From positions 3,348,001 through 3,412,000 of the forward strand of contig OZ287757.1 in assembly GCA_965649765.1 (NCBI GenBank): a stretch of DNA of 64,000 nt, given 5' to 3'. This stretch comes from Bispira polyomma. Taxonomy: Eukaryota. A program made the position numbers and the translations under genes. The notes under the pieces are model-generated. The model ran no database searches. It was not told the DNA's origin and was given only the letters and a program-made list of their open reading frames with translations. How positions within the stretch are numbered: the first letter of the stretch is position 1; each line of letters begins with the position of its first letter. This document shows, one piece after another, positions 1 through 64,000 of this stretch.

Positions 1-417
1 TATACCAATGAAATGGACTATTTAAATAGTATTCTACTAGGAGAATACTATTTAAATATACTTATAACAATGCACCACAGCGCCCCAAAAAATTAGTATA
101 TCTATTAATTACAGATTTCAATTGACTATACAATAATATCTGATTGTGTGCCTTCAAACTTACTTAATATAGCCTGCTTAATGCATTACTATATATCACT
201 ATTCTATGCCAAAATATAAACAAATGGTATGGTAAAAAGTAACAGCTTCATTCACAATATATACAGTTTAACCAGCAAAGCTGGGAGTGACTGAAACAGA
301 TTAATGTATATATTTTTATTATCTAAAGTCCCTAAAACTAAGTTGTTAAAAACTAAAACATAAAACATGTATATAATTACTACATTTATCTGCATGTCTT
401 TGTATCCATAATTGAAG

Positions 418-582
418 GGTGACAGTGGTGGTCCTTATGTGTGCCTTGTGCATGATGTATGGAAGCTCTTCGGTGCAGTGTCTTGGGGAGGCAAATGTGG
501 TTACGAGGAAATTGCTTCTGTGTTTGCTCGAGTCAGTTATTTTAGGGACTGGATAGATCAAACCATTGAGGAGAATTATTAA
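418..582 (+). CDS. Last coding exon of an S1A (trypsin-fold) serine protease; upstream tandem paralog, rest of the gene lies before the window
   Basis: After the acceptor ttgaag (AG 416-417) it reads GDSGGPYVCLVHDVWKLFGAVSWGGKCGYEEIASVFARVSYFRDWIDQTIEENY*. It has the catalytic GDSGGP motif, the same phase-0 intron position as exon 17244-17414 and clear similarity to it. Confidence 0.93.
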   Translation, partial: GDSGGPYVCLVHDVWKLFGAVSWGGKCGYEEIASVFARVSYFRDWIDQTIEENY

Positions 583-1329
583 TATTAACACACTTGAATA
601 TTGTAAAAAAACTTGTCTTGTAATGAATTAAATGGAATTTGAAAATTAATTGCTTCTATACAAGTGTATGCCTTTACCCAGATGATGTATTAAAATATTA
701 ATAGAATGCTTATTGTTTCAATGGCATCAATGGTATATCATTATTTTGTGGCACAGTTGATTAATACATACACATATCTATAGTAATTATGTATTCTATG
801 TATATTTTCTGTTGTGTAAACGATGTGTAGCATTTTTGAGACAATTGTGATAATATGACAATTGACAAATAAACCGTCTTACATAAATTGTGCTGCGTTT
901 AAAACCAGTGTTTGTTGTGCATTTTAACATTACCAAGAACCACCAATCCATTGATCTAACCCTACAATCATCAATACATCAGTTTTGAACCTGCTATAGA
1001 TAATGGGATAACACATCCAAAACACTGAAATAAACCAGCCGTCTATCCAACTAACCATTTATCCATACATATTTTAGGGATGAAAATCTTGGAATTTGGA
1101 GAGAGGAGTTGAAGTGAATTCTTTTTGTTCATGAGAATTTTTAAAAAGATGGCCACCGCGGGCTTTTCTAAAAAAATAATTAGGTTTTACTTGTGTCTGT
1201 TTCTGATATCAGCTGTAGAAGGTTGACAGATATTTATGTCCTAAATAACCATGCAGACATTTCACCTTCAATCTACTCATTCAAGGTCAACGACAGAGTG
1301 CCAAAGTCCCCCCAATGACCGATTTTGGG

Positions 1330-1870
1330 CAAAGTTAAAAGTGAACTATAACTCATTTAATATTGATCCTAGAGGTTTGGAATCTGAAACCATCCTATAG
1401 AAAATCATAGGCTGGGAATCTTTTGATATGTTCAGATTTTACCTTGGGTCAATCGTTTAAGGTCAAATGTGGAGAGCAAAACTTGAAAGCTCTTATATCT
1501 CGCTTATTATTGGTCCTAGAGGTTTGTAACATAAAACCAACCTGTGGGAAATCAAGGCCTGGGAATCGTTTGATGTTGTCCGATTTAACCTTACGCCCCT
1601 TGTTAAAGGTCATTCTTGATAAAACTTAAAAGTGCCTATAAATTGCTTATTATTGGTTGTAGAGGTTTAGAATGTAAAACCAACTGATAGGATGGGCTGG
1701 TAATCTTATGCTGTGGTCATATTTGACCTTTGACCCCTCGTACAAGGTCAAATGGCTAGGCCAAACTTTAAAGTGCCTATCCCACATTCATTGCAATATG
1801 AAAGCCACTTGTTCCATTTAAGGCTTTAGAATAAATACCCTATAGGAAATTATAGGCTTGAAGCTTGGGT
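1330..1870. repeat. Degenerate ~145-bp tandem repeat (3-4 units), probably inside a non-autonomous element
   Basis: The motif tattggtcctagaggtttg...aaaccaacc...gggaatc...aaggtcaaat recurs; agaggttt lies at 1371, 1518 and 1661. Confidence 0.7.
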
Positions 1871-2469
1871 GCTGGCTAGGGTGCGTGATACCTAAAATGC
1901 TTTGTCTTTTGGTGGATACAAATATGCATCGGTTCGCCGATGCACTAAGTTTACTTTATGAATGTCCTAATTTCTGGTTTGGTTTATCACAATAATGGGA
2001 CATTCACACTGTCTGCGTTCTCGCACCCGTTCTGAGAACATGTGAGAACTTGAACAAACGTCTGAGAACTGGGCAAAAACGGCGGTAGAACTGGGGCGAA
2101 CAGCAAAAACAGGGACTACAGCTGGAAATTTTGAACATGTTCAAAACATCCGTGGGAGGACGGCTCTGAAAACACTCTGAACGGGAGTTGAACTGCTCAG
2201 AACTTGTGTAATTGGGACAATAGGAGGTATTACCGTATAAACATGTTTGACCTCCGTTTTGATCTCAAAAATTCTTCCTTCTTTAAGTCTCCATCCAATT
2301 CTTAGTCGATCTGTATGAACAATACTTACATGATTTGTGTGATGTGCTTAATAGCCATGAACCACTTGTATCTAGAATGACAAAGAAAGATTGTTTGTCT
2401 GATTCTTATTGACGTGCAAAGTCTCTTAGGCGCCACTTTGAAAGAACTATATATATACTTGTGAACAAG

Positions 2470-2975
2470 GATAAGTCACACCATTACAGTAAACTGATTT
2501 CAGACAATAGTCACAACTCTAGATAGTTATGGTATGAGCTGCGCAATATCCTGAATAAGGTTTCTCATGTGACACTTCCATCCCACAAATCTGATAAGTC
2601 ATTAACTGATCAGTTTGCTTCTTTTTTTTTTAGACAAAATTAGAAAAATTAGAGATACTTCTGTTCTTTCTAGCACTAAAAATGATGTTCTTTCTGATAC
2701 TTTAGAAATTATTGCCTTTACCAGAGCCTCTGCAGTTGATGTTAATAAAATAATTAGTATCCCACCTACAACATCCTGCATGTTGGATCTACTGCACAAC
2801 ATCTCTCATGAAGGAATGTAGTGATATACTACTTCTATCAATTACAAAGGAGGGACATGTACCTAATGGTTTCAAAACTGCTGTGGTCACTCCTCTTAAT
2901 AAGAAGGCTTCTTTTCCTGCTTATGATCTAAAGAACTATCGCCCTGTATCAGTTCTTGGTTTCATATCAAAATTA
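2470..2975 (+). mobile_element. Decayed non-LTR retrotransposon (CR1/L2-like) ORF2 fragment
   Basis: Frameshifted translation ...SLTDQFASFFLDKIRKIR...TTSCMLD.../...PNGFKTAVVTPLNKK...DLKNYRPVSVLGFISKL matches the pre-RT motif (K.A.V.P..KK...NYRP.S.L..SK). Confidence 0.85.
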
Positions 2976-3164
2976 GGGACCACAAGAAACTCTTTATTTG
3001 AATATTATACAATATGATTTTACTGTGAACGTTTGTATATCTATTACATTTCAACCATTATGCATGATCTCATTAGAGGCTATATCAGTTTCAGGTGACT
3101 TTCTCCTAAGGCTTGTTTTGGTCAAAATGATTTGGTGTTTGTACTGTATAGTTAATACTGTCTT

Positions 3165-3492
3165 TTGGGAATAAGGTCACCTTTTAACACAGAGTACATA
3201 ATGTGCTCATGTATGGACTTTACTTATAGTTCAGTTCTTCAAATTTCACTTCAAATTCAATTAAGGTTAACATTAAACTTAAGAGGGCCTCACACCTATA
3301 TTTATGGTGAACTTAGATTCACCTTAAAGTTCAATTACACATCTTATTAAGGTGACCTTATGCTCATATCAATCTTAATTGAATACATACAAATGTTAGC
3401 ATTAACTTAGTAACCAATTAAAGTTAAACGACATTATTTTACTATCTTTGGTGTTTCAATAAACTATCTAGGTCCCTTAACGGCAAGGCACT
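3165..3492 (+). mobile_element. Probable 3'-end remnant of a related tyrosine-recombinase retroelement
   Basis: It has several AAGGT(C/G)ACCTT palindromes and ends in ggcaaggcactg, resembling the 3' region and the GGGTAGGGCACTGA end of 53156-58688. Confidence 0.45.
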
Positions 3493-5493
3493 GTGGGTGG
3501 GTGGTGTACCTTATCAGATGCTTTGTATAACCACCTGTCAATAGCTCTAGATAGATCTAAATCTAAAAGTCTTAGGGTTGAATAAATATTGCCCACTTAT
3601 CATAATTGAAAGAATAAATTGAGCATGCTACTACTCGAAATAATCTATAAATAATCCTGTAATATTGTCCCGGGGCCATTAACTTGTGAATTAAGTAATA
3701 CTTATCCCAGACTATAAATGCAAGGAACACTATGTGGGTCAAACATTTATTAGGTTTATAAACATAATTTACGCTTATAAGTTATAAGTCAAGTCACCTA
3801 AAGATATATTTTTTTTTCATTTTCTATAATGTATATATAAACATGTGTACTACGAGTATGTTAATAAACAAATAAATTAATTAATATTTCTAATCCATAG
3901 CACATGACAAGGACTCTCACATTTCCAATAATTACCTGATGTTATATTTTCAAGTTCATGTAAAATTAATACTTAGTAATTCTTAGAAATAGTTCTAATT
4001 TGCATTCGAATGTGGTCAAAGCTATGAATTTGAGCGTGTTCTTTCTTTTCAATTTCAACACATTTTAAGTCCATAAAGTTATTTCATGAGCACAATCTTC
4101 AACAGTGTTTAAATCAGTCTGGAAATAAGGTGTTGGGAAACATGGAAGTGAACATCTACTTATTTTGGTGCTAGTTCAATGTTCATGAGTGTATATTTAC
4201 AGTGGGTTTTGTTCAACATTTTTATTGAAAGATGTGAATATTATCTCTAAAAGAGGAAGATTTGGCTAAATGCTAAACAGTAATTGAATTTACGTGGGTG
4301 AGAGCGGTTATGTGTAAATTATACTTGACTAGACCAGCAAAAAACTGATGGAATTGTATAATGACACTTTTGATCTGCGCTGAGTGGCAACTCATTTCCC
4401 ATATATAATAATCTGCAGATTGCAGGAAATTATTCTCCCATAGTAAAAGATATGATATATGTATGTCTACCAATATACCCACATCAACAGTAATAATAAT
4501 CATAAGGACATATTAAATATGGGCAACATAATGCTTACCGCCAAATGAAACAAAAATGTTGTTCAAACTAATCAAAAACAATTTGTAATAATTATAGACA
4601 TTTTGCATTTTGTAAAGTAATCAGTGTGTCTGTATATACATATAAAAGTTATTGTAAAATTATATCAATATACATATTTACACTGTTTTTATTGTCATAT
4701 ACATTTCCTTGAAATCGTTACATAGAAGCTGATATAATAAACTGGGTATACAGTGTGATGCAGTGGAAGTTGATTGAGGTTGACCTTAAACCAGGGATCA
4801 TATTCCTCCAAAAATTGTCAAACTCAAACTTAAAAATAAATTGTAAAGGTACACATATCCCAGGCTACAATAAAGTAGACTTAGAGCGCACATTGCTGTC
4901 ATGTGTTGAAAGCTGTATTCATAATAACGGTTATAAGCAAAAGTATATGTTACCTCCGTATTCAGCGAATATTACAGTCTGACTTCATCGCAATAGGGCT
5001 TGAGAATTTGGGAAAAATAGGGGGCCCATGATAATATTTTATTTTTTAAGAGTAAAAAGAAATAAATCCATATATTTGAACAGATATGCTTACTGCTGTA
5101 AAATGTATCAGTGTATAAAAAAGATAACTAAACATTAAGTAAAAGGAAAACAACAAATAACCCGTTTGAGGCCAACAGAAAACTCTCGCCAGAACATTAT
5201 TCTGGGAAATATGTTATACAGATAGCTGGAGTCACTTAAACACACACAACATACTACTTGCGACATTTAATTACGGCCTTGTTTTCCACTACAGAGTCAA
5301 TTACACTAACATTTTTTTTTTTTTGTTAATATTTGTTAGTATTACCCCATTGATGTAATAAAAACAAGCAAGTGTTCGAAAATATCCCTAATATTGATAT
5401 GTGTGGATCAATTACGATATCCCCACATTTACACACATATTTAAACCCTATGTCTCCAACTAAACAGACTGCAGACAGCTGACAGAAAGTGAT

Positions 5494-5693
5494 AATTTTA
5501 ATTGTAATTAGACTTTTATAGCGCATAATCTCCCCTTAACGAATGGGACTCTAAGGCTCAACAGTACAACTGATGTACAAGTGGGTTTTAAGCTTTTCTA
5601 AAAGAGGCTAGTGAAGGGGACGTACGAATCACATCAGGAAGAGCATTCCAAACAATGGGAGCATCCAAAGCAACGCTGTGACCAAACTGTTTA
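5494..5693 (-). mobile_element. 3' end of an L2-like LINE
   Basis: The minus strand encodes KQFGHSVALDAPIVWNALPDVIRTSPSLASFRK, a typical ORF2 C-terminal tail. It is followed by ttaaggggagatta...aagtctaattacaatta, a tail shared with 10660-10720. Confidence 0.7.
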
Positions 5694-6399
5694 AGTGAAC
5701 TCAACAACATATGGTAGTATTTTCATGTAACCGATTTTGAGAGATGGAAAGGTAATCAAGTGCTAAATCTCAGTGTACAGCCAACCTAACAATATTCCAA
5801 CCATTCACAACCAGAAAAAAGGTCAACACTTAGTATGTTTACCAGTGATTGGTAGCACCAACGTGTGATGAGGAGTGCTTGTCCAATAGACAAGTTTCAA
5901 GTTTGCATTCAAAGCTTTTGTCAGTGTAGAACCAGTATGAAAGCACAAGAGAAAGTCAGTTAACAGCCGTGGGTAAACACACTAGATTGATGTTTAAAAA
6001 GTAATATGTATTGTATTTTTCATTTTAACGTGCCTTATCAATGCGAGGCATCTTCCAAAGCACAACAACAGAATCCATTAACCAATTGAGAAGTCCGAAA
6101 AGCATAGCCAGGTTGTAAGGAAAAGTGGGGTTGGGCAGGGATGGGTCTAAGGGGTTCAAACAAGTTTGAAGAGGTATGTTTAAGTTTTCCCCTAAACCAA
6201 AAAGTAGTTTTAGTGATCTAAGCTTAGATGGGAGAATATTCCCCAAACCATTGCGGTGATCGGACTACTTAGCCTATTTTTAGCAACATGAGTGAAAATA
6301 TATAGATAATGACATATTTTACTGAATTTGTATTTTGTATTCAGATTTATACTCAGCACATATATCTATCTTTATCTGATATTAAAAACACTAGTATAC

Positions 6400-6602
6400 C
6401 CTTTCTCGACCGCAACAGCACAGGGCATCAAAGCCTGTAACTGGTGATAGGACCCAGTGACATAATAGGGCAATTATAAGTAGGCATCAGAGCCACTAGG
6501 CCCAAGGATGTTATTGCACCAATGAAACTAGTGGTCGGTACCGGGAGTGGAACGCGGGACCTTCTGATCATCATACAAACTCCCCAACCACTAGTTCACA
6601 GC
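6400..6602 (-). mobile_element. tRNA-derived SINE-like repeat
   Basis: The minus strand begins gctgtgaactagtggttggg...aaggtcccgcgttccactcccggtac, with degenerate Pol III A/B-box spacing. Confidence 0.5.
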
Positions 6603-6966
6603 AAATAAAATTACTATGCTTAATTTACAAATGCTAAAAAATGATCAAATTAACAACCATCACCATCTATAAACGGCCAATTCTATAAAAACACTGAAAA
6701 AAAAGCTTAAAGCAAAATTACAACCAGCATAATTATCAGATTTGTTTTTAATCCAATTCTATCTACCCACACAAATACCTCCACATCAAGCCTCTCAATT
6801 TGGTTTTACGCCAAACACACCCACCATACATATACTGCAACATTTGTGCCACTCTGCCTTTTTTCCAGACATTTGGGAGGGGGCTCCAACAGTGAAGTGC
6901 TAACCAGGGAGCCTGTTGAGAGAGTGAGAGAGAGTGAAGTATTTGTTTAGGGCCCTTCAATACAAG

Positions 6967-9900
6967 ATGGCGGCTTTTGGATTTACAGTCTTTTTCTTGG
7001 CTGTCTCATTGGAATTGGGGTTAGGTGAGTAATATAGGATTTGTTATTGTACCACGGCTGTGGGACTTGACGGTAACACACTTGTTGTCACACTGGAATT
7101 GGGGTTAGGTAAGTAATATAGGATTTGTTATTGTACCACTGCTGTGGGATTTGTGGGTAGCTCACTGGCTGTATAGGATCTCCTCGTTCCAGGATTGTGT
7201 ATAGAGTTGGAGTGACGTTTCCACTTCATAAAGTATTAAATGTTTCTGGTAAAAAAATATTTATAAATATGTTATATTACCTGTTTTCAACAAAGTTCTA
7301 TATTTTTGGTTCTCTTTAGTAAAGTGTATATTTTATCATTTGGGTTAGCACATTTGTTTTACATGACATAAAAATATTTATTTTTCTCCATAAAGTCAGT
7401 ATTGTTTTGTTTTTTAAAAATACCACTTGGATTTAATTTAGTGAAAACCAAGGAAATCTAAGTAAGGAATTAGTTCTCACTTGTTTGAGAATATACCACC
7501 TCCGGGCTAGATCCGAGACTTGAAGCATTGCATAGATTTATTGTCAGAAGAGCTTTTAAATTGTACAGAAGATGCATCACATTAAAAATCCATGTCTGAA
7601 ATAGGGCACTGAATTGTTAGAAGGAGGCAGTAACACCAATATATGTAAAACTTTAAACGTTATTTCTCACTCGTAAAAAATCATCAAAAGTGCCTTATGT
7701 TTTCTCATCACTTTAAGCAAGTATGAAACTTAATGGTTAATGGGGATGGGGCATTGTGAATGTGTACATCATAAAGTTGGATTGGGATATTTAACGTCCA
7801 CTGTACTACCTGTTTAGGTTATATTGGGACGGGTAGTTGAAAACGCTGGAGGAAACATTGCAAACAATTGATCAAGGTTCTGCACTGAAACCAGCGGCCC
7901 ACAGTAAGGAACTACCACCTTTCCCACATAGGCATCGACGGAATTCAAACTCACGCCACCCAGAGGTGAGAGACCAATGATTGTGAAGCGCAATGTTTGC
8001 TAACCACTAGGCCACCGCAGCCCCGTGAACATCATTAAGGATGTTTTACATATGCCGAGACGTAAACCAGGAATATTTGAGAAATCAATTGTATGATTGT
8101 GTATGTTTGTATTAATTAATTTTTTTTCTATTTTTTGGTGTAATATGTCTTTTATTTTGTGTTTCAATCACAGTTTAAGTTTTTTGTTTGTAAAACTTTA
8201 ATGTATTTGATACAATAATTATAATCAATAGATAATGGTTTAGGCCGTTGTCGAGTACCCTCTACTGAGCACCCTTTTAGTTTATGATGCATCTGGTAGA
8301 ATGAAAATGTAACAAAATATTATTAAGGAATCACATTTCACTAGACAAGCAAGCAAGTCAATGTTTTGTATGCCAGAAGAAACTTAAAATCTAGATGTAT
8401 TACAATATATGGTATCAAGTGTTGGAATAAATAATTGTAATCTTTTTATTATAAGGCTCTTGTACTGTATATTTAACTATATCGAATGAAAATAACATTA
8501 AAATCTAGATGTATTTCAATATATGGTGTCAAGTTTTGAAATAAGTAATTGTAATCTTTTTATTATAAGGTTCATGTACTGTATATTTAACTATATCGAA
8601 TGAAAATAACATTAAAATCTAGATGTATTTCAATATATGGTGTCAAGTTTTGAAATAAGTAATTGTAATATTTTTATTATAAGGTTCGTGTACTGTATAT
8701 TTAACTATATCGAATGAAAATAACATTAAAATCTAGATGTATTTCAATATATGGTGTCAAGTTTTGAAATAAGTAATTGTAATCTTTTTTATTATAAAAG
8801 TTGTGTACTGTATATTTAACTATATCGAATGAAAATAACACATATTATTAATTAAACATTTAGGTTCGATCAATTTAGATAAAAGAGATTGAAAGACTAA
8901 AAATAAAACAAATGAAACCTAACAAAACAATTAAACATTTCGATGAGAGAAACTTGGATGATACAGTTTGAAAGACATTTTTACCGTATATACATTTATT
9001 TTTTTTTCTCCATCCAGGCGAAAAGGTGAAGGTCAGCTGGAAGGAATGTAACCTTGAGGCCGAGAAAAGACTCAACTGTGCTTATAATGGCATCACTGAG
9101 GAGAAGTGTTACCAGAGGGGATGCTGTTGGGCTGAAAATCCTGAAAGAGGGATAGCGTGCTACCACTCCATTAGTAAGTCTTAATAATACATCTGACACT
9201 TGGAATGTACAAATTGGTGCATTCGTAGTTCCGAGGATGCATGCGTTACTATCGGAAGTGACATGTTTTACATAAACAAATTCAATTATATGAGCTGTCA
9301 AAATATATTTAAGTGTTAACTCTCCGTTATTTTTTTCAAATAATGGCCTCAGATTTAGATATACTATGCAGAAGTATTGGTTCTTTGATAAGGTTGACAT
9401 TCCCATTTAATTTTTGTACAATTTGCAAAATAATAATACAGGATATTTATTAAACACTACATTAGGTATAAATAATTACTGTCCTTGTTTTAGTATCATA
9501 ATCTATTGGGAAATAACTGAGATATTTCACTTGACATACGGGTACCCATATTTACTTGATCTTGTGGCCTGTGTCTTTGCAGTATACAATATTTTTTGTT
9601 TATGTGCCATCTTTAGGACCGGAAAGTTGGAACTTTGCAAATTTGCAAATTAGCTTATCAACAAATACATATTTGTCGTCACAAAAAATGTAAATATATT
9701 ACACATACATGTCCAAGTTTAAGGTCAGAAAAGTGAAGCACTGTAAGTTCAAAGACCGCTCTTCACACACAATACTGATTTTCCGGGATTAGTTTATGTG
9801 TTTACGCTACTAAACCCTAAAGCCAAATGATGCTCTATCAGTCAACGTGGTTGTTGTGTTCATATTTGCTGGCCAGTCGCCAACACTCAAAGTTTAATGT

Positions 9901-12900
9901 TTGGAATGAACAATCAGTAACCAGTCCAACTAGCAAATATAAACTTCAAAAATTTATTTGACCTAATTGATCACAGGCATTTACAAGTCCTAAAAGTCCC
10001 TATATCTGTCGGCGAGGAGATGAAATTTTAGCTTTCTTCAGTTCCTCGTAATAATAAGTTGTTAGTACAGCAGACTTGCCGTTATTGCCAGATATAGTGT
10101 GTGTTTTAGTGACTCCAGCTATCGGAAAAACCTATTACCGAAAAAAAAAAATGGTTTTCAGTTATTGGTGATAGTTTTATAGAAATGGTTAAAGAAATAG
10201 ATAAAATGCTAACCATGTAGTTTACAAAACTACCAATGTAAAATACAAATGTGTATACAGGGATGAGTTCAGTTGTAACTTTGATGTGATGTTTATTGTA
10301 GACTGCATTTTACTAAAAGATGAAAAAAAAAATCAACTGTATCTGGCACAATAACGTACATATATAAGTACATTCTTCCATGCTGTTTACTTAGGTCCTG
10401 TCCTCACAAACAAGATGTGATGAACATAATTCATACATCGGTTGTGGATAACTGTATCAAAGTTCAGGTGCTCACGTAGATATAACATATAAGTTATATA
10501 AAACATCATGTATACCTGTTAATTGATCCATTGAAAAAATGTATATTTATTTATCTCATTAAAATAACCATAAACTAATTCTTCTTATTATGAACTCAAC
10601 CTAGTACCGGCCCAAAATGTCACAGACAATTGGATAACTGTCTTTTGTGCTGGTGCGCCTTAGAGTCGCCTTTGTTAAGGGGAGATTAAGCACAATACAA
10701 GTCTAATTACAATTACAATTACAGACAAGATTTTTCACTAGTGTGTAAATCAAAGAGCAAATATGATGTTGTTACACTCCTGTGCTCAACCAGAAAAAAA
10801 ACCTCATAATTTTGAGGCATGTTTCCATGTGTGCAGAAATCCTTAGTGACAGGCAGCATCAGCTTGCGGATATGTTTCCGTGGTAGAAAAGATTGTAAAG
10901 TATGATTACAAACACCAAACATATCTTATTCCAAGTTCAGTTTCAGGAAATCAAGATTTGAATAAGTACAAATGGGTTGAACATATTAAAGCAGTAACTT
11001 TAACATTATATATTAGCTGAAGATGGATATGTGCTGTTCATGCTCACATCAGCAAAAAAAATTGGCCAGTGCCTGATTTTTTAACCGCTTTACCTCTAGT
11101 GGCTCGCTATGGAAATGGAAACAGCTAATCATTTCCCACTCACACCCACATCTACTGCTTGTTGCCATGCAAACATAGAGTAACATGTCACAATTCCAGA
11201 ACATTACCCACATTTAATGAAAGTATAAATATATTGTCCATAAAATATCATGGTATATAACAAACACCCACTGTCGCCCGTTTTACAGCCACTGCAATAC
11301 CCCAGTGTTCGATAGAGAATGATGATAAAGAGGTTTGTGGTCCCCCTGGGGTGAAAAAGCATCATTGTCTGGCTCGTGATTGTTGTTGGCAGCCATCGAA
11401 TGACCTCAATGCGCCGTGGTGCTACAGCAAGAAAAGTAAGTTTAAATTGATTCAACTGGGATGCCAATCAAATTCATTCTGTTAATGTAGCAAGCCTACA
11501 AATTACATATACATATGTCATAAATATATTCTATTTTGTCCAAAGGTGATTCCGCATCTAACTAAGCAACAGAAAGTCAAAAATGCACTCTGTCTATAGA
11601 TCTTTCAACTTGCCTGTATAACCAACAGTACACCTTGTACTCCTTTGAGCTCCTTTGAAGAGTTGAAATATTTTAAAGTAAAATCTCCTCACTTTTAAGG
11701 GTCATACATTCGGGTCGACTTTCTCCGCTCCCATATTTAGTCTAGTACTATCACTCATGGTGACCGAATATCTGTGTCCTACACTCGACGACAGGTGGGT
11801 AGACACATTTACCAATTTGATGCTCCGCATGAGTAGAAAGAGTTTCCAGTGGAGATTAGATCCCAAACAGATATTCATAAATTCAGGAGCAAATTCAAGA
11901 CACATCTGTCCCGACTGGCTTATTCCCCACCTTAGCCAATCTCCTCTACAGATGCCCTTCTGATCACGACCTATTTCTGTCCCCTGACTAACCATTTGAA
12001 CAATCAGTACCCCTTAGAGGATAATATATCTAATTGGGGCTAGATCATTTCTTTGATAATAATGTGTTTTTTTTGTGTGTGACTCTTTCAGTTGATTATA
12101 ATTTCCTATTTTTTACTTTGCCAGCTATACCAGTACTACCTGAGAGCTGTGGAGTTCCAGCTATTACACCAAGTACACGCAACTCCAAAATTGTTGGTGG
12201 TGTTGATGCAAAACCGCACAGCTGGCCTTGGCAGGTAATACTGTGTGACCTTGAAACTATACATGTCAAGGTCAAAAAGTACTACTTATCGACAGAATAT
12301 AGTATAACATACATCAGTGGAACATATTGGGAGAATGCAACTTGGTTTTGATGATAGAAGTTCAAAGAAGTTCAAAGTCTGGTGCAAATTATTTTAGCCC
12401 CCCCCCCCCCCCCCCCCACACACACACTGTTATGCCTCTTCAGTAAATCCTCTATTATCATAACAATTTTGTATCAATATTATTACCCTAACTATAAATA
12501 TGGAATTCTAAATATAGAGATAGGCTTAAAGATGACACCATTGATCAATGTGCCCAATGTTATTTAGATTGACTTCTGGGGATAAGGACTCAATGACAGT
12601 GTGGGCTGCCATTTTGAAGTAGGGACACATTCCAGGCAACTTTGTATCTGTATTGAATGCCGGTCCCATTAGACCCACTAGATCAAATGCTAATCTATAA
12701 TTATTAGCATGAATTTGTAATTGAATCTATTCAATTTCTAGGTGAGCCTTCAACTCGGTGGCAGCCATTTCTGTGGAGCATCCATCATCAATGAGAACTG
12801 GGTCCTGTCTGCAGCACATTGTGGAGCCGCGTAAGGAATAACTTAATTTTGCAACAGTTAACTCTTCTTAGTCATCATTGGGAGGTAACTAAAAAAACAA

Positions 12901-15900
12901 ATCATAATTAATTGTTGTCAAAAGGCAAACAAAAGTCCAGGTGTGGGTTTCCCATTGGGTACTGATAAGTGTTTATGACGTGTGTGTTGTTATCGGGATA
13001 CAAAAGACACCTGAGAAGTCTGTGAAACACAATGTGTATTTAATACATCTGTCATACAATGCAAATTTAAAGTATGGTGGTATCCAACAGACCAAGTGGC
13101 TAGGGAGTTGGTTTGATAATCACAAGGTGCACGTTTCTACTCTTGGTGGTCTGATGGTCCTCGCTTGCACTTTCGCTGATGCAGCTAGAGTCAATGAAAT
13201 GATAACTTTCTTTTGAAATATGTGAACACGTCATTGTCTACTCCTTATGACCCATGTTGTATGACTATCCTTTTTTGTAGAACGAGCGCATTAGAGGATA
13301 ATATATTAACAGGGGGCCTTACCAAAATACTTCAATGAAACAGTATAAACACTACATTTTCATATCAGATTTGTTCAAATATTTGTTGTTAAGTTGAAAG
13401 TGTAGCTATTTTGATATACTAAATGGTTATGAGGTTATGTCACAGTAATGACCATTTTGGATCACAAAGCTAAGTATAGTTATATAATTACACTTCTATG
13501 GCATATGTAATGACATGCACCAGTGTAAATTTATTTACTAAGTAAAAATGATGATTTTCAATATACTGTGTATTTTTTGGATGTTATTGATACAATACGA
13601 ATACCTTGTCTCGACTATAGCGTATTTAATGTCAGCGCACTCAAATATCTTCTTTTCACTTTCCACTCCTAAATTTGTTATCTTGCAGTCGGCAAGCAGC
13701 CAACATCCCAAAAATAGCAATATAGTTTCATGTAGTTTTTCGCAACAGGAAATGGTTATGACAGCAGAATCTCCCTTTAAATAATTTCACATGATTCCAT
13801 TATTAAATGCCGGAAGTAATCTGTGGTATGTGCTCTAGTGAAGACAGCCTGATGCCCAAACAATTTCCTTCAGTTTTTGGCAATAATTTTTTTTTTGAAA
13901 GGTTCAAATATTAATAATACAATTATAATACAATTCAGTAATATGTCTTAAGGAACTACAGTAAAGGAGAGTTAGCTACCAAAAGCATGTTTGTGTTGTC
14001 CACTACTTCACCAAATATGCATATATACCTATACATTATACAGTATCTTAAAAATTGTCCACACCTTCTGATAGCCTTTGATTTAGGCTGAAGTTGATCA
14101 GAAAGTCACTTGATTTGGAACACATTCTAAAAATGTGTGTACATTCAAATCTGTTTTGAGTGGAATTTTTGATGTCAATTTATTTTTAATGTGGAGACAA
14201 TAAATAGTAATCCCCACCAAATAGGTGGCACTGGGGTGAAGTGACTGTGGTTGTGGGCCTACATGATAAGGACAATCCAGAAGACACCATCCAGAGAGTC
14301 TATGCCTCAAACACCTACGAGAACGAAGCATACGACTATGATGAGGGCACCAATAACTTGAGCGATGATATTATGCTCATACAGCTAGACGTAAGTAGTG
14401 ACCAGACATTCAATTGACATTAGGTGACACAAACCAAATAATTTTACCCCTAGTTGACATGGCGGTATCTGTCATGAGTGTACAAATTGTTTTTATTGGC
14501 CTGTTTGTCTGAATACACATGTCAAGACCGGACAAGACAAAGTGATCCTGATCAGGTTTATTTTCAGGTTCCAGACTATTCGGCTTTAATTCACAGATCC
14601 AAAACTCATTTCGAATACACTTTCTCCAATAATTCACTAAAACTAAGGCAGAGTCTAAAGCAAGAAATGTGTGCTGCACTTACCGTGTCATCCTTTGGAA
14701 GCAAACTTAAGACATACTTGTTTTCCCTGGCTTTCCCTCGCTAGTTACATATTCATTCCGGTCTCTCCTGGGTTACAATATCTTTGGTTAATTTCAAATT
14801 CATCTAGCTTGAATTTATATCTATATTAAAAGTGTTGATTGATCTTTTGTGAACTGTTTGGAACCAATTCTATTGACTAATAAAGATAACTTTATTCTCA
14901 ATAACCAATTATTGTCTCCAGAACATTATTGTAAGTCAAACTGTATGCTATAATTGTATCATGTTTATTTCTATTGGGAACCTTTTCACTGTAATGACCA
15001 TACAAATGACCAGCAGGTTACCCTGGTACAAGCTGATTTGAGGTCTATTTTTCATAGGAACCTATTCAGTTTAATGACCATGTGTCAGCAGTGTGTCTCC
15101 CCGACCAAGACGAGGAGTCATTCAGAGCCAACATGCGCTGCTATGTCACTGGATGGGGCACTACAGAATGTATGTATATTTGATGTATTATAAATCATAT
15201 ATTAAGCTGTATATAGCCCAATTGTATGCACACATGAATACTGATTGGACTTGATCCTGGATATCATGTTTGATTATAAATGTTTTTTAATTAATGCTTT
15301 ATTACCCATTGTCACATAATTTGATTTTGTTTCTTTCAAAATGTTTTGTTTGTATGACGACCTCAATGTTCTGGATGTTAGATCTTTGCAGATTTTAATT
15401 AATAAACATAACACAGGAGAGTTCCTTATTATTTTATTTAATAACTATGATCTTATTTTGAAGTACTGTTCACAATGAATACCTGAAGCTTTCTATATAA
15501 TTTTGTAACTGATCTTTTGATCCATACACACGTTATTTCCTAGTAACCTTCCAAGGTGTTGTCAGCTTCACCTATAATTGTTCCACAAAAGCTGCAAGTT
15601 GCATCTGTTGCAATTTTTATTTTGCACCGATACATGTTACTAATTATAATGTTTATTCATGCTTCTTAAGTCATTGTATATATTATTCAATGATATTTGA
15701 GGTTTTTTTGTAAATGGCCTGATTTTTAATGGTGGAGGAAAAATCCTTAACATAGTTATTACGGTGGCTCGGTCAAATGCCTGACATGAACCATAATACT
15801 TTGAATGTCAATATAAACGTATCATTCCCTAAAATATAACTCAAAAAACCATGGCCATACATATTATGAAGCCAATCAACTTCTATTTCAGTGCATGGAT

Positions 15901-17414
15901 CTACACCGTCCAAGTTACAACAAGTGTCTATTCCGATAGTAGACCAGGAAAAATGTGTGGAATTTTATGAAGACCCAAAAAACTGGTATGACAACAGCGG
16001 AAATGCCCCCAACGTCACTGAGAAGATGATCTGTGGTGGTTTCTTGGAAGGAGGCAGGGGCAGCTGTCATGTAAGTTTGTACCACTAACAGAAGCTTAAA
16101 ATGGTAGAATATGTACAATAGAAATGTGTGCCACTCCGGTTGCTACCAATTTAGCAATTATCTGAAGTGTGTGAATAAAGTTAGAAATTAAAACAAACAC
16201 ACTTTAGGAAGTAGCGTACCAACTTTATCACATGAAAGTAGTGTGGCTGAGAGTCAATTTGGGAATTGGTGTGATTTTGAACTCACAAACGAAATTTTTC
16301 GACCCCTGTGTTGCCAGCTAGCATTTTAACAAAATTTGTTATTTCCAAAACATATGTCCGTCGGTGAGCAGTCAACAGCCCTAAAATATTATTATATTTG
16401 CTTTTAGTTCATCCTAATAGGAAATTGTGGAGCAGACTTTCCCATTAAAAAATGGATGTGAATCTGGTATTAAATGGCGGAAGTAGTCTGTGTTGTGTGT
16501 TAGTGACTCTAGCTATCAGTAATCTTTAACTCCCAAAATTCCTCCGGTTTCCAGTGAATGTTTTCTTTTGTGGATCTAAGGCTTAATAGAATCACATTTG
16601 TCTAACATATACAAGCGAGGGTCCTCTTCTTATATGTACTGATAAGGGTTAAGTATTAAACCACTGGAACAATAGATTGACACAAGTTTGAATAAGGTTC
16701 CATTAAACAATTTTATTATCCACTGTGACGTAAATATGACGTTTTATAAAGCTATACAGATATAAAAAAATATACAGATTTTTCGGTGGTTAAAATATGG
16801 TCATAGTAAACAAATTAATCCATCAATTGTTTAAAAATTTCGATATATATATATATATATATATAAGCAATATCCAATGTTATTGTGTAGAAAACCCGAT
16901 TTTTAGAGTGGTAGAAGTTTGTATATGAAGCTAATTGATTAAAGTCACAAATATTGTACTGTTTATCTTCTTTCGTCATATGTTTTTTTTTAATATACAC
17001 CACTCGGGTAGTTTTACTCTTGTACGATGTGTGAGTAAAGTTGAAACCACCAGATTTTAGCACGTCGCCTACCAAAGTTAGTGAACTAATGTTGCACGGT
17101 CCAGGGTTGAACTCCAAATACAGAGAATCTTGTATTATCCTTAATACGGTGACCCCTTGTGTTACATAAAGAATATCCCATTAACCAAGTGTATAATATG
17201 TATAGAATTTACTGTAACAAATGTATGTGTGAATATATCCCAGGGAGACAGTGGTGGACCATTTGTGTGTGTGATTAATGACGAATGGAAGCTAGCTGGG
17301 GTGGTGTCGTGGGGAGGACCGTGTGCCCACGAACAAACACCAAGTGTGTTTGCCCGCGTCAGCGAGTACCATGACTGGATTATAAGAACCATTCAAGAGA
17401 ACCAGCAAAAATAA
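6967..17414 (+). CDS. Secreted serine protease: signal peptide - trefoil - trefoil - chymotrypsin-like S1A domain (~395 aa, 9 exons)
   Basis: Exons 6967-7024 ([20 protein letters not shown]), 9018-9173 (trefoil 1), 11289-11435 (trefoil 2), 12125-12234 (CGVPAI...SK/IVGG), 12742-12830 (LSAAHC), 14225-14390 (DIMLIQL), 15058-15169 (AVCLP, TGWG), 15892-16070 (MICGG..GGRGSCH) and 17244-17414 (GDSGGP, SWGG). All introns are GT-AG with matching phases (1,1,1,0,2,0,1,0). The catalytic His/Asp/Ser are intact. Confidence 0.93.
7777..8024 (-). mobile_element. tRNA-derived SINE, full length, in intron 1 of the protease
   Basis: The minus strand starts GGGGCTGCGGTGGCCTAGTGG (A box) ... GAGTTTGAATTCC (B box) and ends gtggacgttaaatatcccaatcc. 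It is colinear with the copy at 25288-25530. Confidence 0.85.
8385..8840. repeat. Tandem repeat, 4 x 114 bp, near-identical units
   Basis: ctagatgtat starts at 8391, 8505, 8619 and 8733, a 114-bp period. Confidence 0.95.
9018..9173 (+). CDS. Trefoil (P-type) domain exon 1 of the protease
   Basis: [41 protein letters not shown] shows six Cys in trefoil spacing, with the R.NC...GIT...C..RGCC signature; symmetric phase 1-1 exon. Confidence 0.9.
10660..10720 (+). repeat. L2-like LINE/SINE 3' tail fragment
   Basis: tagagtc...ttaaggggagattaagcacaatacaagtctaattacaattacaatt matches the tail at 5494-5555 (reverse complement). Confidence 0.6.
11289..11435 (+). CDS. Trefoil (P-type) domain exon 2 of the protease
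   Basis: [41 protein letters not shown] shows six Cys, CG.PG, CCW and PWCY; symmetric phase 1-1 exon. Confidence 0.88.
11540..11915 (+). mobile_element. Decayed LINE ORF2 3' fragment
   Basis: It ends with [21 protein letters not shown], a typical CR1/L2 C-terminal tail. Confidence 0.55.
14478..14744 (+). mobile_element. L2-like LINE ORF2 3' fragment in a protease intron
   Basis: The ORF ends ...[23 protein letters not shown] ([10 protein letters not shown] tail). Confidence 0.65.
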
Positions 17415-17511
17415 GACGAAAGATGTGCACATCAATTTGACAATAATACAGTAAAAATCTCTATTGTCCACACAATTTGGCTCAGATAAAGAGCATGTGT
17501 TTTAGCAACAG

Positions 17512-17546
17512 AATAAATATGAACATGTACAAATTGGTACAATAAA
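17512..17546 (+). terminator. Candidate polyadenylation signals of the trefoil protease
   Basis: AATAAA at 17512 and 17541, about 100-130 nt after the stop codon. Confidence 0.5.
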
Positions 17547-19299
17547 TTAAGAGACCAAAAGATTATAGGATTATAGAGGTTTTTTTCCACTGATTAAATG
17601 GACAAACGAAATATTTCAATAGTTTTTTTGCTTTAACTGTTCTTTTGCTTTTATAGTTTTTAGTAGTATTTAGATTTTCATTTATGGCATCAGGGATATA
17701 CACATATATATTTATATATATTTCACGTTATATGACACAATTGAATGATATTATCATGACCTCTATATCTCTTTATATTTAGCCTGTGTATTTTCCCAGA
17801 GACAATTGTGATGATATCATTTTTTCAATAAAATAAATCTTTCATTTTATGACCAAAAGTTACTGTTGTTTTACTACCCATTATGTGTGACACCAAACTG
17901 TCCAGGTGCACCTTATTATATTCCACTGAGGAAAGCCCAAGGACACAAACTTTACATAGATTTTGGCAAAAACAATGTCTAGTAATTCATTTAATATCAA
18001 TGTATCACATAAATCAGACAATGGTAAGGATCTTTAGAACATTCAGTTGTAACTTGACAATCAGCCAATCATAATGTCATTTATAACACGATCATCAATT
18101 CATTTAAATTATATATGTTTCTTGGACTGTGTGCACATATTTATGTATGGACCATTGTTTCAGCTAATACAAACCTCCTTTGGTTAAGACTATGAATGTC
18201 TGCAGTAAACTATCTTGACAAGGGTGTTCACTATGTGTATTCATCAATTGCTATACTGAGTTTAAAGTGTTTGTTCTTCAGTAATAACAGTTGAAATTTA
18301 ATTCATAGATATTGAAGTTATTTTACACAACACCGATTAGAATTGTGTATGTTATCTAAGAGTAATTGATAACCAAGCATCTCCTATCATGGGCAGTAGA
18401 GTATAATGGGAGAGTTTTCTTGGAATACAAGTGTAAACATCTGTGAAATGTTTAGGTATAAGTATTGTGTGCTTGGTGCAACTTTTTTAATTCACAAATT
18501 AAGCTTTTCGACCACTGTGTTGCCAGCTAGCGGTTCGACAACATTTGTTACTCCCAGAACCAGATTTTTCAAAGTAGGGTATAGGGGATTCCACCTCTCA
18601 TAAAAAATGGGGTCACAGAGTAGCTTCCATGCATCTGATAGATATTTTTCATTATAGTAACAAATACAAAAATTTCATATATTAAATTTATACTATTGTG
18701 TTTTTACACTTATCAAACAACAGAATATAATAACATAGAATATGAATATTAAAGTCCAACACTACAAATTTAATATTGATACTTATACATCATAATATAT
18801 AATTTAACACCAAACAGACGAGTGTTACCCATGAGATATAAAAAATTAATTCAAACACTACAAATTTGATATTTCTACATCCAAATATATAATTTAACAC
18901 TAGACAAACAAATGTTACCCATGAAATTATACCAAACATCTAACAAATAAGCTGCAGCTTAACAAAGTATAAATTTGCCTTAAAAATAAACTGTGGCTCA
19001 GTGGATTAATTAGATAGAAAAAGTTGATTGTAAAGCCTTAATGACCATTCAGTTACATATTTATAATATAAAATGAAGTTTTGGTACTTTAACTATGATT
19101 TAACAGAAGTTGGGCAATTTTAGTGTCACCCAGGCCCTAACAGAATTCTGAGTTTTAGAAACTACCTATTTGAAATGCCACGACCTCAAGAAGATGCTAG
19201 AAGAACCAAATCAAAACATCAAGACCCGCCATATCTGCAAGACCTCAAAAAAGTGAATTTATACTTCTAAATGTAAAAATTGGACGCATTGTATGTTTT

Positions 19300-22200
19300 A
19301 ATTTGTTTTAAATGGAAAAAATTATTTACTGAATAGGGAAATAGGTTTGACAACCGTAAAAAAAAAAGCTAGCTGAGGTCACACTTTTTTGCCAGTGCTT
19401 CTAGAAATGGGACTAATTAGCCTGTAAAGACCTTTAGGGCAGTAAGGCTCTCTTATAATAGGTTATTTTTTATCATCAAAAGCTTGAACATTGACATTAT
19501 CTAAGATACACTTGGCTTTCACTGCTGACAAGTGATTAGCCCTTTGAGAGACAGCATTGTTGCATTAAAATTCCAAGTAAGATAGCAAATGGAACACATT
19601 CACCTTTTTTGAAGGCCAAGCCATGAAGGCCATATGCTCAGAAGAGCCTCAACATTCTCTCCTAGGTCTGAGCTGTGGAAGGTGCAAATGCTGCTTGCAG
19701 TCTCTCAAGAGCACGTCTTGTCAGCAGTCAGTCCAATCTATGTGCATTATAAATGACAGTGTATGTATTCTATATGTCAACATTGACAAGCAACAAAGAG
19801 TCATGGGTTGGAAGACATTGCTCTAGCCCAGCCAGTTTATGCAGCAGCTGGTGATTGCTTTTGGTTTCAGACCACCTAGAAAGTAAATCGGCCAGTTTGT
19901 TCCTTATGTGAAGTATATGCACTACATTAGCTTTTATATCGAACTTGCTGGCTAACATGTATATATTGCACGTGTGTGTAGCCAAGGTGGGATCCTTGGT
20001 GTATCCACCCTGGAGGGCGCTTACAACGTAGTGCATGTCACACTTTATTAGTGTTATTAGGCCCTACCATACCCAGGCCCAGAGCTGTAAGGCCACTAAT
20101 ATGTTTACCATTTCTAATTATGCAATATTCTGGGTTGTCATATGATCTGTTATTATACCTCGGCGGCGAATCCAGTGATCCTATTGGTTAAAATGCGATC
20201 ACGTGACATAACATATTTCCCGATATGGCCCGGCAGTCGGGGGCCATATCACTGCAGCGGGCCATATCACTTGCACTATCTTTATTAAAAATCAAAAATG
20301 CTTCGGTATAATAAAGAGAATAGAAGCTTTTTGTGAGGGCCATACTAGGATATATGCACCGTTGGTCAGCCTGACGGCCCTCAAGCCATATTGGCCAGAC
20401 CTTGGATGCATATATCCCAGTACAGCCCTCACAAACAGCTTATATTTTCTAAGTAACCTAATCTGATACATTTTGACTTGCATTGATACCTACCATTCAT
20501 GTGAGGCACACATCCAACTCAATTTGTGTAGTCACAGGTTTATGATCAAAAAGGAGACACCATTCAATTGGTCCATAAAAGTGAGGAAGAAGTTGAAATC
20601 TTGTTTAAATTATTCTGTTACTTCGAAAGGTCTCTCAGTAATTCCTGCATAAATTTTAAAATGTTTCAAAAGACATATTTTATAACATTTTAGCATATTT
20701 TATGTGCTTAGCCACATATAGCAGTCGGCTAAATAAAAATTATATCTCACATTTTGTGCAATGTTTTTTTTTTGTTTTCTATGCCCCACATTAATCTTTT
20801 ACTTGCTGCAATTTTTCAGCTTCAATAGACCTGGTACATATTATGGTATTAATTGTTATATCCAGACAAATCACCTCTCTACTCAAAGTGACCAATTGTT
20901 TTTTGCTAACAGTTAAACAAAGTTGAGTGAGTAATGCTTGTAGTCGGACATTTGTATGTTGTATTTTACTGTGGAGTGATATGGGAAAAAAATCATCTAT
21001 GTAGTTCTAGACCACATGACCCTTTGTTTTTATCATAAAATAAACTGTATCGAAAAAAAAATGTTAACTGATATTGATATTTAGATGGGAGGCATTTATC
21101 AATGTAGTATGAATTCCATTTTTAACCTAATAGCTCAATGTCAACCGGGTCAATAGTGACATGCCTAAATTCCTGGCTGACATCGACCTTGAATATATTA
21201 CAACGCTGGTCTCTCCACATTGTTTGACTCTTTCATTGTGGGTGGTTTTATGTACCTTTTTAATGTTTTGTTTTTTGTAGTTGTTTACAATTCGTCCAAA
21301 TATTTTCTTTTAGTCAGGTGACTGGGATTTTGACAGCTTGTTTTGTGTCCAGATTGACCATTTTACACACACTATTAATACTACGGCTACTGCAGGTGCA
21401 TTGGACGATGTCAACGTAGCTTATATTTACAGTTGTATGTTTTTGATATTTACACATTTGTTTCAACAAGTGAAAAGCCTTAAAACTACTATTATATACA
21501 CTTCTGCCATATGCTCCTCTCTTTCCCTAGTGTCTTTGTCAACTGCATTACTGTAGTGGAATCTTAGTTTTTACCCTTTCATGCTGCATGTACTAGTCTT
21601 ATAAGGGCCATCACAGCATTCACACATATGTTTGTAGAATTGTCCCCCTGTTTTGTGACTTACAGTTACCATCTTCGAAACAACCACATGTTACATAACC
21701 TTACTTATTGGGACATTTTTTCACTGTGGTATTGGTACTATGTGTACCAGATCATGAGGAAGTTTGATTACTATTGATGTGACGCTGGGCATATGCCCTG
21801 TGCAGCCTATTCACCTTCTCACTTTACACTTCTAGCATAGCACTTTTTACTTCAACAGATTTATCGCCATGTATAATAAGGGTAAACCCGCAATCCTACT
21901 GAACTAATATAAGATCATCATAGCTAGGTCTGGATTTTGAACAGCCAGAGGAGACAAGGTTAACTAAAGCCTCAGCTCCCCCCCCCCCTCTGTGAAACTT
22001 TACCCTATCTTGGTGTGGGGGTCATTTAGGGTCTTTATGTCCTTGAGCCTCTGCTCTACCTGGATTTGAATGTTAAAATTTTGACGTATAAATTCAATGC
22101 TAGAGATAATGTTACTATCAACACTTTACTTTCTGGCCATTATTAGAGTTTATACCATTAGATAGAGATACGGTAGTATCAGCCTGTCTTTGTGCAAGGT

Positions 22201-22450
22201 TTGCCGCAAAAGCTGCCTCTCTGAGCAGTATCCGCTGATTCATCCTCTCCATTACTTGGCTCGTTGCCTTGTAACTGCTGTAGTATGGTGTGCGACAGAG
22301 ACAACCCTTTCCATAGATCGTGCTTGGTACTGCCACTGGGAAACTTGAAGGTTTCCTTGTAATATAGCATCTTGCTAAACAAATATTGTAGATATGTATA
22401 AACTTTACCTAACATAAGATCATTTCTATTCACATATAGTACTTAACTTT
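19300..22450 (-). mobile_element. Old, decayed copy (copy C) of the tyrosine-recombinase retrotransposon with gag, RT, RNase H and YR remnants
   Basis: Interrupted minus-strand peptides match the element at 53156-58688. Gag: QVEQRLKDI..SQRGG..RPSYDDL..RLHRAYAQR..YKHMCECC. RT: FKVDVSQEFRHVTIDP..YYIDKCLP and NYIDD. RNase H: IELDVCL..LEMVNILVALQLW..TKDPTLA..NKLADLLSRW. YR: AFAPSTA..NHLSAVKAK..LRLSNLFPYS. Confidence 0.88.
20153..20444. mobile_element. Miniature non-autonomous element (Crypton-like) nested in the RNase H region of copy C
   Basis: It interrupts the RNase H homology, is bounded by a TTATA direct repeat (20153-20157 and 20440-20444) and has a long imperfect subterminal inverted repeat (20324-20441). 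The Crypton assignment is inferred from structure only. Confidence 0.6.
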
Positions 22451-24655
22451 ATCACATCATTTTCACTGGGAGAATCGTAGCTACACCATCTAATTTGACA
22501 AGTAGCCCAGTCAGAAAACATAAGGTTTTAGATGGCTTCTTAGATCACAGCAAAACAGTGCCTGCCGATTTTCTTTTTAATCAAAGTAATAAAACAGAGA
22601 GGCTACTAGATTTGATGAGTGTTTAAACCAAAGAAGAGGTGGCTATTGGGGGAGGAGGGGGTATACTGTGGAGAGGCAGCACTGGCCATTGTAATAATAA
22701 AAACAACAACAATGCACAAGTAGAAAGATTTGCACTGAGTGAAATATCTGAAAAAGCATGAAACAAAGCCTGAATCATCAATAAAATGGTACTGATATAT
22801 GTTCATATCTAAAAATACAGAGAGTCATTCATTCCTTGATATTGGTGAACAAAGCTTTAATTTTACAAAAAAAAGAAATTGTTTATTGCAGATGTACTTT
22901 TCCTTTCCAAAATAACAGGGAGAGCTTTGTACACTAAATGTCAAAGTTATGTTAAGTGTTCTGTAAAATTGACTTTTCCTTTTTCACTTTAAACATATAT
23001 TTTTCACACGTATATTATCTCTTCCCCAACAAAACAACAACAGAGAATACCATCTACATGAAATGTGTTAAACTATTGTAGCTGTCACTAGGTATTTATG
23101 TTGTTGTAAAGGCATTGTTTAAAAAAACACAAAAGCAGAAATGCTTTGCCCTTTTATGAAGGTTTCCTTCTACAAAAAGAAGACACATGGCTTTAAACTT
23201 TCAAACAAATTGCCTTCCATTGTGGTTTGATATATGTTATTTCTATTTAATGTATTGTACTTGTGTGAACACATTTTTAAAGGCATTGATAACCTGGGAG
23301 AATGTGACGTATTTTATGTATTTTAAAGTGCACACTTTTTTAGAAACAAAATGAAATACTTCAGCGCTAAAATACTGTAAACCACCAACCAACGGCCAAG
23401 TACCTGACAAACATTTGGTTATTTTAAAACGATATGCTATTTCTGAAATAATTCATGAGACCAATATTACTGCATATGATGACTAGTAAAACCTTTGTTT
23501 TAAGTGTGAATGTAATAGGGGGTGGTTCATTAAAGTAGGATCAATATAGTATTATATTCAAATGTATACTCCATGCTAATTAACCTTTTTATCGATTTCC
23601 CTAGTACAGCCAACATGCACCAGTCGCTGTCATTCACCTAAATGAAGACAAGAGATTGGTTTAGTTTAGTTGGAATAGAACATCACTTTAAAAATGTCTT
23701 TTTTTTTTAATATCACAACATGCACTTAAAAAGAAGAAGTCATCAGAACCGGATATTAGGCCAAATGGTTTCTGCTCTGCAAACCACCAGCCTTCAGCAA
23801 GTCTACTGCAAACTTTCTCAAACAAATGCGAGGGCCAAAATGCTGCAGAGGTGGGTCGCTATAGTGTTACCACTGCGGTACTGAGGCCCTTAACAGATCA
23901 AAGCAGAAGTATATGATAAATAAATTATGTAACACTTTTCCCTTATTGGGTTTGTCTTGAATGGGCGTAAAATTCCAAGCTTAAAACTGAAGTCCCCTCT
24001 ATGTGAAGTTAAGTACAATCTTAATGCATATTTGAATTCAGCATAAACACCTCTATTAACTGAATGCTCACAACTACTCTGTGCAGGGACTAAAGAATTT
24101 AAAAATAAATTTCTTTAAAATAAATACAATTTTTGTCCATAAATTTAACAAGTTCATTTAAAAGAACTCAATGCAGTGAAATACAAAGCAACCAATTAAA
24201 GCTCAATTGTTTTATTGTTCAGCTCAATAAATTTACTAAGGGGTGACAGGTTGTTTTTCTCTAATAAACAAAACCCTAATGGAAAGTTTTCTTTGTCCAT
24301 TCTTCTTAAACATAAAATATGGGAGTAAAACCTTAAGATCAAAACAGCAATAGATTAATTGCTCTGTTCATTAAATATTTTAATGAACATCACAAGTTAG
24401 CTAGCAGTATTATACACTTAAGTTAAGGTGTATAAATATTTCTTCAATACAGGCTTTGGGATTTTTTGATAGTGGAGTGACATAATTCATTAATTAACAA
24501 TAAATAACTACTTTGATAATGGGATATCCCAACGATCCGCAAAATTGCTACCCATTTACCTAAAGATGTTTTCTCTTTTCCCTTTAAGTTCATATGAGGT
24601 CAACTTTAGATTACGGAAAACCAGGTTTGATGTCACAGGTCACATGGTAGATGTC

Positions 24656-24734
24656 TATAAAGGGATTGGCGTGGTTGTCACAGGGGAAGTTAGCGGTTGG
24701 AGCCGACAGTGAGCTACACCTGAGCACCTGGTAG
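24656..24734 (+). promoter_or_regulatory. Probable TATA box and non-coding first exon of the cystine-knot precursor gene
   Basis: TATAAA at 24656-24661, then a GC-richer ~45-nt stretch from about +30, then donors CTG/GTAGGT (24731) or TAG/GTGAGA (24735). The next acceptor (exon from 26839) lies 15 nt before the ATG. Confidence 0.55.
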
Positions 24735-25287
24735 GTGAGAAAATTCTGTTAGAGGCAAAATCTTGTGTAAAATTAGTAATTTGTACAAATTCATAAACTA
24801 TTTTTTTTTTAAATCTATATTGGCTAATGTGTGTGAATTCAAAGTACTAAATAGGTTTTTGTGTTAGTATACATGCATACCTACATAACGTTCATTTTTA
24901 TTCATAAACTTTTATTCAATTTTGCAAGATCTTAAAATGACTCTATTTAACTTTAACTCTCTTAAGTTTTTTTGATTATTTTTGGCAACTGGAATTGTCA
25001 AGTTCAACATTTTTTAATTGCTATATATTTTAAGGGATACATGATCGGATTTACAGCATATACATTTTTTAAATCCATCGTTCTAGCTAGTTACATCCAA
25101 CTGGGGTTTTCTGACCAAGGGGCCTCAGTGATATACTACAAGTGTGTTAGTCACGGACGCAGTGTTAATGTTTGGTGCCTTATACTGTGTCTTATCTGTG
25201 TATTATTTGTGTATTATCCAAAGATTAAGTACCATTACCAATGGGGACTTCTTAGGCTACTTCCTGTTCAAATTGTGTTGCTCTTCA

Positions 25288-25530
25288 GGGCCAAGTGGTT
25301 AGCAAGCATTGCGCTTCACTATCACTGGCCTCTCACCTCTGGGCGGCGTGAGTTAGAATCCTGTTGATGCCTATGTGGGAAGGGTGGTAGCTCCTTACTG
25401 TGGGCCACTGGTTTCAATGCAGAACCTTGATCAACTGTGTGCAGTGTTTCTTCCAGCGTTTCCAACTACCCGTCCCAATATAACCTAAACAGGTACTAGA
25501 GTGGACGTTAAATATCCAAATTCAATCATT
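25288..25530 (+). mobile_element. tRNA-derived SINE, same family as 7777-8024
   Basis: ggccaagtggttagcaagcattgcgcttcac...gagttagaatcc...gtggacgttaaatatccaaattcaatc aligns with the reverse complement of 7777-8024. A further remnant lies at ~28495-28565 (-). Confidence 0.85.
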
Positions 25531-26853
25531 TCAATTATTAGAAATACCTGTATTTTGGTCGTTATGCGTTAATGATAGCCCTTGAAAAGGCAAGGTACAT
25601 GATTTACATCCCAACTTCCGTGACATCTTGGCTGATCTGGTAAATATTATGGCTAAAAGAAAATTGTTCTCCAGTCAATTTTGAGAAACCTTACTGGAAA
25701 TATGTTGGAGTATATTCTGTCACTTTCCATTTGTAAAGATGTATACAAATATGCTTTTTTTTTTACAGCGACAAACAGTAGAGAATCAGTACATATAGTC
25801 CCCCAATTATCTAAATTAACAGTTCTTTCTTAAAGTAGTTTGCAAAGTTTTGATTGTAAATGGATGTTCTGTTCTAAAACTATGCTTAAAGTTGTATTTG
25901 TTGGACAACATTAACTTGTAACATTTCTAGCATGGCAATTTATAAATTATAATTGAAATTGTATTTGTATTTCAAAAGATCGCAAATGCAGTGAGATATA
26001 GTATGCTTTTGAAAAAATATAACGGCTAATGTAAAGCCCTGGACAGAATTATTTTAGTCTATGTCCTTTACATGCACTATGGTATAATGCATAGTCTGTA
26101 GTAAGTTAATAGTAAAAATGTGTTTGTAAGCTGTTAGATGTACCCTAGACACAACACTTAGTAGATACCTACATCCAATTGTTGACGACATTCCAGTTCA
26201 ACTTCAACTACATTAACATATTACCAGAGTTGTTTTGAAATAAAACATAGGTGCACAAGGTGAAATACACTTACATTAATTTTGTCACCATATACGGAGG
26301 CCCTCTTGGCACTCCTTCAATTATTTATCTGACACCCTCAGTTTGGTTGGATCAATTGCTTCTTACCAATCCACAAAGGCCTCCTATGTTATTTGTACAA
26401 TGGCAGAAATATTCTATGTGGTGATAATGTGCTTGTTAAAATGTGTGATCAGTTAGCCTTAAATTGTAGTGGATCTGTCATGTGTACATATTATGTAACT
26501 ACAAAAACATGATGCCAATGTACATGCTAAAATTGTTTGTAAAATAAACAACAAAGCTTAGTACAGTAATAATGAATTTAATGATTAACATAGAGTTAGG
26601 ATATCCAATATCATTAGTGTACTTAATACATATGACACAAAATAGAGCCACAATTTGTACCCCCAGTGAAATTAATATGATGTTGGAGATGATTTATACA
26701 TAAACAATGTTTCTACTTATACTCAAAAATTATTGTTCATTATTTTCATCTTTTCGTTCTTAGTGTATAAGTTAAGATACAAATATAGAGACATATATAT
26801 ATTTACTCATGTTCTTGTTTTTCTCTCAATATGTGCAGCATTAGCCGTTCACA

Positions 26854-29800
26854 ATGCACATCTTACAGATCGCGCTGTTGTCCATTGGGGTGACATTGCT
26901 AAGGGCAACAGATATGACTGAGCAACCAGACCCAAACATGTCCTGCGGTGAAGATAAAACGTGTATGGCTAGCTTGAAGAGTCGAAGTCCTAAAGTGAGT
27001 TACACTAATTAACCCCCACGTGACCAGGATAATAGTGGTCCTAACCTGCAAAATTCCACTGTATAATATCAATCGATTTCATTGCATTAAACACTCAGGC
27101 CTCTTATGTTTCCTAGGTTTTCCCCTTTAGCTTAACTGTTAATTGTTAGCTATTAATCTCAAGATCTGCAAAGTCCACAGATTGATTCCCAGCAGTAGCC
27201 AATCTCTTTTTCAGTTTATACTAGACTCAAGTTATCTCTGCTGTTTACAACTTGGAGGAGGCCATATTGAAAGTAGTATTTTAGGGTGAGGCTTAACGAC
27301 TCCCAGAATAACAAAATGGCCATTGATAACAAAAATGGTATTATCTACAAACAATATTGTATTGTATTTTGTATTTTTAACATGCATTGTTACTGTGAGG
27401 CATCTTCTAAAGCGCAACAACAGAATCAATTAACAAATAGAGAAACATGGCCAAAGTCGTAAAATAGGGTGTGTGATGTACAGGGAACTAAGTGGAGTTT
27501 AAAAATATAGGTATTAAGTTTTTTCATGAAACCAGAAAGTACTTTAATTGATTAAAGCTAGAGAGACTATTCCACAAGACATGGCAGCAATAGAAATAAC
27601 TTTAGATCCTGCTCTCTTGCCCTTTTCGAAGGTATGATACTGAATCAGTAGACATTCTCCCCTTTCATATCATATACAAAAAAACTCCTATAGCTCCCGA
27701 TTTTATATAAAATGGGTATTATTTAACTGAGGTTGATATCTGTCACGTTTTGTGTGTACTTTCAGAGAGGCTGTTGCCATAACTGTGTGTCTGGGATAAA
27801 CCAGATAAATAGTCGCTATCCTGGCCTTTTACAGCCAATGCCGGAAAAAAGTGGTCTGTATATTTTTACTACCTGAGAAATACTGGGTACATTTTGTTTC
27901 TGACTACTCGGAGGAAAACCACCATTGTTGGCAGGTGTATCAAGTATTACCACTCACTATTGGCTGGTGTATGGTGTCATAGTTTGCTCTAAATAGACTC
28001 CTAGTCTGTTCAAAATATACCTTGTAGCTTCATCCTCAGCTCACCTGTTTGCACTTGATGACCTTCCATTAGAAATAGTTTCAGCTCAGTTTTTACTTGA
28101 CCAAAACCCTTTACTACGCTACTAGGTTACCACATAACATTACCAGTCCATTTTGGCTTTCAACTGTCAACTTACTAAGTATATTTTAATATAGTGGTTA
28201 AGACACATTTCCCTGAGGTTCTCTGTTAACAAATCATAGGATTTTAGTTACACCAGTGATCTAGCCACTTCCGGTTTTTATATTCTATCCCTGTTTACAG
28301 TATCATAACATTGTAGAATATAAAGTATGGTTTAGTTTGTCCATGTTTATATCAATGCAGCCACTTGTAGATTGATATTAAAATCTGGACCTGGTAAATG
28401 ATCAATATTTCAACATCCTTAGTCTTTAACTACAGAATTTCAAAAGTATTCTTACCACAGCTGTTGACATAGTCTGCCACATAAATGAGCAGATAGGATT
28501 CACTCCCACATTGGTGAGAGACTAGTGATTGTGAAGAAAGCTAATTCTAACCACTTTTAGCCATCATAATCAGGTTTATTAATGGAAGTAACCAGTACAG
28601 ATTAGTTGCACTGTAAAGTATGCTGTCAGAGCTATGAATGGAAAAAAACCTGTATGGTAATTCTCAATGAACGACCATATACTTTACAGAGTGCAAGGAT
28701 CCTTGCCCGGAAGGAAAAGATGTAGATTCTGACAAATGTGATTTCACATGCGCGAATCCATCTGGAAGAAGAACGACAGCCTCCTTCATTGCCAAACATA
28801 TCAGCTGGCCACCAGTTTGGACAATGGACTCACCAATTAATCAGTGCTGTAAGACGTAAGTACACACCACCTTTCATCATTGACTGGCTGGCTTATTAGT
28901 AATCTCTATCACAACTGGCTTATATTTGCTTGCAATCCTCAAGGATGTTCAGCCTGCCACATTTGGTAATGGGTCAAATGGCACAGGATACCACCAAGTG
29001 GTCAAATCCAATTATACTAGGTATATCTGACTGTACCTGAAACTGTGGTTTTAACACTTTTGACTATAAGAGAAAACTGAAAGATGATTTCATCAGGCAC
29101 ATCGTGATGTTGTTTTCATTCTAGAATGGGCTCCGCCATGTTAGAAATGGAAGCAATCGACCCGTCCAAACTGAGGTTGTCAGATTTGCCTTAGTATATA
29201 GTGGTTATATCAACATTAGTTTAAATCATTTTGTCGACATGTGTCTTTATAAAATATATGTCTTATGTAAGCAATGGGTCACAGATAGGTGGTGCCACTA
29301 AAAGACACACCAGATTACGTCTAGCATTTAAAACAGCCTCACCTTTATTTTTAATGGGGGATTATGCCGTACTAACAATTTTCTATTGCAAGGAACTGAA
29401 GGAAAATAACATAGGGATTGAACATGGTGTAATCAACTGCACTTTAATCCCATAGAACTTCACCATATTATTGTATGATCTAAAAAGTCAAGGCATGATA
29501 GCCCATACAAATGCGACAACTATATGGTAGATCATTGGTTTTCTCAAACATCTTTTAAGGCACACTAGTAGAGTATTCTCTTCTCATTCCCTGTATATTA
29601 CAATGATCATTGGTCTGGATAATGGCAAACTTTCTCAGGATTTATATAACCCGTTATCATGTGGGGGTTTTTGTGGAGCAGTGTCTCTGACTTTCGAACT
29701 CAAGCTTAGAGTGGTTATCACTGCCTTCTGTTTAACCTGAAATCAGGTTTAATCTGATTCCTTAAATGAATTGATCCAAGTGGTTACTGGTACAATAGCC

Positions 29801-31136
29801 ACGTGAAATAACACAATAGCCTAGTAAAGTAAAGAACCTAGCTGCTGGGATCTTATCACTAAAAATAATTGCGTATGTTGAAGTTATTTCAGGTATGTGC
29901 ATCATTTCACGCTAGTATATCCTTCAGTCAAAGTTGGATAACATTCTCCTAGTGACTAGAGGGGTGTGAATAACGCTACTAATACATATATTTTGTAGAT
30001 GGCGTATCCCAGTACCCTTCATCAGAGCCATCCACTGGCCTCCTGGCCCTGTTCTGTACCCCGTCTGGTGTAGAGGGCGCTACCAACTGACTGACCGTCT
30101 CTTCTGTTTGTGAGTAGAAATTTTATTATAGTTGGGTTTTACATTGGTTAGAGGTCAGTGGTTGTGAAACGAACGTCTGTGAATATGAATGAAATGCACT
30201 TTCAAATAGCAACATTGTTAAACAAAATGTGAGGAAAGAATCGGCTGAATAAAACTGTAACAGATATGTGTGAACAGTTGACAACTTATCAAATAAGGGA
30301 AGTGGAAGGGAAAGTCCATGGTACCCCATGCTATTGTGTACACCTAATCTTATTGAACTACTAACGCCTTCAAAACTAATATATTTTAAAAGGCAATCGC
30401 ATCATAGGACTGTTTGTTGTATCCAGTGGACCTGAGAGAAATGGTTAGTTAATTTCTTAAACTGTATGCAATACTTGACTCTGTAAGCATTCAAGTAAAA
30501 TTCCATTAATTTCTCAAGAAGTTATGCTGACAACCAATTTATATTTTAAATAAGGCTAAAGTTCAGTCGGAGCAAGGTATTCTAGCAGTAAACATTTACC
30601 TGTAATAGTTTTACTGTGCCAGTGTGATACATATATTTTCCTGTATATATTTACCTGTAATAGTTTTACTGTGCCAGTGTGATGGCATATTTTGAGTTTG
30701 AGAATGAGTCCAAAATTTACTGTTAAGACCACCATGATATATGCAAATTTAAAAAAAAAAAACATATCTGAAACCCTCGGTACAAGGTCATTGTGATGTC
30801 ACTCTTTTCGGAGACCAAGGTTTCCACTAATAAGAAAAAAATACTGGCCTAAAACACCCACTTTTGCTATGCACTTGTATATTGAAATAATTTATCATTA
30901 TCACGACAGACATATACTCTATATATTCACTATATATATTCACGATTAGCTCAAAGAAATGCATCCCACCAAAGGGGAAACAGTGTTTGAAAGAGAAAAC
31001 TTGCAGGACGTTTTTGGTGACACATTGGAGGCCACACCCTGTTTGGGGACATTGTGTCTACTGGTGGCTTCCTGCCTGGTTCATCACCTACCCAGTAGAA
31101 AGTCACTGCTACTGTGCCAAGAAAAGGAGCGGCTAA
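26854..31136 (+). CDS. Secreted cysteine-rich precursor (~230 aa) with a C-terminal Spaetzle/neurotrophin-like cystine-knot pattern
   Basis: Exons 26854-26994 (MHILQIALLSIGVTLLRA signal peptide), 27766-27850 or 27853, 28690-28855, 29999-30109 and 30950-31136; phases 0,1,2,2 all match; AATAAA at 31235. C-terminus: QCCKTWRIPVP...YQLTDRLFCFSKKCIPPKGKQCLKEKTC...YPVESHCYCAKKRSG*. The gene model is well supported; the family call rests on Cys spacing only. Confidence 0.78.
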
Positions 31137-32399
31137 AGTACCTGATACATTAGCTGTCTGGTTTAACATACAAATGACGTATTTTCTGTTCATCTGTAAT
31201 TTGTTTTTATTAATTCATGCTTACACCTTGATGTAATAAAGCAGAGCATCATAATCTACTGTGTTGTTATTCCAGTAAGTTACCCCCTCTGACATGGTAG
31301 AGTGTACACAAGAAGTATTTCTCTTTGAATTGTTGTATCAAAAAATTATTGGCTGCTTAAACTCCTTGAGGCAATCTGATTGGATGAACTAATAACATTT
31401 TGATAATGATTAGTGGTACTTTTACCTATAATTTTGCAGGCATAAAAAATTCAGGGTCACGTATTTTTTTTGGATAAATTACCAAATTGCCTCAAGTGAG
31501 TGTATTGCAATCTGAATCCAAAATCCCAAGTGTCTCAAGAACTAATTTACTGGCCCCAATACCACTGTTTTTAGACTTAGGTAACCTTCAAACCGACTTT
31601 AAACATTCAACAAACAATAGTTTTTAATGTAGGTGACCTTCAAACCTTAATTAAAACACCCAACCATCACTGCTTTAAACCTAATATATTTAAAATTAAT
31701 GTAAACATTCAACTACCACTGTTGTACACTGTGAATAAGTCATGTAGTTTTGGAGGTTAATTTTTTTGGTGTAATGCTGGTGACAAATCAAGCAACCAAC
31801 CAATGTTGCATGTTTAAAGCTTCCATCGCAAAACAATCGATATCAAGATAATGGCTGTGATTACACCAGGACTTTAAATCGAAATCCAGAAAACAGTTGT
31901 CCGGTACAACAAGTGGTCACACCACTGACAGGGTTATAACCCAGACTTTTACCCAAATAAGTAGTCACTCCAATGACAGGATTTGAACCTATGATCTCTG
32001 ACACTCAATGTCCCATTGACGTATCTATTGATGGGGAATCTTTAGATCATATAATAAGGGGGCCACGGTGAAGAAATGTTTTTGTCAGTGAAAGGCTTTG
32101 GGTTTGAATCTATTGTAATGACAGTTTCTTTCTCTAGTGTGTGTCTTGTAGTCCAAAATATTTCATATTGGGTTCGAACCTATTATGTTTCAATGATGGA
32201 CCCTTAAATATTACATAAATTGATGTTGGGTTCGAACCTTGTGAGGTGTCATGTGTGAGATTCGATTGTTTTATGGGGTGACGGGTATGAACAAACAGCT
32301 TTGTAATTGTTCTTGGAATATTTAGTATATATAGGTGGTCCTGAAAAAAGACCTTTGTTGGTTACAGCTACTGCGACAACATAGGCTACTGGTGGCTTC

Positions 32400-33310
32400 T
32401 CACAGGTTTAGATGGTTAGGCTCATGTTAGGCTCAGGTCAGACTTCATTTTCTGTCATTCTGCCACGGGACTGTCTCCTCTTTTATAAAATAGTCAAAGT
32501 GTCCCTCAGATCTTTCACCCATTCTCAACGACACAAATACCCCTGGAGATTCTGTAGTTGCATATCCTTTGATTGTTAGTAAGTGCTATCCTGGAATAAG
32601 GATTCATCAACCAGGGTCTCAGAGCCCAGTAGGAAGTACTTGACATCACGTCTAGATCCATCAAACAGTTGTTTAGGTTTGGGCAGCTTGAACCACTGCA
32701 GCTAAGGTCCACCAAAATACATCTGTAGTCACCACCAATCAGGGCTCACTACACAATTGAATGGAACCCTTTGTAGTTGTAATAATTACTGCCCGCCTTT
32801 GGAAATGTCTTGATGGTTACATGCTTTGCGTCAACAGAGGCCACAGCGTGAAGAATCTTTTATCTTTTTCTGTATACTTCTTCAAAGTTCGGCATCGTAT
32901 TCTTGATTAATGGACTTGCAGATCTCTGGGATGAACTTGCTGATTGTAGATTTTTCCATCATTAATTGGTATGACAAGGAACTGTTACTCTCCCCAGTGG
33001 CCAGGTGCCTCATGGTGACTGCCAGGTTTAGTCCCACATCCAAGGGCTTTCTGTACCAGATTCTGTTTCTTTTGACATGGGGTCTGATCCATTCCTTGGT
33101 TTCCAGGAATAGATCTGGAGGCAACCTGAAGAAGTTCCTGTATGTAGGTCTATCCCCTTCCCTTAACTCTGGCATAAAGGTGCTGTTTTATATAAGGATC
33201 TCTCTTGTGTGGACCGATCCAGTGGATGGATTAAATTGTCGGAGGCTGGACCTTCTTTGTAATTCAAGAGACACCTAGCCTCCTCATACATTCTCTCTGG
33301 TCTATTGCTG
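32400..33310 (-). pseudogene. PIF/Harbinger DDE transposase pseudogene (HARBI1-like)
   Basis: MPELREGDRPTYRNFFRLPPDLF..LAVTMRHLATGESNSSLSYQ..KSTISKFIPEICKSI; [23 protein letters not shown]; LRPWLMNPYSR..RICNYRISRGICVVENG. It carries frameshifts, stops and deletions. Confidence 0.9.
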
Positions 33311-34294
33311 GCATTGTGCTCAATTTTCTACTTAATAATTCCAAAGTTTTAGGGCTCAAAAGGGGTACATATAGTTCAGATAGCGTTAGTATAGCAGTCC
33401 CGACCTTGATTTTTAGAGTTTCAAACCTGAGGGATGGGGGTACAGATGCATCAGATCCTATTGTCGATACGGTCAACCCTAGGCTGATACATCAGATCCT
33501 ATTGTCAATCAGTTTGATCCTAACAAGGTCGGGGAGGCCGGGTCCCCTTCAAAGTTGTATGGACTCCAAAGTCGATTAGGATCGTCGTACAGTCAAAACG
33601 GGACGTAATCAGTTTGATCTAGAAGGTCACCTTACATTTTCATTTTCCTGCACAAAAATAAATAAATTGACTGGTCCTATTTGGAGATGCAGTTGATAAT
33701 AAACTCACATGAAGAGACAGATGGTTTCCCCTTGATATTACAAAAGTTTTTCAAAATATTACTTGATTCATTATAAGTAAAAGTTTCATTACATAAAAAT
33801 ATTTGAAAAGTCAATATCAGGGATATTTTTAACTTTATTTTTAAACAGTTCAGCACCAAATTATTTAACTTGGTTCAATTATCAGCTTGAGTGGTAATAG
33901 TCTCTTTTTATGATATTTTTTTTTTTTTTTTTGTTGTTCTATCTTTAAAGTTTTTATATTCTATGCCACAGAAATACTAAGAGGGTATTTCACTTAGTTG
34001 AGGACACTTCACGATATATCATGATTACAGGTGTCTTTACATGAGCTCCTTGAGGGATGGATGCATGGAATATTTAAAAAAAACTTTTAAAAAAGCTGTT
34101 ATGAAAAAATGACAGATTCAATCGAAAATGAACTATTTTATTGTATAACAAAACAAATTCAAAACAAATATTTACAAGAAACATGGACTAAAACTAAACA
34201 TTTCAACCTATTGATTGTATTTATATTATGTTACACAGAAAAAAATTCTAACACTCAACACTAAGTAAATTACATACAAAGGAGTGTATAATCA

Positions 34295-36770
34295 TCAGTG
34301 CCCTACCCAGTGATTTTGAAGTAAGGAGCAACACAGGTAAGTAAAAAGGCTCAGATGGGGATATTAGTTTAATGCTTTCTATGTTAATTCTACATTTATG
34401 TACATACTGGTTTTTAGGGCCACCTTAGCCCCAGGACAAGATTTTAGTTTAAGGTGACCTTAGCCTGAGTGTTGTCAGTTTAAGGTCACGAATTTTGAGT
34501 TTAAGGGTAGCCCTAATATGACATTAGGGCTACCTAAAAGTGAGTTAAAGTTTTAGTTAACTTGTAAGTTGGGGTATTTTTGAATTACGAGGTAACCTTA
34601 GATTTTATTTAAGGTTGCCAAAGTAGATTAGAATGTATATCTAAAGGTTAACATAAAAAGGGTGGTAAGGTGGCCCTAGATGTTTATCTTTAACATTTAA
34701 TAATATAGTATGTGTGTAAAAATATGTAAATAAGTGCCAAAGCCCAATTAAGAAGTAGTGGATTTGGAAAGTAGTGGCTTGAAGGAGAGGGCCACTTGCT
34801 CTGAGGCATTGTGGTCCTGCACTATATACTTCCACACACAATCAGAGGTCCATGTGCCATGACTTTGAATATCTTGAATTGGTACATTATTATTAAAAGC
34901 TAAGGTAGCACCTGACCTCCGAAAGGTGTGGAAGGATATAGCAGAGTGTTGGAGCCCCAACCTGGTGAGTATTGAGGTGAGATTTTTCCTGATTTGACTA
35001 TCTATCATAGGAGACCACTTCTGGTCTTTTTTGAACTGAAACAAAGGAGAATTTTTGTGACCTGGAGTAATAACTAGGAGTACCCTAGTGGCCCTCACTG
35101 GACACAATGGAGAGCTGCCAAGACTAGAAATTTTGAGAACTTTGACTACATTTTTAGATTGTAAGGTCTTTGACCATTCAATTATTATGTGAAGGCCAGG
35201 AGGAGCGAACAACACGTCCCCCCCTGGCAAGCTGGACTAGAGGGGAGAATTGCGAGGCTGCATGAGGAACCAAATTAGAAATTCTTAAAAATGAGAAAAA
35301 AGCTATTAAGTACACTGCTCTGAATACTAATCCCATGCACATAGTGTCACAGGCTTGAATTATTTGGTGCAAAAGGGGAATGTCTATGATTGCTTTGATC
35401 TTGGCCCTGAAGGGGCTATTCAGCACGAGAGCTCTTTGGTAATATTTGATCCTACTGTCTGTGAAGGCCGTGACATTCAGCCCATATAGTGTCATTTTCG
35501 CTTTAATTGCAGATAAATAATTGGCAATGGAAGGGGAAGACACATTATTGACAACCAGAACTTTTAGAAATGCCAGGATAATCACAGGTGATATAAGACG
35601 TGGGCTGACCTGAGCAAAACTGCAAAGGGCCAAAAGATTCCTGAACTTGTTAGTGTAAGCTCTCTCAGTAGCTGGTTTGAAAGCTTGATAAGTTCTGTAT
35701 GTAGCCTGTGTAGCAATCTGTCTTAAGTGGCAAGGTATATCTGTAAATCAGACAGGCCAGTCTATTTCTAGCATGGTATGCTTGATTTGTACCCATTTGT
35801 AATGATGCACTAATTGTGATAACTTCTTATCATTATCTGCGGTGAGATGCCATCTTGAGAGAAGGTCAGCTACCGTGTTTAGTCTACCCAGGATATGTAT
35901 GGTTTTAAGACTTATATCCACTGAGGCCACCTCTATGAAAATATTTCGGGCGATTGCTGCCAAAGTAAGGTCTTTCGTTTTGCCTGAATTGAGAATGGTG
36001 ACGACTGCAGCGTTATCACATTGAATAATGAGGCGCTTACCTGCCCAAGTGGCTTTCCATAGTCTAATAGCTACTAAGATATTGAGCATTTCGAGATGTA
36101 CGATAGTCATGTCAAGATACCCAAGGGGAATTGAGAATTCATACACTTCGTCGTTACAGCGCCCCCCCCCCCAACCCCTGAAGACAAGCATCCAGCTGAA
36201 TACAGTCAGTGGTGGGTTTGTGATCAAAGAAAGCTCTGCCGTTAAATTTTGGTAGGAATTTTTTAAACTAATTCAAATCTTGGTGAAACTGGTCTGTGAG
36301 TTTAACCTTGTGGCTAGATCCTACTGATCTGAGGACGTCCAACATTCGATTTAAGAATACTCTAGATGTCCTTACACATTTAGAGATGTATAGCAGTTTG
36401 CCCAAAAGGGACTGCAGTTCACGTTTTATACAGCAATCTCGTGCTTGCCAAGTATGTATAAGGCTATTTATGTCTGCAAGCTTGTCTTCAGGGAGAGAAA
36501 CAGTTAGATCTACTGAATTTACCAGAACCCCCAGGCAGGTGACTGCTGTACTTGGGTAAACAAAAATAGAAGTATATTTAAAATGGCGGTGTCGCCTGCT
36601 TGAGTTCAATATAGAAAGTGAGGGTTCTAAGAAAAAGTGGGAAAGACTGGGGTCAATTAGTACAAACTGGCGAATCAGCCGGGAGGGCCATAGGTCATGA
36701 CCTCTGACAAATAAGTTAAGGAAAATACTGTAAGCACTGAACTAGCTATCCCCTGTGGGTCTATCCCGCA
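34295..36770 (-). mobile_element. Internally deleted, non-autonomous copy (copy B) of the tyrosine-recombinase retrotransposon
   Basis: Both termini are homologous to 53156-58688 (5' TGCGGG..GGGGATAG..TTCAGTGC; 3' GGGTAGGGCACTGA). About 210 nt of 5' leader joins directly to the RT thumb at ~36560. RNase H (35748-36227) and YR (34748-35740) are frameshifted at G/C runs. Confidence 0.93.
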
Positions 36771-37095
36771 GTATACAAACTAGACAAATTAACTAGTTCT
36801 GGGAGGTGTATTAATTGACAGCATATGCATATATTTGTTAGCTCTAATATGAAGGGAAAGCATACATTATGTAACAGTATATACTGTGTTTTAAGATTTG
36901 GTTAATAACAGTTTTCTCTCTTTGACAACTTTTTTACTTTGGCTCATGGGCGATTGTACTCAACCAGATAAAACTAACATTGACTGAAACCTGTACAAAA
37001 ATACTCAGTTAATGTGGAATAGATTATGAAATTAAAATGTCATCTATCACAGTAATTCTAAACCGTTCTTTGTTAATTCCACCATCTTTTAGTAA

Positions 37096-40000
37096 TCAGT
37101 CTTTTCTACCAATAAATACCCTGCCTTTCTTCATCAGTTTCCCTCCATGTAACAGAGCTGGAAGTTCATAATACTTCACCACATTCTGAGGATCTTGTGG
37201 GTTTTCACTTCTGAAGCCTACATCTTGAAGCTTTTCTCCAAGCCAATTTTGGCCGATGCCTTTTAAGAAAATTACAAAACCAATATTGGATCATGCATAT
37301 TTTGGATGTAATCATCATTGAGGAGCTGGCATCACATCAAATTAAAATGCCCTCTCATAGTGTTTTAACTGTGGACAAAAAACATGAGACTGCATTTATA
37401 ACTTAACAACAGGCGAGGTAAGCCTAGAGCAACCTCCTACCTGGGGTATTGATGGTGTCTTTTATACACTGATGAAAATTTTTCAAACAATTAGTACATT
37501 GTTTTACAAATTTCACATCACATTTCTATTGAACAGACTTATGTTTTCAGCTTTATGTTGTGCAATTATCCTATTTTTAGATGTCTTCAGAACTTTTTTT
37601 AAACTTTTTGTCAATTTAATTACATAACAACCTTAATATGTCAGTTTCTTAAATGTTGATCGACTCCCCCAAAAATGGTAGTTCTGCAAAGATTGTAACT
37701 ATTTTATTTGATGTAATAATGAGTGGGTTGCAGTTATTAAGCCAACAGCTTACACACAAAACACACACACATTATCATTGCAATACTTTCAAACGAATCA
37801 AAACCTCTATATTATCTGAAAAATTAATTTGTTGGGCTCAAAATTACTATGCCTCAGATGACGCCTTTTCTTGTTGATGCTCCTCGCAATTACACAGCAT
37901 ATGACCCAGTGTGTTCTGATTATAGAGGTTCTACTCTAATAGTTTGCAAACTAATCGTCAAATGTAGGCTCACAGTATATACCTTTCTGATCGTCGAAGG
38001 ACATCTGAGGTCTTTGAGTGGCCATTTTCCAAGCTAGTCGGGCGAAGTCGTTCATGAAGTTGAGCTGGGCAGACATATTATGTTGTGGTATTTCTTTCAC
38101 AGACAAGCAGAGAGATCTGGCAGTTTTCCCTGACTTCATTCTGTCCTGAAGATCTGACGAAATATTCTTTAAAAAAACACAATGAAAAGTCAATTAGTCA
38201 AAAATCAAAACATCAAGATAGCATCAATTGGTGTTTTTTAAGAGAGATTTCTCACCTCTGAAAATAGATCTTACACAGGAGCTCTATCTCTTTTATAGAC
38301 AAATAATTTGTGGATAGTAGACACAGCTACTAAATTCCACAGCCCGGGCAAGAGACAGCCTCCATCTCTCAATACTCTTGGGTGTGACACTTATGCCAGA
38401 AACTCTGAGAATTTACATGCTATGCTTGTGCATTATAGTAACTGAATAAAGGAGATGAATGTGATTAAACTCTTTGTCATTACTTGGTTTAGTAAATTAT
38501 TGTGTAATTGCAAAGAATCGTAAGCATTATGTTTAAAAAAGGTAAAAAATTAAGTGAAACTCAGACACTGTCAAATTATTAGATAATCTTATGAGTTGTT
38601 TTTTATTCTTTTTTTTAAGATAGATATTTTTATTTAATATTGAGAGTGAATGCAATACTGTTGGTAACAATAGACAATATAGTACCACAATATGAGGCAT
38701 ATCTGACACCCATCAATTTGGACAGATTGATTGCTTCCAACCAATCCCCTTGTGAATGAAATATTATTTCTCCAAGTAGTCGTCACCTATTTCAATCTTA
38801 TTAGTTGATAAGAAATAGTCAATACAGGAATTCAGGGGGTTATAACTTTATATTACTGCATACTAATAATAACTTAAAAAAATTATATGGCATACTACTT
38901 TTTAAAAATCCATACCTGACTGATATCGCTTACATCCGCAGTATCTGCTGTTACTCGTAGGAAATCCCAAATGGCAATCTTAAGGCCATCTGGGATTTTA
39001 TCAACAATAACAGCTGTTTGGATTGCCTTTCTCTGAAATGACACACCAAATCTTACAAAAAATAGATATGAGAATATACTCGACCTAATGCATGTGATAT
39101 TTGTCTCTCACAACAAAACGTAAGTCTGCACTGTATTCTCAAACTATGCTTTTATAATGTATACATGTTTGTTTAATTGTTATTTTTTACCAGTTGCAGT
39201 ATTTCATAGTAAAACTACCCGAATGGTGTATATCAAAAAAAAAAACTATTGTAAAAATTTACTGTTATTACCTTAAAGTTAGTTTTCGAAATGACCCCAA
39301 TACTTAGCCCCAAATGTTTTGCTGAACTTTCAATTGGTGGATTCATTTGTTCATCAATTAAAACTACCGAAAATTTGATAGTAGTCTTTGTTCACCTTTT
39401 AAAACCTTCCGTTATGAGGTCATAATGTAAATCTGAAAGCCAAGAAGTATAGAGTTGGTATCTAAAGAATTAACTTAGAAGATGTATTTAAAAAGTACTA
39501 AAAATCGAGTTTTATGTACCAAAACATTGTTTAAGATTTTTATATAAGCAATATTTTTATGAACTTTCTGATTGAATTATCTGTTTAAATAACACTAAAC
39601 CCTTGGAAATTCCTGTAACTACTGCAGTTTTGATATACACATTCACTTGTGGCGGTTGATAAGGTTCATTGTATCAGCTGGCACGTATCATCCTCGAAAA
39701 GTCATACTTATGACAAAGTGAATCATAAATATACATGTTACAGTAAATATGCGTAATCATTAAATAAGCATATTTACTGAAAATTTCACTAAATACGTGA
39801 ACTTACTGATTAGGTGGGCAATCCATAAAAACTTCAGTAAATATGTATATTTACTGACATTTGATCAACATTATTTTACAAGTTACTGGTTGTCATTTCC
39901 GTAATGTTGTATCATGTGAAAATTTATTTGTTTGATTTAATGTTTCATTTAATGCGTTTAATTTAGATTCAAATAATAAGTATCAATATTTTGCATTTTT

Positions 40001-43000
40001 AGTGTTTCTCATACATATGATGTACATGTAGTAGTATTTGGTGGTTTGTGCTACAATTTATTATTGTCTTTATTCAGGTCACTTTGAAGCACCTCACATC
40101 AAATGTATTTTGTATGTACATTTGTCTATTTTTACAAGTGTGGTCAAAATATTGTTTTTTTCTATAGTATATAAATTAAACTCTCTTTCTTCTTTTTATT
40201 TTAAAATAATATCTTTTTTAAATTGGTAAATCAAATAAATACTAATATATAGTAAGATAAAACCTTAAACTATGGCTTCTACATCATCCAAACACCATCT
40301 CAAAGAATCAATTGCATGTCCTTAAAGGCCACACTACCCAGATTAAAAGTACCATTTAGTAACCCTTCTTTTGATATACCTAAAAATGTGAAAAGTGGCT
40401 TTTGTGCAATGCAAATTTCATTAGACTCACAATTGAGTGCTGATCCATGTGATACTTAAGGCTATTGAGCTTTTAAATACAAATGAGAGCTTTTAGAGGT
40501 AATTAGAACAACTAGATGCCAACTTTAAATGACTATATATAACAATGTGATGTAAAATTTGAATGGTTATTTCTGTATTTTCAGTACATTATATCGATCT
40601 TTTAGGTAAAATTAATTAGAACTTAAAATTCTTAAAAATGAAGATGATAATGTCAAATGTAGTGACATAAACAGGTATACAGTGTGTGAACTTTGCAGAC
40701 AAAGTGTGGTGGCCCTTCGGGCCACCAGATTTTGTAGCTTGGTGGCCTGGATTAGAATCAGGTGGCCCAATACTTGATAATGAAAAATTAAGCTATAATA
40801 TTAATATTATAATAATTAGCACACATATCAAAGTAACTTTTAGGTGTAAATATTTTAAAGACTAATTGTAACATTATTATTGGTATTATAACTGAAGATG
40901 GACTGATTAATAACTCTAAATAATGACACAATTCCGTAAATATGTAAACTTACTGGACCTAAAAACAGTAGATATGCGTATTTACTGAAATTTGGAGGGA
41001 TTATCGAGGGTGGTGTATAAGCACTGCCCGTGTGAGTCTTGCACTACCTTAATTAAGTCAGTGTAGAGTATGAGGCTTATTCTAACAGGTAGAAGTTAAG
41101 AAGGTAAACAAGTAAACATCCCTCCCTGTTGTTATGCAAAATTGTTTATGCTACGTGCTGATTGGTTAAGCAAAAAAACAAAACAAAAAAAACCATAATT
41201 CTAAAGTACAATGGTCAGTTTAAATTTGGTAACTGACAGAGTGACACGAAAAATAAATTTCCCACCCACCCATGTCCCTAAAATATTGAGCTTCTTGTTT
41301 TAACCTTTTTCCATATGTCAAAAGCACAGGTCAGAATGGCAGCCTGATGCTAAAGCTAAGTTCACCTTAAATTCATCATTGACACTCAAGTTAGGGTCAC
41401 CCAAAATTCGAAAAATCATTGCTTAAAACATACTTACCGAGAGCTAAGGTGACCTTAACTTAGTGTGTATATTCAGTGAATACTTAAAGTAAAGTTTAGT
41501 TAGTCAATCTATCTTTTATTTTACTTACATATGTTATATATATATATATATATAATAAACTCATATACTCTAACGTAGTTTCACATGATGGGGTGTCGGG
41601 GATTGCGAGTATTTACTGACCATATTAATAAAAATGCATATTTACTGACTAATTTCACATTTTTACTGTAACATATCTATCCCTACTGACTGAGGCTGTG
41701 GGACTCAAAGAGCAAATTGACCTTTTTCATCACTAAAAAAATACAGCCAACCAGCAGCTGTAACTGCCATTCCCCAAACTAAGGCTTGAAAATGATACAA
41801 CTTTTATCGATGTTGCCATAGGTATGCTCTCCTAGGGGACATATACCATTTAAGTGGTCATCCAATTCACTATATATCTGCCTGAACATGGAGACCCTGA
41901 TTTCCAAAAAGCATGTTATACCAACTAGATCACAATAACTGATAAATAAGCACTGATCAGTTTTAGCAGTAATAATCATTGTTGCAGAGAAATTGTTAAG
42001 TAATCATTGACGTATCCCTAGTATCGTCACTTTAGGCTGCATCCAAATGTACATATCCACACAAATAACAACAAAGAAGGGGTAATAAATACTACTTTTT
42101 AATAATATAGTTAACCCCTTTCCCTGTGGCGAGGCCAGAAGAGCTGTTAAATATGCATTCAGAAAGAGGCCAGCCATTGCATGAAGATTGTAATGGTTTA
42201 TTAAAGTAGCATTTGCACTTACTCCTTTTTCAGCAAGTATAATCAAACCACTGTTTACCTTGCCCACATCTCTGGCTGTACCATACTCAGCTTGGATATA
42301 AACCATTTTGAATATTTCCATTGTTATTTCTTGGTGTTTTTCTTGTGCAATCTTTACTTCTTCCTTAAATATGCATAGAAAACAAATGGTATTCTTACAT
42401 TAGTAAAGGTCCTACATAATGGATTCCCTACAACAAAATGTGACAGTACTAGTCTTTGGTTTTGCAGAAAAAAATCAAACACCTGACAAACATTAATTGG
42501 TAACTTAGGTTTAATCACATGTTATCAGTACAACAACAATTTTTTGGCCTGAAATAATTCAGGCTTACAAACATATTTTAAACATAAACTATATATTCAT
42601 GTCTCCATGAACAGAAATATATTCTCTCTTTCTATGATGCACTATTTGAAGAGTTTCACAACGTTACTAGCTGAGGTAAAAATCTCCACCTACCATCATA
42701 ATATCTCTCAAGAACTTCACTCTCTCCTCCTCTATAGGTATATGCTTATCTATCACTTCCTTGGCAGCAAGCCATGAATGTGCACAGAGATTTTCATAGT
42801 CCTCTGCGATTTTCATTGGACGGTTTTTAATGTTGATGTTTTCAAAGTTTGATTCATCTTTTGCGATTTTTTCATCCATTTCTCTGCTCAATCTTTGACA
42901 AAATAAGTAAACTTTCTAGTTTACTTTCGTAATTTAACACTTGTAAACATTAAAAAATGGTTGTTAGTCGGCAATTCTCTATTCGATTCCCGACTAAGGA

Positions 43001-45962
43001 AGTTAGTCTGGTGGTCATCAATAAAAATCCACATTGAAATTACAAATAAACATATGTCTCTCTCTATATATACACAAATATGTTATATGCAAATAGTTTA
43101 GTATGATCAATATCATCATGTTTGTTTGTCTATACATTGTTAAAAAGGCTTGATTAAAACCCATGGAGATCAAAAGCTAGTGATATTCTATAATTTATGT
43201 TATTACTTGTTTTGTATTTATCTATCAAACCTATTTCACAATCCTCTAATCTATTCTGTTTACCTTGTAAACAGATCATCTCTCTCTTTAGTCAGTTTGG
43301 CTGTTGAATTCCCCAGTTTCCTGATTTGCTCCAGGTAATTTTGTTCTTGCCTTTTCACCCTCGTTAGCTCTGATTCCAACGACTGACACTGGGCTGTTAA
43401 GATTTGCATGTGATACTGGACCTCATCGGGTGGCTTAACATGAGCAGGTCTAAAATAGCAAAACACAATCTACATACACTCAGTGTACATATTTCTTTTG
43501 AACAGGCTTATTATCATCGATTCACAAGGCATAGCATGTTGTATATTCATTTACTCAGAGCTGGACATTGTTTGAAAAGAAAAAAACCCAAGGGTCAAGT
43601 TAATAGTTCAAATCATGGAATAAAATATTACCTAACTTTCACCTTTGATTTAATCATATAAATATTTTAGTGTCGCAATATCAGTTTTGTCAGCAGAAGA
43701 AACACCATAATAAACTATTATTCTATTAATCAAATTTCTCAATTAGTATCCGACACATAATGTTGTCAAACAACATCAAAGTGTGCAGAGTATTAATGGA
43801 GTGCAATGAAATTCTTAAAATACATAATTATGGAGGCCATTGTAATTTTTCAAATACATATTAGTCATAATGCACTGTTAAATGGTGTTCTACTTTTTGT
43901 TCAGAAATATCAATTAAAAGAGGTAAATTTGATCAAGAAAAAAGTGAACATATCTATAAATGTATCAATAGATCTGATTTTCTTTTATTTTTCAGTTTTT
44001 TTCGTATATAATAAAAGAAAAACAAACAATGACAGTTACATTTAGCGAATGACATTTTCTATTATATAAATAACAAGAATTACACAGTATTTTGGGGACA
44101 AAATAGTCAATCTCATTCTAGACTGAGTTGTCTGTCCTGGACAAACAGTTGTTTACTAGACCAAATTGTTGTAAATCTGAAGCAGTAGTTTATCATGTTC
44201 CCATCAACGAGACATATGGGAAAATATTTTCAAATCATGATATTCAATTAATAAAGTACTTTTAGGTTGGCCATAAGTTATAATACTGTGTACAGCTATT
44301 ATATTAATCGATATATAACCACAGACTAACTGAAAAGATGACAGTTGGTTTTTTTTTTTTGTTATAGGTGTTGATACATATTTACAACAATTTGCTATAG
44401 TAAAGAACTTTAGGATAACTCGGTCTACTCTCACTCTCACTCTAAAACAACTGTCTATTGATGTCAGTTTATTGGTGGAGCAAAACAGACAACAGGGCCC
44501 TGTAAATTAAAATTTTCGTTAAAATGCCAACTAACGAACGTTTAATGATCAAACTACGAGACACTAACTAAACAACCCTGTGGGAAAATGGAAAGCATTG
44601 GTTAGATTTTTGTTCAGCCCAAACGAAGGTCTAACTAATGTGGTTATATGATATCATAGGATGAGGTTACAATGAAAATATAGAACTTATGCCTTATTAA
44701 CAAACACCGAGCTTATATATGCCTTTTATCTATCAAGTGTATCAAGTGTAACAATAAGTTATAAGTTATGTGTATCATATTTCTAGAGCTTTGAAATATA
44801 TGTAAAACCCAATGTACTCATCCACATCTCCCAATAAATCCAACCACAGATATCATGACAAATATGTACGAGTGAATTGGCAGTTAAAGTGGTGAACCAA
44901 AAACATTTATATTAATTTTTACAGGCTATATTTAACATACAAGCCAAAAATACATTCCATAATTATCAGTTTCATGCTTTTAGAAGTTTTTACTGTTGTT
45001 TTCATTGAAATATTGGTGAATATATTGTCTAACTGACACCTAACGACAAGCTCTGAGTTGTCGTTCACTTTGGGGGCTTTTACAAACAAAGTTAACTAGC
45101 AGTAAACTAACTAAGGCTTCCATTTACACAAAACTTTGCAAACTAAGACTTAACCAAGACCTAATGAATTCATTTGTGTAACATAGGCTTCGATTTACAG
45201 GCCCCAGGTTTGATGGGCCTGTTTCCCAGGTGCCCAAACCACTGCCCACAACTGCAGAGCTGGGAGTACACTGAGTTTAGTGCTATCGGCGATGCTTGAA
45301 TTTACTGATGGTGTTAGATTTTTAACAAATTGCTATAGTAAGCTACTCTGTCCCTCGTCATACGCCCTATCTGTCAAGGACAGTAAACCCGCTCAAAGCT
45401 GGAAGGTGAGAATGTGACCATAGACCACTGTGGCCACAATTGGATATATGTGAAAAGCTTTGTATTATATTTCAACTGCTGGTTACTTGTGGGTGAAATT
45501 GGCACAGGGTAGTTGTATCAGATGGATTCACCGTGAACCACCAGACTTCACCAATTCTACCCATTGGGCGGTGATATCAAACTGTAGTGATTGGAAACAT
45601 GATTGCAGAAATATAGTATTTTAACTTATCTTCACATTAATACTCATAACAGTATACGGTTATATACTCATGTTTACTGGGACATTTTATTTGGAGAAAT
45701 ATATACAAGTTAGTTACCTTGTAGCTGGTGTTTTTGGTTGGGTGGTCTTATGATGTACAAAATTGTCAGCATCTTCAAAAAACTGCTCCATTTTGGCAGA
45801 ATTTTTCAGCACACGTTCCATAATTGCCTTGTCCATATTTCCGGCATGGTAGCTTCGTCTCATATATTCTAAGTCTGACTTGTATTGTCTGATTTCGTTT
45901 GGAGAATGTTTAAATCCTTCGCTTATATCTTTGTTTTCATCACCACTTAAAGAGTTACCCAT
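37096..45962 (-). CDS. MIEAP(SPATA18)-domain coiled-coil protein, paralog 1 (~399 aa, 7 exons), predicted N-myristoylation
   Basis: Exons 45962-45718, 43449-43264, 42892-42694, 42363-42259, 39032-38916, 38166-37983 and 37259-37096; all GT-AG, phases 2,2,0,0,0,1. Motifs RLSREM..NINIKNRPMKIAEDYENL..SWLAAKE, FARLAWKMATQRPQM and VKYYELPALLHGGKLMKKGRV resemble the invertebrate MIEAP-like family. It starts MGNSLS. Confidence 0.85.
39735..41674. mobile_element. Non-autonomous TIR (foldback-like) element in intron 4 of paralog 1, with nested fragments
   Basis: A 13-bp inverted repeat, ATGTTACAGTAAA (39735) / TTTACTGTAACAT (41662-41674), with internal CAGTAAAT..ATTTACTG palindromes at 39741-39860, 40935-40990 and 41608-41650. 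Confidence 0.55.
41350..41500 (+). mobile_element. Probable 3'-region remnant of a related YR retroelement
   Basis: aagttagggtcaccc and gctaaggtgaccttaa resemble 58326-58340 and 58544-58558. Confidence 0.4.
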
Positions 45963-46017
45963 TGCTTGTATGTATGATAATCAATGCAAATTTGAATATG
46001 TTGAGAAAACCATGTAA

Positions 46018-46124
46018 TTTTATATACAAAACGTATGAAGACTTGTATGTATAATACTCTACAACAATATCTACAACAATGCTATAACTAGTACACAATA
46101 AAATACAAAACCGAAAGTGAAAGT
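46018..46124 (-). promoter_or_regulatory. TATA box plus ISRE/IRF-E element upstream of MIEAP-like paralog 1
   Basis: Sense-strand TATATAAAA at 46026-46018, 56 nt upstream of the ATG. AAAACCGAAAGTGAAAGT at 46107-46124 is a tandem GAAANN IRF consensus. Confidence 0.65.
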
Positions 46125-48982
46125 AATATACTCCCAGAATGCATCATCAGTCATAAACAGAGCTAATAATAATATTATTGATCCAATACTTATTATGATA
46201 AGCTCACTAAGTCCCAAACAATTACAATGCATATGAGTGTGTGTCTTTGTGTAGTAGCCACTATCATATTGTATTTAGTCTGTAGATATAATATTATATG
46301 GAACTATGTGTGTCGCAAGCTTTTTGTTCCAAATTCAGCTAAACTTCTTGAACAAGAAGTGAGAAATATTTTGCGGAAGGACATAAATATATATGCACTT
46401 TAACAATATTGGAACAAGTTGTATTCAATATTTATTTTTTTTTTTTTCATGTATAGGTTAGGGTGTTAACTCTCTCAAAATAGAGTATAACTAGTGAGGT
46501 CATGTAGGACCAGGAACTACTTCAATTATACTACAGCATTTATTCGTACAATCTTAAATCTGTATATGATATATCCCTTTCATTTCTTGCTTTAATGGTG
46601 TATATATACATGAGCACTCTAAAAAGGTACAATTGGGAAAATCGGTATAATTTAACAGGTAGTAGTACACAAATGTAGTAATGTAACATGTAGTAATATA
46701 ACGTAGTAATGTAACATAAAGTAATGCACAAATAACAAGTTGGGTATGTTTGTCATTTGTACAGTAAAGTCATAAATGTTTACACCACTACGCCGCTGGA
46801 CAAGAATCAACCATATTTTACTTGAACCGACCTAAATACATGACATAACCAACGATGCTGTAACCAATACTGGTGGCATTCCATCCGTATATGTTAGAGT
46901 GCCTGTGATTTTCTTATCAATTGTCTAGAGTAATACAAATGTCGTTGAGGTACGATCAGTATAATTTTACATGTAACCCTCATTTCACTTTTAGCCTTTT
47001 GACCTCCTAAGGGGCCTTGATTAGTCTTACAATCACATAATTACAATGTTGAAATACAATCCGGTAGATGTTGTGGGTTACGTGTGTCCTCTTTAAAAAA
47101 GCTTTTCCTATATGTCAATATTCTTCCATAAATTCTAACTGTAAAGCTCTGTGAATGTAGTTCAGATCACTTCAAGACTAGGTATGTAGTATAAGGGAAG
47201 ACCTAGTTCAGGCTTGGCTCTTTCTCCACATTACTAAAGGTAATCATTTAAGTTTTATTCCAAACTATCATATTTTTTTATTCTTATTACTAATGTAAAA
47301 GTAATTACATCCGATAAATTTTCTGGTTTTGTTTTTGGTTATTAATTCAACTTGTTATTACTTACATTGGGAAAATCATCTGGCAAATTCGCTGTTTTTT
47401 TTTTATTATTCACTAAATTTTTATTCTTAATTCACATCAGTCAGTCACGGCCATCAGTGGTCGTTTACATTAGAAACAATACGTCAGGATACCTCCTTTG
47501 CCAACTAGTATTCCACTCACACATAATTACATATTTTTTTATACACCTCATCCCATGTTACATCCATCCACATATTCCTTTTCATTAATAAAAAGTATAT
47601 TATTATTATTACCTTTTGTGTTTCACTTTACCAGTGTTTTGTTATTATTGATTAAAAGCAGTTAATTAATGTGATCTTGACATTTCAGGCAAATGTCCTG
47701 GACCTTCGTTCACAAACCTGTAAATCTATCAATTTTTATAAATTTTTATTGCACTTATCTCTGTGCTAGCTCGTAATACAGAAAATCTTTTTGACACTTT
47801 CATATAGCCATTGGACATACAGGTTTGTACAAACTTGGTTGATTGACAGCGTGTCCCTCCCAAACATGACTACTTTGCAAACTATTGCCAATCTGCTCCA
47901 AATGTAACTTTTGTTAGTTGTTTCCTTGATGATTTTATGCAACCTCAGTTGTCAGTACATACTACCTAGAAAAAGCACTGTAAGAAAGTAGCACCTAGAT
48001 CATACTATCTTCTCACGTCCTCCCCTCTACAGAGCAACATCATACTACCAAGACGAGAGGTTTGAGTTTACCAGTTAAGTGTCTTCTATACGAAAAGGGT
48101 TAGTGAAAATTAGGTATTGAGAGTACTCAGGTCGTTCACCTGGGTAGGGTCTCGGTATGTATGGTGGTGATGCGTAAGGTGACAGGTTATTGGGTAAAAT
48201 TCGGGTTGAGTACCGCAAGTGGTACAGGACCACCCAACACCAATTAGACCACCATCATAAAAAAACAACAAAAGAACGAGCCGGTTCCCTTCCTCTATAT
48301 TTTCCCGACCGGTGTGAGCGTTTACTATTAAGAAGACCATTGTGAAAGTAATTTTAATGTTTTATTATTGAACCACATGTTTGTGTAGATATATATACAT
48401 GTTTATTTCAACTATATATCATACAACAAAAAACATAGTTATTATATTGATATTTGTTTGACCACTCTCTATTTTTCAATTTACAAACCAATTCAGAGAT
48501 TATACTAACATTATATATTTATTCCGACATGTATTGTATCTATACTATATGTAATTAATATTACTACTCTTCACAGAACTTCCAGTAAAACCAAACTGAC
48601 CACATCAATTTCCAATCCGACTATCCCGATGTATTAAGTTAAAAACTTCAACAAAATGTACTTGCTTTTAAATTGCAATGTCTCCAACAATTAAATATAA
48701 GTATATGCTATGTGTTTATAGGGTCCACCTGGAATAACAGCAGGAATAGTAAGAATAAGAAGTTAAGAACTCAACCGCTTTGATTAGGTTGCATATTAGG
48801 TCAAACAAGTATGTTCTCACATATTCAAAGAAAGTAAAACCAATGTCTAAAAACAATAATCCAATATACACAAAAAAACACCATGCAAAACAAGTCTGCA
48901 TTGGTAGTATAATATGTACTGCAATATTAAATATATACATATGTGTATCATCACTTTATTATCGCTTCAAAGGGCAGTAAAG

Positions 48983-50783
48983 TCAATGTTCATCATCTTC
49001 CTTTTTATCTTTGGAATCCATCTCTGACTTTGGAGCAATATAGACTGTTCCAAGTTTCATGACATAGTCTTTGTGCTTCAGCGCCGGGAACACATAATAC
49101 TTGACCACGTTTCCAGGATCCTCAGGATTTTTGCTGTTATAGTACACATGCTGATGTCGCTCGCCCATCCATTGTTGATCAATACCTAACAAACGATAAG
49201 AGTACAAAAGTGAAACTGACTGCTGTATTTGTGGCCCGAACTAGAGTGTGTAAAACTGGATAGAATAAAAGACCAAGTGGCCTGTACATCATGGTTCTTG
49301 TTATGCTAACAATTTTGATACTTATTTGTGAAAGCCTTAGTTTGCAAAATAGTGTTTTAATTGAAGTATTAGTTTTTTTTTTAACTTTTTTTTTGTTCTC
49401 TTTGTATAACAGCAGTGTCATTAACTGACTTCCCACATATTAGATTCCACCCAAAGAGATGGGAGGTGATGGTATTACCAATGCAATGTGTATATTTTGC
49501 CTCCATGTTTCGTTAATACTAAAACTGTTCTACACAATACAATCCACAATACATGTTAAATATAACACAAAATACATTTAACATGTGAGAACCACAGAAT
49601 AACATTCTATATTTCTGTATGCAATGGGAGGATTACAGAAGTGAGGCATATTTTTGAAGACAAATCAATACTCTTTAAGTTTATAGTACAAGAATGGTGG
49701 TTTAATAAAATGTTAAAAATATGCTGGTCAAAGTTTGTTTTAATTTTAATTATCCACTCATTATTGTAAATGTTATGCTGATATATATATGAAAATATAA
49801 CACAGTCCAACCCTAAATTGAAAAAAAAAGCTAACAGCAAACTTCTCAATATATACAAATGTGTTACCTTAAATAATTAGCGTCAAATAAAAAGTTACAC
49901 TACCTTCAAACAGTATTTTGTAAGTCACAAATAAATTATGTCAAAGTCACAATATTATTGTTGTTCTGTCTGAATATGTGTGTTTTTCCCCACAAATCTG
50001 TGTTCAACATTGTACGATAAAAAAACAAACTATGTTGTTTAATTTGAAATATTGTGTGAAGTTGACACTAAACCTTGCAAATATATCTTGCAAAAACCCG
50101 TTCCCGCCAGTGCATATTAAAACAAGCATACAGTGATCCACAAATCGGTCACATACTAGTTTCGGAATGTTAAGAGTTATTTTTTTTATTAATTTTGTAT
50201 GAGTCGTACTGCTACTCTACCTTTTCAAATAATGACTTTTTTAACAGAAAGTTGTGGTTACTTAGTGGCGTAATGTTATAATCACATTTTGTAAATGAAA
50301 TTGTTCTTCGATTTAAAAATTTGTCAAAAAAATTACCAAAATCAGACATTATATGGGTATGCCCATATTACGGCCTTATGCCCATAATGGGCAGGGTACC
50401 AGTACAGATTTATAAATAGCTATTGTCTAAATTCATTCAAATTATAGCTAGCTGTTGTTTTTTTGTGTGAAGAACAAAATTACCACAAAATAATTTTAAT
50501 AATTCCTATTTTCATATAATGTTGCATTAAAACCTCATCAAAACAATTTACTTTGTGGGCGATAATATAATATTTTACCATATTTTGATGCATTTCAAGA
50601 ATTCAAAGCCCAGGATTTCATGACACGCTGCTTCTTAGAGATGAAAACTCATGGTCTGGCATCAGATTGAACACATTTTTTTTATTTTAGCGCAGAATCT
50701 TTTGCATTTCAGGGAAGTAGCCAGGATTTTTCATCTGGTACTCCCAAATTAAACCAATATATTAGGTTATATTTTGTCTTTTT

Positions 50784-50814
<31 letters not shown>

Positions 50815-53800
50815 TATCAACATAATATTTTGGTTAACTTAAGCAGTACTAATTTTTTTTTTATTTAACAACAGGAATCTATGATACTACTAAAACAAAC
50901 AGAATAAAAATAAGTTTAATTTTTTTTTTTTCAATTTTTTTCTTCTTTCTTGTGATTAAATTGGTACGCCTGGGCATAGTGGCATTAATGGTAGCAATGC
51001 CCCTGCATTTTAACACTTTTGTTACAGTCCACGCTGACACAGGCCTGTTTTGACTGAACCAACAGCAACCTACTTTCAAATGTTATCCCCAGTTAGAACA
51101 TAGTACACAAATTTATGTTCTTGCAAATCTGTGAAGAAATTAACCAATCCATGAGATTTTTATCATTTTTGTTTTAATCATGTGTTTTAAACACTCTCAT
51201 ATTCCTTGATTTTTATAAATGTCATCTTATGGTTTATCAAGGTCTGTTGAAAACAAGAACCCACCGCAATTTCAAATTTAGGTCATTGCGCATGCACTGC
51301 ATGAAAAGTGACGATGGAATAAAATATACTTAATATTTTACTGCATTAAATAGCGCTATTTTCATCAATATTTAACCTAAAAAATTAAGTTTTATATCAC
51401 CAGAAAGCTATTATTTTGTGATTTTCGACAGTCCAAACAGTTTATTAGTTGATGTTTGTGAAGAAATCGTTGTAAAAATCTTAAATGGTTGGAGATAAAT
51501 AGTCATTATGATTTCCTTGTAATTACTTTAGCTAAAATTTTAGAATTTATTTATCATAAAAGAGCAATTATTACACTTTCTGACCCTTTTTACGAAATGA
51601 AATTCCATTCAATATTGATTGGGATATTACAGTCTTTACTTTATACATATTTCTTTTATTGTAAATATGGTACATACAGACACACATGTTGTTATTTATG
51701 CTATAAGATGCTGGTTTTCATATCAGTTCAAACTGCAAATGACAAAATAAACTTCTTATTAGTAAAGCATTTACCTTAAATTTTTAATATGAGTGGTGAT
51801 TATGTGATGAAATAGTCACTTAATGGTTGTAAAACTAATTGGGTCTGTATACCAAGAATGAAGTGTGCTTGTTATATATGATATAAGCGACTCAGTTGCG
51901 AAAGACAGTGCAAACAAAAAAACTATAAATAGAAAATAATTTGCCATACATTTATTATGAAGAGTGATTATGTGATGAAAGAGTCACTTAATAGTTGTAA
52001 TACCAGTGTAGGGAAAGTTTTGTTGGAGATACTTTGTGCTAAAATCGAAAAATTTTCAATTTTCGCCCTGGCTCTTCGGTACGATTTTTAAAAGCCCTTA
52101 TACTAGGACATTGCTTATGTAGTTTGACTCTGCCTGTGCTACTGATCACAAAACTGAAAGAATTTTTTAAATCGGACAATTATTAATGGAGATATAAGCA
52201 TTTAAAGTTTTTATACTACATATGGTTTTGTATATTATTACCGAAAGTTTGACCGCTAACTAGTGACTGGTTCACTATTTTCTATTTACTTGCTTTGTTG
52301 TGGCATTATCATGTTATGGCCGACAGGTCATTCTCCGCTTGTTTATAAAAAGAAACAACTTATTCTTTCAATAATTTAAAAATTTTTTAGGAGAATGGTG
52401 TCGCCATTCCAAAACAGACTAACCCCATCAACAAGATTCTGCCTAGACTTGGGCTGTTGAAACGTGTGTTAAAAATATGTTACTGTCTTTAATTTTTGAT
52501 GTATGCTCTCTATACATAGACAAGATGATAATATAAATGGGGTAAAAGGCAAATAACTTGCTTTTATGTCGATAACTAGATAGAAATATTTTTAATTTTA
52601 ATGAACACAAGTGTACCTGTTTTATTATCAAATGTCATCGGCGGTCTCTGGGCAGCCATTTTCCAGGTCAGACGGGCACAGTCATGTATATAGGTCTTAA
52701 TGTCTTCCTGGTTTTCTTTACCTATTTTCACTATAGTTTTATTTAAAGAATCAAGTGATTTCTCCCTGTTTAGTTGATTAGGTGGTCTTTTTGAGATATC
52801 CTCATGAAACCTCTCCAACCTTGCCAGAAATTTTGTTTTGACAGCCTTCGGGAATATAAATAAAAAAACAATATCAGCGGTCATATTTTAAATTAAAATG
52901 CAATGTCTTAATATTGTTTTTTTTAACTATTATTTTGGCTATATTTATTATTAAAAAGATTTATACATCATCAAAATGATAAAAAAACAGTTATGCAAGA
53001 ATGTATGTAGGCTTGCAACATAGCCCAGGTCGTCAACAGAATGCAATGGTGACTTCACATTCTCGCACAAGAGTTATGTTGCATTGTATTTGTATTGTAT
53101 ACTTGCATTTTCAAGTAGCCTTATTGATGCAAGGTCTTCTAAATCTTTTAAAATGTGCGGGGTAGCGCCGTAGGGGATAGCAAGTTCAGTGCTACTAGTA
53201 TTTTCTACCCTGGGTTTATGCCCTATGAACCCCTTCCTAATTGGTCACTTGTGTACTAATTAACCTCTGTCTTCCGGCTTTTTAGCTAGAATCCTCACTT
53301 ACACTATTGAAGTCATTTAGGCAACAACGCCATCTTTAATATTTTACATTATTACTTTTATGTGTTTTATTTTTACTTCACTGATTTTACTATTTGTGTT
53401 ATGGAAACAAGAAATGCAACAAATGATTCACTAAGTGGTGCTACACACTAAGGAGGAACTGATCTGCAGTGTTTTTGCTGGATTCCTGTGTTTTACTCTA
53501 CTTTGAGTCTTGCGATTATATGCTCGTTTGAGCGGTGATAAAGGAACGTGGTCAAATCAATTATATTGCATCAAATTCCCGGCTATTTGCCTGATTACAT
53601 ATAATTTAATTTAGATTATCGCGTTACAGTTCCTTTAGTATAGTTGCAGGTATCAAAGACACGAGTTCTTATATTATTCAGAGGCTATGGCCCCAAGGAA
53701 ACAATACTACTGTCACAAGTGTGAAACTAGTCATATTAAACCCATTGATGAAAACTGTAAAATGCATACCAGTGTGGGAACCTCCAAGCAGAACTCTGTG

Positions 53801-56800
53801 GCTGGCGATGGTGTAACTGCTGCCGACGTTAACCTACAGATTTTGACTGAACTCAAAGCATTAAGTGGGCGTATGACCCAAGTTGAGCAGCAAGTTTATC
53901 GCGTTTCACATGGAGCCCAGGCTTTGACGGCGTCGAGCCCGGGGAGTGCAGCCCAACCTAGACAGGCGGACCAAACCACTTCTGAGCTACTGGTCCCGAC
54001 GCTACAGACACTACATACATCCGACTCCCTACAGACTGCAGTGGATTCACGTCTTAAGGAATTGGTGGCCATTAATAATTCAGGTACGTTAAAATCTCAA
54101 AGAGGGGGTCCCGACACTCTGTGGGTGAAGAATAAGGTGGCTTGGCCTCAGAACGTTATACTAGGGGGACAAAACAAAACACGAGTTACGTATGACGCGT
54201 TGTCAATGGCCCAGTGGGTCTCTGGTTTTGCCAGTATAGCTAAAGATGAAAGTAGTTTAGACGTTAAAAACCAAATGTTGGAGTATCTCACTGACCTCAT
54301 GGAGGACGCTCATGATTTTTCCTGGACCTCGGCTAAGGCTAGCCATGCCGTTGTACTGTGTAAAATGGAAGAGGGTAAGGTAACCTGGGGAGATGCCCAC
54401 AAGTTGGACAGGATTAGACGGGCTCATGCCCAAAGGGTTGTCATCCACACTGCAAATAGTAATTATCAAACCAACACCAGGAAAAGTCATGAGAAGTCCA
54501 TCCCATGTAGGTACTTCCAGAGGGGTACTTGCCCCCAAAAAGGGGATCACGAATTCAAAGGTGTGTCATATAGTCATGTGTGTAACCAATGCTTTCAAAA
54601 TGGGAGGTCTTACCCCCACCCTGCAAAAGACTGTAAAAAATATCCGTTAAAAAACGAGTAAAGCACTGCAGTAATGCAGTGCCAGCCTATGTTTCTTCCA
54701 CACAAGAGGTGGTCAGAAAAAAACTTGCACAAAAAGTTGTAAATAATTCTAAAGGTTGTCCCACTAGAACTGTGTATAATAGTCTTAAATGTAATACTGG
54801 CAGTACACATTGGAGGGCAGATTGGGCCAAATTTGTAAATAGATCTTATGCTGATGTGGTTAAAAGAAAGGCTCCCTCCAGGTCTGCTGACATAAAGGTT
54901 TCTGTACAAAGTGCAAATGTGAATCAGAGGTGGCAAAGTCACCAGGTTAAATGTTCACCATGTTTAAATAACAACCAAATTTCAGAAGTGTCCACAAAAC
55001 ATGAACTGGGGCACAGAGTGAGTGTTAAAACTTTCACAAAAGGTGCTTCCCCTTTTACAAGTCCACAGAGGAATAATGTAATGTCAAAAATGGGTAAACC
55101 CCCTCCAACAAAAGGTGATCAATTTGGCCAAAAGCTGGAAATCACAAAATTAGACATTCAGGGCAAATGGCCCATTTCCACTCACAATAGGTTTTCCCCG
55201 TTGAGTGACAATGACCATTATATGGACACTAGTGACAATTCTTTCACACATTTAGCAGATACTTGTAACCAAGGTCAAGGTCTTAAAATACTCTCTCGAG
55301 GTACTGGGGGAATAAAATCAGACAAATATGACCTAGAACTACAAACTAAATCGAAAAACAGGGAACTTATAAAACGTGCTTCCAACCAGCCTCAGTTCCA
55401 GCAATGGGATACTCAAACTACAGATAAGTATGGGTTTATTCCGCTAAATGGCCTCCAAGTTCCCCAAACGGATAAACGAGTAAAGTCGGATAAGTCTCTG
55501 TTAGAGTTACACACTCAGATTAAGCAGGACAACTACCCAAATTATATGGGGGCACAAGTTCAATTGAAATCTGAGTTGAACCCAGATGTATGGGAAAAAT
55601 ACTTGACTGACTACTGGGATAAACAACTCCCCTTTTTGATAAGATATGGGTTTCCCCTCGATTTTAATCCTGACAGCAAGTTATCTCATACAGAACAGAA
55701 TCATTCATCTGCAACACAATTTCCAGATGATGTGCATGCTTATTTAAAAGAAGAGACTGAGTTAGGGGCCATGTTGGGCCCTTTCCATAAGGCCCCCATA
55801 CAAAACCTCCATATTTCTCCCTTTATGACTAGGGAAAAGCCAGGTGCCGCACACAGGCGCGTTATCATAGATTTAAGCTTTCCTCATGGCAACTCTGTGA
55901 ATTCGGCTGTAGTCAAGGATAAGTATCTCGGTACTGCGTTTGCATTAACCCTTCCCACAATTGACACAATTACAAACAAAATATGTCGTATGGGACGTGG
56001 AACGCTCTTATATAAAATTGACGTAAGTCGGGCATTTCGTCACGTAAAAATGGATCCAGCTGATTACAATCTATTAGGCTTAAAATTAGACAAATACTAC
56101 GTCGACTCTTGCCTCCCATTTGGTTTTCGGCACGGGAGCGCAATTTTTCAGCGATTAAGTGACGCCGTCAGGTACATCATGAAACGTCACGGACATGACG
56201 TCACCAACTATATCGACGACGTAATCGGCTATGGTGACGTCATAGAAAGTAAACATTCATTTGATATATTGCTCAACTTACTCCAGGAACTAGGCTTTGC
56301 AATTAGTCACAAAAAACTTGTTCACCCCAGCACGTCAGTAACGTGTCTGGGGGTGTTAGTTAATACAAATGACTTGACAATCTCATTGCCAGATGAAAAG
56401 CTACTAGAAATAAACACACTTGTGCAAGACTGGCAATTAAGAAACTGCTGCAGTAAGAGGGAGTTGCAGTCACTGCTAGGTAAATTGTTATATGTATCCA
56501 AATGTGTTCGAGTTTCACATGCTTTCTTAAACCGAATGCTTGACGTCCTAAGATCGGTAGGCCCGGATCAAAAAGTAAAACTTACACCTGAGTTTCATCA
56601 GGATGTAAATTGGTTTAAAAAATTTTTACCAACATTTAATGGAAAAGCCTTCTTTGAACACAAACCCACTACCGATTGTATTCAGTTGGATGCGTGCCTC
56701 CAAGGTCTGGGAGGCCATTGTAATGATGAAGTATACCAATTCCAAATTCCTCTAGGTTATCTAGATTTCACGATAGTTCATCTGGAAATGTTAAACATCC

Positions 56801-59800
56801 TAGTTGCCATTAGGCTATGGAAGTCAGCGTGGGCAGGTAAGAGGCTAATATTGCAATGCGACAATGCTGCCGTGGTCACTATCCTCAATTCAGGCAAAAC
56901 TAAAGACCTCACTTTGGCAGCTATTGCCAGAACCATCTTCATGGCCGTAGCCTCCCATGATATCAGTCTCAAAACCATTCACATTTTAGGTAGACTTAAT
57001 ACAGTGGCTGATCTCTCTAGATGGCAGATCACGGCCAGCAATAATGACAAGTTACTAGAACTGGTATCGAATCCCAAATGGGTAAAAGTAAAAGACACAA
57101 TGTTAGAAATAGATTGGTCTATCTAATTGCAGATGTACCTTCCAAGCTAAGAAAGATTGCTACACAAGCCTCATACAGAGCCCATCAGGCCTTTAGACCA
57201 GCCACTGAAAGGGCCTATACAAATATGTTTAGGATATTCTTGGCCTATTGTAGTTTTGCTCAGGTCAGGCCTCGAAATATCTCCCCCCTTATTATATTGG
57301 CTTTCTTAGAAGTATTAGTGGTTAATCATGTCTCTTCCTCCTCCATTGCAAACTACCTTTCGGCGGTTAAAGCTAAATTGGCCCTCTATGGCCTTGACGT
57401 CTCTGCATTTGCAGATCCTAGAATTAAGTATTACCAAAAAGCCCTTACACTCAATAGCCCCTTCAGGGCTAAAATTAACGCTATTATTGACATTCCCCTG
57501 TTACTCCAAATTACTCAAATTTGTGACAGCATGTACATGGGGCAGATCTTCAAGGCTCTGTATCTCATTGCTTTCTTTTCTTTTCTTAGAATATCCAACT
57601 TACTTCCACATGCTGTCTCTCAATTCTCTCCACTAGTCCAACTGGCCCGGGGGGACGTACTTTTTGCCTCCCCTGGCCTCCACCTCATAATAAAGTGGTC
57701 TAAAACAATGCAGTCAAAGAATGTAGCAAAAGTTATTAAAATACCGAGCCTAAGTGGCTCTAGTCTCTGTCCGGTGGCTGCCACAAGGGCCTTGCTGGCT
57801 ATTACTCCTGGACACAAAAATTCTCCTCTCTTTCAGTTTAAAAAATACCATAAATGGTCTCCAATGATTGACACCCAAGCTAGGCAAAATCTCACGCAAA
57901 TTTTGAGGCGTCTTGGCCTCCAGCAATCAAACATTTCTTTCCACACCTTCAGGCGTTCAGGTGCCACCTGGGCCTTCAACAATAATGTCCCAATTCAAGA
58001 TATCCAGAGCCATGGCACTTGGACGTCTGATTGTGTCTGGAGATATATTGTACAGGATCACAATGCATCTGACCAAGTCGCCCTCACCTTCAAGGCCCTC
58101 CTTTCCCCTTCTACTACTTCCTAGTTGGGCTTTGGGGCTTTATTTACATACATTATATACAAATAAAATATAATAATGCTTAAATATAAATATTTTGGGG
58201 CCACCTTACCTTATACTAATTTAATCCTTTTACATCTTTACTAAATCTCTTTTGGCAACCTCAAATAAAATCTAAGGTTACCATTTTTCTTAAATTTAAA
58301 CTCATTCTAAGGTTACCCTAACTTCAAGTTAGGGTTACCCCTAAATTCAACCTTAAAAATTTCAATCTTTGGTAACCCTAACTTCCAAGTTGGGGCTACC
58401 CTTAACCTTAAACTCAATCTTAGGTAGCCCTAACTTTCAAGCTAGGGCTACCCCTTAAATTTTAAAAATCCCTTTGGTCACTTTGGCCTGTTGTCCTCAG
58501 GTTAAGGTCACCTTAAACTCTTAACTTCTCCTAAACTCTTGGGGCTAAGGTGGCCTTTTACTACACAGTATGTAAATAATTATTAGTGATAACATAGTAA
58601 AATTAAAGCTAATATCCCCAAAACCTACCTTTCTTGTTATTTTCCTGTGTTACACCACATCTACAAGTTTACTAGGGTAGGGCACTGAAACAGGTTCAGT
58701 GAACTAATTGTCAAGTCAAAAAAACTATGTTGGGGTGTATAGGGAAGGAGCACTGCGGAGAGTAGACGAGTTTTAAAACATAAGTGAGAAAAAGTATAAA
58801 TCCAGCCATCTTGGTAGGTGTTACAGAGGAAACAAAAAGTCTCCTTCCTCATTTGAGGAAAGACAAGTTGCAAGCTTTGTTATTCCTCATGACCATGTAA
58901 ATGTATGTATATATTCTATCATGGTTATTATTTTAAACATTTACTTTATGTTAATTAGCATTTTAAAGAGTCCTCTAATAATACCGGAACAACTTGTACA
59001 TACTTTCATGACGCAAAATATGTGTATATGCTATGTTATATTTTTCCTCTTTTTGAAATGTGTTTACCTCAAACAAGCCCTTGATATCAGCCGTGTCACA
59101 GGTTGCTCTGAGGAAATCACTGATTGATATTTTCAGGCCATCCGGTATTGAGTCATATGTTTTTTCAACCATCATCACTTGATCTAAGGAAGTCCTTTCC
59201 TGCACCTGTATTTGCATGTTGAAAACAAGTTTTAAATTTTAATATTAAAAAAGTTCACAATAAAATATCTTATCACAATGTGAACATACACAATATCCCT
59301 TCACAAATAGTCACCGACAATCATTATGAAGTGCCTGATATTTGATTTTTGTTTTTCATCTGCGTGAGGAGGGATCATTTGAAGGCCTTACAACAGGGTT
59401 AAATAAATATATACAGAGTGTTTATATCCAAAACGTCTGAGACTCTTCTACTACAGCAACTGCCTTCAGTAACAAGAATGTTAACACCATAGCCTCACAG
59501 TAGTAACAAGGAATTGGTACTGACTTTGCAGAATATGTATGTAGTTTATGTAATCTACTATATCAAGCTTCTGTATTGAGGCAATACAGAGTGATAGTTA
59601 TATAACTGTTTTTGATAACAAAAACGGAGTGTCCCTAAATTGAAACAATAATAAAGTTGTTTAGTGTTGAAGGTTTGAAATGTTTTTTTTTTTTAAATGA
59701 GATCGATATTGATCTATCTGGCACCATTTCCAAGATAACAAATGTTTTGGAAATAAACACAGTCAAGATGGGCAAAAAAATCAGAAAGTTTCATAAAAGC

Positions 59801-59884
59801 TGACACATAAGCATAATCAGCTCCATTGGTCGAAAATTAACTCAAAATTGCTTTATCTAGCAAGATAGCTGAGAAAATCAATTT

Positions 59885-59915
<31 letters not shown>

Positions 59916-62900
59916 GAAAGCAGAATCTGCCATTTGGGTCGAAAATTAGCTCGAAATCACTCTATCTAGCACTGTTTCCGAGTTTTGAAAAAAAACCTAA
60001 AGTTTTGACATTTTTTAAATCATTATATATCAGTAACAATTGCATAGTTTTGGACAGGGTAAAAAATAAATAAAAATTGAGGCTTTTTGAAAAAAAATTA
60101 TGTGCAGTCATTTTGTATGATTGATCAACCCTGTCAATCAGTGAATTATCATAAAATTGATCTTAAAATTTACAGTCATCTATCCATTAGTAGTTTTAAT
60201 ATGCATTCCAAATGATATTGAACTTTGAGAAGTATTTTAAAAGAAAAGTTAAAAACATTTAAGACAGAGCAAAATAGGGCAAAACACTGATTTAAAGTAC
60301 TCGGTACTCATTTAGTACTACACTTAAAGCCTTAAGATTTTTACATCACGCATCAAGTAAAAAAGTAGATAAATAACTTATACCAAGCAATAGCCAAAAT
60401 CCCAATAGTTTACGAGATAGAAAATTATGGATTTTTCACAGTTCAGAAAAAAATAGATCAGTCAGCAATCACTCAATTATTATCTGATTAATCTCAACAG
60501 CATCTCCCATCTACAAAATTTCATTGAGCTATGACAAATACTTTCTGAGAAAACCAGTAGGCCAAATTTCAAATCCAAGAATTTGCAAAAAATTCCCACT
60601 TAAGATAACTGCCAAAAAAAATTTGATGCATATAATATTAAAGGACATATTCAAAGAAGACCATGTGACGGCGGCACAGGTGGCAGAAGCGAGGAAAGTA
60701 GGTGTGAAACCAAATAAGTGCCCTTTTCAAGGGATGAATAATATGTAGTACATAAATGTTCACTGTCAGCCTTTGATCTCCTTTAGGGTCAACTCAAACC
60801 TACCTGATAAGCATCAAATTACAATGTTTAAATATAACCCAGATATTATATAGCCCAGCCAATAAATTTGTAAAAATAAGAAGGTAATATATAGTGTACC
60901 TTAATAACCCGCTGGCGTTCTATTGCCTTATTATATTGGATATGAATAACTAAGCCTGTAATTGAAGATGGACACTGTGTGTGAATCACCCCAATAGTTT
61001 GCGTATAACACTGCTAATAAAGAAACAAACCAAAAACATAACCTCTTTGGCAGTGGTTTTGAATAATAAAAAGTGGAAAAATACCCTTGGTTCCTCTAAC
61101 TTCATTATTGGGAATTTTTTGCTGCCTAAAGATGCTGCTGCACCAACTTCAGCACGAAGTGTGATCATTTCATAAATTAAATTGGTCATTTCCTGGTACT
61201 TCACCATTGCAATATCCTGTACCTCCTATAAATACATCAAGTAATAGACATGTGACGTTGTAATAAGTTACCACTATGGCATATGTAACACACATGACCT
61301 TTAGTATGCAAAGTACATGGCTCACATGACCATTCAAAGTTACAATCATCTGTCATTGGATCCTATCCACAATGACCCTTTAGAATATTGATATAAGATA
61401 TGCTTAGCTGGAGGAGAAACATTTACTGGTGTTTACATTCCATATACCTATAAATTACTTTACTGTGTACTAGGTTAGTGCATTTTGTCATCTCAGGTGA
61501 TAAAATTTAACATAAACATCCACATTTTTTTTATTTCTGACAAAATTTGGCCTAAACTTGCAGTGACCTATGTCTAATTTCATTAATCCAAGGTAAAATA
61601 TGCAAGCACACATGGATATCTATGTATGGTTTCTTCTTACAAGCATGACATCCATCAGCATACAAATCATCTGTTCATTTGATCCATCGAAGCCATTATC
61701 AAGAGCATCCTTCGCAGACAACCAGGAATTTGAACACAAAATCTCGTACTCTTCTGCCACTTTCATGGGGCGGTTCTTTATACTGATGTTTTCTAGGCTG
61801 GTTTCATTCATGCCAATTTTAGCAGACATTTCTTGTGACAGCCTGAAACAGAAAGAACCCCCAAAACCACAAATGATGATTAATTCATTAAAATCTGTAT
61901 ATTATAAGATACAACATCTTAATAATACAATGTAATCATCCACTTGAATACTAGACATTGGTGATGTAGACATAGCCACTTCCACCTCATTTTTCGAGTC
62001 TCATCTTGGTATCCACGTGGAGAAAATATGGTAGTGAACTTGCTGAAAGTGCAGAAAACCTTGACTAACTGCCCTGTTTGGTTTTCTGTGGCAGTTGGAA
62101 TGTTACACAAAATCTATTCAAAGCATAATTAAAACCAGACTAATACACTTGTGTCTGTGGGTCTTGGCAGTGTATATGTAACAACTTTTGCCTCACACAT
62201 CTAATGTGACATCTTCTGTCACAGTTTTGAACCATATTCCCAGCATTTATTTGAATTAAAAACTGGGCAGTAGACCTGCTGAAGGTTGATGTTGAGCAGT
62301 GTATACATCTTGAGAGCAACTTACTTCTACTGATATTGGTTCTAGTACTTTGTCTAAAGAATTTTTTACTCAGTGTGACAGAGTAAAATTATCCGTTATC
62401 GCCAACAGAGTCAATTTTTACAAGGAAATTGATTTAAACTTTGGGAACACTGGTTCGTTTAATCTGGATTTAAGGATAAATGGGGTTAGATAAGAAGATT
62501 ATATTGTGTACTAAATGTATAATATTAATATGCAAGTATGTTCAAAGGGTTGTGGGGGCCATAGTCTGGTATTATTAGAAATATTGGACTCCAGAAACTT
62601 TACATTATTATATTTACTTCATATCATAAATAAAAGCAGGATTCTTAATAATTTACAATTTTTTTTACAAAATCGACCATGTCTGATTTCTGCTACCACG
62701 ATACCTCTTACCCAACATCTTATTATAGCCACCCTCATAATTTACATGCTAATAACCTAATCTTTACCCCTATCAAATTCATGCATGCACAACATCAAGT
62801 TAGTAGCAGTTATTTACAAACCTCTGCACTAAATCGTTCCTCTCTTGCGTCATGTAAGTCAACTGTTTCCCCAAATTTTTGCACTGATCTTTATGATAAG

Positions 62901-64000
62901 TCACTTCTTTATCCCTTTCCCTGATGTCTGATTGCAAGGAGGCAATTTCTTTATTTTGCCTGTTAATCTGATCCTTTAAATGCTCCTCAGATTCAGAGGG
63001 ATTAGGCTTACTGTGGTAAAAATACAGTATGTTAAACGTGAGCACCATATAAGTAGATTAGATTTTTATTGAAGTTAAAGAAAATTCTGTGGAATAAATT
63101 TTCTCTATTGGTTACTTTATATATTTATTGGAAGTTAAATAAAAATATAAGTCTTCACTTTTAAAATATCAAAGCTCATAATTTAATTTGACATCCCTGA
63201 TCACGCATTTGAATTGCAAATGGACTATGATTTTAAAAACTGTGTCAATGACGTTGTGCTTTAAAAGCTGCCCGGCATCAATTAGGCGTGTTACAAGTCT
63301 ATTATATAATCAATTCTTAAATGCATACAGGGGCCATGATTACAGTGGTGAAAGGTGAGCTTGTTGGCAATATACCACAGAAGTATGTGATCACATAGTT
63401 ATCATAATTTACACAGTACTAACTGACCCACAGAAAGAGATTATAAGAGGATGATTATAATTAACTATGCTATGATGTCTCGAATTTAACACTTTTGACC
63501 CAAGAGAAAACTATCACTAGATACTGAATGCAATTTTTCAGGAATAGGTTACAAAGAGCTGGAGTTACTAAAAGACACACAACAGACTTTGTGGGTGCGA
63601 TAGTATTTATGAAAAGCTTCGGCTGTAGAAACACTGAATCTCACATTATTATGTTGATTTACACATCATATTTAAAAATAGGAGCACCCTTTTTCAAAAT
63701 TCATACATTTATACAAAGTCCACTTTGCACTGTACATTTAAAATTGTAGTTGTCAATACGGCCACTGTTATAATTAACGTGTTTATGACATGCATCTCCC
63801 CCCCCCCCCCCACACACACATACACACATCAAATACATGTACGCACAATAGCAATTAAGTAGCGGTTATTTCCAAACTGCTTTTCTAACCTTTGGTACTG
63901 ATGTTTGAGACGTCTTATTTCTTTGTCTTTTTCTTCCATGGTTGAATTTAAGGATGCTATTTGTACCTCTTGAAAGTTAATTTTATCCCTCAATTCCTCC
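48983..64000 (-). CDS. MIEAP(SPATA18)-domain coiled-coil protein, paralog 2 (5' end beyond the window)
   Basis: Exons >64000-63890, 63010-62822, 61842-61641, 61225-61085, 59205-59068, 52845-52617 and 49185-48983; phases 2,2,0,0,0,1. It matches paralog 1 exon by exon (ENISIKNRPMKVAEEYE, IPDGLKISISDFLR, CARLTWKMAAQRPPM, NPEDPGNVVKYYVFPAL). Confidence 0.87.
53687..54661 (+). CDS. gag: Gag-like ORF1 (324 aa)
   Basis: N-terminal CxxC..H..C motif, a coiled-coil segment, and a C-terminal Cys/His cluster CRYFQRGTC..DH..HVCNQC..HPAKDC. It sits first in the element. Confidence 0.88.
   Translation: MAPRKQYYCHKCETSHIKPIDENCKMHTSVGTSKQNSVAGDGVTAADVNLQILTELKALSGRMTQVEQQVYRVSHGAQALTASSPGSAAQPRQADQTTSELLVPTLQTLHTSDSLQTAVDSRLKELVAINNSGTLKSQRGGPDTLWVKNKVAWPQNVILGGQNKTRVTYDALSMAQWVSGFASIAKDESSLDVKNQMLEYLTDLMEDAHDFSWTSAKASHAVVLCKMEEGKVTWGDAHKLDRIRRAHAQRVVIHTANSNYQTNTRKSHEKSIPCRYFQRGTCPQKGDHEFKGVSYSHVCNQCFQNGRSYPHPAKDCKKYPLKNE
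54649..54682 (+). promoter_or_regulatory. -1 programmed ribosomal frameshift signal (slippery heptamer plus stem-loop)
   Basis: A_AAA_AAC at 54649-54655 in the gag frame, a 7-nt spacer, then GCACTGCA-GTAA-TGCAGTGC (54663-54682). The -1 frame is the pol frame. Confidence 0.82.
54655..57126 (+). CDS. pol: Pol ORF: reverse transcriptase plus RNase H, probably translated as a Gag-Pol fusion by -1 frameshift
   Basis: RT motifs RVIIDLS, KIDVSRAFRHV, LPFGFRHG and YIDD; RNase H motifs QLDAC..G.GG, HLEMLN, QCDNAAVV and NTVADLSR. The frame is open from 54637, but its first ATG is at 55081. Confidence 0.93.
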   Translation, partial: RVKHCSNAVPAYVSSTQEVVRKKLAQKVVNNSKGCPTRTVYNSLKCNTGSTHWRADWAKFVNRSYADVVKRKAPSRSADIKVSVQSANVNQRWQSHQVKCSPCLNNNQISEVSTKHELGHRVSVKTFTKGASPFTSPQRNNVMSKMGKPPPTKGDQFGQKLEITKLDIQGKWPISTHNRFSPLSDNDHYMDTSDNSFTHLADTCNQGQGLKILSRGTGGIKSDKYDLELQTKSKNRELIKRASNQPQFQQWDTQTTDKYGFIPLNGLQVPQTDKRVKSDKSLLELHTQIKQDNYPNYMGAQVQLKSELNPDVWEKYLTDYWDKQLPFLIRYGFPLDFNPDSKLSHTEQNHSSATQFPDDVHAYLKEETELGAMLGPFHKAPIQNLHISPFMTREKPGAAHRRVIIDLSFPHGNSVNSAVVKDKYLGTAFALTLPTIDTITNKICRMGRGTLLYKIDVSRAFRHVKMDPADYNLLGLKLDKYYVDSCLPFGFRHGSAIFQRLSDAVRYIMKRHGHDVTNYIDDVIGYGDVIESKHSFDILLNLLQELGFAISHKKLVHPSTSVTCLGVLVNTNDLTISLPDEKLLEINTLVQDWQLRNCCSKRELQSLLGKLLYVSKCVRVSHAFLNRMLDVLRSVGPDQKVKLTPEFHQDVNWFKKFLPTFNGKAFFEHKPTTDCIQLDACLQGLGGHCNDEVYQFQIPLGYLDFTIVHLEMLNILVAIRLWKSAWAGKRLILQCDNAAVVTILNSGKTKDLTLAAIARTIFMAVASHDISLKTIHILGRLNTVADLSRWQITASNNDKLLELVSNPKWVKVKDTMLEIDWSI
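57078..58124 (+). CDS. Tyrosine recombinase (YR); the true coding start is probably the splice acceptor at 57133
   Basis: Catalytic pattern FLRISNL (R), KWSKT (K), HTFRRSGA (H-x-x-R) and HGTW..CVWRY (W, Y). Confidence 0.93.
   Translation: MGKSKRHNVRNRLVYLIADVPSKLRKIATQASYRAHQAFRPATERAYTNMFRIFLAYCSFAQVRPRNISPLIILAFLEVLVVNHVSSSSIANYLSAVKAKLALYGLDVSAFADPRIKYYQKALTLNSPFRAKINAIIDIPLLLQITQICDSMYMGQIFKALYLIAFFSFLRISNLLPHAVSQFSPLVQLARGDVLFASPGLHLIIKWSKTMQSKNVAKVIKIPSLSGSSLCPVAATRALLAITPGHKNSPLFQFKKYHKWSPMIDTQARQNLTQILRRLGLQQSNISFHTFRRSGATWAFNNNVPIQDIQSHGTWTSDCVWRYIVQDHNASDQVALTFKALLSPSTTS
58311..58452. repeat. Array of three ~30-nt hairpins in the 3' region of the YR retroelement
   Basis: GGTTACCCTAACTT-C-AAGTTAGGGTTACC (58311-58339), with related hairpins at 58371-58400 and 58423-58452. 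Copy B has one perfect 12-bp version at 34506-34534. Confidence 0.85.

Follow-up and report, generated by a model that had tools for sequence, protein, structure and literature searches.

Two Bispira polyomma copies of a Ngaro-type retrotransposon without split direct repeats, and a candidate hairpin at the B-A junction

Two copies of a tyrosine-recombinase (YR) retrotransposon, A and B, lie in the 64,000-nucleotide stretch of Bispira polyomma DNA that we analyzed (the window; contig OZ287757.1, positions 3,348,001 to 3,412,000). Both are probably Ngaro derivatives with the order A-ORFs-B that lack A2-X-B2. Folding and covariation indicate that two complementary motifs at their ends, GCACTGA and TCAGTGC, are the halves of a predicted hairpin that spans the Ngaro B-A junction. 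Since this pair has the 30-nt junction geometry of relatives, loss of A2-X-B2 is the simplest reading of the window copies. Ngaro retrotransposons belong to the DIRS order and, in the available parts of three reports, have the arrangement A1-ORFs-B1-A2-B2 (PMC8547959, PMC4157794, PMC3783388).

Table 1. Features of the two window copies (positions are those of the window)
Feature	Position	Strand	Basis or remark
Copy A, Ngaro-type tyrosine-recombinase retrotransposon	53156..58688	+	A/B alignment and contig breakpoints
A-like leader, part kept in copy B	53156..53342	+	71% identical to copy B over 199 columns
Inner hairpin TGCGG..CCGTA, within the first 30 nt	53156..53172	+	Folding
GGGGATA, complement of 58613-58619	53173..53179	+	In the loop of the predicted junction hairpin; co-conserved in A and B
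Predicted B-A junction hairpin, right arm	53186..53200	+	From A+31; TCAGTGC plus bulged extension
Promoter-like motifs within A	53240..53333	+	Motif scan; ATTGG at +85, CGCCAT at +173
gag-like ORF	53639..54661	+	First ATG at 53687; Cys/His motifs at either end
pol ORF	54637..57126	+	RT PF00078, E 3.5e-11; RNase H-like end PF13456, weak
Tyrosine recombinase ORF	57048..58124	+	PF00589, E 1.8e-06; overlaps pol
G tract TTGGGCTTTGGGG	58125..58137	+	Directly after the YR stop; start of B in relatives
B-like tail, opening hairpin first	58125..58688	+	AATAAA at 58162 and 58264
Internal complement of the 5' motif	58593..58619	+	TATCCCC core; longer in B
Predicted B-A junction hairpin, left arm	58671..58688	+	Ends on the element's last base
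Copy B, diverged family	34295..36770	-	Alignment to copy A, 72% identical

Copy A reads A-gag-pol-YR-B, without A2-X-B2 (Table 1). As in Ngaro elements, gag, RT-RNase H, and YR follow one another on one strand in overlapping ORFs, with YR downstream of pol, and no methyltransferase domain was detected in copy A (Pfam, E≤0.1). Its pol stops ~35 residues past RNase H, and 93 of the 94 scorable pol homologs, from a set of 120, extend no more than 80 residues past this domain. The gag-like ORF gave no Pfam match. Copy A also shares the G tract, the hairpin that opens B, and the junction stem with Ngaro relatives, and the nearest relatives with readable DNA have split direct repeats. Unlike Ngaro, the window copies lack A2-X-B2 and a hydrolase ORF past YR, their B is long (~560 nt) and contains three palindromic repeats (40 nt each, 58302-58453 in copy A), and there is an added GGGGATA/TATCCCC pairing. 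As the split direct repeats A1..B1-A2-B2 are missing from both copies, we filed them as Ngaro-derived and not as canonical Ngaro. DIRS1-like elements have terminal inverted repeats (ITRs, 66-316 bp), an internal complementary region (ICR) complementary to both ends, and a methyltransferase past RNase H, and PAT-like elements combine a methyltransferase with split direct repeats; neither set was found in the window element. VIPER-like elements are restricted to kinetoplastids.

The initial annotation reported no long terminal repeats, and comparison of the 5' and 3' ends of both copies agreed. Between 52500 and 59500, we found neither a direct repeat between the ends nor a long ITR, and the best direct local alignments of the 5' and 3' ends were AT-rich noise. 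No repeat or ITR extends past the proposed boundaries of copy A, with which contig breakpoints agree. Independent low-depth contigs that match the flanks with zero differences stop at 53181 on one side and start at 58660 on the other in 3/3 runs, which represent two samples from one study. Contigs assembled from 31-mers overlap by 30 nt in such assemblies, and the breaks thus place the repeated sequence at 53152-58689, leaving copy A without a further family repeat outside it. The TG noted at both ends is present, but both copies end in TGA at the 3' side, and the ends can be read either as sharing a TG core or as meeting in a blunt junction of TGA and TGC, which would leave the 30-nt spacer of relatives. 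A 21-nt inverted pair (53146-53166/58447-58467) includes flanking sequence and is not kept in copy B; we took it to be chance.

Among the 15 of 76 joints listed, none connected 58688 to 53156, as a circle junction would, and none represented an empty site; the window itself contains no paralogous empty site. At 53246, single-contig depth (543, 540, and 1648) was not double that of the internal contigs listed (416-430, 372-398, and 2214), although contig depth is not copy number. No repeat-bearing copy of the window family was seen among the two window copies and the joints listed. The repeats are missing from 2/2 window copies, one of which has three open ORFs. Copy B has the same two ends as copy A and carries an internal deletion that joins its first ~200 nt to mid-RT; its remaining ORFs are broken.

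A Ngaro copy without A2-X-B2 is a simpler origin that the initial annotation did not consider, and it has precedents. The DIRS-54_XT consensus lacks repeats, yet copies 5 and 10 have them (bioRxiv 2021.08.05.455354). In the available parts of the sources, the Repbase VIPER consensus lacked 3' repeats, SIRE corresponds to A2+30 bp+B2 (PMC6681497), and solo AB repeats are known in Cafeteria (PMC8547959). As far as these parts describe them, DIRS-54_XT and the VIPER consensus resemble the window copies in having partly lost the repeats, and SIRE and the solo AB repeats are the reciprocal reduced form. Unlike all of these cases, the window ends are exact and common to two diverged families.

We confirmed the positions of four short motifs described previously: GGGGATA (53173-53179), TCAGTGC (53186-53192), TATCCCC (58613-58619), and GCACTGA (58682-58688). 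Copy B (minus strand, 36770-34295) has the same four sequences, including the two 5' motifs whose conservation had been noted. In copy A alone, the first 187 nt and the tail form 10 complementary 7-mer pairs, so that a single 7-mer match means little. Conservation of both motif pairs modestly exceeds chance: exactly two 7-mer pairs are conserved between A and B, the same two that had been singled out (null mean 0.18, P=0.03, 5000 shuffles), and four 6-mer pairs are conserved versus 1.05 expected (P=0.044). Both pairings are longer than the original 7-mers. The terminal pairing extends as a bulged stem with covarying letters (CTAGTA/TACTAG in A; CAGT-ATTTT/AAATCACTG in B) and has its best offset at 30 in both copies, and the internal pairing comprises 19 matches over 22 columns in copy B. 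Each copy has the small 5' hairpin described earlier, but that of copy B contains a C-A mismatch.

The 5' motif had been proposed to act as a mini-splint that brings the ends together. The terminal pairing is conserved and, when copy A is folded as two strands, brings the 3' end into a stack beside the 5' hairpin, but the two 7-mer pairings cross: of the 3' partners, TATCCCC precedes GCACTGA, which makes one collinear ICR-like splint impossible. In copy B, TCAGTGC itself falls within the longer internal pairing, which competes with the terminal one. As nested folding never displays two crossing pairings together, the either-or pairing probabilities partly reflect what the model can represent.

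The junctions of related elements carry the argument for a B-A hairpin. In 7/8 testable natural B-A junctions, the last bases of B pair with a motif located 28-33 nt inside A, and the ~30-nt spacer within this stem folds into an inner hairpin. When offsets of 0-60 were tested, the best was 30 in L020, L041, L016, and L038 and 33 in L046; random windows matched these scores in 36-335 of 20,000 draws. Two junctions found later, L021 and L048, have offsets of 28 and 29 and the same fold, with ungapped scores that were not significant (2032 and 2169 of 20,000). We first took these loci to end at B, but L048 has an element inserted at its junction and 27 nt of A2 remain in L021, and both now count among the junctions. 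Neither set includes L042 or L044, which share the sequence inserted in L048. The junction that failed the offset test was L040 (best 5.5 at 28-34); L033, L022, and L025 were left out of this test since their sequence ends too soon. Across junctions, 91.4% of cells in the proposed pairs were paired versus 83.4% after shuffling (2/500) and at most 55.7% when slid, for a structure derived from the very sequences tested and with 6/7 conforming junctions from one clade. The outer helix was 95.6% paired, and 2/9 pairs changed on both sides. Whole-window fold z-scores were weak at the junctions (L020, -1.4; L046, -1.3; L016, +1.3). L002, L003, L005, and L013 have strong hairpins, but their flanks do not fix the junction, and a blind scan agreed on the place of the hairpin for L013 only.

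The flanks of relatives place the opening of the element precisely at the outer stem's top. We found no description of a conserved junction hairpin in the literature searched, and this candidate single-stranded recombinase site seems to be new. Because relatives with A1..B1-A2-B2 share the pairing between the end of B and A+30, the pairing is no substitute for split direct repeats, and the third terminal architecture suggested by the initial annotation is not established.

Phylogenies of both YR and RT group the window element with repeat-bearing L003 and L005 (SH-aLRT 100), with further repeat-bearing loci across the midpoint root. The YR tree was made by a quick method and the RT tree excludes copy B; the rows of both comprise neither DIRS1, PAT, or VIPER references nor named Ngaro references. 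Duplications that fit split repeats occur in L003, L005, L020, L038, L041, L046, L054, and L048, and relatives in the full form read A1-ORFs-G tract-B1-A2-X-B2, with a short spacer rich in C as X. A G-tract pattern, defined after the loci had been inspected, follows the YR stop in 20/39 loci with enough tail (chance, 101/5000). L037, L043, L034, and L050 stop at B on contigs without A, whereas members of their families (L020, L046, and L041) carry the repeats; the loci that stop at B are short contigs that may be assembly collapses. The nearest relatives with readable DNA have 38-43% protein identity, and proteins 50-63% identical exist. A YR profile search of genome and viral contigs gave no confirmed locus, and an RT profile search gave one in genome contigs (L054) and none in viral contigs.

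How might the reduced copies arise and persist? The reduced form could arise when B1 recombines with B2 in an inserted element; alternatively, reverse transcription or recombinase action could yield it as a by-product with a single junction. From folding and covariation, the last bases of B would pair with A+29..34 around a ~30-nt spacer containing the inner hairpin. Formed in single-stranded cDNA or as a cruciform, this structure may be the site that the tyrosine recombinase recognizes and cleaves. Motifs within A, including a CGCCAT that we take to be YY1-like, may have promoter function; the same scan of copy B gave a TATA-like motif (+157) and CGCCAT (+183). With a promoter apparently inside A, RNA of reduced copies would be short at its 5' end, possibly lacking the first ~165 nt, and such copies would rely on repeat-bearing masters elsewhere.

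Integron attC sites have an outer stem, at whose edge crossover occurs, followed by an unpaired spacer and an inner stem. The predicted Ngaro junction shows the same succession and opens at the outer-stem edge, a likeness that we use only as a lead to how it might work. Unlike attC, it belongs to a eukaryotic retroelement, and the inner loop of the window copies is asymmetric, with 0 nt on one side and 13 nt on the other. For attC, the available part of one source gives the folded bottom strand as the tyrosine recombinase substrate (PMC8876359), and DIRS-1 cDNA has been shown to be single-stranded (PMC7192593). The fold and its covariation suggest single-strand recombination at the Ngaro junction as a possible lead. 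In the available part of PMC6681497, end joining and integration of split-repeat YR retrotransposons are known only as a model; experiments exist for DIRS-1 (PMC7192593). The B-A hairpin, opened at the stem top, would provide a small defined substrate for tests with purified recombinase. In addition, the complement of a Ngaro 3' end ~30 nt inside the 5' end may aid annotation when repeats are missing.

A Ngaro lineage that dropped A2-X-B2 might instead replicate independently, with the terminal stem and 5' hairpin bringing the ends together and GGGGATA/TATCCCC acting as a pseudoknot or switch in full-length RNA or cDNA. The exact ends shared by two reduced copies that are 28% apart are consistent with this idea, as are the lack of a junction joint among the 15 of 76 listed, the lack of clear depth doubling over A, the co-conserved internal pairing, and the stacked ends of A. 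We nonetheless consider it unlikely, though worth keeping in view: the promoter-like motifs are internal to A (at 85-183 nt), like those of L002, L003, and L013; a conserved AATAAA lies ~420 nt short of the 3' end; the two pairings cross and compete; and earlier "repeat-less" YR families had repeats in some copies. Since the terminal stem also occurs where split repeats exist, it does not show their replacement. We are more doubtful that an attC-like folded junction and GGGGATA/TATCCCC close the ends without split repeats or an ICR, as a Ngaro-derived third architecture. If the family truly lacks a repeat-bearing master, the two-architecture scheme of the DIRS order needs a third entry.

It is improbable that B1-A2-X-B2 was collapsed into one B during assembly and that the real insertions are ordinary Ngaro elements. 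A B of ~560 nt could collapse in a short-read assembly, and independent contigs break at both ends and leave the tail unbridged, but two collapses would be needed, one of them in copy B, which is old and diverged, tandem repeats are resolved elsewhere in the window, and the joints listed contain no junction. A miniature DIRS1-type end is largely refuted already and barely plausible; it would consist of a left extension of 30 nt, a degenerate ITR (~15-25 nt), and, at 58593-58619, an internal complementary region. DIRS1-like elements are also YR retrotransposons with 5'-3' and internal complementarity (PMC3266345, PMC7192593), some have a left extension only (PMC3266345), and in the window element the terminal arms amount to a short inverted repeat with bulges and the 5' end pairs with the internal stretch. 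But the window element lacks a methyltransferase, a long ITR (reported ITRs are 66-316 bp and ICRs 85-130 bp in total; PMC3266345), and any internal sequence complementary across the joined ends, and the repeats of its relatives are direct, not inverted.

We also considered resemblance to the target. Host flank past the 3' end partly complements the element end, at offset 7 in copy A and 30 in copy B; this is at chance level (3820/20,000 and 1165/20,000, respectively).

Both copies of the DIRS-order retrotransposon in the window are probably a reduced Ngaro form, A-ORFs-B, derived from masters with split direct repeats (A1-ORFs-B1-A2-X-B2, X being a short spacer), a reading built on the observed anatomy, ends, kinship and junction fold. 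In copy A, pol stops ~35 residues past RNase H, and no match to a methyltransferase domain was found in it. The short end recurs in 93 of the 94 scorable homologues (among 120 listed), and pol without methyltransferase is the Ngaro/VIPER state in the available passages of PMC4157794 and PMC3783388. Other proteins are 50-63% identical. At window 57012, near the RNase H end, other copies have three extra letters, a one-codon in-frame loss in copy A.

Features of the window and of relative loci (L numbers; found on other contigs by profile searches)
Feature	Position	Strand	Description
Copy A	53156-58688	+	three open, overlapping frames: gag-like; pol (RT, RNase H-like end); tyrosine recombinase (YR)
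Copy B	36770-34295	-	~72% identity to copy A; first ~200 nt fused to mid-RT
Motif pair, terminal	53186-53192; 58682-58688		TCAGTGC; GCACTGA
Motif pair, second	53173-53179; 58613-58619		GGGGATA; TATCCCC
Palindromic repeats, copy A tail	58302-58453		three 40-nt units (strong hairpins); one full and one partial unit in copy B
Tandem array	8384-8840		~114-nt units
Inverted dispersed repeat	7777-8013; 25289-25525		237 nt, 90% identity
C-rich spacer	L020:4298, L046:6461, L047:7683, L003:5499, L005:720, L054:1512, L038:1385		CCCACCC-like; after A2, before B2

As the initial annotation had reported, both copies lack a long inverted repeat, and no direct repeat is shared by their two ends. We mapped the ends with independent contigs from three sequencing runs of two samples in one study (possibly the source sample). 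In all three runs, the left flank was matched without differences by a low-depth contig ending at 53181, and the right flank by another such contig beginning at 58660. Contigs of such assemblies overlap by 30 bases; with this overlap assumed, the shared sequence spans 53152-58689, a few bases off the ends of the A/B alignment. This agreement indicates that no A2-B2 lies outside the annotated bounds of copy A. Internal contigs were roughly 30-50 times deeper than flank contigs, and the family numbers roughly tens of copies (depth, per the tool, is not copy number).

A metagenome scan yielded 53 relative loci (YR identity 23-42% over longer matches), and a GTDB search one host-like contig inside a MAG. 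This contig, L054 (CBDCUS010000007.1), carries a eukaryote-type YR retrotransposon in a bacterial MAG and is most likely host contamination. Self-comparison revealed duplications consistent with split direct repeats in L003, L005, L020, L038, L041, L046, L054 and L048. L005 and L054 have head-to-tail B1-A2-X-B2-A1-ORFs-B1-A2 layouts, which may be tandem arrays, circles or assembly paths. In repeat-bearing loci the C-rich spacer X precedes B2; it is missing from both window copies. The spacer could pair with a G tract directly behind the YR stop, found in both window copies and 20 of the 39 loci with enough tail (chance 101/5000, for a pattern defined after viewing the loci). In copy A, in L020 and in L003 the tract forms the start of a hairpin; that of copy B is weaker. 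Quick YR and RT trees grouped the window element, L003 and L005 in one clade (SH-aLRT 100), with the remaining repeat-bearing loci on the other side of the midpoint root. Since they hold no named reference rows, these trees show kinship with split-repeat elements rather than formal family placement.

The B|A junction, where the end of B meets the start of A, was fixed by flanks in L020, L046, L041, L021 and L048 and by a shared GTAATT end in L016 and L038. The last bases of B paired best (range 0-60) at an offset into A of 30 in L020, L041, L016, L038 and both window copies, 33 in L046, 28 in L021 and 29 in L048. L040 failed, so that seven of eight testable junctions conform, six of them from a single clade. 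Random windows matched the junction score in 36-335 of 20000 cases for L020, L046, L041, L016 and L038, and in ~2000-2200 for the bulged stems of L021 and L048. In a five-row junction alignment, 91.4% of cells were paired; shuffling gave 83.4% (2/500) and sliding no more than 55.7%. The structure was derived from the very rows it scores. Two of nine outer-helix pairs are altered on both sides, and an inner hairpin occupies the spacer. Whole-window fold z-scores were weak for L020, L046 and L016. In the closest loci, L002 (z -2.8), L003 (-1.5), L005 (-3.3) and L013 (-6.8), strong hairpins of like shape occupy the interval from YR to the next A or gag, but the junctions there are not fixed. L048 carries a ~1.16 kb insertion (2131-3293) at most 2 bases from its B1|A2 junction; the inserted element has terminal inverted repeats (GAGGCCCT..AGGGCCTC), and ACTAAT is duplicated. 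L042 and L044 begin the same insertion.

The terminal GCACTGA/TCAGTGC match is half of this predicted hairpin. Its stem extends in the window, with letters covarying between copies A and B. A blunt junction, at which the element would end in TGA and begin at 53156, fits the 30-nt spacing better than the shared TG first proposed. The complementarity had been read as an end-joining device of the element's own, a reading that is partly supported: the pairing is real, and relatives with split repeats share the same junction stem.

All four motifs are where first annotated and identical in copy B. Between the first 187 nt of copy A and its tail are 10 complementary 7-mer pairs; only the two annotated pairs are kept in both copies (null mean 0.18, P=0.03), a real but modest indication from sequence conservation. 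GGGGATA/TATCCCC pairing, co-conserved in A and B, reaches 19 of 22 columns in copy B. Because it crosses the terminal pairing, coexistence of the two would require a pseudoknot; in copy B it covers TCAGTGC as well and competes with the terminal pairing. Plus-strand RNA pairing probabilities, second versus terminal, were 0.14 versus 0.75 (A) and 1.0 versus 0.0 (B), from nested folding, which cannot display both.

That the termini fit neither known scheme is borne out; the third architecture drawn from this is unproven, and a reduced Ngaro form is the probable explanation. A self-sufficient lineage replicating without split repeats is a rather unlikely alternative. In its favour, both window copies are reduced, one (copy A) with intact frames; no junction joint occurs among the 15 joints listed of 76; and depth within A is not clearly doubled. 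Reduced copies, joints and depth fit a family mostly of reduced copies with few or no masters. The unexplained GGGGATA/TATCCCC pairing is the best handle for the repeat-less reading. Assembly collapse of repeats is improbable. A miniature DIRS1-type end is very improbable: GGGGATA/TATCCCC is no ICR in the DIRS1 sense (as defined in the accessible part of PMC3266345), since the joined ends have no sequence complementary across them.

A reduced Ngaro form probably arises as follows. A full master would be transcribed from a promoter within A, where ATTGG, TATA-like and CGCCAT motifs, which we take to be promoter elements, lie at +85 to +183 (motif scan; likewise in L002, L003 and L013). Missing ends would be restored from A2 and B1. 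The cDNA, if single-stranded as for DIRS-1 in excerpts of PMC7192593, would fold at the B|A junction; opening by the recombinase would take place at the outer-stem top. B1 x B2 recombination, or a single-junction circle, would leave A-ORFs-B, which both window copies resemble. The reciprocal A-X-B form is represented by solo AB repeats (PMC8547959, in part) and SIRE (PMC6681497, in part). The DIRS-54_XT and Repbase VIPER consensuses lacked repeats present in some copies. Among the relative loci, L037, L043, L034 and L050 stop at B and their contigs contain no A, though repeats may be collapsed in short contigs.

No description of a hairpin spanning the B|A junction of Ngaro elements was found in titles, abstract openings and YR-element passages, and "hairpin" has no occurrence in PMC3783388; the founding Ngaro work could contain one. 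Comparison with integron attC sites draws on their general anatomy. The likeness may lie in the folded strand, the bottom strand in attC (PMC8876359, available sections). With the conserved junction hairpin, an open question of mechanism can be put to a direct test.

Just left of copy A, near 53104, depth was ~250 in runs X1 and X2 compared to ~10 for unique flank, and no second copy of this sequence lies within the window; it is either a short repeat that has diverged or a site preferred as target. Another repeat family starts ~110 nt behind copy A, from 58800 onward; in each run, 75-88 contigs have loose letters before 58800 in common.

Follow-up and report, generated by a model that had tools for sequence, protein, structure and literature searches.

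Conserved splice signals in a Ngaro-type retrotransposon of Bispira polyomma predict a fusion of N-terminal Gag to the tyrosine recombinase

A Ngaro-type tyrosine-recombinase (YR) retrotransposon of the order DIRS, found in a 64,000-nucleotide stretch of the Bispira polyomma genome (the window; contig OZ287757.1, positions 3,348,001 to 3,412,000), carries a conserved phase-1 splice donor within gag and a conserved phase-1 acceptor directly after pol. Judged from these signals in the sequence, the 3.05-kb stretch between them is likely spliced out to give a 462-aa Gag(N)–recombinase fusion, a reading to which we assign a probability of roughly 0.83. Splicing would join position 54083 in gag to position 57133 in YR, while unspliced transcripts would provide the genomic RNA and be translated into Gag and, via a –1 frameshift, Gag-Pol. 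Upstream of the first helix the YR frame lacks a shared start codon; its translation would therefore depend on the ATG of gag. The proposal of the earlier note that one transcription unit yields Gag, Gag-Pol and Gag(N)-YR fits the sequence, in which both a –1 frameshift signal and the splice signals are conserved, with the splicing itself predicted from them.

The Ngaro-like assignment is made by ORF order, absence of a methyltransferase and split direct repeats, the tree containing no named reference Ngaro. In the accessible portions of PMC9210276 and PMC4157794, Ngaro-like elements are defined by gag, RT/RH and YR without a methyltransferase and by repeats in the order A1-B1-A2-B2; the window element has in common with them the ORF order, the lack of a methyltransferase and split direct repeats with the inner repeats after YR. 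All its ORFs lie on the forward strand: gag (53687–54661, 324 aa from the ATG), pol (54637–57126, RT and RNase H, 829 codons from stop to stop, with the stop codon itself at 57124–57126) and then YR. No Pfam match to a methyltransferase domain was found 3′ of RT/RH at E up to 0.1, and 37 residues separate the RNase H-like stretch from the end of pol. Repeat A1 (53156–53351) forms the 5′ end of the element, where copies begin at 53156, and recurs 3′ of B1 in full-length copies. The arrangement is A1...B1 A2 B2, and B1 and B2 are present in all six extended copies, which represent four subfamilies; the window copy ends with B1 (58131–58687) and is missing A2, the spacer and B2. No SGNH ORF was seen 3′ of YR in the window copy. 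A DIRS1-like identity was rejected, as the repeats are direct and a methyltransferase is absent, and a PAT-like identity agrees with the split direct repeats but not with the missing methyltransferase domain. Repeat A1 is likely the promoter, and it carries at 53328 the motif CGCCATCTT, which we take to be YY1-like. Another reading of repeat A, as a branch point plus acceptor, was dropped; its AG is not conserved.

The strong phase-1 donor reported by the earlier note in gag is present as CAG/GTACGT (54081–54089), with the cut at 54083/54084. The GT of the consensus AG/GTAYRT is kept in 69 of 70 mapped copies. Of 78 four-fold degenerate gag sites compared across subfamilies, at which the most frequent base has a mean frequency of 0.54, the donor T alone is an invariant third position; the same holds among the 50 glycine sites in gag, pol and YR, which argues that the donor is not there by chance. 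Conservation extends across the neighboring codons irrespective of the amino acid: codon 148, for Ser, Ala, Thr or Gln, has A in third position in 13/13 subfamilies, Gly149 is GGT in 13/13, the third base of Thr150 is G in 12/13, and codon 151, for Ser, Cys or Phe, has T as its first base in 13/13. A point against is that unexplained invariant four-fold sites also occur in pol (2/176) and YR (2/132).

The acceptor, TTGCAG (57127–57132), lies directly 3′ of the pol stop. In 78 of 81 genomic copies and in 14/14 subfamilies, which share 62–81% YR nucleotide identity with one another, the first AG past that stop is a phase-1 YAG, and a phase-1 acceptor is found in five of six further loci; copies and subfamilies are related, and these counts are not independent. 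The earlier note had regarded an AG lost from other intact copies as fatal to its proposal, and both AG and donor GT prove to be conserved. It had also described the spacer between the pol stop and YR as free of frame constraint, and this holds: the spacer is 6, 7, 8 or 9 nt long in 51, 7, 11 and 11 copies, respectively, lengths of 7, 8 and 9 nt co-occur inside one subfamily, and YR occupies all three frames relative to pol (61, 12 and 8 copies). Donor and acceptor show the conservation and matching phase of a spliceosomal GT-AG intron. Other features of the acceptor speak against one. The pyrimidine tract in the window family is short, 6–9 nt, the remainder overlapping pol codons. The pol stop forms part of a YTRAT-like word in 74/81 copies, yet this lies just 6–9 nt before the acceptor, and no branch point can be assigned at the usual distance in the window family.

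The variable frame bears on the published expectation for Ngaro elements, a Pol-YR or Gag-Pol-YR polyprotein that arises where pol ends, through programmed frameshifting or read-through; a frameshift is considered probable by Poulter and Butler 2015, according to the quotation in the accessible part of PMC13003380. In the window's subfamily the YR frame does overlap the end of pol in the –1 frame, as they describe (PMC13003380). Among close relatives, however, YR is found in all three frames relative to pol, most subfamilies have stops that interrupt the pol/YR overlap (their open frames being 330–358 aa), and in L117-L119 the two frames are about 240–310 nt apart. By eye, the pol end shows no slippery site with hairpin, in contrast to the gag end, where one is conserved: the heptamer A AAA AAC (54649–54655) followed by a hairpin (54663–54682), the latter present in 11 of 13 subfamilies compared and, in subfamily 2, changed on both sides of one pair. 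This fits production of Gag-Pol through a separate, conserved –1 signal. Since the YR frame varies relative to pol, the frameshift view is contradicted for the window family, and we consider a polyprotein origin of YR very improbable.

Joining 54083 to 57133 gives a first coding exon of 132 codons plus 1 nt (53687–54083), a predicted intron of 3049 nt comprising the 3′ part of gag and the whole of pol (54084–57132), and a further 992 nt. Neither part contains a stop, and the arithmetic agrees with the open 462-aa product of the earlier note. The Gag protein consists of an N-terminal CxxCxxxH-x7-C motif, a long helix, a core and C-terminal Cys/His motifs, and the donor falls at the end of the predicted helix 113–133, a predicted domain boundary. 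The Gag fold has no PDB match at E 0.001; in fold comparisons the best Z score is 4.9, mostly from generic long helices, and Atlas matches are all under 0.9.

Donor and acceptor are linked to each other only by matching phase, and the acceptor could have another coding exon as its partner, or the gag donor could be spliced elsewhere. Two other phase-1 GT sites in gag of the window element (copy A) score 5.3 and 5.1 compared to 5.8 for the donor, and distant elements have their best donor at another place in gag. The third positions of the two alternative sites are not conserved, however, there is no other conserved coding exon upstream of pol, and every candidate donor would still yield a Gag-YR fusion. 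We regard such a different pairing as unlikely.

The YR exon (57133–58124) encodes a complete Cre-like recombinase with core-binding and catalytic domains in which the R, K, HxxR, W and Y residues are all present. Its model aligns with Cre from model residue 1, at Cre residue 19 (Z 19.8, rmsd 3.3, 273 residues aligned, 14% identity). The exon therefore begins at the first Cre-like helix and has the Cre fold along its whole length; compared to Cre, the predicted fusion carries an additional zinc-motif/coiled-coil arm. By analogy, the arm-binding domain of lambda integrase occupies the same position. It is speculation that the 132-aa Gag piece, with its zinc-binding motif and coiled coil, might attach the recombinase to Gag particles or direct it to targets.

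YR could instead be translated from a start of its own, on a short RNA from an internal promoter or one with a non-coding leader spliced onto the acceptor. The candidates are the ATG at 57078–57080 and the first in-frame Met of the exon, residue 31 (57225–57227), which falls midway along the second predicted helix. The former, as the earlier note recognized, is the AAA TGG (Lys-Trp) of RNase H; it is in frame and open in all 23 copies of the window's own subfamily but usable in just 32 of 81 copies and 2/14 subfamilies overall. Met31 is kept in 14/14 local subfamilies but in just 33 of 73 homologues from other organisms, and a protein begun at this Met would lack the first helix and half of the second, which align with Cre and are under purifying selection (pN/pS of 0.24 in the 30 codons preceding the Met, compared to 0.17 downstream). 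In 68 of 70 copies a pattern match places a YAG just upstream of the gag ATG, and in the remaining two the YAG immediately precedes it, so leader splicing may exist. An internal start would nevertheless account for neither the conserved donor in gag nor the fixed phase, and we judge it improbable, if the least so of the alternatives.

Two further copies lie on the reverse strand of the window. Copy B (34295–36770), from another subfamily, has an internal deletion from the leader to mid-pol but an intact acceptor, with a 7-nt spacer (TTTACAG) and the YR exon running from 35740. It is not itself a splice product, as the deletion joint is not GT-AG. Copy C (19466–22010) is a distant, decayed relative with a donor-like site near 22003 and a 22-nt spacer in which the acceptor AG is lost (near 19747). 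YR homology begins at the same AT in copies A, B and C (by eye in C), with spacers of 6, 7 and 22 nt, as the earlier note had it. The G/GTAAAG of copy C is in phase 1 but not at the homologous position claimed for it, being one codon nearer the SQRG motif than the donor of copy A. Given its decay, copy C is not counted as evidence.

Phase-1 acceptors and donors are also present in distant relatives with 30–41% YR identity. In 45 Gag proteins from other organisms the donor glycine is invariant though its distance to the next motif ranges from 3 to 13 residues, and the following residue is Lys, Thr, Asn, Arg, Met or Ile in 45/45, compared to 35% for all 680 glycines; the column was placed by the aligner on 44 hand-chosen sequences of 150 matches. 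Of the 32 YR homologues for which upstream residues were called, 28 show similarity from a Gly or Asp onward. On distant contigs the best pyrimidine-rich YAG is in phase 1 in 9/11 cases (42% background), and the best gag donor, scored with an approximate matrix, is in phase 1 in 9/10 ORFs and 6/7 lineages. A point against is the position of that best donor, in some elements about 27 codons further along gag.

Three read runs were searched for direct traces of splicing. The predicted joint is not among the 15 of 40 joints listed for their contigs, but these runs look like DNA because they also cover unique flank at low depth, and are uninformative either way. Among genomic sequences, one degenerate junction pattern gave five matches, none within the element, and a second gave none; the patterns were matched exactly and do not cover all subfamilies. 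No Gag-YR fusion protein was found among the best 120 of 452 database matches, the best 120 of 218, the 150 Gag matches listed or the 11 matches to a distant Gag N-terminus, and the proteins listed resemble gene predictions made on genomic contigs without splicing. The length of P0293 (471 aa) fits a fusion, but it is a deleted pol-YR join. The abstract of Goodwin and Poulter 2004 reportedly mentions spliceosomal introns in some YR elements, and may anticipate part of the splicing proposal. By title or opening of the abstract, no report of spliced YR expression was found in the Ngaro/DIRS literature covered (including PMC4495291, PMC9341512, PMC6681497, PMC3783388, PMC3266345 and PMC2632668), and splicing in the accessible part of PMC7192593 concerns a marker intron only.

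Retroviruses translate Gag, and Gag-Pol by –1 frameshift, from unspliced RNA, and env from a spliced subgenomic RNA. The likeness to them drawn by the earlier note stands in principle, in that the 3′ ORF would be expressed from a spliced subgenomic RNA; the details differ, the first exon here being a 132-aa coding piece of Gag. As for env mRNA (accessible part of PMC5035971), one transcription unit would provide a spliced RNA for the 3′ ORF; unlike env, that ORF encodes the integrating enzyme, which would gain 130–152 Gag residues from the first exon, where the retroviral one contributes no more than a leader or a few codons. Plant Ty1/Copia elements are also retrotransposons with conserved splicing: as far as the accessible part of PMC5580714 describes it, their alternatively spliced shGAG RNA yields Gag alone and sets the protein ratio, whereas the splice predicted here would leave out pol and join the recombinase to Gag(N).

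For the window family, the conserved splice signals provide one exact predicted junction leading to a Gag(N)-YR fusion, in contrast to the printed view for Ngaro-like elements of a probable frameshift (PMC13003380, in its accessible part). More tentatively, and with somewhat less than even odds, splicing from a Gag(N) exon may be the general, ancestral mode of YR expression in animal Ngaro elements, with the Gag-derived arm packaging or aiming the recombinase. If the predicted splice is real, the annotated YR ORF would be only an exon, the enzyme would be about 130–150 aa longer by a Gag-derived arm, and studies of these integrases would need the fused form. In Cafeteria, ORF1 appears to set the integration specificity or site preference of Ngaro elements, according to the accessible part of PMC8547959; an arm that packages or aims the recombinase would, if real, explain this role of ORF1 and offer a mechanism for ORF1-determined site preference in Ngaro integration.

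The 64-kb window holds three related elements. The main one, copy A, is an Ngaro-type retrotransposon encoding a tyrosine recombinase (YR), which runs on the plus strand from 53156 to 58687, the ends being taken from genomic copies. Its gag starts at the ATG at 53687 and stops at 54661, pol (54637–57126) matches RVT_1 in Pfam and includes a stretch resembling RNase H, with no methyltransferase found by the Pfam search, and the YR frame (57048–58124) has Phage_integrase and SAM-like matches. These ORFs, the absence of a methyltransferase and the repeat layout of full-length copies match the definition of Ngaro-like elements in PMC9210276 and PMC4157794. Full-length copies are laid out as A1-body-B1-A2-spacer-B2, where A and B are split direct repeats. 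In the window's subfamily, 15 of 23 copies, including that in the window, stop at B without A2-spacer-B2, the outcome that recombination between B1 and B2 would give. Between A2 and B2 (loci L150–L155), the spacer is conserved and several hundred bases long.

Repeat A (window 53156–53351) has conserved promoter-like words, ATTGG, TTCCCGC and CGCCATYTT, the last two of which we take to be E2F-like and YY1-like, respectively. In repeat B, a AGGGTTACCC-like unit recurs several times in imperfect form, in both direct and inverted orientation (window 58280–58540), and by eye ~16 nt at the beginning of A show weak complementarity to the end of B (53186–53201 versus 58670–58690). Several subfamily 2 copies (L071, L072, L076, L087, L090 and L082) lie within or next to a tandem array whose period is ~188 nt, a possible target preference. 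Unrelated short tandem repeats occur at window 8377–8976, 1331–1684 and 7002–7169, with periods of 114, 147 and 84 nt.

The earlier note proposed that a donor in gag (54083/54084) is spliced to an AG acceptor before the YR exon (57133) to give a Gag(N)-YR fusion. Its observations on copy A hold: the donor CAG/GTACGT is in phase 1, TTGCAG directly follows the pol stop, and both exons are open and sum to 462 amino acids. We also find the reported spacers of 7 nt in copy B, an internally deleted element of another subfamily (34295–36770, minus strand), and of 22 nt, with the AG gone, in copy C, a distant decayed relative (19466–22010, minus strand). A donor-like site is present in copy C, but its position differs by one codon, and this copy is too decayed for the site to count.

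Conservation of both sites across family copies, named there as a check, is borne out. A genome search gave 122 scored YR matches, of which 80 were fetched whole, 20 of the closest and 60 from further down the list, mostly of lower identity; together with copy A, these 81 copies form 14 subfamilies at 62–81% YR nucleotide identity, one singleton being merged at 86%. In 78 of the 81, the first AG 3′ of the pol stop belongs to a phase-1 YAG, the exceptions being L104 (AG lost), L089 (AAG) and L098 (downstream frameshift), and the same signature is seen in five of six further loci. The two bases 3′ of the AG vary (AT, AC or GT) and with the donor G always complete Asp or Gly. The spacer between pol stop and YR is 6, 7, 8 or 9 nt long in 51, 7, 11 and 11 copies, and YR therefore occurs in each of the three possible frames with respect to pol (61, 12 and 8 copies), even inside one subfamily; in the YR tree, spacer length changes repeatedly in one clade. 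The pol stop (window 57121–57127) is TAA or TGA, never TAG, followed by T in 81/81 copies, and the third base of the preceding Ser codon is invariant; these invariant bases may be part of the acceptor.

PMC13003380 quotes Poulter and Butler (2015) for a programmed frameshift as the probable route to the Ngaro YR. For copy A's family, the variation in YR frame among copies contradicts this route. According to PMC3783388, the YR ORF may lie either in frame or out of frame in every fungal Ngaro group, which fits a frame-independent route.

The donor position can be mapped in 70 of the 81 copies, with GT in 69 and CAG/GTACGT in 56; both exons are open in 44 of these 70, and first exons are mostly 130–152 residues long. 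Across 13 subfamilies the donor is the sole invariant four-fold site among 78 in gag, against a background that is low, not zero (2/176 in pol and 2/132 in YR). Its third positions are frozen while their neighbours are free to vary, its flanking A and T are constant despite amino acid changes, and Gly and Thr sites other than its own are variable. We conclude that the splice-signal feature of the element is real; the Gag(N)-YR splice itself is predicted from these signals.

Relatives outside the genome were also compared. Upstream residues are called in 32 of the 120 YR homologues listed from other assemblies; similarity begins at Gly or Asp in 28 of these 32, and the preceding residue is Thr, Ser, Leu, Val, Ala or Pro in 30, the expected product of YAG/G read in frame. 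In an alignment of 45 Gag proteins, 44 of them chosen from 150 matches (25–48% identity), the donor Gly is invariant although its distance to the next motif floats between 3 and 13 residues, and the residue right after it is one that can be encoded by a codon starting with A in 45/45, compared to 35% for all 680 Gly. The N-terminal zinc motif is missing from some Gag homologues (P0125, P0185, P0209, P0215 and P0136) that still have the donor Gly and the long helix. The helix may therefore be the indispensable element of a fused arm. A metagenome scan yielded 34 loci (23–44% identity over longer matches), of which 11 were scored, partial, frameshifted and near-duplicate loci being left out. All 11 have a phase-1 YAG 44–89 nt upstream of the anchor motif, and the most pyrimidine-rich YAG is in phase 1 in nine, with a background of 42% (235 YAGs). 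In distant loci, the top-scoring gag donor by an approximate matrix is in phase 1 in 9/10 ORFs and 6/7 lineages. A relative of one distant group (P0287) carries the name of the coral Montipora capricornis in the database.

In the model of the YR exon (pLDDT 89), the match to Cre begins at the first exon residue (Z 19.8, rmsd 3.3, 273 aligned), so the exon encodes a whole recombinase that lacks a start. The Gag model places the core after the donor and, before it, the zinc-motif region, a long helix (45–76) and another helix whose last residue is 133. The ATG at 57078 is usable for YR in 2/14 subfamilies. The strongest point against the spliced fusion is a Met 31 codons into the YR exon, retained in 14/14 local subfamilies; it is found in only 33 of 73 outside homologues, and the 30 codons preceding it have a pN/pS of 0.24, uncorrected and with synonymous sites near saturation.

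For Gag-Pol there is a separate, conserved –1 frameshift signal between gag and pol, in which a short spacer separates the heptamer A AAA AAC from a hairpin (window 54649–54682, plus strand). It is found in 11 of the 13 subfamilies compared, and one hairpin pair is changed on both sides in one subfamily. In the leader (window 53640–53689) and its homologues, a YAG follows a T-rich run just 5′ of the gag ATG in 70/70 copies (68 by pattern, two immediately next to it), with a recurrent CAR-GTATC ~35 nt further 5′. The leader may thus contain an intron.

A literature search, with two key reviews outside its reach, did not find spliced YR expression in Ngaro elements. The short pyrimidine tract at the acceptor would suit partial splicing, and a Gag arm might serve the recombinase in packaging, oligomerization or targeting. 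An excerpt of PMC8547959 states that Ngaro integration specificity appears to be determined by ORF1, an effect that a Gag-YR fusion could explain.
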